Source: Anaeramoeba ignava BMAN
Lineage: Eukaryota; Protista; Anaeramoebae
DNA length: 64,000 nt
Assembly (NCBI GenBank): GCA_028826165.1
Contig: JAPDFW010000089.1
Span: forward strand, 240,032 to 304,031
Direction: 5' to 3'
Shown piece after piece: positions 1-64,000 of this stretch (position 1 is the stretch's first letter; the number at the start of each line of letters is the position of its first letter). The position numbers were made by a program, and so were the translations under genes. A model generated the notes under the pieces. The model was not told where the DNA came from, ran no database searches, and saw only the letters and a program-made list of their open reading frames with translations.

Positions 1-2465
1 TTCAATTTCATTTTGATTTTCAATTTCATTTTCATTTTCATTTTCAATTTCGATTGTAAGTTGTTTTTTGTTTTTATTTTGATTTTGATTTTGATTTTGA
101 TTTTGATTTTCAATTTCATTTTGATTTTGATTTTCATTTTCAATTTCATTTTGATTTTCAATTTCATTTTCAATTTCGATTGTAAGTTGATTATTTTCAT
201 TTTGATTTTTATTTTGATTTTGATTTTCAATTTGATTTTGATTTTCAATTTGATTTTCATTTTCAATTTCATTTTCAATTTGGTTTTCAAATTTAATTTC
301 ATTCACAAATTGATCTCGATCCTCTTTATTTAATATTGATTTTGTACTTTGAATTGATAATGATCTTTTTGGTCTTATTGGTATTTGTGATTCATCTTTA
401 TTATCATTTTTATTAAATTCTGGATCAATTAATTTTTTAATTGCATTTGTTGGATCTTGTTGATTATCAAAAGATCGGTGAGATTTATTTGAAATACTAC
501 TATTTCGTTTTATTGGTGTATTTTCAAATGATTTATGTTTCTTTTCTTTTATCGTTGAAAGAATTTCAACTTTAGTATTAATAGGTTGATTTTCTTGCTT
601 TTTTTTTTGTTCTTTAATTTTTCGAATTTGTTCCAATATTTTCTGTTTTTTGTCAAATTCTTCACTTTTTAATTCATATATTGTTTCCTTTGGATTTTCT
701 TGTTGATTATTATTCTTTAAACTTTCGCGAATTTTTTTAAGAAGTTTGTTTTTTTCTAATTCTTTTTGTTTTTCAATATCACTTTCACTTTCATTTTGAT
801 TTTTATTTCCTTTTTTTTTAAATCGATCTCTTATTGATTGAAGAAGTTTTTGTTTCTCAAATTCTTTTTCATCTTGTTTTTTTTGTTCTAATTCTTTTTG
901 TTCCAATTCTTTTTGTTCTAATTCTTTTTGTTCTAATTCTTGAATTTTTTGCATTTCCCTTATTTTTTCTAATTCTTTTTCTTGTTCCTCTTTTTGTCTT
1001 TCTAATTCTTTTATTTTTTCCATTTCTTTTTGTATTTCCAATTCTTTTTGTCTTTCTAATTCTTTTATTTTTTCCATTTCTCTTTGTTTTTCTAATTCTT
1101 TTTGTTTGATTAAATTTTCGGTTTCAATTTCTTTTTGTTTGACTTTATCTCTTATTGATTGAAGAAGTTTTTGTCTTTGCAATTCTTTTTGCTTTTGCAA
1201 TTCTAATTCTTTTTGTTTTTGCAATTCAAATTCTTTTTGTTTGTCAATTTCTTTTTGTTTAACTCGATCTCTTATTGATTGAAGAAGTTTTTCTTTTTGT
1301 AATTCTTTTTGTTTTTTCGATTCCAATTCTTTTTCCAATTCTAATTGTTTTTGTTTTTCCAATTCAAATTCTAATTGTTTTTGTCTTTCCAATTCTATTT
1401 GTTTTTGTTTTTGTTTTTCAAATTCTAATTGTTTTTGTTTTTGTCTTTCAAATTCTATTTGTTTTTGTTTTTCAAATTCTAATTGTTTTTGTTTTTTTTT
1501 CAAATTCTAATTGTTTTTGTTTTTGTTTTTCAAATTCTAATTGTTTTTGTTTTTGTCTTTCAAATTCTAATTGTTTTTGTTTTTCAAATTCTAATTCTAA
1601 TTGTTTTTGTCTTTCAAATTCTAATTGTTTTTGTTTTTCAAATTCTAATTGTTTTTGTTTTTGTTTTTCAAATTCTAATTGTTTTTGTTTTTGTTTTTCA
1701 AATTCTAATTGTTTTTGTTTTTGTTTTTCAAATTCTAATTGTTTTTGTTTTCAAATTCTAATTGTTTTTGTTTTTCAAATTCTAATTGTTTTTCTTCAAT
1801 TCCCAAATTTAAATTAACAGGATTTTTCCATAAAAAAATTTCAGCAATAAATTGAATAGTTTTTTCTTCATTTCCCTTTTAAAAACAAAATAAATTTAAA
1901 AAAAGCAAAATAAATTTAAAAGAATTTTATAAAGAAAAAATTCTAAAAAGAAAATAACTTACATTTACAATATCTTTTGCTTCTGGAAATTTTCCTTTAA
2001 AACCATTATTTGAAAGTATTTCAATTAAACATTTTGCTCTTTCTAAATCATCGAAATGCAAGTAAATATTCATTAAATCAATATCAGGAAAAAGTGAAGA
2101 AATCAAATCTACAAAAAGAGTTGAATTCTAATTGATATTTATTAAAAAAAAAGAAGAAAATTTTAAATGAAAAAAATCATAAAAAAATTTTTTTTTTTTT
2201 TTGAATTTAAAAAGAGGAAAAATTCAAATCAAAAAATTCTCAATAAATAAATTTTAGAAAATTATTTCCAAACCTTAAAATCTTCATTAAAATTTTCAAA
2301 ATTTGAACCTAAACCTGAAACTTCTATTGTTTTATTGATCCAAATTCTAAGAAGATCTAGATCACTTTTTTTACTTGTTTCATTTTTTTGAATATTTTTT
2401 ATTATTGAATGTTGTGCTATTTTTTGAAGTATTGATTTTGTTTCAAATGAAAAAGAATTTGCCAT
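1..2465 (-). CDS. Calponin-homology (CH) domain protein with long EKQKQLE-type coiled-coil repeats; 3' end runs off the window
   Basis: Exons 2465-2274, 2127-1963 and 1875-<1, joined by GT-AG introns in phase. Product LLRIWINK...FENFNEDFK|NSTLFVDLIS...AKDIVN|GNEEKTIQFIAEIF matches the CH consensus (LLxWvN, F..DFkdg..l..LI, DIV.Gnek). It is followed by EKQKQLEF repeats. Confidence 0.65.
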
Positions 2466-2563
2466 TTTTCAAATTTAAAAAAAAAAATAAATTCAAAACA
2501 AAAAAAATGAAAAAAAATGAAAAATAAAAATGAAAAATTTAATTTATTTTTTTTTTTTTGCTT

Positions 2564-3988
2564 TTATTTTTTTGAATTTAAAAATTGAATTACTTTTCTT
2601 TTTGTAAATCCATTTTCAATATTTGATAAAATTAAATCAAAATCAGAAAAAAGTTGTTTATGATTTTGCATTAATTTAACAACTTGAAAAATCAAACGAA
2701 TAAAATTTGGTGAATTTCTTGAAATTTTATTTTCCGTTTGAAGCTTTAAAGCAATAACAACTGATCTGCTTTGATCAAAATTATCAAACCAAGAAGAATT
2801 GCCTTTTCTTAAAAGATCTAAAACAATAGAATAAATATTTTCAGACCAAAAAGATTGATTAAGTGATCTTGTTTTCCGAATTATCCCCCAAAAAAATTCC
2901 AATCTTTTTGGATCATCCAAAATTTCTTCTAAAATTCTATTTAGCAATCCAAAAACAAATTCATTGAGAGAAACATTTGGATCTATTAAAGGAATAAGCA
3001 ATCCATCAAGTAGTGTTTTTGGATCAGACTCAAAAATCATTTTAATTGTCTCAATAATCCAACTTGAGGCTGGTTGATTTAATCCCAATATTTTCTTCAG
3101 AAAAATCTCTTGAACAATTTTTACAGAACGTAAATATCCAATGTTGTTTGAGAGATAATTTTGTGTGAAATGAAACCAAAAAATATCGTGAAATTCTTCC
3201 ATTTTTTGTTTTTGCATTGTTTCTAATATTTTTGATAATGAAAGTGATTTATTTTGTAATATTTCCAAAATATTTTGGAAATCTACATTTTGAATTGAGA
3301 AATTAAGATCTTGATTCTGAAAAATTTGGTATAAATTAATCAAAGATATTTCCAATTTGTTTGCAAAAATATTTTCATTTTCATCAATTTGATTTTGATT
3401 TTGATTTTGATTTTGATTTTGATTTTCTATTTCAATTTCATTTTCTATTTGAATTTGAATTTGAATTTGATTTTGATTTTGATTTTCTATTTCTATTTCA
3501 ATTTCATTTTCTATTTGATTTTCATTTTGATTTTCATTTTCAATTTCATTTTCATTTTCATTTTCATTTTCATTTTGATTTTGATTTTGATTTTGATTTT
3601 CAGAATCCCAATCAGAAATACAAAAAAACCAAAGATTATCAATTAATTCTAAAACCCATTTTTTATGAAGATCATCCATTTCATTTGAATTATCAAAAGA
3701 TCCAAAATTTGATTTATAAATGAAAATTAAATCAAAAAGAAGTTTTTTATCAATTTCATCAATAAATAGATTTAATAAAGAAAGAAATTTTTGTTGAATT
3801 TGAAAAGGAAAAGAAAGTATTCTAATGGAAATTGATAATAAATTTTCATTTGGAATTTGAATTTTTTCAATTAAGAATTTAATTATTTCATTAATTGAAA
3901 TTTTTGATAATTTAAATTGTTGATAAATTTCAAAAAAACTAAGATTTCTTTCTAAAAAGAGAATAATAAAATTTTGACAAGAATTCAT
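2564..3988 (-). CDS. FANCE: Fanconi anemia group E (FANCE)-like protein with internal NQ/EN low-complexity tract
   Basis: 474-aa single-exon ORF. The C-terminal segments IFLKKILGLNQPASSWII...LLDGLLIPLI, FWSENIYSIVLDLL, NSPNFIRLIFQVV and NGFTKRKV resemble the FANCE C-terminal domain (LFLGRILSLTSSASRLL...LLDPVL, WKEETFLVLQSLL, SMAYAKLMLTVM, TTFLRKS), as recalled. Confidence 0.6.
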   Translation of the reverse strand: MNSCQNFIILFLERNLSFFEIYQQFKLSKISINEIIKFLIEKIQIPNENLLSISIRILSFPFQIQQKFLSLLNLFIDEIDKKLLFDLIFIYKSNFGSFDNSNEMDDLHKKWVLELIDNLWFFCISDWDSENQNQNQNQNENENENENEIENENQNENQIENEIEIEIENQNQNQIQIQIQIENEIEIENQNQNQNQNQNQIDENENIFANKLEISLINLYQIFQNQDLNFSIQNVDFQNILEILQNKSLSLSKILETMQKQKMEEFHDIFWFHFTQNYLSNNIGYLRSVKIVQEIFLKKILGLNQPASSWIIETIKMIFESDPKTLLDGLLIPLIDPNVSLNEFVFGLLNRILEEILDDPKRLEFFWGIIRKTRSLNQSFWSENIYSIVLDLLRKGNSSWFDNFDQSRSVVIALKLQTENKISRNSPNFIRLIFQVVKLMQNHKQLFSDFDLILSNIENGFTKRKVIQFLNSKK

Positions 3989-4101
3989 TTTAAAAATGAA
4001 AAATGAAAAAAATGAAAAAAAATGAAAAAAAATTTTTCACAATAAAAAAAAATAAATTTCCGATTTTCTTTTCTTTTCTTTTGAAATCAAATTATTGGAA
4101 A

Positions 4102-6315
4102 TTAATAAATTTTTGAGTCAATAAACTCCAAATTTTCAAAATTTTCAATCCAAGAAAAATTTGTATCAATTTGTAAAGGAAGAAATTTAGATGTTGAATC
4201 AACAATATCTTTCAATTTTAATTTTTCAAAAATTTCTTTTCGATTTTCCAATTTTAGTTTTTTCCATTCTTTTAATTTTTGGATTAATATTGAATCAAAT
4301 TGAATAACATCACTTCTAAATGAATTTTTTTGTTGAATTAATTTAGAAATATAATATTTTAATGCAGTTTGTTTTCTGACAAAATTTTTAGAGAAAAATT
4401 CTTCCATTTCTTGAATTTGAGTTTGAAGTATTTTTTGAGTTTTAGAATCAGTTTTTATTGTTATTATTTTCTTTAAATTTTTAATTGATAGAAAAACTTT
4501 ATCCAATAATTCAAAAGTATAAATATCCAAAAAAGGCAAGAATTCAAAATTAGGTTTTGGTTTTTGTTTCAATTTTTTTGTTTAATGGTTTTTTAAACTG
4601 TGGATTTTGGATTTTAATAGTTTCAAAAAGGTTAATTTGACCATTTTGTTTTGGTTCTTTTTTTTTTAGAATTTTAAAATATTTAGATTTAATTTTAATT
4701 TTAATTTTAATTTTAAATTTACTTTTAATTTACTTGAAATAGTTTGTTGTTGTATATTTTTGTTGAATTTTTGAATTTGTGTATTTTTATTTGGAATAAA
4801 AAATTCAGGTTGAATTATTGATGTTTTATCAATTTCAAAAGAAAGTTCTTCTAAAGAAGAAAAATCTCCACTTTCTGTTATAACACTTGAAGAAGTTGAG
4901 AAAGTAAGACTATTTGGATGAAAAGGTTTTTTGGTCATTTTATGAGTAGTTGGAGTAATCGAAAACATAATATAATATTGTTTCTTGACTATAAAAACTG
5001 AACCCTTTATATTTATAATTATAATTAGATTTATATTTATATTTATATTTATATTTATATTTATATTTATATTTATATTTATATTTATTTAGATTTAGAT
5101 TTAGATTTATATTTATATTTATATTTATATTTATATTTATATTTATATTTATATTTATATTTAGATTTAGATTTAGATTTATATTTTATTTATATTTTAT
5201 ATTTATATTTATATTTTAGATTTAGATTTATATTTTATATTTATATTTATATTTATATTTATATTTATATTTATATTTATATTTATATTTATATTTATAT
5301 TTTATATTTATAATTTATATTTATAATTTATATTTATATTTATTATATTTATATTTATATTTTAGATTTGTTTATTTTATATTTATATTTATATTTATAT
5401 TTATATTTATATTTATATTTATATTTATATTTATATTGATATTTATATTTATATTTATATTTATATTTATATTTTATATTTTATATTTATATTTATATTT
5501 ATATTTATATTTATATTTATATTTATATTTATATTTATATTTATATTTATTTATATTTATATTTATATTTATATTTATATTTAGATTTATATTTATATTT
5601 ATATTTATATTTATATTTATATTTATATTTATATTTATATTTAGATTTATATTTATATTTAGATTTAGATTTATATTTATATTTAGATTTATATTTAGAT
5701 TTATATTTATATTTATATTTATATTTATATTTAGATTTAGATTTATATTTATATTTATATTTAGATTTATATTTATTTTTATTTTTATATTTATATTTAT
5801 ATTTAGATTTAGATTTATATTTATTTTTATTTTTATATTTATATTTATATTTATATTTATATTTAGATTTAGATTTATTTAAATATTTATTTACACAAAT
5901 TTCCACAGAAACAACTTCATTATGAGAATCTTTTAATTGGAAAGGAAATCTTGAAAATAACACATTTTGAGATTTTTGAGAATTTCTAATTAAAAAAAAA
6001 TAAAAAAAATATTTAATTAAAAAAAAAATTGGAATTTAAAATTTATTACTCAATTAAAGATCCAATTAATAAAGCAATTGCATGAGGTGAAAGAACACCC
6101 ATTCGTTCTTGAAATAATGGGCAGAAGTCAATTAAACTATGTTCTAATAATTCATTTGGTTGAGTAAATCCAAGAATATTAAGAATTGAACGATTAAATT
6201 CTATTAAAGATCCTTTTTGATTCAAAATTAGAATTGGTTCTGCTGTATTTTGAATTGCTTTCCGATAAAAATCTTCCATTTTTCTGGAAATAAATTTTGA
6301 AGAAGGAACTCCCAT
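4102..6315 (-). CDS. PAS-domain protein with predicted N-myristoylation motif; 4 exons, one apparent frameshift near 4575
   Basis: Exons 6315-6050, 5985-5895, 5004-4734 and 4656-4102 with GT-AG introns. Product MGVPSSK...[51 protein letters not shown] is a typical PAS N-terminal half. An A7 run at 4573-4579 breaks the last exon's frame. Confidence 0.7.
5005..5894. repeat. (TATATT)n / (TAGATT)n microsatellite filling intron 2 of the PAS gene
   Basis: Tandem hexamer array bounded by minus-strand GT (5894) and AG (5005). Confidence 0.9.
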
Positions 6316-6344
6316 TTTACAAACAATAAACAAAAAATAAAAAT

Positions 6345-6965
6345 GAAAAAAATGAAAATGAAAAAAAATAATTTTTTTTTTGATTGTTTTTTTTTTCTCA
6401 AAATAAATCCAAAAAATAAATAAACATTTACAAAACATTTATAAATAAAAAATTTATAAAAAAATAATCAAAAAAATAAATTAAGATTTAAAAAAATGAA
6501 AAAGAAAAAAAAAATTTTTTTTGATTGTTTTTTTTTTCTCAAAATAAATCCAAAAAACAAATAAATATTTACAAAACATTTACAAATAAACATTTACAAA
6601 TAAACATTTACAAAAAAATAATCAAAAAAATAATCAAAAATATAAATAAAGATTTAAAAAAATGAAAAAGAAAAAAAATTTTTTTTTTGATTGTTTTTTT
6701 TTTCTCAAAATAAATCCAAAAAACAAATAAATATTTATAAAACATTTACAAATAAACATTTACAAATAAACATTTACAAAAAAATAATCAAAAAAATAAT
6801 CAAAAATATAAATTAAGATTTAAAAAAATAAAAAAGAAAAAAAATTTTTTTTTTGATTGTTTTTTTTTTCTCAAAATAAATCCAAAAAATAAATAAACAT
6901 TTACAAAACATTTACAAAACATTTATAAAACATTTATAAAACATTTATAAATAAATAATCAAAAA
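6345..6965. repeat. Tandem duplication, about four imperfect copies of a ~140-170 bp unit, in the divergent PAS/NAR1 intergenic region
   Basis: The core TTGATTG(T)nCTCAAAATAAATCCAAAAAA recurs at ~6380, ~6521, ~6687 and ~6853, with variable AAACATTTAC sub-repeats. Confidence 0.85.
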
Positions 6966-6997
6966 AATTTTTTCATTTTTTTTTCATTTTTTTTTAG
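6965..6997 (+). promoter_or_regulatory. Representative tandem (T)nCA(T)n initiator-like element just upstream of the NAR1 ATG
   Basis: TTTTTTCATTTTTTTTCATTTTT directly precedes the ATG. The same pattern precedes most start codons in the window. Confidence 0.5.
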
Positions 6998-9611
6998 ATG
7001 ACTCAACCAAAATTTTCTAGTGGTTTAATAATTACAGATTTAAATGATTTCATTGCTCCAACTCAAGAATGTGTAAAACCAATAGTAGAAGTTGAAGAAA
7101 ATACAAAAGACAATAAATCAGCAAAAATATCTTTAAGTTTAGAAAAAGAAAATGAAAATGAAAAAGAAAATGAAAATGAAATTGAAATTGAAAAAAAACC
7201 AACAATAACAAAATATAAAAGAGTTCAAGTTTCATTAAAAGATTGTTTAGCTTGTAGTGGATGTATAACTTCTGCAGAAACAATATTAATTTCACAACAA
7301 GGATTTCAAGAATTTATTTCTCATTTTCAACAAAATGATCAAGAAATTATTGGTTGGTTTTATAATTAAATTTATCAACAATTTCAATTCAAAATTTATA
7401 ATTAAATTTATAAACAAATTTATAATTATATTTATAATATTTATAATTATATTTATAATTATATTTATAATTAAATTTATAATTAAATTTATAAACAAAT
7501 TTATAATTAAATTTATAATAAAATTTATAATTAAATTTATAATTATATTTATAATTAAATTTATAATTAAATTTATAATTAAATTTATAATTATATTTAT
7601 AATTATATTTATAATTATATTTATAATTATATTTATAATTAAATTTATAATTAAATTTTATAATTAAATTTATAATTAAATTTATAATTATATTTATAAC
7701 AAAATTTATAATTATATTTATAATTAAATTTATAATTAAATTTATAATTAAATTTATAATTAAATTTATAATTAAATTTATAATTAAATTTATAATTAAA
7801 TTTATAATTAAATTTATAATTAAATTTATAAATAAATTTATAATTAAATTTATAATTAAATTTATAATTAAATTTATAATTAAATTTATAATTAAATTTA
7901 TAAACAAATTTATAATTAAATTTATAATTAAATTTATAATTAAATTTATAAACAAATTTATAATTAAATTTATAATTAAATTTATAATTAAATTTATAAT
8001 TAAATTTATAATTAAATTTATAATTACCAGTTTTATTATCTCCTCAATCAAGAGCTTCTCTTGCTTCAATTTATGATATTGATTCTTCTAAAGTACATAA
8101 TTTAATTTATTGGATTTTTAATAAATATGGAAAAGCTTATGTTTATGATACTTATTTTGGATGGGAAATTTATTTAATGGAAATTATAAATGAATTTATA
8201 TCAAAATTTAGAAAAGAAAACAAAAGGAAACCTTTATTAGTTTCAACTTGTCCTGGTAATAATTAGTTTATTTTTTTCTTTATGAAGACAAAAAAAAGAA
8301 AACTAAACTTTTTTTCCTTTTTTGATATTTAGGTTGGGTTTGTTATGCTGAAAAAACTTATCCTGATCTTTTAATTCCTTTAATGAGTACAGTAAAATCT
8401 CCTCATATGTTAATGGGGTTTTTATTTAAACAATATATTTCTAAAATTCAAAAGAAAGAACCAAAAGATTATTATGTTGTTTCTATTATGCCTTGGTATT
8501 TATTGATATAAAAGAATACTTATACTTATTACAAAATCAAAATCAAAATCAAAATCAAAATCAAAATTAAATTCAAAATCAAATTCAAAATTAAATTCAA
8601 AATTAAAATCAAAATTAAAATCAAAATTAAATTCAAAATTAAATTCAAAAATTAAATTAAAATCAAAATCAAAATCAAAATTAAATTCAAAATTAAATTC
8701 AAAATCAAATTCAAAATTAAAATCAATATCAATATTTAAATTCAAAATCAAATTCAAAATTAAATTCAAAATCAAATTCAAAATCAAATTCAAAATTAAA
8801 TTCAAAATTAAAATTAATATTAAAATCAATATTTAAATCAATATTAAAAATAAGTTATGACAAGAAATTAGAAGTTAGTAGAGAAGATTTTTATGATTCA
8901 AAAACTAATATCAAAGATGTTGATTCTGTTTTAACAACATCAGAAGTTCAAGATTTTCTAACAGAATATCAAGAAGAAATAACAAACCTAAAATTTTTAG
9001 AAGAAAAATCAATGGAAAATCTAAAAGAATTTAATACTATTAATGAAGAAAACAAAAAAATATATGGAAGAAAAGATAAGGGATCAGGAGGAATAACTGA
9101 ATATTTATTCCGTAAATTAGCAGAGAAAATATTCAATTATCCAAAAGAAAAAATTCCTGAAATTTCATTTAAAAATTTAAGAAATTCTGATTTTAGAATT
9201 GCAACTCTTCAAGATTTTAAAAACCCAGAAAATAAAATCCAATTTGCTCAAGTTTATGGATTTCAAAACATTCAAAATTTGGTTCGCAAAATAAAAATGA
9301 ACCAATGCAATTATGATATTGTTGAAATTATGGCTTGTCCTTTTGGTTGTTTAAATGGTGGCGGACAAGCAAAAGTATCAGAAAAATATTTGGAATTGAA
9401 TCAAATTTCCAAAATGAAATTTTTTGAAAAAATCCAAAAAAATTATTTCAATGATTTCCAGTTTGTAGAAAGAGATCCTGAAGATAATAAAGAAGCTTTG
9501 AAAATTTATCATGATTTTTTTCTTCCATTAAAAGAAAAGAGATTAAATACAGAGTATCATAATAGAAAAGAAAATACAACAGAAAATGCAGGTTTAACAA
9601 CTAATTGGTGA
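6998..9611 (+). CDS. NAR1: Cytosolic Fe-S cluster assembly factor NAR1/NARFL (CIAO3), hydrogenase-like; 4 exons
   Basis: Exons 6998-7352, 8031-8255, 8333-8495 and 8855-9611. Motifs DLNDFIAPTQECVKP, VSLKDCLACSGCITSAE, LSPQSRAS, STCPGWVCYAEK, IMPCYDKKLE, YGFQNIQNLVRK, EIMACPFGCLNGGGQ and a C-terminal Trp. Confidence 0.95.
7353..8030. repeat. 12-bp minisatellite (ATAATTAAATTT)n filling NAR1 intron 1
   Basis: Tandem array with ATAAACAAATTT and ATAATTATATTT variants between GT 7353 and AG 8030. Confidence 0.9.
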
Positions 9612-9746
9612 AAAAAAAAAGAAATGAATAAAAAATTTAAATCAAAAAAAAAAAAACAATAAAGTAATAAAAAAGAAAAAGTGGAATAAAAAAATTTTTT
9701 TCAATCAAAATTCTTTTTTCATTTTTTTCTTTCATTTTTTTTTAAA

Positions 9747-11955
<2,209 letters not shown>

Positions 11956-12131
11956 AAGATTTTTTTTGTTCCACTTTTTTTTTTTTTAATAATTTTTTAT
12001 TATTAATTCAAATTAAAAAAAAAATTAAAAAAAAAAATTAAAAAGTTAAATGAATGAAAAAAAAATTTTTTTATTTTGAAAAAAAAAAATATATTTCTGA
12101 TTCTGATTCTGATTCTGTCTCATTTTTTTCT

Positions 12132-14303
12132 TCATAAAATTAAACAATTTTCTTTTTTAGAATTTGCAATTTTCCTTTTTAATCCAGAAGAAATTGAAGA
12201 ACGGAAAAGATTATCTATATTTTCAAGAGATAAAGAAGAAATTTCTTGATAATCAATAGCACCAAGTTCTTTTGCTAATTTTGTTCCTTCTTCTTTTGTA
12301 ATTGGTTCAATTTCATGATCTTGAAGATAATTTGGATCATTTCGAAGATCTATTTTGGTTCCAATAAGAACAATTGGAGTTTGAAGATCTTTTTTCCGAA
12401 TTTCTTGAAACCACTAATTTTTAATTAAAAAATTATTTAAAAAATTTAATTTCCAAATTTATTTTAAAACTTGATTTAAAATTTGATTCAATATTTAATT
12501 CAATATTTAATTCAATATTTAATTTAATATTTAATATTTAATTTATAACTTGATTTAATATTTAATATTTAATTTAATAACTTGATTTAATATTTAATAT
12601 TTAATTTAAAAACTTGATTTAATATTTAATATTTAATTTAATAACTTGATTTAATAACTTGACTTTATAACTTGATTTAATATTTAATATTTAATTTAAA
12701 AACTTGATTTAATAACTTGATTTAATAACTTGATTTAATAATTTAAAAACTTGATTTAATAACTTGATTTAATAACTTGATTTAATAACTTGATTTAATA
12801 ACTTGATTTAATAACTTGATTTAATATTTAATTTAAAAACTTGATTTAAAAACTTGATTTAATAAATTTGATTTATTTAAATTTGATTTAATATTTAATT
12901 TAAAAATTTTCAATTTAATAACTTGATTTAATAATTAAAACTTGATTTAATAATTTAATTTAACTTGATTTAATTTAATAACTTGATTTAATATTTTGAT
13001 TTAATAATTTAATTTAATAAAACTTGATTTAATAATTTAAATTTAATTTATAAACTTGATTGATTTAATGATTTAATAACTTGGATTTAATATTTAATGA
13101 TTTAATGATTAATGATTTTAATGATTTAAATGATTTAATGATTTAATGATTTAACTTGATTTTAATGATTTAAATTGATTTAAATGATTTAATGATTTAA
13201 TGATTTTGATTTAATAACTTGATTTTAACTTGATTTAATAACTTGATTTAATAATGATTTAATAACTTGATTTAATTTTTTATAACTTGATTTAATAACT
13301 TGATTTAATAACTTGATTTAATAATCTTGATTTAATAATTTGATTTAATAACTTGATTTAATATTTAATATAATAATTTGATTTTATAACTTGATTTAAT
13401 AATTTGATTTAATAACTTGATTTAATAATTTGATTTCATAATAATTTGATTTAATAACTTTAATTTAATGATTTAATAATTTGATTTAATAATTTAATAT
13501 TTTGATTTCAATAACTTGATTTAATAATTTAATAACTTGATTTAATAACTTGATTTAATAACTTGATTTAATAACTTGATTTAATGATTTAATAACTTGA
13601 TTTAATGATTTAATAACTTGATTTAATGATTTAATAACTTGATTTAATAATTTAATAACTTGATTTAATATTTTGATTTAATAACTTGATTTAATAACTT
13701 GATTTAATAACTTGATTTAATATTTTGATTTAAAAACTTGATTTAATAACTTGATTTAATAACTTGATTTAATGATTTAATAACTTGATTTAATGATTTA
13801 ATAACTTGATTTAATGATTTTATAACTTGATTTAATGATTTAATGATTTAATGATTTAAAAAGTTGATTTTTTTTACCTTGGTTTTAATATTTTCAAAAG
13901 AATCTCTATCAACAGTTGAAAACATAATTAAAAAAACATCCACATTCAGATCATTAGAATCCAATTCATTTAAATGCTCTTTACCACCTAATTTAATTTT
14001 AATTTAATTTAATTTTAATTTAATTTTAATTTAAATTTAATTTTTAAAAATAAAAAAAGATCAAAAAAGAAAAAAGGAATCTTATTGAAAAATTTTTTCT
14101 TTTTTTTTTTCTTTTTTTTTACTGTAATCAAAAAGACTTAAAATAGCTTCTGTTTTATCATTTGAAACGTCAACATCTATTTTTTCACAAGTCATTGGAA
14201 TATCATTTTTAGGGAATTCTTTTTGAGAATAAACCATTAAAGCAGTAGTTTTTCCAACTGATTTATCTCCTATTATTACACAATTAATTTTTGAAGTTGT
14301 CAT
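12132..14303 (-). CDS. Rho/Rac-family small GTPase with atypical G-motifs and CAAX (CLIL); 3 exons
   Basis: Exons 14303-14123, 13987-13878 and 12413-12132. Product INCVIIGDKSVGKT...LSLFDYSGKE...VDVFLIMFSTVDRDSFENIKTK|WFQEI...TPIVLIGTKIDLR (Rho insert)...ISSLS...ENCLIL*. Confidence 0.85.
12414..13877. repeat. 14-bp minisatellite (TAATAACTTGATTT)n filling intron 2 of the Rho gene
   Basis: Degenerate tandem array between minus-strand GT 13877 and AG 12414. Confidence 0.85.
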
Positions 14304-14780
14304 TTTTGTTTTATTATTTTTTTTTTTTGATTGGAAATTTAAAATTCAAAAAACCAAAAAAAAAATAAAACACTAAAATTTATCAATTAAAAAAAAAATT
14401 GAAAAAAAAAAATTCAAAAAAAAGAAGAAGAAGAAAAAAAGAAAAGTGGAAAATAAAAAAAAATGAAAAAAAAAATAATAAAAAAAAAATATAAATCAAA
14501 TATCATCATTCTTAAAAAATTAAAAATAATAAAAAAAACTTATTAATTTTTTTAAATTATTACTAATATAACGTCATCATAAATAAAAATATTTAATAAA
14601 AAAAATAAAAAATTTTAGAATTAAATTAAATTAAGAAAAGTAAATAAAATTTCTTAAAAATTATAATTTAAAAAAGAAAAATTAAATTACTAATTATTAT
14701 TAATTATTATTTTAAATAAAAATTTTTTTTCATTTTTTTTCTTTTTCATTTTTTTTCTTTTTCATTTAATTTTTATTAAA

Positions 14781-17700
14781 ATGAAATTTATTTTTAAATT
14801 TTTAAATTTATTTTTTCTCCTTATTAGTTTATCACTAAATATATTTTTAAGTTCATATTCTAAATATTCACAAGCAATATCAGCATTTATTTCAATAATA
14901 ATAATTCTATTAATTTTAAATTATTGCAAATTATCATTTAATTCCTGGATTTTTAAATATTTTATTCCCATTATTTCAATAACATTTACAACTCTATTTA
15001 CAAAATTCTTTGGATTACATTTTAAAATTATTGTTAAAACTCCTTTATTTCCTGAAGAAACTGAAAGCTTTTCAAATTTAATTTATTTTTCTATTATTTT
15101 TATTCGAATTATTTTACCTTCTGTTCTTTCTTATTATATGTCTAGTCCAAATTCCCTCATTTTAACATTACCTTCTTTTGCTGTTATTATTGATTTCTTT
15201 ATTAGATATATTAATTTTACTTTCAGTTAGATTTTATGAAACAATTTAATTTTAAATTTAAATTTAATTTTTAATTTTTGAAATGAATTTGAATTTTAAA
15301 TTTAATTTTAATTTTTAATTTTAATTTTAATTTTAATTTAATTTTAATTTTAATTTTAATTTTAATTTTAATTTTAATTTTAATTTTAATTTTAATATTA
15401 ATTTTAATTTTAATTTTAATTTTAATTTTAATATTAATTTTAATTTTAATTTTAATTTTAATTTTAATTTTAATTTTAATTTTAATTTTAATTTTAATTT
15501 TAATTTTAATTTTAAATTTTAATTTTTTTTAATTTTTAATTTTTTTTAATTTTAATTTTAATTTTAATTTAATTTTTAATTTTATTTTTTAAATTTAATT
15601 TTTAAAATTCAATTTTTAATTTTAAATTTTTTGATTTTAATATTAATTTTAATTTTAATTTTAATTTTAAATTTAATATTTTAGGATCAATTTTTCGGAA
15701 TTATATTTTTCAATTGGTTTTTTATAATTCAAATTGTTTCATCATCTTTTCGAAAATGGACTTACTTTTGAAAATTAATTTTGAAAAACAAAATCTTTTG
15801 AAAAACAAAATGAAAAACAAAATGAAAAACAAAATGAAAAACAAAATGAAAAACAAAATGAAAAACAAAATGAAAAACAAAATGAAAAACAAAATGAAAA
15901 ACAAAATGAAAAACAAAATGAAAAACAAAATATTATAAAGCAATACAATAAGCACAAAAAATTCTTATGGAAAAAATTTCTTTTCAAAATTTTCACTTTG
16001 ATATTTATCACCTCTATTTGTTTTTTTGGACTTCAAGGATTATATAAATATAATGAAAAAATTATCAATAAATCAGAGAAAATTAATGTTTCAACAATTT
16101 CAGTTGATAAAACTCAAATAATCAACAATCAATATTTTGATAATACTTATAATATTTCTTCTCTTATTAAAAAAATGTGGGTAGAATTCCCAAGTTTATT
16201 AGATAAACAATTACCTGATAAACCTGAAAATGATTCACTTCCAATTTTTGAAAATTTTCAAATTGATGTTTTTGGAAAATATAATAGAAGACTTATTGAT
16301 TTAACAGAAGAAATGGCAAAAAATGGATCGAAATTAATATTTTGGAGCGAAGCTGTAAATTAAAAATAAAATTAAAATTAAAATTAAAATTAAAATTAAA
16401 TTTAAAATTAATATTAATATTAAAATTAAAATTAAAATTAAAATCAATATTAATATTAAAATTAAAATTAAAATTAAAATTAAAATTAAAATTAAAATTA
16501 AAATTAAAATCAAAATTAAAATTAAAATTAAAATTAAATATAAAATTAAAAATAAAATTAAAATTAAAATTAAAATTAAAATTAAAATTAAAATTAAAAT
16601 TAAAATTAAAATTAAAATTAAAATTTAAAATTAAAATTAAAATTAAAATTAAAATTAAAAATTAAAAATTAAAATTAAAATTAAAATTAAAATTAAAATT
16701 TACAATTAAAATTAAAATTAAAATTAAAATTAAAATTAAAAATTAAAATTAAAATTTAAATTTAAAATTAAAATTAAAATTAAAATTAAAATTAAAATTA
16801 AAATTAAAATTAAAATTAAAATTTAAAATTAAAATTAAAATTAAAATTAAAATTAAAATTAAAATTAAAATTAAAATTAAAATTAAAATTAAAATTAAAA
16901 TTAAAATTAAAATTAAAATCAAAATTAAAATTAAAATTAAAATTAAATTTAAAATTAAAAATTAAAATTAAAATTAAAATTAAAATTAAAATAAAATTAA
17001 AATTAAAATTAAAATAAAAATAAAATTAAAATTAAAATTATTAAAATTATAATTTAAAAAGAATGCAATTATTGTAAATAGAGTTGATGAATTAAAATTC
17101 ATTCTAACATTTAAAGGAATTGCAGAAAAATACTCATGTCATGTAGGAGTTACTTTTGGAGTATTTTATAATGTTCAAAATGCACCTTATTTTAGAAATA
17201 AAATTCTTATTTTTGGAGCTGATGGAGATTCTAAAATGAGAGTTTTAAAAAGATTCCCAATAATTAATCTTGAAAAATCTCTTTTAATTACTGAAGATAC
17301 TGATATTAATATATATTCATCTAAACAAAATTCAAAAGAATTCTTTCTTTCTTCTGCACTTGGAAATGATAGATTTCTTCTTGATTCACAAGCTGATGCA
17401 GATATACTTTTAGTAACTCAAGCTAATTGGAGAGAATTAGATATTGAAGGACTTGATTTATGTAATTTATTAAAAATTTAAAAAATTTAATTTAAAAAAT
17501 TTAAATTAAAAATTAAAATTAAAAATAAAAAGTTCAAGATTATTTCGATCAAATTCTTGCAGTTGAAAAAGGTTATTCAATAATTAGAAATTCAAGAGGA
17601 AAATCACTCTCAACAACTTCAATTAACCCAATAGGAGAAAAAATTAATTCATTAAATACTTTCCAAATAAATAATGAAAAAGAAGAAATAATTGTTAACA

Positions 17701-17867
17701 CTTTTCAAATTCCTCTTAAAGGAATAAAACCATTAAATATGGGATATTCAACTTTGGGTTTATTAATTTTTTGTGGATTTGTTTCTTCATTTTCTATTGG
17801 AATTTTCTTAGCAAATTTCTTAATTGGAGAAAAATCATCAAAAAAAACAAAAACAAAAACTGATTAA
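14781..17867 (+). CDS. Apolipoprotein N-acyltransferase (Lnt)-like membrane protein with carbon-nitrogen hydrolase domain; catalytic Cys apparently absent; frameshift(s) at ~15690-15800
   Basis: Exons 14781-15225, 15685-16354, 17062-17461 and 17533-17867. Multiple N-terminal TM helices are followed by AKNGSKLIFWSE, FRNKILIFGADG...KRFPI, ADILLVTQANW and LAVEKGYSIIRNS, then a C-terminal TM helix and KTKTD*. Confidence 0.6.
15226..15684. repeat. (TTTTAA)n satellite in intron 1 of the Lnt-like gene
   Basis: Tandem hexamer array seen directly. Confidence 0.85.
16355..17061. repeat. (AAAATT)n satellite in intron 2 of the Lnt-like gene; reverse complement of the intron 1 array
   Basis: Tandem hexamer array seen directly. 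Confidence 0.9.
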
Positions 17868-18030
17868 AAAACAACAAGAACAAGAACAAGAACAAGAACA
17901 AGAACAAAATATTTTTTTTTTCTTTTAATTTCCTTTCATTTAGAAAAAATTTTTTCCTTTTAAAAAATCATTCCTTTCATTTTAAAAAAAAATTTTTCAA
18001 TAAAATCAAAATTTAACTTCAATTTCTTCT

Positions 18031-21000
18031 TTACCAAATTGAACCAAAAAATTCAAATTCTTTAGGAGAAAATAACCACATTGATGGAGAATCACGAATC
18101 ATTGTTTGTTTTCCATGAGCAATATTATCTCCATAAGAAGAAAATTGATATTTATTTTTTTTCTTTTTTTTCTTATTAAAATGAAATTGAGAATTAGAGT
18201 TTGTTTGAATTGACATTTTCACAAAATCTTTTAAATTAAGTTCTTCTCCATCCCAATTTCCTTTAATAGATCCAAATCCTTCTTTTTGAAGTAAAAATAA
18301 AGAACCTAAACCTTGAGGCTAAACAAAAACATTAAAAATATTAAAAATATTAAAAACATTAAAAACATTAAAATTTAAAATTCAATTTACATTCCCATTT
18401 ATAAATGTTCCTTTTAATGCATAATTTCCATAATTAAAATATTCAATATCTTCACCTGAAGGAATTCCATCAATAAAATTTCCTATAATTTTCTTTGTTA
18501 ATAAAGTTTTTAATTTTGCAGATTCTTTTTGATAAATTGAAAGTTGTTCATTCTGAAGTTTTGAATCTAAATCAAATTCTTTCTCAAATGATAATAAAGA
18601 ATCCCGATTAAGAAAAAATAATAAAATTCCAAATCCATTTGGCAAATTATTTTTCCAATTCCCAATATATTTAATGTGATTATTAATCAAAATTCCTTGA
18701 TTTGAACGAATTCCATTTTCGAATTCACCTTCATAAACTTTTAAATTATTATAAATCATTTTACCAAATCCATGAAATTTATCAAATTTCCAATTTCCTA
18801 TATATTTTGATTCAGCTAAAGAATATTCTCCTTTTCCATATCTCTAAATATTTTTTTGAATTAAATTAAATATTTTATTAAATTAAATATTTTTTTAAAT
18901 TTTTGAATTTACAAGATTGTTTTTCCATTCTCCTTCATAAATTTCTTTTGATGAATATATTTGCTTTCCAACTCCATTTTTCAAATCATTTTCCCAATTT
19001 CCAATATAAACCTGACCATCAATCTTTTTATAAAATTTTCCAAATCCATGACGAAGATTATTTTGGAAATATCCAATATATTCATCACCATTAAAATAAA
19101 TCATTGTTCCTTTTCCAGAAATTCTATCATTTTTAAAAGATCCACAATAAAAATTTCCATTTGAAAATTTAAACTCTCCATAACCATCTTTTTTACCATT
19201 AATAAAATATCCTTCAAAATGAGAACCATTTGAATAATTCATAACAAATTTTCCGTTTGGTTTGTTTTGATGCCATTCTCCTTCCAATAAATCACCTGAT
19301 GGATAACGAATCATTCCTTTTCCTTCCTTTAATCCACCCACAAAAAAGCCAGTAAATAAGGTACCATTTGGATACAAAATCTCTGCTTGGCCTGTAGGGA
19401 TGGCATCCTCAAAATCACCAGTGTATTTTGTTCCGTTTGAGTATATATAGGTAGCTTTTCTTCGAGATTGTTTCTCAATATTTTCTTTTTCAATCCCCAA
19501 AATTTTTGCAGTTTGAGCAAGAACAATTGATACCCATTCATCCATTTCCTTTGACTGAATAACAAGAGTTCTTTCGGGAGTGCAAATTTCATAGCATGAG
19601 CCATGAGACAACTGAAATTCAACAGGATCTTTTCTGATCCAAACCAACTCAACTGGGAGAATTATGTCAATTTGATATTGATTGATTAATTGGATATTTT
19701 CCCTTTTTTGGATTTGCTCTTGAGTTTCGAACGGTGTGAATTCTTGCGGTAAAGAATGCGAAAACGATAGATTAGGAGATATTTTTTGATGTAACGGATT
19801 GTGCGGATTGTATTGATTGTATTGATTTTGTTGTTCTTGTTTTGGATCATTTTGTTGAGTTGTTTCTCCCTTTTTTGAGTCTCTCTTTTTTATTGGAAGG
19901 TTTGATTTAGGGATTTTAGGAGTTCTTCTTTTTGGGTTTTTTGTTTTGACATTTTTCTTTTTCGTCTGATTTTTGCTTTTAGTTTTAGTTTTGCTTTTAG
20001 TTTTAGTTTTAGTCTTAGTCTTAGTTTTGCCTTTGTTTTTGCTTTTAGTTTCTTCTTTTGGTTCGTTTGTTTTAGTTGTTGTATCAATGAAACTTGTTTC
20101 ACGCAAATAGTGGCTAATATCTTGTTTTAAATCATCAGGAAGTAAATAACTACTACTTAGCATTAAACTATATGTTTTTTTACGTAAAGGTTTTCGTGGA
20201 TTATCACGAAGAACAACAAGATCCTCTTCGTTTTTGATTTCTTTTGAATCTCGTTTGTTTTGGTGTCCTTTTTTTGAGTTTGATTTCTTGAACCGAGACG
20301 AAATGTTTGAATTTTCATTTTCTTCAGTTTCGTTTATAATTGAATTTTGGAATGCAACTTCTTTTCGGTTTTTTTGAGGGGATTTTTGGGTTTCATAATA
20401 ATTTGATTCGGAAATTCCAAAACTATCGGATCTCCTCATTCCCGACATAAGAGAGGAGTCTGATTCTCCATATCTTGAATCCTCAATGGAATCAACACCA
20501 TATTTTGGATTTCCGTTTATTCTTTGGGAAAAACACCAAGCAAACGAATCCTCAAACAAATATAAAAATGCATCTTGGCCAACAACATGCGGACTTTCGG
20601 GACATCTCAAAACTGTTGCCCGAGTGCCACAAATAAAATCCTGTTTAGCCAGAAGAATATCCGAGCATGAAAGATTTAGAAGCATTTTTGTTGTTTCATT
20701 TTCTTTAAGATTTATAATACTATCCTCCAAATTTTGATAAAATACACTAAGTTTAAAATAATCGGGATGTGATGAATCGGTTTCCTTCAACAAATCCCTT
20801 GTTAAACTCCAATATCTAAACAATCTTTTAAACGGCAACAATAATTTCTTTTTAATATTGATTTTGTTTTCTATTCCTTTTAATGTATTTCCTGTTAAAC
20901 TTGTTCTTCTGCATCTATCAAGTGTTAATACAGCCATCTCATAATTATTACAATATGGAATATAAAGATTCTCAATTCTTGGCTGATATTTCATTAAAAC

Positions 21001-23030
21001 ATCCGAAATAACTGACATATAATTCCAAGTTTGACTTTTTTCAAAAAATTCCTTATAAATTTCCTTATTTAATGCCAGAATATCATGAATATTAAAAAAT
21101 ATTTCGTTGTAATCTCTTGTACTAATTGATTTTGCAATTTGTGAAGCCAATGGACTCACGGCTTCCTGAATAAACTCTTGGATATCTTGCACATATTCCT
21201 CTTCAGATTTGAATAATTTTTGGAATATTTGATCTCTTTTTGTTTGAGGTCCAACTGGTTTTAAATCCATTTTCATTAATTCAAGATCTTCTTTGAATTG
21301 TCTATAATGATGTGAATTTAAAAAACTTGGAAGAACACCAAAACTAAATTGTTGTCGAATATCATCTGCTAATTCTCGAAAGAGTTCTAGTGTAATTTCT
21401 GATGATTGATATTTATGGATAACTTTTTGGCGAAGCTCTTCTTTTCCATCGATTTCATGAGGTGATTTTCTATCAACAAACTTTTTAAAATATATTTAAA
21501 ATATAAATATAAATATAAATATTTAAAATATAAATATTTAAAATATAAATATTTAAAATATAAATATTTAAAATATATTTAAAATATAAAATATAAATAT
21601 AAATATAAATATAAATATAAATATAAATATAAATATAAATATAAATATAAATATAAATATTTAAAATATAAATATAAATATAAATATAAAAATATAAATA
21701 TAAATATTTAAAATATAAATATTTAAAATATAAATATTTAAAATATAAATATTTAAAATATAAATATTTAAAATATAAATATTTAAAATATAAATATTTA
21801 AAATATAAATATTTAAAATATAAATATAAATATAAGTATAAATATTTTTTAAATAAATTGCTTTACTTCTTGAATTATATTCTGTGCTAACTTAGATATC
21901 TCCATTGGATCAAAAGTTTTTTCAAATTCTTTCACTTGAATAATAAATGAAATATTATCAACAATATCTTCCTCTTTACAAAATTGTATAAAATAAGCAC
22001 GAGGAAGTTCATGCTTTAAAACATCTTCAAGAGTATTAATTTGAAAATTTTCAACATTAATAGCTCCTTGTTGTGGAGATGCCATTTGAACAGGACTTTC
22101 TATTAGCTGTTGTTGCAATTCTTGCTCCTTTTCTTGTTCTTGTTCTTGTTCTTTGTCTTTGTCTTTCTCTTGTTCTTTTTCTTTCTCTAAATTTTGATTT
22201 TTATCTCGATGTCTAAATGCAAAAAAGAAAGAATTTCTTCGACTTTTCTTTTTAATTTGAACTGGCAAATTTTTAATCATGTTTTGATCAATATTCGATG
22301 TTGAACGTGTTCCAAATCTTCCTTTTAATTGAGTTATTTCTGTTTTTTCATGGTTTGCTTGGATTTGTTTATTAAATTGATATAAATTTCTTGCAATTTT
22401 CTCTCGATTTTCTTTTGAAAATGATTGATATTGATTTTCAATGATTTTTTCAATATCAGAATCCATTTGATCCCTTTCAAAATGTACTTGAGAGATCTTA
22501 TCCTGTTTGGGTTCTGTTATCTTGTTAATTGATTGAATTCGAAATTGTAAATTTTCTTGGAAATTTGAATCCGATTTCTCCTTTTTTTGTAGATCCTTGA
22601 AAGATTCTTCTCTTTCTATAAAGTTATTTGAATTCAGTGATTTCAAGTCTTCTTTTGAACTTTCATCGTGAAATTCAAATTCTTTCATCTTCTCGTTTTC
22701 TTCATTTTCTTGTGAAAAATCACGTTTGATTTGTGAAAGAATTTCTGGTTTTATTGAAATTTTGCATTTTTTGATTTTTTTCTCTGAAGGAAAATCATTA
22801 GGAATGATTTCACTTAATTTCTCTCTTAATTCTTTGTTTGCTAATGCTGTGTTTTTTTGAACTGAAAAAACTTGTGAAAGTTGATTAAGAAAATAGTTTT
22901 TATTTTTATTTTTATTTTTATTTTTATTTTTTTGCTTTTTTTGCTTTTTTGAAAATTTAAATGAATCTGTAAGTTGTGATAAATATTCAAAATATTGAGG
23001 TGAACCAATTTCAAAAATTAAAGAAGTCAT
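18031..23030 (-). CDS. RGS + RhoGEF (DH) + split PH + MORN-repeat protein (alsin-like C-terminal half); 4 exons
   Basis: Exons 23030-21867, 21480-18913, 18843-18391 and 18318-18031. RGS: TLEDVLKHELPRAYFIQFCKEEDIVDNISF...FVDRKSPHEID...VLPSFLNS. DH: SEEEYVQDI...IFFNIHDI...YIPYCNNY...LLLPFKRLFRY...LLKETDSSHPD. PH: LPVELVW...ICTPERTL...DEW. Many YxGxWxNxxxxGxG MORN repeats follow. Confidence 0.85.
21481..21866. repeat. 15-bp (AAATATAAATATTTA)n plus (AAATAT)n array in intron 1 of the RGS-DH gene
   Basis: Tandem array bounded by minus-strand GT/AG. Confidence 0.85.
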
Positions 23031-23103
23031 TAAAAAATGGAAAAAAAATGAAAAAAAATGAAAAAAATGAAAAATAAAATTTTTGTTGATTTTATTTAAA
23101 TTA

Positions 23104-25868
23104 TTAAATTTTTAAATTATCATATTTTTCTTTAAAAAGTTCGGAAAAAACTTTTGATATTGTAAAAATTTGTAAATCATTATTTGATTTTAAAAGTTTT
23201 GATTTAAATATTTTCAATTTATCTTCATCGAAAAAAACTACCAATTCATCTTGAGTAAAATGTTTCATAATTTGATTGAGCATTCCATAAGAAAGGAAAA
23301 TATCGAACATTTCTTGTTTGTTATCCAAACGTTTCAAAATATCAATTCCAAAATTACGACATTTTGGATCGATAGCTTGCATTCCAATAAGTTTGTTTGC
23401 AATTTCAAATGAATCTTTAAATACTCGATGTTGAATAAATTGGAATAATTTGTGTAATTGATTTGAAATTACAAAAAGATCAATCAATCGATTGCAAATC
23501 ATAAGTGATACTTCAATATTATATGAAGTTAAACTGCGAATATATTCTGTGATAACAACAATCAAGAATTTTTCATCAACAATTTTGTTTTTGTGAAGCT
23601 TTTCAAATACTTCATAATAAATATCTTCTTGATCAATTACAACAAAGCTTTTTGGATTATTTGGCGAAACTGTTTTTTGGATTCTTTTTATATTTTGCTG
23701 ATTCCAATTTTTGGGATTTTGTAATTGAAAAATTTGTGATTTTTGACTTGATAAACCTGTTAAAGATGTTTCTGTTGCTTTTGATAAAGCTAAACTATAA
23801 TTTTTGTTTAAAAGATCGAAAATCCAATTTATAATTGAAATGTTTTTATATTGTGCAATAATTTCCTTTATAACATCAAGTGCAACATTTTTACAATTTG
23901 ATCGACGAAGTAAAAATTCAAATTGAGATAGATTCTCAACACATAAAGCGACTGATTTTAGATCCAATTCAAAATGAAAAAGAAATCCATCTTTTGGATC
24001 AAAAACAAAGTTTGGTTGATAATGTTTCCATTCAGGTTTATATAAATCGATAGTATTTTTAAATTGAATTATATTTTTAAATTGATTTTGATTTTCATTT
24101 TTAAATTGATTTTGATTTTGAATTTGATTTTCATATTTAAATTGATTTTGAATTTGAATTTGATTTTCATTTTCATTTTGATTTTGATTTTGATTTTGAT
24201 TTTGATTTTGATATTGAATTTGATTTTGATTTTGATTTTGAATTTGATTTTGATTTTCATTTTGATTTTGATTTTCATTTTCATTTTCATTTTGAATTTG
24301 ATTTTGAATTTGATTTTGAATTTGATTTTGATTTTCATTTTGATTTTGATTTTGATTTTGATTTTCATTATTTCCTAAAATTTTTTTTAAATTAATCCCA
24401 TTTTCCACAATAAATATTTTTTCTTCAAATGGAACAAAAGGTTTAATTGAAAAAGCAAATGATAAATTTCCATTTTTATGAGGACCAAAATCATAAAGAA
24501 TTGATAATTGAATTTCTGAATTATGAATTAACAATAAATTATCAACCACATTAACAGAAAAACCAGAACCAATTTTTGGAAGACGAAGAACATCTCTATG
24601 AGGTGTATGTTTTGATAAACGATATAATCTTAATTCTCTAATTGATTCATCTATCATTATATGTGTACAATAAAGTTTGTTATAAAGTTGAATTATGGAA
24701 ATTGATTTTGTAATATTGTTTTGATTTGAGCGAATTTTATATTCAATTGATTCTTTTCCTTGATTTGAATTTGTTTTGATTTTTGAATACATTTCTTTCA
24801 CTGGAATATCTAATTGAAATTTTGGTATTTGAATAATTTCATTTATTCTAAATTGGAATCCTCGAATATTAATATAATTTAAATCTGTGCAAAGAAGAAT
24901 TATTTTATGTTGTGGCTTTTTTTTTAAATTTAATTTTAATTTTAATTTTAATTTTAATTTTAATTTTAATTTTAATTTTAATTTTAATTTTAATTTTAAT
25001 TTAAATTTTGATTTTAAATTTAATTTTGATTTTAATTTTAAATTTAATTTTAATTTTAATTTTAATTTTAATTTTGATTTTAATTTTAAATTTTAATTTT
25101 TAATTTTAATTTTAATTTTAAATTTGAGTTTTAATTTTAATTATAATTTTTATTTTAAATTTTAAATTTAATTTTAATTTTTAATTTTTGGATTAAATCA
25201 CTTGATATAAATAACAATGAATAAAAACGAAACTATAAGCTCCAATTTTTTGTACAGTTTTTTTCTTTAAATCCAACTAAATTTTTTTTCAATTTAAAAA
25301 GTAAAATTTTTTTTTTTTCAAAAATAAATTTGTAAATTAATTCATTTATAAAAAAATTGCAAACATGATGATGTTCTAATGAAAAAGTTGTAATAAAAAG
25401 TATTTCATTTGAATCTAACCATTCAAATGAAATTGGAACAAAGTGTTTATCTTTATATTTTTTAGGTAAATATTTAATTTGAATTGAATTTTCATTTTCA
25501 TTTTCATTTTCATTTTTAACACTAAAAATATAGAATCTAGGATCATTTTTTTGAATAATTGCAAAGAATTTTTTGTTTGGAGATAATTTTATTTGGGATA
25601 TATTTTGGTTTTCAATTCCTATTTTTGGAATTCTTTTTAATTTTAATTTTAATTTTAATTTTAATTTTAATTTTAATTTTAATTTTGAATTTAAATTTTA
25701 ATTTTAAATGGAATTTTAATTTTGAATGAAATTTTACTTGATTTCAGTTATTTTATGATCAAGTGAAACACAATAAATAATATTTTTAGATAATAAAATA
25801 ATTTCTTGAAGAGTTTCATCGAAAAAAACAAAATCATATTCAGAAGGAATAAAATGAATTGGATTCAT
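23104..25868 (-). CDS. RMC1: Regulator of MON1-CCZ1 (RMC1 / Mic1 / C18orf8); about 4 exons
   Basis: Starts MNPIHF...VFFDETLQEII. The C-terminal Mic1 domain reads VVIDQEDIY...FLIVVITEYIRSL...LFQFIQHRVFKDS...GIDILKRL. Introns at ~25737-25633, ~25364-25278 and ~25201-24916; probable 1-nt frameshift near 25225. Confidence 0.85.
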
Positions 25869-26011
25869 TAATTCAACTAAAAATTCAGAATTTTCCATTT
25901 TTTTTTATAATTATTATTATTATTAATTTAATTTATTTTTATTTATTTAAAAAAAAGAAAAAGAAAAAAATGAAAAAATTAATTTCCATTTTTTTAATTT
26001 CATTTTTTGAA

Positions 26012-28241
26012 ATGATAAAAAAATTTCCTTTATCTGAAAAATTTAAAAAAAACTTTTGGAGAAAAATTGAAGGAACTGGAGATATACCATCAAGATATAA
26101 CGCATCAGCAATAATTTATAATCAGGAACTTTATATTTTTGGAGGTTGGCATCCAGAATTCAAACCAACAAATGATCTTTTCAAATTTTCATTTAAAACG
26201 TTAAATTGGGAAAAAATTGAAACAACAGGAACACCTCCAAGTCCAAGATTGGGACAAGAAAGCATTGTCTATAATAAGCAAATGATTGTTTGTTTTGGTT
26301 CAAATGATTCCGTTTTATTTTCTGACACTTTTGCTTATGATTTTGAAAATAAAAATTGGTCAACTTTGCATACAAAAGGACAAAAACCACGCGCAAGATT
26401 AGACCCAATTATTGCGTTGTGGGATCATAAAATGTTTATATTTGGAGGCGAATCAGAAAATTCGGAAAAATTAAATGATGTTTTTTATTTGGATTTCAAT
26501 GACGATTTGAAATGGATACCTGTTTTGAATCGCAAAAATGCACCACCGCCTATGTCAGATATGGCGGGTGCTCAAGTAAATCATTTGTTGTTTATACATG
26601 GAGGAATGGGTTCTCATATTTCGTCAGATATTTATTGTTTTGATATGGAAAAATTAAAGTGGAAAAAAAAAATCAAGCAAAAAACACTGCATTTGAATGA
26701 TGATCATAAAATGATATATTTTAATAATTCTTTGTTTGTTTATGGAGGTTCTCAAGGAAGATCAAATAGATATCTCAAAAGATTTGTGGTTTTTGATTTG
26801 GAATCGAAAGAATGGAATGAAATTGAATACCAAAAAAATGACGAGAAAACCAAGGATGAGAAAATTGGAGGAAATTACAATTTTAATGAAATTGAAGAAT
26901 ATGAAGAAGATTCAGAATTTCCCATTTTGTTTGAGGATTCAAGAATCACATTGCCAGATTCGCAAAGCAAACCTGCGATTCCTGGCGGGAAAATTGGACC
27001 TTGTTTTAGTTTTGTATAATTACACACTTGTTCTATTTAGTGGGTCTTATGGTCACCAATTTAATAGAAGAAAAATGGAGAATGAAATGTATATTTATCC
27101 TCTTCAAATTCCGCGTTTTTGTCAGGAAATGCTGGATGTTTTGAGAGGTTGTGTTGTTGCTGATTTCAATATTGTTTCAGCCGATAATGTAGTGTTTCAA
27201 GTTCACAAATCAATTATCCTCACAAGAATAAGAAGATATGGAACAATTTCAAAAATGAATTTAATGTCGAACATTAGCAACGAAGTCATTTTGCAAGGAA
27301 ACACACAAGAAAATTCTCAAAACAACAATCTCTACTTCGACAACGAAGATCAGCAATTAAATTCCTTCTGCAATTTAATGAGAAGATATCGTTACTCAAC
27401 CGTGTATTCTCTTCTTCAATATTTCTATTCAGGATTAATGATCGGGATTGATGGAGCCGTGGCTCATGAATTTGAAGAGATTGCAACTCTTTTAAAATTC
27501 GATCGGTTACTCAAAAGTGTTCAGAGTCAATCGTTTGGAGAAATTCATCTTGAAGAACTTGTTGAGGATCTTCGGTTCATGCTTGAAAATGAAAGATTTA
27601 CTGATTTTACAGTTATGCTTCACAACGAGAATTCAAATCAAAAAATACCAATAAAGACTCACAAAGTCATTCTTGCTGCGCGAAGTGAGCTTTATCGAGG
27701 AATGTTGACATCTGTTGTTGACCAATCAAATTCTGCTCCTGATTTGAGTGGAAGGCAATTAGGAGCTTTACTAACACTCTTTCTATACCTCTATACTGAC
27801 AAATTGAATATAAATTCCATTGAGGATGCGCTCCAACTTTTTGGGGCTTATTCTTATTATGGATTGTCTGATTCTTTGTTTGATAGAAAAATTTGCGCCT
27901 ATTTATATCATAATCTCAATATTGATAATGCAATCCAAATTTGTGAAGGATTACTTCCTCATTGGAATCTTATTCCTGCTGTTAGAGAGTTTGGAAACAC
28001 TATTTTACGCTTTATTCACGAAAATCCTGTTTTGATTCCTTCTTGGGAATTGTTGGTTCAAAAATATAGTTTTTTGAGTCAAGAAGCTTTTGATCTTTCT
28101 CAGGAAGTTTTTCCTGAATCTATTGATTATTATAATAAGGTTAATTTAAATAAAGATGAAAATAAAATGTTACAGAACCATGATAACAGCGATGATAGTA
28201 GCAATGATAGTGATGATGATGTTGGTGGAGGAGATTGGTGA
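26012..28241 (+). CDS. Kelch-repeat + two BTB domain protein (LZTR1-like); frameshift at ~27012 joins the two ORFs
   Basis: Six kelch repeats (e.g. LYIFGG, MFIFGG, LFIHGG, LFVYGG) in the 25859 ORF. BTB motifs ADFNIV...FQVHKSIILTR and FTDFTV...THKVILAARSELYRGM lie in the 26736 ORF. Removing one T from the T4 run at 27010-27013 fuses the frames. Confidence 0.85.
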
Positions 28242-28244
28242 AGA

Positions 28245-28620
28245 TTTAAAATTAAAATCAAAATCAAAATCAAAATTAAAATGAAAATTAAAATTGAAAT
28301 TAAAATAAAAATTAAAATCAAAATCAAAATCAAAATCAAAATCGAAATTAAAATAAAAATTAAAATCAAAATCAAAATCAAAATCTAATTCAAAATCAAA
28401 ATCAAAATCAAAATTAAAATCAAAATGAAAATTAAAATTAAAATCAAAATCAAAATTAAAATCAAAATCAAAATTAAAATCAAAATCAAAATAAAAATTA
28501 AAATCAAAATCAAAATCAAAATCAAAATCGAAATTAAAATAAATATGAAAATCAAAATCAAAATCAAAATCAAAATCCAAATTTAAATTGAAATTAAAAT
28601 AAAAATTAAAATTAAAAATG
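28245..28620. repeat. (AAAATC/AAAATT)n intergenic array between convergent Kelch-BTB and CAP59-like genes
   Basis: Tandem hexamers seen directly. Confidence 0.8.
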
Positions 28621-28663
28621 GAAAGAATTTAATAAATTTTAATTTGAAAAATTGAAATGAAAA

Positions 28664-29740
28664 TCAACGAGGTTTACAATCCAAATTATGAGGATTAACC
28701 TCTCTTTCCAAATTATCAATCTTAGCATATTTAAGAGAAGGTTGAGGATTATTAAACAACCCAAAGAAAAAATTAAGAACAGGCATAAAAGTATGATGAG
28801 CCCAATACCAAAAGGGTTCATAACTAACTTTAACATTTGGATTCAAAACAATATCAGTTCTATTTTTTGACCACAAGTCTCTACAAACAAGAAGACACTC
28901 AGAGGCCGAGCATTCATTTGCGGTTCTTTTTCTAAACAGGATATCCTCGATGGATTTGCCATCAAAAACAACAACACCATTCCAACATGAATAAACATTA
29001 AACGGTTCATTTCTTCGAAGTGCATTTTGTGCTTGTGGATCGCGGAAGTAAGGATATATCCCTGTGCAACTCTCCCCATTTAGATCTCTTGTGACCCAAG
29101 TGTCATAAAAAGAGAAATAGAAGTCCATTGCACAGGCCATGTCATATTTACAACTGCGTGTTTTGATAAGCTCCAAAATATCTTCTTTTCGAAAGTAAAT
29201 ATCATTAAGGAAAATCACTTTTATCACTAAATCTTCATTTTCATTGAATTCACTCAATTTGTAAAGCACTTTATTCCTCAATCTTGCTAATATCCCAATC
29301 CGATCCTCCCTTCGATCGCGTTTCCAAGTTTCCATTGTGATTGTATGATCGATATATCTTTCTTCAAGTTGTTCTTTTAATAATGAAAGCATTTCTTTTG
29401 TTTTATCTTGACTTCCATTTTCAAATATTGATACATAAGTATTTTTTCTCCCAAGAATTTGTATTAAATCCAATAATTCTTGTGAAAATTGTGGTAGTAT
29501 GTTCTCGTTATTATAGATTAATGCTGCTATGTAAAAGAACGGTTGTTGAACTTTCTTTATTCCGTCTTCATCTTCTTTTATATTTGAACAAAGTTCAATT
29601 ATTTTGTTTCTTTCAAGAATTTCTGTGTTTTTGTTTAGTCTTATCAATAAAAATGAAATTGAGAAACTGAATAGAATTATTCCGATTATGATATATTTTT
29701 TGATATTTTTTTTGAATTTTCTTAAAAGAGGTAAGTACAT
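28664..29740 (-). CDS. CAP59/CMT1-like alpha-1,3-mannosyltransferase (GT69), type II membrane protein
   Basis: 358-aa single exon with an N-terminal TM helix. Motifs YVSIFENGSQDKT, RIGILARLRNKVL, IFLNDIYF, DMACAMDF, FYDTWVTRD, VYSCWNG and SECLLVCRDLW. Confidence 0.9.
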   Translation of the reverse strand: MYLPLLRKFKKNIKKYIIIGIILFSFSISFLLIRLNKNTEILERNKIIELCSNIKEDEDGIKKVQQPFFYIAALIYNNENILPQFSQELLDLIQILGRKNTYVSIFENGSQDKTKEMLSLLKEQLEERYIDHTITMETWKRDRREDRIGILARLRNKVLYKLSEFNENEDLVIKVIFLNDIYFRKEDILELIKTRSCKYDMACAMDFYFSFYDTWVTRDLNGESCTGIYPYFRDPQAQNALRRNEPFNVYSCWNGVVVFDGKSIEDILFRKRTANECSASECLLVCRDLWSKNRTDIVLNPNVKVSYEPFWYWAHHTFMPVLNFFFGLFNNPQPSLKYAKIDNLEREVNPHNLDCKPR

Positions 29741-29789
29741 AATTTAAGAGAAATGAGAAATGAAAAATGAAAATTAAAATTAAAATTAA

Positions 29790-30100
29790 AATCAAAATTT
29801 AATCAAAATTTAATCAAAATTTAATCAAAATTAAATCAAAATTTAATCAAAATTTAATCAAAATTTAATCAAAATTTAATCAAAATTTAATCAAAATTTA
29901 ATCAAAATTTAATCAAAATTTAATCAAAATTTAATCAAAATTTAATCAAAATTTAATCAAAATTAAAATCAAAATTTAATCAAAATTTAATCAAAATTTA
30001 ATCAAAATTTAATCAAAATTAAATCAAAATTTAATTAAAATTTAATCAAAATTAAAATTAAAATCAAAATTTAATCAAAATTTAAATATAAATCAAAATT
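29790..30100. repeat. 11-bp (AAAATTTAATC)n intergenic minisatellite
   Basis: Tandem copies seen directly. Confidence 0.9.
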
Positions 30101-30159
30101 TAAAGTTTTATTTTAAATTTAAAATAAAAAAAATAAGTATTCATCTTTTGTTACTCTTT

Positions 30160-33100
30160 CTACTTTTCTCCATTTAATCTTTTCAAATAGCATCTTGAAC
30201 AAACCCTAACAGGTCGAAAAAAACTCAAATCATATAATTCCATTCTGTAATTACTGCAAGCAGAACAAACTACAATTCCACAAGCTCTACAATGATGTCT
30301 TCTTTCAATAAGATTGAAAGATTTATTGCAAATTTGACAAGCAGGAGCTTGTGAATCTTTAATCCAATGTGAATAAACTCCCTCATCAGGAAGACTCCAA
30401 AGAAATACTTCTCCTGTTAAATTTCCTGCATATAATCTTTTATTTTTATCTATATAAAGTGATGTAATAGAATATCTTGATGTTGCTTTCCGACATTTTT
30501 CAATTAATTCTCGTGGGTTTTTTGAATATTTTTTTTGATTTAAATTTTCTTTTGGAATTGTTTTCTTTCTTGTAAGTTTTTCATTTAAATTTGAATTTGA
30601 ATTTAAATTTGAATTTGAATTTGAATTTGAATTTGAATTTTGATTTTGATTTGAATTTGAATTTTGATTTGAATTTGAATTTAGATTTGAATTTGAATTT
30701 GAATTTAGATTTGAATTTGAATTTAGATTTTCATTTAGATTTTCATTTAGATTTTCATTTAAATTTTCATTTATATTTTGATTTGAATTTAAATTTTCAT
30801 TTATATTTTGATTTGAATTTAAATTTTCATTTATATTTTGATTTGAATTTAAATTTTCATTTAGATTTTCATTTTGATTTGAATTTAGATTTGAATTTTC
30901 ATTTATATTTTGATTTGAATTTGAATTTAGATTTTCATTTATATTTTGATTTGAATTTAAATTTTCATTTAAATTTTGAATTTGATTTTCATTTTGATTT
31001 GAATTTTGATTTGAATTTAGATTTTGATTTGAATTTGAATTTTCAGTTATATTTTGATTTGAATTTTGATTTGAATTTTGATTTGAATTTAGATTTATAT
31101 TTTCAGTTATATTTTGATTTAAATTTTCATTTTCATTTAAATTTAGATTTTGATTTGAATTTAGATTTTGATTTAAATTCAGATTTTGATTTGAATTTTG
31201 ATTTGAATTCAGATTTTCATTTTCATTTGAATTTTCATTTTCATTTTCATTTTCATCTAAATTTTCATTTTCATTTAAATTTAAATTTTCATTTTCATTT
31301 TCATTTTCATTTTCATCTAAATTTAAATCCCTACATAATCCTTTAATAATTTTAATTCCCCAAATACTAACAACTCCATTTTTATGTCCAGTAACATAAA
31401 CATGTCCTTCATCCCATTCTCCAAGTTGAGTTGAAGTAAAACAACTGATTCCTTCTGCTTCAACATTTTCAATAATTTTTTCACCAACAACAAATCCATT
31501 AATACTCATAACTCTTATTAAAGATTCTGTGCAAACAACAATCTCTCCAGAAATATCATTTACAGAGACAGAAACAATTGGTTCATTAAATTTGTAGTTT
31601 TTGATGTATTTTAATCTATGAAGATCCCAAACAATGCACTTGCAATCTTTTGAACCACTAACTGCAATCCCAAAATTTTTAGATAAAGAAATACAGGTTA
31701 TTTTATCACTATGTCCGATGAATCTCTGCAAAAGAACAAATGCAAATGATTTATCGGTATTCCCACTTAATGCATATTTAGAAACTGAATTGAAATCATC
31801 GAACAAATATTTCGAAATGTAAAATTTTCTCACTTGCGAAATTTGGCAATAAATATTAACAACTCCATCATCTCCACCAGTTCCAATGAATACATTATTT
31901 TCCTCAATCGAAATTGTTGATATTTTGCCTGAATGCACATTTTCTTGGACACCCATTAACTTGTTATTTTCCATTGTATATATTCGGAAAGACCAATCAA
32001 TATCAGCATAAGAAATGTAGCGAATAATAGAACTTGATGGAATGATAACTTTCTTCATCCCAACAGCGTAAACTTTGTCTCCAATAACGCGTATATCTCC
32101 AACACTTTCAGAAATTGTTTTGACTTTCTGTAATTTAAATAAATTCACAAACGAAAAATGTTCGAATTTGGAAAGTTTTTGACAAAAAAATTGTTCAGAA
32201 GAATTCCTTGAAAGCTCTGAAAAGTTGCTTTCTTCAACTTCTTTGGATTCAGTAACTTCATTATCTCCGTTTTTTGCGTCTTTTTCATCATCAGTGTTTT
32301 TGACGGTTTCTTTTTTGACATCATCGTTGATTATTTGTGATTGAATTTGTTGATTTTCCTTATTTCCATTGATAATTTCCTCATTTTCAGATACATTTGG
32401 TTTTTTTGTTTGATTTTTTGTTTCAAATAACAAGCCAGAATTGGATGCTTTTCTTTTTGGATGAGGCTTTTTAAAAAGCTGTTTTGGTGTTTGTCCAAAA
32501 TTATTAATCTGAGTTAGAACAGCCAATAAATCCGTGCGATTTGTGATTTTTGTCAAATCAAAAGTGTATCCATATGTCAGATAGTAAAAAACATTCAGTG
32601 CATTCTCAGCCAATTTTCCTTGTTGTTTATAACCGAAGATCAAATCAATCCAATTATGCAAATTTTGCGAGACATAATCACTTTCAAGAGCCTGGCGATG
32701 TATTTGAATAAAATTATAGGGATCATCATTAGACCACAAAGGAAGTCCCACATCTGAAACATCAATCCCATTGCTTTGCTTTTTGCCAAAGAAAAATTTG
32801 TTGTGATTCACAAGAAACTCGGGCATATAAAAAAACTCGGGAATCAATTCCTTGACATCAGAAACATTATTCACGCTTGCAGAAGCCCAAGAGTCTTGGA
32901 TAGTATGGAACATCCGATCCGGATAATCAAATTTGCCTCCTTGTAGTTTAACCGAATGCTTTGCAAAAGGCTCTAAACGTACAAGATATTGGAGCACAAT
33001 TCCTAAAGAAGAATAATGAGATCCATAGTGGAATTTTGGGATATTTGAAATGTTATCGTTCCACGACTCGAATCTTGAGCGGAAATACTCTGCTCGTTGT

Positions 33101-36100
33101 GGATCAAGTGCTCCCATTGGTTTGGACAAATCTCGATAAATGTTTGGATCTTTCAAATCAATTTTTTCTGAGGTGTAATCCTTAAGAATCCATGGGAATA
33201 CGGGATACTGAGAAAAATCCTGATAAGTTCTTCCAGCAAGTGTATTCAGATGAATTAAATACTGGAAGTTTGTAATTTCTCCCTTTTTCCATTTCTGTGT
33301 TTGTGAAGAAAGAAAAGACGCTTTTAAAAGGGATGTGAAACTAAATCCTATATCATAACTTTCAGAATTATTCGTAGTTTTTGCTCCTGTTAGTTGTTGT
33401 ATATCCCCAAATTTGGACGAAGAAAGACTGACAATTTTATCATAAACTTCATCGCGTTCTGAATTTGAGGTAAAATACAGGAAATATGTTTTCCCATTGG
33501 CAAGGAAAAATTCAAGTGCAACCGGTTGAAGACAATACTCTCTTTTTAGAACATCCTGGAAAATATCAGGACACCACTTTCGCACTCTGTGCTTTATAAC
33601 CTTATGCTTTGAGTTGTATTTACGCAGAATCCGATTTTCAATTCGGTTTTGAATAATAAACCAATCTTTTTGCAAATTTTCTTTTTCTTTTTCTTTTTCT
33701 TTTTCTGTATCAACTGTTTCATCTTCAAGATCCATATTTTCTGAAAATGGTGTTAATTCTACAATTTGATTAGCTTTTTTGGTCTGAACTATGAAATAAT
33801 TATCGAATAAATAACAGTTTTGTTGTGTCAGAATGAAAACTGCATTTTTTGAATTAAGTCCAGAAACTCTTGCGCAATTTACTTGTAAAATTATATTTTC
33901 ATCAATTTCAAAAAATCTTTTGAATCGTAAATCTTTAAGTAAATGATGCATTTCACTAACATATTCCTTAAATCTAACTTCGTTTAAATGAGCATTGATT
34001 TTTTTTTCTTCATCTGAATTTTCATCTGGATTTTGTGATTCAAGTTCCCATTTTTCTGATTCTTGTTTTATGATCTTATGTTGTAATTTTTCTTCATGAT
34101 AAATTTCCAAAATAAACTCGAACAAATCAGGATTTTCATTAGAATTTTGATTATTTTGATTATTTTGATTATTTTGATTATTTTGATTATTTTGATTATT
34201 TTGATTATTTTGATTATTTTCATTATTTTGATTATTTTCATCATTTTCATCATTTTCATCATTTTCATCATTTTCATTTTCATCAACTATTGTATCATCT
34301 CTAAATGACTTGTCCTGATTTAAAGTCGTTTGGCATAAATGTATTTTTGGTCTTTTATTCCTTTTCAATTTCTTCCTCATTCTAAAGGGTTCTTCAAATG
34401 TATCACATTTCCATTTTACATTATTTGAGTCGTTTTTATTATGATCCCAAATTGATAATTCTCCAGTTATTTCTCGTTTCGCAATTCTCCATTTATTTTC
34501 CCAATCATTCCTTCTTGTGAAATTGAAGAATAGTTTTGTATAATATCTTTTTCTCTCGGAATACTGTATTTCAGTTCTCATTGAATGCAAACTTTTAAAA
34601 TATTCGAAAATTTCTTGATGTTCTTCTTCCGCTTTCTTTTCAATCTTTTTGAGTCTTGATTTCCGTTTATTTTTCTCACTTTGTATTTTGGATTTCGAAA
34701 TTTCAAAGTTAGAATTGATATTTTTTGGGATATGTGATTCTAATAAATTCTTGATTTGTTCTTGTTTTTTCTCTAAAAACAAACGGAAATCATTATCGTT
34801 ATCAGCAAGAATAAAAAGAAATCCATTATCAAGATAATTCCTGTTCTCTGATCTGTTGATTCGATAAGAAAGAAACGGTCTTAAAAGTTCTGCGATTCTC
34901 AAAATCATAGTTTTCCAAATTTTCGAAGCAAGTTTGGAAATTGAATCGGATTCAAGAATCATTAACAAGAACATTTGATAGCATAAAAGTGATAAAAATC
35001 TTGTGCTGTTGTTATTTTTGTTGATGAGTATATTCGAATTCTCATCAATCAAATTCAACATAAAAAGTCTTTCTTGATCCATAACTTGCGAATGATCTGC
35101 TTGTTTGAGTAATAAATAAATTATAATTTCATTCATATAACGATAGTAAGAAATTAGACAAGCATGATTTTTTGGGTGTAGTTTGTTTATATTAATATTG
35201 AGCTGAGCGTCTAAGTGAAAACTATTTATTTTTTTAATCGTATAATTTTCTTGTGTATTTTTTTGTTGAAGAAATGAACTTAAACTTGGGTGAGTTTTTA
35301 GATTTGCAATTGTTTTTGCATAAGAATATTTATTTGAATTTGAATTTGAATTTGTATTTGAATTTGAATTTGAATTTAAATTTGAATTTAAATTTGTATT
35401 TGTATTTGTATTTGTATTTGTATTTGTATTTGTATTTGAATTTGTATTTGTATTTGAATCAATATCCATATTTAAAAAAAGATTTGGAGTTGAATAAGAA
35501 AAGTTATTTCCCTTTTCAGCAAGTTTTATAACAACATTTGAACAAAAATTGAAAATATCTTTAATTTTACTTTCAGAAAAAATTCCATTATAAACTCTTT
35601 CAATAAGAATATCTCCAAATTTGATCATATTTTTGGAGAATTTATGGTCATATTCGAGAGCAAGAAAGTTCATTTTTGATTCAAATGTTAAAAGAATTTT
35701 GAAAAAAAGTTTAGCTTGGAATTTTTGACAAAGCGAATCCTCAACATATAATGGAACAGATTCAAAAATGGTATCAAAAATTGTTGTGAATGAATTGCCT
35801 GTTTTGATATTCTGATGAAGAATAGTAATTAGGAATTTTAACAGCTCTTGTGTTGTTGGATTGTTCAAAACTATATCCGAAAGTTGAATTGCTTTAATTG
35901 TATCTGTATTAAAATCTGGTGTATTTAAATCAGAAGGTACACTATTGTTACTGTTGCTATTATAGATTAATGAATTTACTTGTTCATCTTCTGTTTGTTG
36001 GGGATTTAAAAGAAAGTTGTGATAATTTTCTGCAAAAATTATCCCAATAATAAGTTCGATAAAGTCGCTATTTGAACAAAAATCTGAAAAAGTAGGAGAA

Positions 36101-39100
36101 GAATCGAGCAACTTAACCCGGAAAAATTTTAAGATGAGACAATTAGTTTTAATTAAATAATGTAGCTCTTTAGAGACATCTCCGTTTTCAGAGTTTAATT
36201 TGCCGAAATTTGAAAACAAACCTCCAAGTAATTGCTTTTGGTTTTCTTGAACAATTTTGAGAATTGAGATTGTTGTGTTTGGAGAGTATATTTGTATTTT
36301 TGAAGAAGAATCATCAGCTCTTTTGGAGAGTTGGAAGTAAATTAACAAGCGATTTCATTTTCATATCAAAATATCTTTCTGTTTTCCAAACTGGAACACC
36401 GAGAAGTAAACAAAAAAGAGAATAGTAAACTGTTTCGTTTTTGTTGAGTCTTGATAAAAGAGGATCCAAAGCAAGAAATCCTCCTTCTTGTGTAAATTTT
36501 TGAATGAATTGCTGATTTGAAATTAAAAGACTCACAAAAATTTTGAAGGAGCGAGAAACAAATTCATGGTCAACATCTACTCTCATGAAATGGAACAAAA
36601 AACCATCTCCGTTGAAAACAGACAGGATTTTCTCAATTGTTTTGGCATCATTGAAATGGTAGAAAATGATTTTTTTGATATAATCCAAAATGCAAAGATT
36701 TGCTATCCAAAATGGAGGTTGAGATTTCACAAAATCTAAATCCGTAAAATCTTCAGAAAGCATATCATTGTATGCAATATCATCTTTGTTGACTGAGATT
36801 TGATAGCGGAATGACGATTTGACTGAATTTTGCTCATTGTTATAAAAAAGTGTTGATATGATATGTCTGCGGATCATTTCAAGTTCTTCAGTAATAACAG
36901 TTCTTTTGATCAAAGAAAATATGACAAAAACAACTTCCTGAATCACTTGGAATTGTAAAGTCGGGGTTCGCAAAAAATCAAGTAAATTTTGGATGAAATT
37001 AAGTTTTTTTGCTTGATGCATGTTGAAATCTACTTGCGAGTTTTCCTCAAAAAATAACCTCAAATTTGAAAAAAGAAATTCCAAAGTGTCTTGACTTTGT
37101 ATTTTTGTCCAAATATTAAAATCCAAAATAAATTTCGAGAAGGCAGTTAAATTCGAGATTATGAAAAAGTTTGATTTGCCAAAATTATTGCCAACAAATC
37201 TAAGAAGAATTTTAACAACAGATTTGTCAATTAAATCTCTTTTTTTATAAAGAAGATATCCAATATGATCATATCCATGAATTCTCTCCATTTCCCGTAA
37301 ATGCAAGTAATGCGACGATTCAAGCTCTTGGATAATCGAGAGAACACCTAGCAAGTCCTTTGTTTCTTCAGCTAATTCAATCAAGGGAATCAAAGCTTTA
37401 ATTCCCCCAATAGAAAGCATTTGAATCACAAATCCGCTACGTTTGTGAACATAAACATTTCCTCTAGGGAAAGCAAACGGTTCTCCATTTTGCAAAGAAC
37501 ACATATTAACAAGTCCCAAATTGCGTTTTTTGTTGAGTATTTTTGTGTATATATGGGGAGAGAGATGATGGTGGTGCTGATTCTCCTTATCCTTTAATTT
37601 CACAAATTTGTCGTGAGGAAGACTCGGCATTTTGGGTTGATACCGAATACTGCTATCTCTCAAACTTATCCGATTTATTTTCTGATAATATTGGAACTCT
37701 TTTGTTATATCCATTTCATTTTCTATCGACAACGAACTTTTCTTTTTGTGTTCCGAGATGCCATTTTCTTTGGAAATGATTTTGCCCTGATTTCCAAATT
37801 CTGATATTTTCTTGATAAAATTCGCAGAATACCCAAAAATAATCTTGTCATTCAAAAGAGGTGATGGGAGGTGAGCCAAATCAAATGCATTGAATTTTGT
37901 TTCGAGATCTTTTTCTTTGAGATTGGATAATGTTTGGTGGTTGATAACATCATATGTTTGGTAATCCTCAATCGAAGATGAGATGAAGGAAACACTAAAA
38001 TCCATCCCCATAACAAATAAAGTGTGTATTGATTGCGGACTCAGAATATATTCGCAAAGATAGCAATGACCAAGTTTCCACTTGATTGGAAGAGTATTGC
38101 CCAAAAAATTGCTCGATCCAAAAAATCCAGATATAGATGAGTTTGGAGAGTTAGAAATTAGAGAAGGATATGCACATTTTTGGCTCTCTTTAAAAATACC
38201 GTTGATATACAAAGAAATTTCACTTGATTGGAAACGGTATTTGGAATGAAGTAAAACTAAGTGATTCCATTGCCCTTCTTGGATATGATGGTGTAATTCT
38301 GTGATATTGTTATCGTTGTTTACAAAGACGGTGAGCTTGGTGTTGAGAAGCGATATTGTTTGAATAGGCTCCTTCTTGTCGTTTATGATTGAGAATAAAT
38401 CGAATTTCTGGTTTTGTTCGGTTTGGAAGCATTCGTAATAAAACCATAAAGATAAAGAATACCCTCCTGTTGGAGGCCATATTTGTTTGAAGTTTGGGAT
38501 TACAATCTGTGAGTATCCTGGGATTGTTAAGTCAAATTGAATGTGTGGTGGATTCTTTCCATTTCTAATGATATTAGAAATCAAATTGTAAAATGAAACT
38601 GGTCGTGTTTTTTGTTTGGAGTCTGTTAGGATTTGTAAGAGCATTTTGGTTTCTTTAGTCGAGAAATTAGATGGACCAAGAGTTTCCAGGATCTTGAATA
38701 AAATATGCTGTAAAAGATCTGGTTCTAATAAATAGAATTTTCTTTTGAATTGTTTCATCAACTTTTCTGGGAGATGAATATAATAAACAATTTCTCGATT
38801 TGTTGGATTGTGGAAAAGTAAATTGAATATCATAACCAAAAGATCGACTTGTTTTTGTTCTTGAAGTTTTGGCAGTAAGTTAACCGATATAACAAATGGT
38901 TCTGGATGGAAAATCTCTACATTTTCAAACTTATTATTTACAATTTCGTTTGTTTCTTGTCCAATTCTTTTTTCTTCAGCAAAATTTCCAACTGGATATG
39001 TTTTGTTCATATTTTTGGAGTTTTCCGAGATTGTTTCGGATTGTGTTGAATCACTATTTTGCTTAGAAAGTGAGTTATCTTCAACGGATTTACTTTGTGA

Positions 39101-42084
39101 ATTTACTGTTTTAGGCTCCTGATTCTGTATTTTCTGGTGGAAAAAACCAAAAATTTCAACCGCCAAATCAATAAGCATTGTAACTATCTCATAGCATGCA
39201 TCCTCATTTTCAGTTAATTCTGAAAGATATATGGACTCTGAAATATATGGAGCAACTTCCATTTCAAAATAGTTGCGGTTTACTTGATTATTACTTAAAG
39301 AAATTATCAAAATATTGATAATCTGCTCTATAAGTTCCAATTTTTTGAGGATTGGAGTTTCTGGGATTGTTGATAAAAATCCAATGATATTCACAATGCA
39401 TATGACAAATCCGTTGTATTCCCGGAATAAATCCTTATATTCATTTTTGATCTTGAATAATTGGAGAAATAATTGAATCATTTGTGTTTTAAATTCTATA
39501 TTTTCAAGAGGAATTGATTGAAACAACAATACCAATTCAGAAAAAATGTTCTCCATTTCATTTAAAGGTTTCTTATAGAAAATAAGAAGCAGTAGTTTGC
39601 TTGATTGCTGTCTATTTACTTCAAAATTAAGAGCTCGAATAATCAATTTAAATCCATTTGATGCTATGAAAGTATCAAGGGATTTCTGAGAATTTTGAAA
39701 TAAAATTTGTAAAGTATCTAATGCAAACGCAAATCTTAAATTGAAATTGGTAAATTTTTCATTTTCGTTTTCCTTTTCATTTTCCTTTTTAAATTTCTCT
39801 TTAAATTTAATAGATTCTCTAATTTGATCCAAGCAAACATCAAGAAAATGGATATCAGATAAAACTTTGGAATAAGTTTCATCAAATCTCATAAATTTTG
39901 TGAATAAATTATAAATCAACTCTAGTGAATCTATTGAAGTTTTTTCCTCTTTAATTAAATTCATTAAGATTTGGATTTCTTTTTTAGGAAGTTTGATCTC
40001 AGTAAATGCAATATGCTCAACCATTTTTAATAGGAAACTCTTTTAGAATTTTTGTGTGTGTTTTTTTTTTGATTTAAAATATAAATATTTAAAATATAAA
40101 TATTTAAAATATAAATATATAAAATATAAATATTCAAAATATAAATATTTAAAATATAAATATATAAAATATAAATATTTAAAATATAAATATTTAAAAT
40201 ATAAATATTTAAAATATAAATATTTAAAATATAAGTATTTAAAATATAAATATATAAAATATAAATATTCAAAATATAAGTATTTAAAATATAAATATTT
40301 AAAATATAAATATACTTTCACTTCGTGATGATATGAATCAAAATGAACAAGAAATACTTCAAGATTGCCAACTTTTTGTGAAATAGGAGTAATTATTTGG
40401 ATTAGAAGCATAAATGCTGAGTATTTGCTCAAGAATACAAAGTGAAAAAGAGTGATGAAGTTGTTTATTTTCGGCAGTTTCAAGAAATATTTTTACAAGA
40501 ACACTAAATGCTTGAAGATTTTTTATGCGATTACTTGTATTTTCTAATTGAGGAGATTTTCCAAAAGCAAGCAATCCATGCATATCATCTGACTCAATTT
40601 CAGGGATTATATCTGAAATACCGACTTGAGTAAAATCAGAAATTGCTGTTATAGTCTTTTTGAATAAGGCGCTATGTGTCTTTTTTGAATTGAGTAAAAT
40701 AATTTTTTGTATAATTTTGGTAATGATTTCATAACCCAATTTTTGAGAAAATTTATCAAACAAATTGTTTGAAATAGCAAGTGAATTTTTGATGAATTCC
40801 AAAACGATCAAAATTATATGCGATGAGAGTTTTGTTTTTGTATCAATATTATTATTAACAAATGTAATTAGTTGCAATATGATTTTTTCTTTCTCGATAT
40901 ATTGAAAAGATTTCGAATTAAAACCGAACTTTGTAAAATTAATAAGAAGTTTTTTATAAAATCTTAAAAACATTTCCTGAGATTTGGTGTGAAAAGAACA
41001 ATCTTGAATCATTAAAAGAAACTTTCCCATTAATTTTTCAGAAATTAATTTTATAATAGTTTGCTCTTGCTTTAAAAATGTAATAAAGATATGAGAAATG
41101 GTTGATAAAATTTTATGGAAATTTGTAAGTTCTTGAAATTGAAATTAAAATTAAGATTAAAATTAAAATTGAAATTGAAATTAAAATTAAATTTATAAAT
41201 AAAATTAAAATTGAAATTAAAAATACCATCATCTTTTTTAAGGTTTAATTTCCCTTTTTTCATATTTATATTTTGGGATAAGGCTTCAATTAAATGAAAC
41301 AATTCAATGTTTAAAGATGTTTTTAGCATTTCTGAAACATTAGATGTATTTTCACATAATTTTTCAATAGAAATTAATAACTTAAAATTCAAATCCTTTT
41401 CTTTGTTTGAATCTGAAAATAAAAAAAATGAACTAAAATTATTTTTAGATTGAAGAAAGTTTTGAATTTTTTCGTTAAAATTTAAAGCAAAAGCATAAGA
41501 TAATTGAGTTGTATTTCCGAATCTAATAAAATGGATTTTAATTTTAATTTTAAATTTTTAATATTAAATTTTTAATATTAATTTTACTCTGAAATATTTG
41601 TTGGTTGCTCACAAAAAATTTGATAAAATTGTGAAACAATAATAATTATTTGAGATTCTTGGTCTTGATTAGTTTTTTTCAATTCAAATTGTTTCCAATT
41701 TTTTTTCAATTCGTTTAATAAATTGATATTCGAATTGTTTAATTTAGATGATGATTTTTTTGGTGGTTTTATTTGAGTTTTGTTTTTGTTTTTGTTTTTG
41801 TTTTTGTTTTTGTTTTTGTTTTTGTTTTTGTCTTTTGGGATTTTGAATTTATCTAATGAAAGAGCTTTTTGTTTTATTTGAATTTTAATTGGATGGGGTT
41901 TATTTAAAATTTTATTATTTGGTTCTTCTTTGTCGTTCTCATTTAATTGTAAATTAGTATCAATTTTAATATTTTGGGAATTATTTTTTGTTGTTTCCTT
42001 TTGTTTTTCTATTTCTGTTTCTTTTTCTGTTTCTGATTCTTGTTTTGATTTTTTTTCAAAAAGTCCACGAAAAAAAGATCTCAT
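30160..42084 (-). CDS. Giant BEACH-domain protein with ConA-like, PH, BEACH, WD40 and C-terminal FYVE domains (WDFY3/ALFY/LvsA-like)
   Basis: BEACH: ITNFQYLIHLNTLAGRTYQDFSQYPVFPW...HYGSHYSS...DVKELIPEFF...INNFGQTPKQLFKKPHP. WD40: GHSDKITC...VSGSKD. FYVE: WIKD...RRHHCRACG...VRVC. Introns near 41587-41523, 41226-41070 and 40314-40037; frameshifts near 40375 and 36322. Confidence 0.9.
40037..40314. repeat. 15-bp (AAATATAAATATTTA)n array in a BEACH-gene intron
   Basis: Same unit and orientation as the array at 21481-21866. Confidence 0.85.
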
Positions 42085-42182
42085 AAATAAAAAGAATAAA
42101 AAGAATAAAAAAAATGAAAAAAAAAAAATGAAAAAAAATTTTTTTTCATTTTTTTTCTCTCTTTAATTTCCTTTACCTATCA

Positions 42183-43490
42183 ATGTCGAAAAAGCAAAAA
42201 AAAACAACAAAAGATAAAGAAAATTCAATACTAACTCAATATCTAAACGAAGATGTTGTTAATTTCTATAAAAAAGAACTGGCACTTGAAACACCTTCAA
42301 AACCACAAGAAGATACATTAGAAAACCAAGAAGAACTTGCAGAAACAGAGAAGTATTTAGGGATATTTTTCAAGTCACCTGCCAAAGTCGAACCAGCAAT
42401 TCTATATGGACTTTTGACAGTGGCAGACATATTTTTGCATTATCTCATTGTTTTTCCAGTTCGAATTGGAGTTTCAATTTGGAAGAAAAATATCAAGTCC
42501 AAAATTAACCCCCAATTGATGTTTGATATTTTGATTGGATTGCTGATGTTTGTTGTTGTTTCTCATATAATTTTCTTGCGTTTTGAGACTGTTTTGTCAC
42601 AAATTTCCGACTCGCAAATCAAATTGATGTTTATGTACAATTCGTTGGAACTTTTGGATTCTTTGCTCATCAAATTCACTGTTGATTGTCTAAGTGTTTT
42701 AAAAAGAACCACATTTGACGTTTTTTCTGAAGACCCAAAAAAAACTGAGAAAAAATATTCCAAACTAGGAATCCACTTCGGAATGGCTTACTTTGCGTTG
42801 TTTATTCACACACTTGTTCTTTATACTTCGGTTGCTATGCTTGGTCTAGCTGTCACTTCAAGTAAATACAATATGATTCCCTTCTTGATTTCAAACAACT
42901 TTGTTGAGTTCAAAAAGGCTGTTTTGAAGAAAATCGAGGAAAACAAGCTGAGAAAGTCTTACTACCAAGATTCGTTTGAAAGATTGAAATTGCTCATTTT
43001 TGTTTTCTGTGTTTTTGTTCAAGCAAGAACATCTTCTGATTTCCAAGTTACTGATTCTCGAGTTTCTTCAGTTAAATGGTTATTTTTGGCTGAGTTTATT
43101 GTTGATTGGAGTAAATATGCTTTTGTTTTCAAGAATAATAAAATCGAGGCTTCTATTTTTACTAAATTTAGAAATGGATTATCGAAATTTGTTTTGAGAT
43201 CACAAGAAATTGATGATACAAAAATTTATCAAAATCATGTTGATTCAATTGAAAAAGAAATGAAAATCACAACTATTCCTCTTGTTTGTCTTTATCTTTC
43301 TTTTCTTTTGGAAGGTTTATTCCGTTCAGTTTCTTTTGTGGCTGTTTTTATTTTGGGAATTTTCATTTTTGTTTTTGGATGCGTTTTAACATATTCTGTT
43401 CGTATTTTACTTCTTTATTTGTCCAATAAATTCTCACAAGATCAAGAAAAAGAAGATGAAAAAGAAAATGAAAAAGAAAAAGTTGATTAA
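42183..43490 (+). CDS. TAPT1: TAPT1/Emp65 (DUF747) multi-pass ER membrane protein
   Basis: 435 aa with motifs GLLTVADIFLHYLIVFPVR, SQIKLMFMYNSLELLD, LISNNFVEFKKAVLKK, DSFER and AEFIVDWSKYAFVFKNN. Confidence 0.85.
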   Translation: MSKKQKKTTKDKENSILTQYLNEDVVNFYKKELALETPSKPQEDTLENQEELAETEKYLGIFFKSPAKVEPAILYGLLTVADIFLHYLIVFPVRIGVSIWKKNIKSKINPQLMFDILIGLLMFVVVSHIIFLRFETVLSQISDSQIKLMFMYNSLELLDSLLIKFTVDCLSVLKRTTFDVFSEDPKKTEKKYSKLGIHFGMAYFALFIHTLVLYTSVAMLGLAVTSSKYNMIPFLISNNFVEFKKAVLKKIEENKLRKSYYQDSFERLKLLIFVFCVFVQARTSSDFQVTDSRVSSVKWLFLAEFIVDWSKYAFVFKNNKIEASIFTKFRNGLSKFVLRSQEIDDTKIYQNHVDSIEKEMKITTIPLVCLYLSFLLEGLFRSVSFVAVFILGIFIFVFGCVLTYSVRILLLYLSNKFSQDQEKEDEKENEKEKVD

Positions 43491-43657
43491 TTAATTAATT
43501 AATCAATTAATCAAAATACGGAAATTGATTTAATTTTTAAGATTAAGAAGAAAGAAATTTTTTTTTTTTTCAATTAAAAAAGAAACATTTAAATCAATAA
43601 AAAAAATTCTTTTCTTTTCTTTTCTTTTCTTTTCTTTTCTTTTAATTTTTAAAATTT

Positions 43658-45447
43658 TTATTTAATTGGATCTTCAACATAAATGAATTCTTCATAATAA
43701 TCACTTGAATCACCACAACATTTTTCACAAGAATAAACATAAGCAGATCCAAAATCAATGTTAAATTTTTCTAAATCTAAATAATAAATTATTGTTGGAA
43801 GAATTTGAAGTTCAAAAATTCGTGAACTTTTACAAATTGGACATTTTGGAATTGTTTTTATAAATTTATCTTGTGTTTTAAGAGGTTTTCCACCAAATGA
43901 ATAACGTAAACATTGAGTTGGTTCTCGTGAAATTCTTTCTTCAAATTTTAAGAATGGATCTTCTTTTTCTAATTTTTCATTTTTACTTTCAGTAGATAAA
44001 TTTTCTTCAATATTTGATATTTTAATTTTTGGGATATTCTTTTTTTTTGGTTCTGGAATAATATCTAAAAAGTATGCTGGTATAATTAATTGTTTTTTAC
44101 GTCTTTTTTTCTTTTGATTTTTTTTTCTATTTTTGGATTTTTTTTGATTTTGATTTTGATTTTGATTTTGATTTTGATTTTGATTTTGATTTTGAATTTG
44201 ATTTTGATTTTGATTTTGATTTTGATTTTGATTTTGATTTTGATTTTGATTTTGATTTTGATTTTGATTTTGATTTTGATTTTGATTTTGATTTTGATTT
44301 TGATTTTGATTTTGATTTTGATTTTGATTTTGATTTTGATTTTGATTTTGATTTTGATTTTCTTTTTCTCTTTCTTTTTGAATTTGATTTTCTTTTTCTC
44401 TTTCTTTTTGAATTTGATTTTCTTTTTCTCTTTCTTTTTGAATTTGGTTTTGTTTTTCTTTTTGTGTTTTTGTATTTATATCTAAAAGTAATTTTTCAAT
44501 TTGAGAATCAATATTTGAGTTTTCTTCAATTTCTTTGTTTGTAAATTCAATATTTGAAGAAAAAAATATTTCTTTTTGATTTTCAATTTTATTTTCATTT
44601 TGATTTTGATTTTCTTTTTCAATTTGATTTTCATTTTGATTTTCAATTTTATTTTCATTTTGATTTTCAATTTGATTTTCATTTTCAAATTCATTTTCAA
44701 ATTCATTTTGATTTTCTTTTTCATTTTGATTTTGATTTTCAATTTGATTTTCATTTGATTTTCATTTTGATTTTCAATTTGATTTTCAATTTTATTTTCA
44801 TTTTGATTTTCAATTTGATTTTCATTTTGATTTTCTTTTTCATTTTGATTTTCATTTCCAAATTCTTTTTCAAATTCAATTTGATTTTCATTTCCAAATT
44901 CATTTCCAAATTCTTTTTCAAATTCAATTTGATTTTCATCATCTTCAAATTCAAATTCAATTTCTTTAGAAAAATCAATTTCTTTTTCATATTCTTTAAA
45001 ATCATCATCAATCATTTCTTTAAAATCATTAAAATTATCATTATCATTATCAGAAGATAAAGAGTCTCCTTGTTGTTTTTCTTTTTGAGCACGAAATACT
45101 TTCCAACTTTTAATATCTGAACAATGTAAACAACAAAAAACATATAAAACTCTATGATAAGCTCTTGGTAAATCTATCATTGGTGAATATGCTTGAAGAA
45201 CTAAAGAAAGTTGTTTATTACATGAAGGACACTTTAATTTTGACTGAGGAATTTGTTTTGAAATTAACAATTTCTTTTATTTTTTTTATTTTTATTTTAA
45301 TTAAAAAAATTTTTTTTTTTTTTCCATTTTATAAATAGAAAAATAACAAACAGGTTTTCCTCCAAATTTAGTTGAAAATTCATCAATAGTTGAATCTTCT
45401 TTATCATCTAATAATCCTAAAAAAACTGGTTCTTCTTTATTTTCCAT
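43658..45447 (-). CDS. PDCD2L: Programmed cell death protein 2-like (PDCD2L/TSR4-like, uS5 chaperone); 2 exons, frameshift at ~44755
   Basis: Intron 45351-45274. Product STKFGGKP...KCPSCNKQLSLVLQAYSP...RVLYVFCC...WKVFRAQ, long NQ tract, then EPTQCLRYSFGGKPL...PKCPICKSSRIFELQILPT...DFGSAYVYSC...YEEFIY. No MYND finger seen. Confidence 0.85.
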
Positions 45448-45502
45448 TTTAAAAATGAAAAAAATGAAAATGAAAAAAATGAAAAAAAAAAATTTTTTTA
45501 AT

Positions 45503-46519
45503 TTATTCAATTTTGAAATCAACTATTAAAGGTCGATGATCTGAATAAGGAAATTCCAAAAAAGTTGGAAATTTTTGATCATCTAAAGTAGTTGGAATAA
45601 GAAAAGCAGAAACAGGAGAAATAAAAGAAGTAGAAGAAGTTAAATTATCTAAATTTTTTTCTTCTTTTAAATTTTTTTTTTCTTTTAAATCTATTTGATT
45701 TGGATCATTTTTACTTGAATTTTTGTAAAAAATATAATCCACACAAATATGAGAACCTTGATGAGTTTTATGAGTTGATATTGGTTCTCTTCCATGAACT
45801 TTTAAAAAACTTGAATTCCAAGCTTCTTTTTGAGTAATAAAATTATACACTTTATCATTTTCATCATTAAAATCACCAGCAAAAATTAAAGGCAGATTAT
45901 AAGAAGCATTTGGGTCATTTTGGTCTTTTTTGTTCATGATAATCATAGATGTATTTTCTTTGATCCAATTTATACATTTCTTTATTTGTTCGAGTCGCAT
46001 TTCTCGATCTTGTTTTGAATGAGGAAATGTTAAATGAGTTGTTGAAATTATTAGTTCGTTTTTTTCGTTGTTTTTGGATTGAATGTGACATAAAGAGCAC
46101 ACTCTATCCCCTTGGTCATTGAATTCAAGATGATTTTCAAACAAGAGGTTATATTTTTTATTATTTATTGCAATTAAAATTCCATCGTTTTTTTTCCTTG
46201 TTCTTTTTTTTTTAATCAAAGAATAATTTGATCCAAATTTGTTTTGAATAATTTGAATAAACGAAGAATTCATCCAACATTCTTGCAAACAATAAACATC
46301 GCTTTCCGTCTTTTTAATCATGTTTAATTCTGATGAAACTCTTGGAACCCAATATTCTTTAAATTTACTTTCTTTTTTCACTTTGTTTTCCGATTCTAAT
46401 ATGTTATATTGTGGTGATAATATATTAAATGTACAAATTCTTATTAAATTTGTTGATAATTCTCGAAAATTTATTTTTGAACTAAATTTATTTAATTTAG
46501 AAAAATGGGGAAAATTCAT
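45503..46519 (-). CDS. Endonuclease/exonuclease/phosphatase (EEP, CCR4/nocturnin-like) hydrolase
   Basis: Motifs ICTFNIL, DVYCLQE, TTHLTFPH, FAGDFN, CVDYIF and SDHRPL are all intact. Confidence 0.85.
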   Translation of the reverse strand: MNFPHFSKLNKFSSKINFRELSTNLIRICTFNILSPQYNILESENKVKKESKFKEYWVPRVSSELNMIKKTESDVYCLQECWMNSSFIQIIQNKFGSNYSLIKKKRTRKKNDGILIAINNKKYNLLFENHLEFNDQGDRVCSLCHIQSKNNEKNELIISTTHLTFPHSKQDREMRLEQIKKCINWIKENTSMIIMNKKDQNDPNASYNLPLIFAGDFNDENDKVYNFITQKEAWNSSFLKVHGREPISTHKTHQGSHICVDYIFYKNSSKNDPNQIDLKEKKNLKEEKNLDNLTSSTSFISPVSAFLIPTTLDDQKFPTFLEFPYSDHRPLIVDFKIE

Positions 46520-46740
46520 TTCATCAAGTTAAAAAAAAAAATGAAAATAAAAAGGAGAAAATAAAAAATTTTCATTCCACTTTTTCTAAAATAATTAAAT
46601 GTCTTGTAAAAAATATTTTCCAAAACAAAAAAATAACTCAAAGAAGCTAATCAATGTCATTCCAAATTTTTTTTTTTGGATTGATTTAAAAAAGGAAAAT
46701 TTTTCTTTCATTTTATCTTTTTATTTTTATCTTTTTCTCA

Positions 46741-49700
46741 ATGACTTTTATTGAAAAAATAATTTTAGAAAGATTTAAAAGTTACAATTCAAAAACAGAA
46801 ATTACTGAATTTTCACCAAATCATAATGTCATTTGTAAATGTTATTTATTTATTTTTTTTTATTTTTTCATTTTTTCATTTTTCATTTTTCATTTTTTAT
46901 TTTAAAGTGGGTAAAAATGGATCAGGTAAATGTTTTGCAAAAGATACTCTCATTTTAATGTTTGATGGCACTCAAAAATATGTTCAAGATTTAAAAACTA
47001 ATGATGAAATTATGGGAGATGATTCAAAACCAAGAAAAATCATTTCACTATCACAAGGATTTGGATTAATGTTTCAAATAAGCGCAAAAAATGAACCTTT
47101 TCATTCAATTAAAATTAATAATGAGCATATACTTTGTTTAAAAAAATCAAAACAAATCAATTTCGGCAATTTAAATGTTTCCTATTATTTTCAAAACAAG
47201 AAAAAAAATCAAAAAGAAATGGCAAAAAATTTAATCAGAAAATTTATCAGCAAAAACAATTTTCAGTTTAATAACGAGGAGAATGAAGAAAAAATAATTG
47301 AAATTTCTGTAAAAGATTTTATCCAAAAAGATTTAAAATGGAAAAAAAAGCACTTGATGTATCGAGTTCCTGTTGATTTCAAACATCAAAATATTCCCAT
47401 TTTTCCTTATTTACTTGGTTTTTTACTTAGTTCCTTAGAATATTTTAATTTTACAAGGAAAAAAAAGATTGCTAATCAAGAAGAGTTTTACAATTATGTT
47501 TCTGATTCTCTTTCTTCAATAACTAAGAACACAAATATTTTGAATCAATTTGATCAAAATTATCAATTTATTTTTCAAAAGCTCAAAAAATTTCATCTTT
47601 TAGAAAATGTACATATTCCTTTGTGCTATAAAGCAAATGATAAAAAAACAAGACTTCAAGTTTTTTTGGGATTTTTGGATCATTGGGAATTTTTTAGAGT
47701 AGAAAAAACAACAATATTTCTCATGAAAATTTACAATAATCAGTTTGCAAACGATTTGTTATTTATTATTAAATCTCTTGGTTTGTCAGCTCATATAGAA
47801 AGAAATTCTGTATTGATCAATTTACAAAATTTGGAAGAATTAACTTATGATTTTGAAATTAAATGTATTGGAGAAGATAGTTATTATGGATTTCAAATTG
47901 ATGGGAATGGAAGATTTGTTTTACCTGATTTAACAGTTTCTCATAATTCTAATATTTTTCATGCAATAAGAATGGTTTTTGCTGGTATTTTTACTTCTCT
48001 TCCTTTGAAAGAACGTTCTGCTTTAATATATGTGAGTTATTTTCTTTTTTAAAAACAAAAAAAGAAAGAATTAATTCTATTCCACTTTTTTTTTATTATT
48101 TGATCAAAATTTAAAAGGAAGGAACAAAAGACTCATCTAAATCTAATATTGAAATTATTTTAGATAATTCAAAAAATACTTTTCCAGTAACCAGAATTTT
48201 TATAATTAATTCACTTTTTTTTTTTTTTTTTAATAATCAAAATTTATAAATTCTATATTATTTCTTCAAGATTTTAGATCATAAAGTTCATATTAAAAGA
48301 ATTTTAACAAAAACTAATGATGAATTTTTCTTAAATGAAAAGAAAATCAAGTAAAAAACACAAACAAAAAACTAAAAAAATGCAAAAATTTATTTTCATT
48401 TTTCAATATTTTTTCATTTAGAAAAAATGAACTTGCAAACTTTTTACAAAGTGCAGGATTTATTACAAGAAATCAATTCTATTTTTTAGAACAAGGACAA
48501 GTATTTAAATAATATGATTTTCTATTTTTCTTTTATTAAATTAACTTGATTTCCCACTTTTATCTTTTCTTTGTGATTATTTTGATTGAAAGGTGACAAA
48601 ATTGGCTTTAATGAAAAATTTTGAAAGATATAAATTAATTAAAGAGGTTATTGGTACTAATTTATATGAAAAAAAAAGAAAGGATTGCATGAAAGAACTA
48701 AATAAAAACAAGATTGAGATGAAAAAAATTGAAGAATTGATTCGAGTTCTTGAAGAAAGAATTAATGAATTAGATGAAGAAACAAAAGAGTTGCAAGAAT
48801 ACCAGAATGTTTTAAAAGAAAAAAGAGCATTAGAACATATTCTTCTTACTCGAAAACTCGAATTAATCAAAATTAAAATTGAACAAATTGAGAAGCAAAT
48901 TGATTTAAGCAATAAAGAATCAAATTCTGCAAATCGAGATTATGATACAGCCAAAACAGTTTTTAAACAGAAGAAGAATGAAGAAGAAAAATTGAAGAAA
49001 AAGCTTAATCAAGCAAATATCGAAATGGAAAATCTTCGCCAAGAAAAAAACCAATTAATCAAAATACGTTTACAAAAGGATCTTGAAATGAAAGAATTGA
49101 TCAAAAAAAACCAATTTATGGAAGAAGAAAAGCAAAAATATGGAAATGAAATTGAAGAGATTGAAGAAGAAATTCAACAAAATCAACTGAAATTGGCAAA
49201 AATTTCGCAAAAATTTGAGCAAAAATTTAAGAAAGAAAACGAAATTGAATCACAAATACAACTTCTTGAAATTGAAAAATCAAGTATATTGTCATCAAAA
49301 ACAAAATTTACCTCATTTAGAAATGATGATGAAAAAAAGGAATGGATTGAAAAAGAAATTGAAAAATTTATACATTTGAAAGGTAAAGAAGAAAATCTGA
49401 AAAAAAATACAAGTACAGAGATTGAAAGGATAGAAAGAGAAATGGAAGTGATGAGAGAAGAGATTAACAAAAATCAATCAAATATTTCAGAAAGAAGAGA
49501 AAGGATTGATAAATCAAGTAAAGAAATCGTTGAGTTAGAAAAAAAAAGAGACGAAATTCTTCATAGAAAAAAGTAAGGAAAAAGATGAATATAGATTAGA
49601 AATGAAATTGAATTGAATTGAATTAATTTTTTTTATCTTTGTATTATTATTATTATAATTAGAATTTTATCAAAATCAAAATTGAAAGCAGAGGAAGAAC

Positions 49701-51949
49701 TTGAAAATGTTTTAAAAGAACAATTCAAATATCAACTGAAGCTGGAAAAAAAATTAAAATGGGAGGTTTCCAAGGCATTGAAAAAAGTCAAAAAATATGC
49801 CAAAAATGAAGTTAATTCAGGAATTTTTGGACAAGTAATTGAATTATTTGATTGTGAAGACAAATATATTCCATCTATTGAAATTTTTTCAGGAGATGAA
49901 ATATTTGCAGTTGTTGTTGATAGCAAAGAAACTATTGAAAAAATTCGCAAGAAGTGCTTTTCGAAAAATAAATATGGTTCAATTATCTTTATACCTTTAA
50001 ACAGTATATCAGAAAAAAAGGCAGAGTCAACAAAAAAGGAATATTTGCAAATGTTTTCTGAGTCTAATCCAAATGTGATTCCCATGATATCTGTATTAGA
50101 TTATTCGCCGACATTCAGAAAAGTTTTTGATAAAATTTTTGGAAATGGATTTATTTGTTCTAAATTTGAAGTTGGAGTTGAATTATCAAAAAATAATTCT
50201 ATTCGATGTGCAACTTTAGATGGAGATATAATTAATGGAGCAGGTTGTATTCAAGGAGGATATTTCGATCCTCAAAAGTCATCAATCAAAATGATGAAAA
50301 AAATCAAATTTCTCAGAAATAAAGCAAAAGAATCGGCATTAAATTTAAATAAAATTTTGAAAGCAATTCGTGATGATGATGAAGAACTATCATTAATTTT
50401 AATTGAACTTGAAAAGCTTAAAATGAAATTCAAACAAAATACTGAAACTTTTGATCAAATTTTAAGAGAGCAATCTGAATTAGAAGAATCAATTAATTTG
50501 CACCAAGAAATGTTGAATAACAAAAATAGATTATTTTCTACATTTGATCCAAATATTAACAATTTAGAAGAAAAAATCAATCAACTAAAAAAAGAAATTT
50601 TAATTGAAAATTCTGATGAATTTTTGAAAGAAGAGATTGAAAGATTGGAAAAGTTGGAAGAAGAAATTAATTCCTTAAAAAAAGAATTATTAGATTATTC
50701 AACAAAAAGAGGCAAAGTAAGTTTATTTTTATTTATTTTTGGAATGAAATTTATTATTAAAACAATCACAAAAAAAAAGTTGGAAATTGAAAAGGTTGAG
50801 CTTGAGAACTTTATCAAAGAAAATTTATCAAAACAAAAAACTGTTCTTTCTTTAAGAATGAAAGATTCAAGAAATCAAAAAATAGAATATGAATTGAATT
50901 CAAACAAAGAAGAACTCTTGAGGATAAACGGAAGAATTGAAACGATTTCTTTAGAAATGAAGAGTTTAAATGAAATTATCAAATCTGTTGAAGAAGAAAT
51001 TTTCAATTTTGAAAGTGTTTTAGATGAGGAATCGAGTCAAAAACAAACAATCTCAGATCAAATGAATCAAAAGTCAAAAGAACTTGATGAATTATTGAAT
51101 AGAAAAAGGAATTTGAAATTAAGAGAGGAAAAACTTTATGGATCTATTCAAGAAATTGGATCTTTCCCTCTTGATATTCTCCAAAAGTATCAAGATGAAG
51201 AAACATCAAGAATCCAAATTTTAAGAGAAGAAAAAAACGAAGAATTAAAGAATTTTGAGCAAGTTAATAATAAAGCAAAAGACCAATTTAGTCGAGGATT
51301 TAAGGAAAAAGAGCAATTATTAGAAAAAAAAAGGTTAATTGAAGAAAATTTATTGAAAATTTATGGATATATAGAAGATTTGGATCAAACAAAGGAAAAG
51401 ATTTTCAATGAAAAATTTAATGAAATTCAAAAGAATTTTGCACAAGTTTTTAAAGAAATTATTCCCAAAGGAATTGCTGAATTAATTATTGATTATGAAA
51501 AAAATCAGAATGAAAATGAGAAGAAAAATATTTTTGGAATTAGTATTTATGCAACATTTCAAGAAGAATCACAAGAAGAAAAGAAGAATATTATTGAATT
51601 TTCAGGTGGACAAAAATCAATTATTTCTCTTTCTCTTTTATTTGCTTTTCAAAGAACAGAGCCTGCACCTTTTTATCTTTTGGATGAAATTGATTCTGCT
51701 TTAGATCCCCAATTTAGATTAGCAGTTGGAGAACTTATTTATAAAGAAAGTAGAAAATCTCAGTTTATAACAACCACATTTAGACCAGAATTTCTACAAT
51801 TTGCAGATTGTTATTTTTGGGTTAATTTCCAGAATAAAGAATCTAAAGTGAAAAAAATTGGAAAAAATGAAGCTATTGAAATTATTAGAAGTAAAGAAGA
51901 AAATGAAGAAAGACGAGAACAATCCAATTTTGATAAAAATTCAATTTAA
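46741..51949 (+). CDS. SMC3: Cohesin subunit SMC3, intein-containing precursor; about 8 exons
   Basis: Exons 46741-46834, 46908-48031, 48118-48186, 48271-48350, 48422-48500, 48593-49572, 49663-50716 and 50780-51949. Motifs FKSY...FSPNHNVI, GKNGSGK[intein]SNIFHAIR, LQSAGF...QGQ, hinge GIFGQVIEL...AVVVDS...FIPLN...TLDGD...IQGGY, FSGGQKS, PAPFYLLDEIDSALD and QFITTTFRPE (SMC3-diagnostic). Confidence 0.9.
46931..47947 (+). mobile_element. Intein (339 aa, Hint domain plus degenerate LAGLIDADG homing endonuclease) in the SMC3 Walker A motif
   Basis: In-frame insertion between K and S of GxNGSGK|S. Block A CFAKDTLILMFDGTQKYVQDL...MGDDSKPR (VMA1-like); block B NEHILCL; block F/G YYGFQIDGNGRFVLPDLTVSHN followed by Ser+1. 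HEN remnants PYLLGFLLSS, HIP..YK, RLQVFLGFLDHW and FANDLLFIIKSLG. Confidence 0.95.
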
Positions 51950-52390
51950 AAATTCAATTTAAAAATTCAATTTAAAATTTATATTAAATTTATATTAAAA
52001 TTAATATTAAAATTTATATTAAAATTCAATTTAAAATTTATATTAAAATTAATATTAAAATTAATATTAAAATTTATATTAAAATTTATATTTAAATTTA
52101 TATTAAAATTTATATTAAAATTTATATTAAAATTTATATTAAAATTTATATCAAAATTTATATCAAAATTTATATTAAAATTTATATTAAAATTTATATT
52201 AAAATTTATATTAAAATTTATATTAAAATTTATATTTAAATTTATATCAAAATTTATATCAAAATTTATATTAAAATTTATATTTAAATTTATATCTAAA
52301 ATTTATATTAAAATTTATATTAAAATTTATATCAAAATTTATATTAAAATTTATATTAAAATTTATATCAAAATTTATATTAAAATTCAA
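51950..52390. repeat. 12-bp (AAAATTTATATT)n minisatellite directly after the SMC3 stop codon
   Basis: Tandem array seen directly. Confidence 0.9.
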
Positions 52391-52508
52391 AATTGAAAAT
52401 TGAAAACATTTCTTTTAATAGAATGCAAAAAAAAAGAACAAGAACAAGAAAAAAAAAGAAAAAGATTTTTTTTTCTCTAAATTCTTTTCAAAAATTCATT
52501 TCAAAAAT

Positions 52509-52961
52509 TCATTTCAATTTTATAATAAAATTTCCATTTTGAAAACCACAATAAGTTTCATCAATAGCTTGAAGAATTCTTTCAAGATTTACTTCTACAT
52601 GATGAATTTTATCAAATAAATCTTGAGTTTTTTTCTTTTTATTTTCAGATAATTCACTCAAAAATTTAATTTTGTTTTCAATAATTTCAACAAGAGTAGA
52701 AATTTGATAAAAAGAAGCTTCTGTTTTCATTTCATTTAAAATAAATAAATTTGAAGGAAGTGGAAAATCATTTGGATTTGGATTTCGAAGAAAATTTAAT
52801 ATTTTCCGAAAATGTTTTGGATCTCTATCAATAAAAATTTCTAATTCTTCTTCTTTTTTAATCTTTGATAGTTCAATTGTAAAGAATGTTGATGGAACTA
52901 ATGATAATGTTGAGAATGTTGTTTCAAAAATTTTTCCACCAATATTTAACCGGATTTTCAT
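52509..52961 (-). CDS. KCTD-type BTB/POZ (T1) domain protein, ~150 aa
   Basis: MKIRLNIGGKIFETTFSTL...IFIDRDPKHFRKILNFLR...EASFYQISTL. Confidence 0.85.
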   Translation of the reverse strand: MKIRLNIGGKIFETTFSTLSLVPSTFFTIELSKIKKEEELEIFIDRDPKHFRKILNFLRNPNPNDFPLPSNLFILNEMKTEASFYQISTLVEIIENKIKFLSELSENKKKKTQDLFDKIHHVEVNLERILQAIDETYCGFQNGNFIIKLK

Positions 52962-53178
52962 AATAAAATATTCTTTTTTTTTTGTATTTTTGTAAAAAAA
53001 AAAGGAAAAAAGGAAAAAGGAAAAAAGAAAAAAGATACAAAGAAATAAAGAAATGAAGAAACGAAGAAAAAAAATGAAATTTTTCAAAACAAAACAAAAA
53101 TTTTTTTTTTATAATGATTATAAAAAAGAGAAAAAATAAAAAATAAAAATTTAAAATAAAAAATTTTCCAATTTATTT

Positions 53179-53487
53179 TTAATAAGTTGAATCAATAAAT
53201 TTATCAAAGAAATTTGAACTTTTAAAACCAGAAATTAAAGGAATATCAAGAACAGAATCAAAAAGATAAATAATTAATAATAAAATGAAAATAATCCAAG
53301 TAAAAACTGAAAGTAAAAGAGCACAACGATATCTTTTAATTTGATTTTTTTTAATTTTTAATTGAATTTTTAAAGAAAGAATTTCTTGTTGATTTTCATT
53401 TAAAATTGTATTTAATTTTAAATTTGATTCTTTTAAATTTGATTCTTTTAAATTTGATTCTTTTAAATTTGATTCTTTTAAATTCAT
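53179..53487 (-). CDS. Small hypothetical protein with NLKES repeats, coiled coil and one C-terminal TM helix
   Basis: 102-aa ORF from ATG 53487, preceded by TTTTCATTTT motifs like other genes here. Hydrophobic helix ALLLSVFTWIIFILLLIIYLF. Confidence 0.5.
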   Translation of the reverse strand: MNLKESNLKESNLKESNLKESNLKLNTILNENQQEILSLKIQLKIKKNQIKRYRCALLLSVFTWIIFILLLIIYLFDSVLDIPLISGFKSSNFFDKFIDSTY

Positions 53488-53602
53488 TTCAAAAAAAAAG
53501 AAAATGAAAAAAATGAAAAACATTTTTTGAAAAATTTAAAATTTAAAATAAAAAGAAAAAAAGAATTTAATTTTCAAATCATTTTTAATTTGAATCAATA
53601 TT

Positions 53603-55104
53603 TTATTTTTGATTGTTATCAAGATTTGAAATATTTTGAAAATCAAGTGTTTTTAATAATTCTTCCATCATATCAAGACTTAAAGAATGAATTAAATTTC
53701 TATGTTGTTTTTTAAAATTTTGAATAACTTGTGCTGTTGTTTGATCATCCAATCCACATTCTATTAAAAACATCATTAAAGCTGATGTAAAATCTTCTCG
53801 AATTCCATCTTGGACATCTTGGAAATTTATTAATTTAATTGAAATTTATTAATTTTATAAATTATAAATTTTTTGAAATAAATATAATTATAAATTTAAT
53901 TATAAATATAATTATAAATTTGTTTATAAATTTGTTTATTTGTTTAAATTTAATTATAAATTTAATTTATTAATTTGTTTATAAATTTGTTTATAAATTT
54001 AATTATAAATTTAATTATAAATTTAATTATAAATTTGTTTATTAATTTGTTTATATAAATTTATAAATTTAATTATAAATTTAATTATTTTAATTTAATT
54101 ATAAATTTAATTTATAAATTTAATTATAAATTTGTTTATTAAATTTAATTATAAATTTAATTATAAATTTAATTATAAATTTAAATTTAATTATAAATTT
54201 AATTATAAAAATAAATTAATTATAAAAATTATAAATTTGTTTATAAATTTAATTATAAATTTTGTTTTATAAATTTATTATAAATTTGTTTATTATAATT
54301 TAATTATAAATTTGTTTTAAATTTCTGTTATAAATTTGTTTATTAAAATTTGTTTTAATTATAAATTTGTTTATAAAATAATTAATTTGTTTTAAATTTA
54401 ATTATAAATTTATAAATTTTTATAAATTTTTTAAATATAATTATAAATTTGTTTATAAATTTATAAATTTAAATAAATATAATTTAATTTTTATTAATTT
54501 AAATTTAATTATAAATTTAATTATAAATTTTAATTTAATTATAAAAATTATAAATTTGTTTATAAATTTAATTATAAATTTAATTATAAATTTAATTTTA
54601 TAAATTTTAATTTATTAAAATTAATTATAAATTTAATTATAAATTTAATTATAAATTTAATTATTAAATTTAATTTAAATTATTATAAAATTTAATTATA
54701 AATTTGTTTTATAAATTTGTTTATTAATTTGTTTATAAATTTGTTTATAAAATTTAATTATAAATTTAATTATAAATTTAATTTATTTTATTATAAATTT
54801 AATTATAATTTAATTATAAATTTTTTAATTAAATTTAAAATTTAAATTAATTTATTTTATAAATTTGTTTATAAATTTGTTTATAAATTTGTTTATTTTA
54901 TAAATTTAATTATAAATTTAATTATAAATTTGATTATAAATTTGTTTTTATTAAATTTGTTTATAAATTATAATTTTAAAAATTTAAATTTGTTTTATAA
55001 AATTTAAATTTAATTATAAATTTGTTTATAAATTGAGTTTATAAATTGAGTTTTAAATATAAATTACCATATTTTTGATCTTCTGTTTTATCTTCAATTT
55101 CCAT
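53603..55104 (-). CDS. Hypothetical 83-aa protein with 2 exons, not in the ORF track
   Basis: Exon 55104-55068, GT-AG intron 55067-53818, exon 53817-53603. Product MEIEDKTEDQKYDVQDGIREDFTSALMMFLIECGLDDQTTAQVIQNFKKQHRNLIHSLSLDMMEELLKTLDFQNISNLDNNQK*. Confidence 0.6.
53818..55067. repeat. Degenerate 12-bp (AAATTTAATTAT)n minisatellite filling a 1.25-kb intron
   Basis: Reverse complement of the NAR1 intron 1 unit, including the AAATTTGTTTAT variant. Confidence 0.85.
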
Positions 55105-55316
55105 TTTTAAATTTAATTATTTTTAAAAATTATTTTTTAAAAGGAAAAATGAAAAATTAAAAATAAAAAGGAGAAAAAGGAGAAAAATAAAATAAAAATA
55201 AATAAAAATAAAAAATTTTTCATTTTTATTTTTCATTTTTAAATTTATTTTTCTAAAATTTTTTTTTTCAAAAAAAAAAGAAAAATAAATAAATAAAAGA
55301 AAAATAAATAAAAATA

Positions 55317-58251
55317 ATAACGGAAAAATTTTTATTTGCAATAGCACAATATGATTATGAAGGAAAAGAAGACGGAGAACTTACTTTACATACTGGAGAT
55401 GAAATAATTGTTACAACAATTGATAATGATTCTGGATGGTGGATTGGTTATTTAAAGAACGATCCTGACGCAACACAGGGTCTTTTCCCAGGAAGGTATC
55501 ATCAATATCAACAAAACAACAAACAACCTCAAAATTTCCAAAAATAACATCCATTTTTTTCACTTCTTGATCACGATATAAAAAGTTATGTTGAGATCAA
55601 AGAACAACAAACTCAACCAACTGTCGATCAAGAAAAGACAACAAAAAAACCCCAGAAATCAACAAAGAATTCTAAGAATGTTGAGAGTGCTAATTCTGCT
55701 CAGGATAATTCTGATGATAATATCCCAAAGAAGTTTGCCTTATCTCAATCTGGTCATCTTTGGGTTGATACTTCTCCAGAACTTGTTATTGATGTTCGTG
55801 TTACTGGTACAGTTGAAAAAGGTCGCTTTAAAAAGCATACTTATTATAAAATTGAAGCTGTCGTAATTTTTATTCGTTTTCTTTTCTTTCAACAAATATT
55901 AACTCTATCCAAAAATCCAAAAATCCAAAAATATAAAATCATTTTTAATAATAATTTTAATAATAATTTTAAATAATAATTTTAAATAATAATTTTAAAT
56001 AATAATTTTAATAATAATTTAAAATAATTTTAATAATAATTTTAATAATAATTTTAATAATAATTTTAAATAATAATTTTAATAATAATTTTAATAATAA
56101 TTTAAATAATTTCAAATAATAATTTTTAAATAAAAAGAATTTAAAATAATAATTTTAATAATATTTTAATAATAAATTTAATAATAATTTTAATAATAAT
56201 TTTAAATAATAATTTAAATAATAATTTTAAATAATAATTTAAATAATAATTTAAATAATAATTTTAATAATAATTTTAAATAATAATTTTAAATAATAAT
56301 TTTAATAATAATTTAAATAATAATTTAAATAATAATTTAAATAATAATTTTTAATAATAATTTTAAATAATAATTTTAAATAATAAATTTAATAATAAAT
56401 TTAAATAATAATTTTAAATAATAATTTTTAATAATAATTTTAATAATAATTTTTAATAATTTTAATAATAATTTTTAAATAATAATTTTAATAATAATTT
56501 TAAATAATAATTTTAATAATAATTTTAATAATAATTTTAAATAATAAATTTAAATAATAATTTAAATAATAATTTAAATAATAATTTTAATAATATTTTA
56601 ATAATAATTTTTAATAATAATTTTTAATAATTTAAATAATAATTTTAATAATAAATTTAAATAATAATTTTAAATAATAATTTTAATAATAATTTTAATA
56701 ATAATTTTTAATAATAATTTTAATAATAATTTTAATAATAATTTTAATAATAATTTAAATAATATTTTAATAATAATTTTAAATAATAATTTTTAAATAA
56801 TAATTTTAATAATAATTTTAATAATAATTTTAATATTTTAAATAAAAAAAAAGAATTTAAAATATACAGTTACAAGAAAATGGAAAGATTGTCTCTGGCT
56901 TCAAAATCAATTTTTTAAATTATTTCCTCCAATATGCATTCCTACTTTACTTGATTTAAAAGTTGCCAGTATATATATATTAATTTTAAGAAAGAAAAGA
57001 AAAAAAAAAGAAAATAATATAATTGCTTTTTTTTTTAAAAAAAATAAAAAAAGATCGACCAAATTCAGAAACAACAGAACAAACTCGTCTTCGAGCTCTT
57101 CAAACTTTTTTTAACCGATTAGCAGCTCATCCAGTTTTAGCAAAAGTTGATTTCTTTCTTGAATTTCTTCAACATAATGATGAAAAAAAATGGGAAAGAA
57201 GAAAAAAAGTTATTGAAAAAAAAACACAAGAATTCTGGAGATTAGTTAATCATCAATATCCAGAACCAGATGCAAAAGAAGATAAATCAATAGAATCATT
57301 TCGAACACATTTATCGATTCATGCAGCAAAAATCCGAAATTTAACAGGTCAATTAAGTGATTTGTGTTCATTAAAAACTGATAGTAAAAAATCTAAATAA
57401 AAAATCTAAATAAAAAATTATTTATAACATGAAATTTATGAAAATTATTTAAAAATTATTTAAAAAATTATTTATAACATGAAATTTATGAAATTTATTT
57501 AAAAAATTATAAAATTTAAGGCATTTCAACAACTTTAACTAAATTCTCAAATGCTTGGAAAGACTTTGGTGAACAAGGTTTTGATTGGAGAGAAGAAGTT
57601 CCACCAAATGCAAAAGATGCTTCTTCAAAAATTGAATCTATTATTAAATCAATTGCTGAAACTTGGAATACAATTGGTGCTAATTATAAAGAACAATCAG
57701 ATTTCGAATTGGGAAATTCTCTTCGTCATTTTAATGAATACTCTCAAATTATTACAAATTTTCAACCTGCTTTAAAAACAAGAGATGATGCTCGTTTAAA
57801 TTATCATGTTACACAAAACGCTTTAATTAAAGCAGAAAGAAATGCTCTTCAAAATGTAAAAAATTAAAAATTAAAAATTAAAAATTTCATGTTAAAAATT
57901 AAAATTTAAATAAAAATAAAAATTTTAGGAAAAAGAAAAATTAAAAATTGAACAAGCTCGTAAACAAACAGAAAGAGCAAAAGAAGGAGCAGATACAACA
58001 TCAATAATTTTATTAGCAGAATCAGTAAATAAAAATTAATTTTATATAATTTTATATAATTTTATATAAACTTATAAAATTTTTTAAATTAATAGGAACA
58101 TTTTAGAACTTCAAGACTTGAAGATTCCAAAATTATGCTTGCTGAATATTTAGATTCTCAAATTGATTTTTATCAAAAAATCGTTGATATGTTCAAAAAA
58201 ATTCGACCAGAAATTGATAACGTTTCTATTCAAAAAGGAAATAACAAATGA
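55317..58251 (+). CDS. SH3-PX-BAR sorting nexin (SNX9/18/33-like), multi-exon; no in-frame ATG visible
   Basis: SH3: AIAQYDYEGKEDGELT...SGWWIG...GLFPGSYVE. PX: FKKHTYYKI...VTRKWKDCLWL...ICIPTL...RLRALQTFFNRLAAHPVL. A helical BAR region ends EHFRTSRLEDSKIMLAEYLDSQIDFYQKI. Introns include 55496-55585, 55863-56853 and 56969-57053. Confidence 0.85.
55863..56853. repeat. (AATAATAATTTT)n-type minisatellite filling a sorting-nexin intron
   Basis: Degenerate 12-13-bp tandem array from ~55940 to ~56840. Confidence 0.85.
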
Positions 58252-58442
58252 AGAAAATTTTTTTTTTCTTTTTTCTATTTCTTTCTATTTCTTTTTCTTT
58301 TGACTTTTTTTGTTCCACTTTTTTTTTTTTTAATTAATCTCAAAAACAAAATTTCTTTCTTTTTTTTTTGCAAAACAAAATTAAATCTTTTTTGATTTTA
58401 TTTTTGATTGATTTTATTTTTTGATTGATTTTTTAATTGATT

Positions 58443-61400
58443 TTATTTTTGATTAATTAACTCTTCTATCTTTTTAATCATTTCCTCTTTATCATTAATA
58501 CAAAAATCAATTAACTTTAACTTATTAATTGAATTGAATAATTTTTGATGATAACCACAAATCATTGAAAAAATTTCCTAATTTGATTAGTTTAAATAAA
58601 TAAATTAATTAATTTAAATAATTTAAATATAAATAATAATTAATTAAAAACATACAATTGAATTTTCTTTAAATGAACGAAAATATTCAATTCGATATCC
58701 AAAATTTAAATTAGATTTTGGATCAAAAATAAAAGAAGATAAATGATGAATTGCAACTAAAAACAAAAAGGGATTTTTTTCAAGAGTGATAAATTTCTTG
58801 AGCAAGGCATCTTTCATTAAAGAAAGAACAGAAACATCATTTTCAAGAGGATGAATAAATGCAAGAACAAAGTTGTGATTTGAATAATAATCAAGAGGAG
58901 GTTGAATAAAACGAAGAATTGGCAAGAATTCAGTCCAAACTAATTTACGATATTTTGATGGGGAATCCATTGCAAAAAACTCAAGCATAACTTTTGAAAA
59001 AGAAGAATTTCCGAACGATTCTGCTTGATATTGTTTGACTAATTCCAAAACAAAGTCATAATAATTGCGATTGTGAATAAGTGAATTTTTCATTGATTTT
59101 TGATATTCTATTGCTGTGTATAATGGCTGAGAGGGATGGATGTTAAAGAATGACTGAAAATGATATAAATCCCACAAAAAAGAAATCAAGTTGGTGATTT
59201 TGTGATCCAAAAAAATTGAGTAATCCAACAAAAAAAGATGTGATAAATAAAGACACTTTCGAGAGCCTTGATTTTTGTGTTTAAAAATTTGGATTCCAGA
59301 ATTTTGGTAATTTGTTTCAATTAAAAAAATAGAATAAAGTAAACGAGTTAAATTTTCATTGATTTGAGGAATGATTTCAGAATTCGATAAATATTTTCCA
59401 CAATATTTCAACGAAATATCAATTAATGGACGATAGAGAAAATCATCTACTAATGAAAAATACACATTTGAACTCTTTTTGTGGTTTTTATGATAAAGCG
59501 GGAATGAAAATCCTTGGATGGAAGAAATTGTGAATAGAGTCAAACTTTGTGAGATTTTGAATTCTTTGTTTGCAAAAATGATATTGAAATAATATTGTTG
59601 AAGAAAATTCGATAATTCAAGAGTATCAGTGGCAATTTTATCAGGAATTTCGAGTTGTTTTTCTAGCAAAATAATGTAATTTTGACTGAAAATGATTTGA
59701 TGAAGAAGATTATATGCCAAAAATTGGTCGATGGAAATTATCCATTTCAATAAAGAAAAACTTGCCAAATGAATTTTGAGTAAATGATGATTTTCCAAAA
59801 ATCCCTGATTTGCCAACTTGTCAAGAAGCATCACAATGTAATAGATCATAAAAGTGCGTTGTCGATAAACAAATCTTATTCTGTCGTTTTCTTTTGGTTG
59901 AATTGAGGAAGATAAAATACGTTGTTCTTCATCAAGTAAATCCATCAAGTCAGGAACAATTTTTTGAATATATTCTAATTGTGAAGGAACTTTATTGCCC
60001 ATTTCCAAGATTAACCTGGAAAATGCTGCTAAACAGCTCCACAAACTAATCTGTTCCTTCTGATCCTTTGTGAATTTATCTCCAAACAGGAAATTATTGA
60101 AGTTGTTTTGGAATATTTGCGCTGGAAATTTTGGTGTTTTTAAACTTTCCTTTTCTTTTTGAATTAAATCTATAAATACTTGAGTTTTTTCTAAAGATAA
60201 TATATATTTCTGGAAATAAAATTCAATTTCTTCTTGAAGAGGAATTTTGGAAACTCTCAATTCTTCTGAAATTTCTGAATAATAAGAACCCAAAAAATGG
60301 AAGATACTCGATAAACAAAGTAATAAATCGGGGAAATTTTGGTTATGAATAGTTTTTGGATTGGCATCATTTGATTTTAAAATATCCAAATATTCTTTTA
60401 TTTTCTTGGATAAAGTGATTGAGTTTTGAAATGCTGAATCAAGAAAAGGAAGGATAAAATCCCAAATCAAAATAGTGTTATCGGGTTTTTGGCTTGCAAT
60501 ATAAATTGCCTTTTCATATAAATTGTAAACCGTAGTTGAAAGAATGAAGTTTTCATTTTGGAGAATTGAGACAAACTTGTCAAAACTTGGGACAAAAGAA
60601 GAAAAATCAGTTCCAAAACCCATTGTAATTCTCCATAAATTCATTGCCTCCTTTTCTACAGAGATGATATTTCTTGTAATTTGTTTTTGGTTTGTTTCGC
60701 GAATAAATTGCTTCGATTTTGCAAAAAGTATTGAATGCTCTGTTGCGTTCATTTGAAGAAATAACTCCTTTGAACATTGGCAAATAACTTTGAGCAATCT
60801 AAGTGAACCTGGAAATTTGTCAATGTATTTATCAGAAATTGTCCTGAGAAATTTTTTGTTTTGAACCATTTGCATTCTTGCATTTTCCGAGTTGCGAGCA
60901 CAAACAACCAAAATTTCGAATATCATGGAATAAATGGAATCAAATGAAAATTGCATTTCGGATAAAATGGATGTTAAAATTCTGATTAGTCCATGATCAA
61001 CAAGTAATTGAATAGGATTTTTGGTGAGTAATATTTGGAGATTAGTCGGTTCATCTGTTCTTCCTCTTTTGCTTTGCTTTCGATGATAAGTTTTATACTC
61101 TGGGATGCTTGGATAAATGCTTGGGATTTCATAACCTCGAAATGTTAGCTCAATCCAATCAAAAAATTCCTCAGTGGATTGAGAGACAACAAAATTGCGC
61201 AATGAATTTATCATCGAAGCAAATACAGATTGATGCTTTTCTTGGATTGAATACAAAATTACTAATCCACCTCCATAACTAATGAAATTATCCTTGACAT
61301 ATTTATATGCTTCATTTTGGATGTTTTCTTTCAATTGAATTTTATGTATTAATTCAGTTATTATATTAAATGCAATTGCGCGTTGCGATGCTGTTTTGCT

Positions 61401-62604
61401 TCGTGATAGCATTAATATTTCTGTTAGAGAATATCCTGGCTTTTCAGGCTCTTTTCCGTGATGATGAAGTCCTGAATGAACAGGAATTTCTTCTGAAAAT
61501 GAATCTGATATAAATTGTCCTTGGAAATTGAATCGATATTCCTTTTCCTTTTCCTTTTCCTTTCGTGAATTATTTGAAATCCATTCTATTTTTCTTCTTT
61601 CATTTTCATTCTTTTGATTCAATGCTAATTTTTCCCATTCTTCTTCAGTATTTCCATTATCGAGAACATTTTTTATTGCATTCAATCTTTCTTTTTTTTC
61701 CTTTTGTTTATTTTTGAATTGAAAATTTTGAATTGGTTGTTTTTTCTTTTTCAAAAATTGCTTTAATTTGTGATCAGGTTTTTGTTTCATTTTTTCTTGT
61801 CCTCTTTGTTTTAATGTTTGAATAGTTTCAGGATCAAGTAATTTCATTAATTCTTCACGTGCTTTTTTGATTTGAGCCTCATCCATTTCTGTGATAATTT
61901 TATCAGCTACATTATCAATATCTTCATCATAAATTTCTTTTTGATTTGATAAATTTCCTTGAATATAATGTTTAAATTCACTAAACATTGTTTTTTCATT
62001 TAAATTTTGATTTTGATTTTGATTTTGATTTAAATTTTGATTTTGATTTTGATTTTGATTTTGATTTTGATTTTCATTTTCATTTTCATTTTGATTTTGA
62101 TTTTGATTTTCATTTGTTTTAATTATTCTTCTTTTTGTTGGAATTGGAAATGCTACTTCTCTTTGTTTTGGTGGAGAGAATAAACTTTCATTAATTATAT
62201 TTCTTTCTTTAATTTCAGGAATCGAAACCTTTTGAAAAATTTCTGTATTTTTTTTTTAAATTAAAATTAATATAAAATTTTTCTTATAAATTTTTAATTT
62301 TACTTTTTATTTCTTTTTCCTTTTCTTTTTCTTTTAAATTTATTAATTTTAGATTTTCCATTTGTTTTCGAAAAATAGATTTTTTTTTTGGTATTTTTTC
62401 AATTTGAATTTCTTTTTCTTTTTCAATTTTATTTTCTTTTTCAATTTCTTTTTCTTTTTCTTTTTCAATTTCAATTTCTTTAGATTTTTCATTAGATTTT
62501 TTATAAATAACTTTTGCTGAAGATTTTTCATTTGAAGAAAGAAATGAATTTTGAAGTTCTTCAAGATTTTGAGGATTATTTATAATTCTTGGATGTAAAG
62601 ACAT
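58443..62604 (-). CDS. RPAP1: RNA polymerase II-associated protein 1 (RPAP1/Rba50); 3 exons
   Basis: RPAP1_N: DIDNVADKIITEMDEAQIKKAREELMKLLDPETIQTLKQR. RPAP1_C: RFNFQG...IPVHSGLHHHGKEPEKPGYSLTEILMLSRS...QRAIAF. C-terminal YQAESFGNSSF...YRKLVW. Introns 62303-62243 and ~58655-58578. Confidence 0.9.
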
Positions 62605-62854
62605 TTTTAATTTTAAAATGAAAAAAATGAAAAATGAAAAAAATGAAAAAAAATTTATTTTTTTTTTGAAAGTGGAATTTATTATTTTTTTTGTAATATT
62701 TGTTTGAAAAAAAAAAAGGAAATTTTTTTCTTTGTGAACGTAAAATTTGGATCAAATTTCTGACTTAAAAAAAAAAAAGAAAAAATTTTTTTTAGATCAT
62801 GAAAAAAAAAAAGAGAAAAAAGAAAATTAAAAAAAAAGAAAAAAAAAAAGTTGT

Positions 62855-64000
62855 TTATCCAGCAGGATTTGGATTGCATTTTGCACTACTAGAACGAGAA
62901 CCCAATATCAAACCAATAATTAAACCGTATAAAGCCAAAGCCTCTGCAAAAATAAGAATTAAAATCATTGCAACAAAAATCTTGTTTTGACTTGCATAAC
63001 CTCTTACTCCTGCATCACCGACAATTCCAATTGTCATACCTGCTCCTAATCCTGATAATCCTACTGCTAATCCTGCTGCTAAATGTGAGAATCCAAGATA
63101 TTTCGGATAATTATCTTCAGTAACTTTTTATTTAATTTGGTTTGATTTTTTATTTTTTATTAATTTTTTTTTTGATTCATTAAATTTGTTTAAAAGTTTT
63201 ATTTACTTCCTGTAGTTATAATGACAGCAATAATCAGCCCATAAATACCAATAATACTAGCCTATTTTAATTTTAATTTTAATTTTATATTTAATTTTAA
63301 TTTTAATTTTATATTTAATTTTAATTTTAATTTTAATTTTATAAATGAATTTTTAATTTTATAAATGAATTTTAATTTTTAATATTAATATTAATTTTAA
63401 TTTTAAATTTAATTTTAATTTTAATTTAATTTTATATTTAATTTTAATTTTAATTTTAATTTTTAATTTTAATTTTAATTTTAATTTAATTTTAATTTTA
63501 ATTTTGTTTTTAATTTTAATTTTAATTTTAATTTTTAATTTTAATTTTAATTTTTAATTTTAATTTTAATTTTAATTTTAATTTTAATTTTAATTTTTAA
63601 TTTTAAATTTAATTTTTAATTTTATAAATGAATTTTATATTGAATTTTATATTTAATTTTATATTTAATTTTAATTTTAATTTTAATTTTAATTTTAAAT
63701 TTTAATTTTATAAATGAATTTTAATTTTAATTTTATAAATGAATTTTAATTTTATAAATGAATTGAATTTTAATTTTAATATTAATTTTATAAATGAATT
63801 GAATATTGAATTTTATATTTAATTTTAATTTTTAATTTTATAAATTTTAATTTTAATTTTAATTTTAATTATATATTAAATTTTAATATTAATATTGAAT
63901 TTTGAAATAATAAATGAAAAATATATAATGAAAAATACCATAACAACTGGGACAATTGCTTTCACCGCTAATTAAATCGGATCTAGTAACACCCATAGCA
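62855..64000 (-). CDS. VMA3: V-ATPase V0 16-kDa proteolipid subunit c; 5' end outside the window
   Basis: KAIVPVVM|[15 protein letters not shown]...[29 protein letters not shown]...[21 protein letters not shown], with the proton-carrying Glu. The (TTTTAA)n-rich intron spans ~63262-63938. Confidence 0.92.

Follow-up and report, generated by a model that had tools for sequence, protein, structure and literature searches.

A predicted class-1 intein with a decayed endonuclease in the Walker A motif of an Anaeramoeba ignava cohesin SMC3 gene

Does an intein interrupt the ATP-binding loop of a cohesin subunit in Anaeramoeba ignava BMAN, and if so, is it a control element or the relic of a mobile one? 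We addressed this question in a window of 64,000 nucleotides (contig JAPDFW010000089.1, positions 240,032 to 304,031), which is the whole stretch of DNA analysed and whose own numbering is used below. At 46931-47947 on the forward strand, we found an open frame of 1017 nt (339 codons) running from CFAKD to His-Asn, flanked by GKNGSGK upstream (46910-46930) and SNIFHAIR downstream (47948 on). Because the alignment of the downstream host part (C-extein) to human SMC3 begins at human residue 39 (E 4.9e-131), the insert falls precisely at the junction of the Walker A Lys and Ser, the P-loop site named in the initial annotation. SMC3 homologues of 1187 aa lack the intein, and the A. ignava insert is in-frame within a conserved host protein. 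The features of the gene are listed here.

46741 to 46834, + strand: SMC3 exon 1, encoding the initiator Met and the beginning of the N-extein (ATG; open frame to a GT donor)
46835 to 46907, + strand: spliceosomal intron 1, 73 nt, phase 1 (GT..AG; 23 nt upstream of the intein)
46908 to 46930, + strand: end of the N-extein, Walker A GKNGSGK to the invariant Lys39 (sequence motif)
46931 to 47947, + strand: predicted class-1 cis intein of 339 aa whose LAGLIDADG domain has decayed (PF05203, PDB, fold, family alignment)
47948 to 48031, + strand: start of the C-extein to the end of exon 2 (human SMC3 alignment from residue 39; exon map)
48118-48186, 48271-48350 and 48422-48500 (within 48118 to 51949), + strand: SMC3 exons (exact mapping of KAJ5071384.1)
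48593-49572, 49663-50716 and 50780-51949 with the stop (within 48118 to 51949), + strand: SMC3 exons (exact mapping of KAJ5071384.1)

Exon 1 and positions 46908-46930 encode a 39-aa SMC N-terminus ending at the Walker A Lys39, and 48118 to 51949 encodes the coiled coils, the hinge and the C-terminal head, with Pfam SMC_N and SMC_hinge both matched. Six more introns follow intron 1, and the stop codon is at 51949. The C-extein has 1171 open codons, and this SMC3 retains intact ATPase motifs (Q-loop, signature, Walker B and D-loop). The precursor is predicted to be 1549 aa and the spliced SMC3 1210 aa. Against the human SMC proteins, the C-extein matched SMC3 far ahead of the best SMC2 (5e-39) and the best SMC1 (3e-17), and it carries a hinge and ABC-type head motifs. 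These similarities identify cohesin SMC3 as the host gene, in agreement with the initial annotation.

A. ignava has a second SMC3 gene, on contig C137, with an intron of the same position and phase as intron 1. The two proteins are 28-34% identical exon by exon, the window gene being the more divergent paralog and the C137 gene the more canonical SMC3. The Lys-Lys pair acetylated by Eco1, which is typical of SMC3 rather than defining, reads Thr-Asn in the window gene (48271-48350) and Lys-Lys in the C137 gene. The window SMC3 with Thr-Asn may be a specialised, acetylation-independent cohesin subunit.

Two further genes were seen elsewhere in the window. On the minus strand, 30160-40024 encodes a BEACH/WD40/FYVE protein resembling WDFY3/ALFY as two overlapping ORFs (1236 and 2062 aa), with an intron or frameshift near 36330. 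An intronless gene of the CAP59 family (cryptococcal mannosyltransferase 1; Pfam E 1e-72) lies at 28664-29740, also on the minus strand.

The public protein of the SMC3 gene, KAJ5071384.1 (Anaeramoeba ignava), begins at Met10 inside the intein and lacks exon 1, the Walker A motif and Cys1. It nevertheless keeps the inserted segment as coding, which speaks against the segment being removed from the RNA as an intron or arising as an assembly artefact. GT dinucleotides do occur at 46926 and at 46932, but we found no GT/GC..AG pair around the insert whose excision restores an intact Walker A, and the insert is therefore not expected to be a spliceosomal intron. Since the 339 codons are also open and fit a Hint fold, and the region is present in five sequencing runs from two studies, an intron or an artefact is hardly credible.

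Several lines of evidence define the insert. Pfam Hom_end_hint (PF05203) matches intein residues 1-338 above its curated cut-off (E 6.9e-22). A PDB sequence search returned the yeast VMA1 intein (PI-SceI) and fungal Prp8 inteins as top matches, and Foldseek with the AlphaFold model of the intein (mean pLDDT 78, pTM 0.75) retrieved PI-SceI at E 3e-15, with Prp8 inteins also matched. The VMA1-like Hint region proposed in the initial annotation was thus recovered by both profile and fold. The class-1 junctions it described are likewise all present (Cys1, block B His66, His338-Asn339 and Ser+1). Taken together, sequence and modelled fold confirm the prediction of a class-1 cis intein of the VMA1/Hom_end_hint type in the SMC3 Walker A motif. 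Its parts are as follows.

46931 to 47146, + strand: N-terminal splicing region with block A Cys1 and block B Asn63-x-x-His66 (invariant alignment columns)
47402 to 47434, + strand: LAGLIDADG block C, decayed, with Ser168 at the position of the catalytic Asp (family alignment)
47660 to 47689, + strand: LAGLIDADG block E, decayed, with Trp252 at the position of the catalytic Asp; second endonuclease subdomain shortened (alignment)
47837 to 47947, + strand: C-terminal splicing region, blocks F and G, ending in His338-Asn339 (PDB match, alignment)

All 99 environmental relatives and all 30 from the same genome keep the block B His. Asn replaces the usual block B Thr in the window intein and in all 99 full-length environmental relatives. 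Class-3 inteins are recognised by a non-nucleophilic first residue and a block F Cys (WCT triad). A class-3 P-loop intein of the kind in Anaeramoeba cluster 1 was ruled out here, residue 1 being Cys and block F reading YYGFQID.

On these residues, splicing would start with an N-S acyl shift at Cys1 assisted by His66, followed by transfer to Ser+1. Cyclisation of Asn339, assisted by His338, and an O-N shift would then complete the reaction, and the precursor would yield an SMC3 with GKNGSGK-S restored and an inactive 339-aa intein. Ser+1 is the Walker A Ser, a Mg2+ ligand as well as the splicing nucleophile. Because the insert separates the Walker A Lys and Ser, ATP binding by this SMC3 would need prior splicing; the initial annotation had made the same point, and it follows from the position. 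It had also proposed the ligated peptide as a target for mass spectrometry. That peptide spans a Lys, and trypsin would therefore cut exactly at the ligation junction.

The endonuclease region has fared differently from the splicing regions. The window intein keeps 29/39 and 15/21 of the conserved family columns in its two splicing regions and 24/44 in the LAGLIDADG region, a difference that is expected if splicing is still under selection. Neither Pfam Hom_end nor LAGLIDADG matched over block E and the second endonuclease subdomain. Judged from the alignment, the homing endonuclease is dead, and because both LAGLIDADG catalytic aspartates are lost, the intein is unable to home. Both aspartates are kept in 79 of the 99 environmental relatives versus 0/30 own-genome copies, and the expansion of this intein family in A. 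ignava thus looks extinct. GC and GC3 of the intein equal those of the host exons, which points to an old insertion.

An active LAGLIDADG homing intein was considered and ruled out on Ser168 and Trp252 at the catalytic positions of blocks C and E. That the element is still moving among P-loop genes is accordingly very improbable. The LAGLIDADG-shaped domain is present and the family is widespread in the genome, as such movement would predict. However, besides the missing aspartates and the shortened domain, the closest own-genome copy is only ~35-40% identical to the window intein, and we found no intein-free cohesin SMC gene in A. ignava.

To place the window intein within its family, we compared it with relatives inside and outside the genome. 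The own-genome search gave 67 matches, representing dozens of related inteins, of which about 30 same-family copies were analysed. Flanking motifs were used to name the hosts, among which are Lon, dynein, MCM, SRP54, eIF5B, Pch2, RecQ, HBS1-like GTPases, XPB, ABCA, a P-type ATPase, phosphatases, VMA and Prp8. Related inteins were seen in three phosphatase paralogs (Cdc14-like by motif), with the catalytic Cys of HCxxGxGR as the +1 residue. Frameshifts like that of the C137 SMC3 intein described below occur in the ABCA intein and in a dynein copy at the end of contig C92.

Outside the genome, 6519 relatives were found at E<=0.001. In 119 of 136 environmental inteins parsed automatically from the top matches, the insertion follows a Walker A GK, and P-loop insertion is thus what this family normally does. 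Among viral sequences, at least 567 stretches encode a relative, and 24 of the best 80 lie on giant-virus MAG contigs. One close relative adjoins a capping enzyme and an Erv1-type oxidase, and phage helicases also host relatives.

The inteins of this genome have been surveyed before. For A. ignava BMAN, Gallot-Lavallee et al. (PMC10710043) give a count of 103 inteins, in line with the remark in the initial annotation that Anaeramoeba carries many, and their text describes splicing demonstrated for three Anaeramoeba inteins and homing between the P-loops of unrelated proteins. P-loop homing is discussed there for the class-3 cluster 1. Their cluster 15 is described as virus-linked, with 24 BMAN host proteins and kin among Prp8, VMA and viral inteins, to which the published network connects it at about 30% identity; the similarity pattern of the window intein fits this cluster, an assignment made by the published description. 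The main text mentions SMC or cohesin 0 times. Because that survey combined Hint profiles with tBLASTn, the window intein is very probably one of the 103.

We then compared the SMC genes of A. ignava with one another. Nine hinge-bearing SMC loci were found, and four are of the cohesin type: the window SMC3, the second SMC3 (C137:155500-162500) and SMC1 genes on C82 and C61. Each of them has an intein at one shared position, the junction of the Walker A Lys and Ser (339, ~291, 359 and 367 aa). No intein occupies this site in SMC2, two SMC4 copies, two divergent SMC loci of unassigned type, SMC5, SMC6 or two Rad50-like genes, whose DNA flanks resemble those of the intein-bearing genes. Within the C137 SMC3 intein, an A run near 156950 contains a frameshift of one base, which was read through as X and is likely an assembly error; a search of an independent gene call for comparison returned no A. 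ignava protein. Profile searches for Rad21/Rec8 and Eco1 came back blank, as did their controls, and were uninformative.

The genome possibly holds a duplicated core SMC set, with two SMC3, two SMC1 and the divergent loci on C111 and C80. The SMC4 copies on C104 and C38 are near-identical; the copy on C38, a 60-kb contig, shows breaks in the C-terminal exon and is possibly a haplotig.

The second SMC3 bears on a possible escape from the need to splice. The intein might splice poorly if the divergent window SMC3 were dispensable or ATP-independent and the other SMC3 the essential one. The divergence of the window gene, its lost acetylation Lys-Lys and a public model without exon 1 fit this idea. 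However, all splicing residues are kept and the long open C-extein retains its ATPase motifs. Moreover, the other SMC3 also carries an intein at the Lys/Ser junction, so there is no intein-free backup. We regard a dispensable paralog as improbable.

The sister of SMC1 is SMC4, and that of SMC3 is SMC2 (bioRxiv 10.1101/2024.01.07.573240), and because of this pairing at least two invasions, or losses, are needed to explain the distribution. Similarity scores of the window intein to the other SMC inteins do not exceed those to the Pch2, Lon or dynein inteins. Intein trees are star-like; a clade of the four SMC inteins is neither rejected nor established by the AU test (p 0.35), and the same holds for the SMC3 intein pair (p 0.36), both relative to a sub-optimal free tree, and the SMC1a and SMC1b inteins fit better as sisters in the tree test. 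With these sequences, trees cannot separate independent invasion from inheritance for the SMC inteins. The cohesin-only pattern would arise by chance for 1/6 of pairs if SMC1 and SMC3 were each invaded once, and with a chance of 1/70 if four independent invasions fell among eight distinct genes. The pattern is suggestive, and no proof of function.

The initial annotation had gone further, suggesting that the intein acts as a post-translational switch on cohesin, perhaps through a redox- or metal-sensitive Cys. Such a domesticated switch would gate the cohesin ATPase post-translationally by conditional splicing (oxygen or redox, Zn or Cu, or a cell-cycle partner). Both heads of every SMC1-SMC3 pair would depend on splicing, and condensin and SMC5/6 would not. 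The pattern among the SMC and Rad50-like genes (4/4 cohesin genes versus none of the others, with similar flanks) is what it predicts. The host is an anaerobe, and copper inhibits the related Cne Prp8 intein in vitro via Cys1 oxidation (PMC6805012).

This suggestion did not hold up well on closer comparison. Nothing singles the window intein out among the ~30 same-family copies, whose hosts are functionally unrelated proteins, and a sensitive Cys1 is a general property of class-1 inteins. Beyond Cys1, no Cys pattern is common to the four SMC inteins, and all four lack an extein Cys just upstream of Cys1. Chance is enough to explain the pattern if SMC1 and SMC3 were each invaded once before duplication, and the better fit of the SMC1 inteins as sisters is in line with this order of events. 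In addition, SMC is absent from the eight intein sites that PMC10710043 describes as shared with A. flamelloides. Conditional gating is thus unlikely. We give as little credence to its broadest form, in which inteins domesticated as a cohesin-wide gate would let oxygen or metal stress selectively switch off cohesin. If true, such a gate would be the first case of an intein controlling a motor of eukaryotic chromosome architecture.

The reading that best accommodates these observations is that of a dead, formerly mobile, virus-associated P-loop intein that is now trapped and probably splices constitutively by the class-1 route, with no regulation. A VMA1-like intein associated with giant viruses and phages would have entered the SMC3 Walker A Lys/Ser site through non-allelic homing, at the time when inteins expanded in the A. 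ignava lineage, and its homing endonuclease would have died afterwards. It probably persists because any deletion that is not exact would damage the ATP-binding loop. The kept splicing residues, the lost endonuclease residues and the intact host frame and ATPase motifs speak for such a trapped relic; the cohesin-only pattern among SMC genes, which could hint at selection, speaks against it. The position, motifs, fold, dead endonuclease, family and paralog pattern are observed, whereas splicing itself, the invasion route and the lack of regulation are inferred; splicing is most likely constitutive rather than regulatory.

The same site is occupied in prokaryotes. Among the 80 loci listed in a GTDB pattern scan, 41 have GPNGSGK-Cys in an SMC N-terminus. 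In 26 of those 41 listed, a whole intein followed by the SMC C-extein was read (GPNGSGK/C..HN/SN), and two of the listed SMC loci were confirmed by NCBIfam. The listed hosts include DPANN archaea, Thermoplasmata, Chloroflexota, Patescibacteria, Armatimonadota, Planctomycetota and others, with inteins ranging from 194-aa mini-inteins to ~560 aa, mostly 460-560 aa. Comparison of these inteins with the four A. ignava SMC inteins found no similarity (best E 0.8-5). Allelic descent from the prokaryotic SMC inteins was ruled out, the site being shared and the sequences dissimilar. The Lys/Ser junction of the SMC Walker A motif is thus a hotspot invaded convergently by two unrelated intein lineages, a prokaryotic one and the one in this eukaryote.

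These results qualify the novelty expected in the initial annotation. Our literature search found only archaeal cases of SMC Walker A inteins in print, the archaeal SMC inteins mentioned in PMC4760082, and no text describing a eukaryotic SMC or cohesin intein. Weak searches for other eukaryotic SMC inteins found none. The main text of PMC10710043 names no SMC. Novelty is lower than the initial annotation assumed: the inteins of this genome had been surveyed, archaeal SMC inteins were known and the Lys/Ser site is occupied in many prokaryotic SMCs. As a single element, the intein adds one to the many already published for this genome and is probably part of that dataset. The modest additions made here are that every A. 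ignava cohesin SMC gene carries an intein and that these converge with prokaryotic SMC inteins on one site. The dead endonucleases across the own-genome family and the corrected public gene model are further additions. In addition, the four inteins found naturally in cohesin heads could serve directly as reagents in tests of conditional splicing.

Among known systems, four groups stand closest to the window intein. Like BMAN cluster 15 as published, it is VMA1/Prp8-like and class-1 in type, with unrelated hosts and Nucleocytoviricota relatives, and its own-genome sisters sit in Prp8-f, VMA, Lon, dynein and MCM. With the yeast Sce VMA1 intein (PI-SceI) it shares the Cys1..His-Asn ends, the Hint sequence and fold, an inserted LAGLIDADG-type domain and an Asn near the block B His. 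It differs in length (339 versus 454 aa), in its dead endonuclease, in the +1 residue (Ser versus Cys in VMA1) and in its SMC3 host. Its closest relatives, at 30-41% identity, come from giant viruses and phages; these P-loop inteins likewise follow a Walker A GK in helicases, AAA+/Lon proteins and packaging ATPases. Most of those relatives keep both catalytic Asp (79/99), whereas the window intein keeps neither, and none of the parsed matches has a eukaryotic SMC host. The prokaryotic SMC inteins, finally, share the identical insertion point with the window intein and are unrelated to it in sequence.
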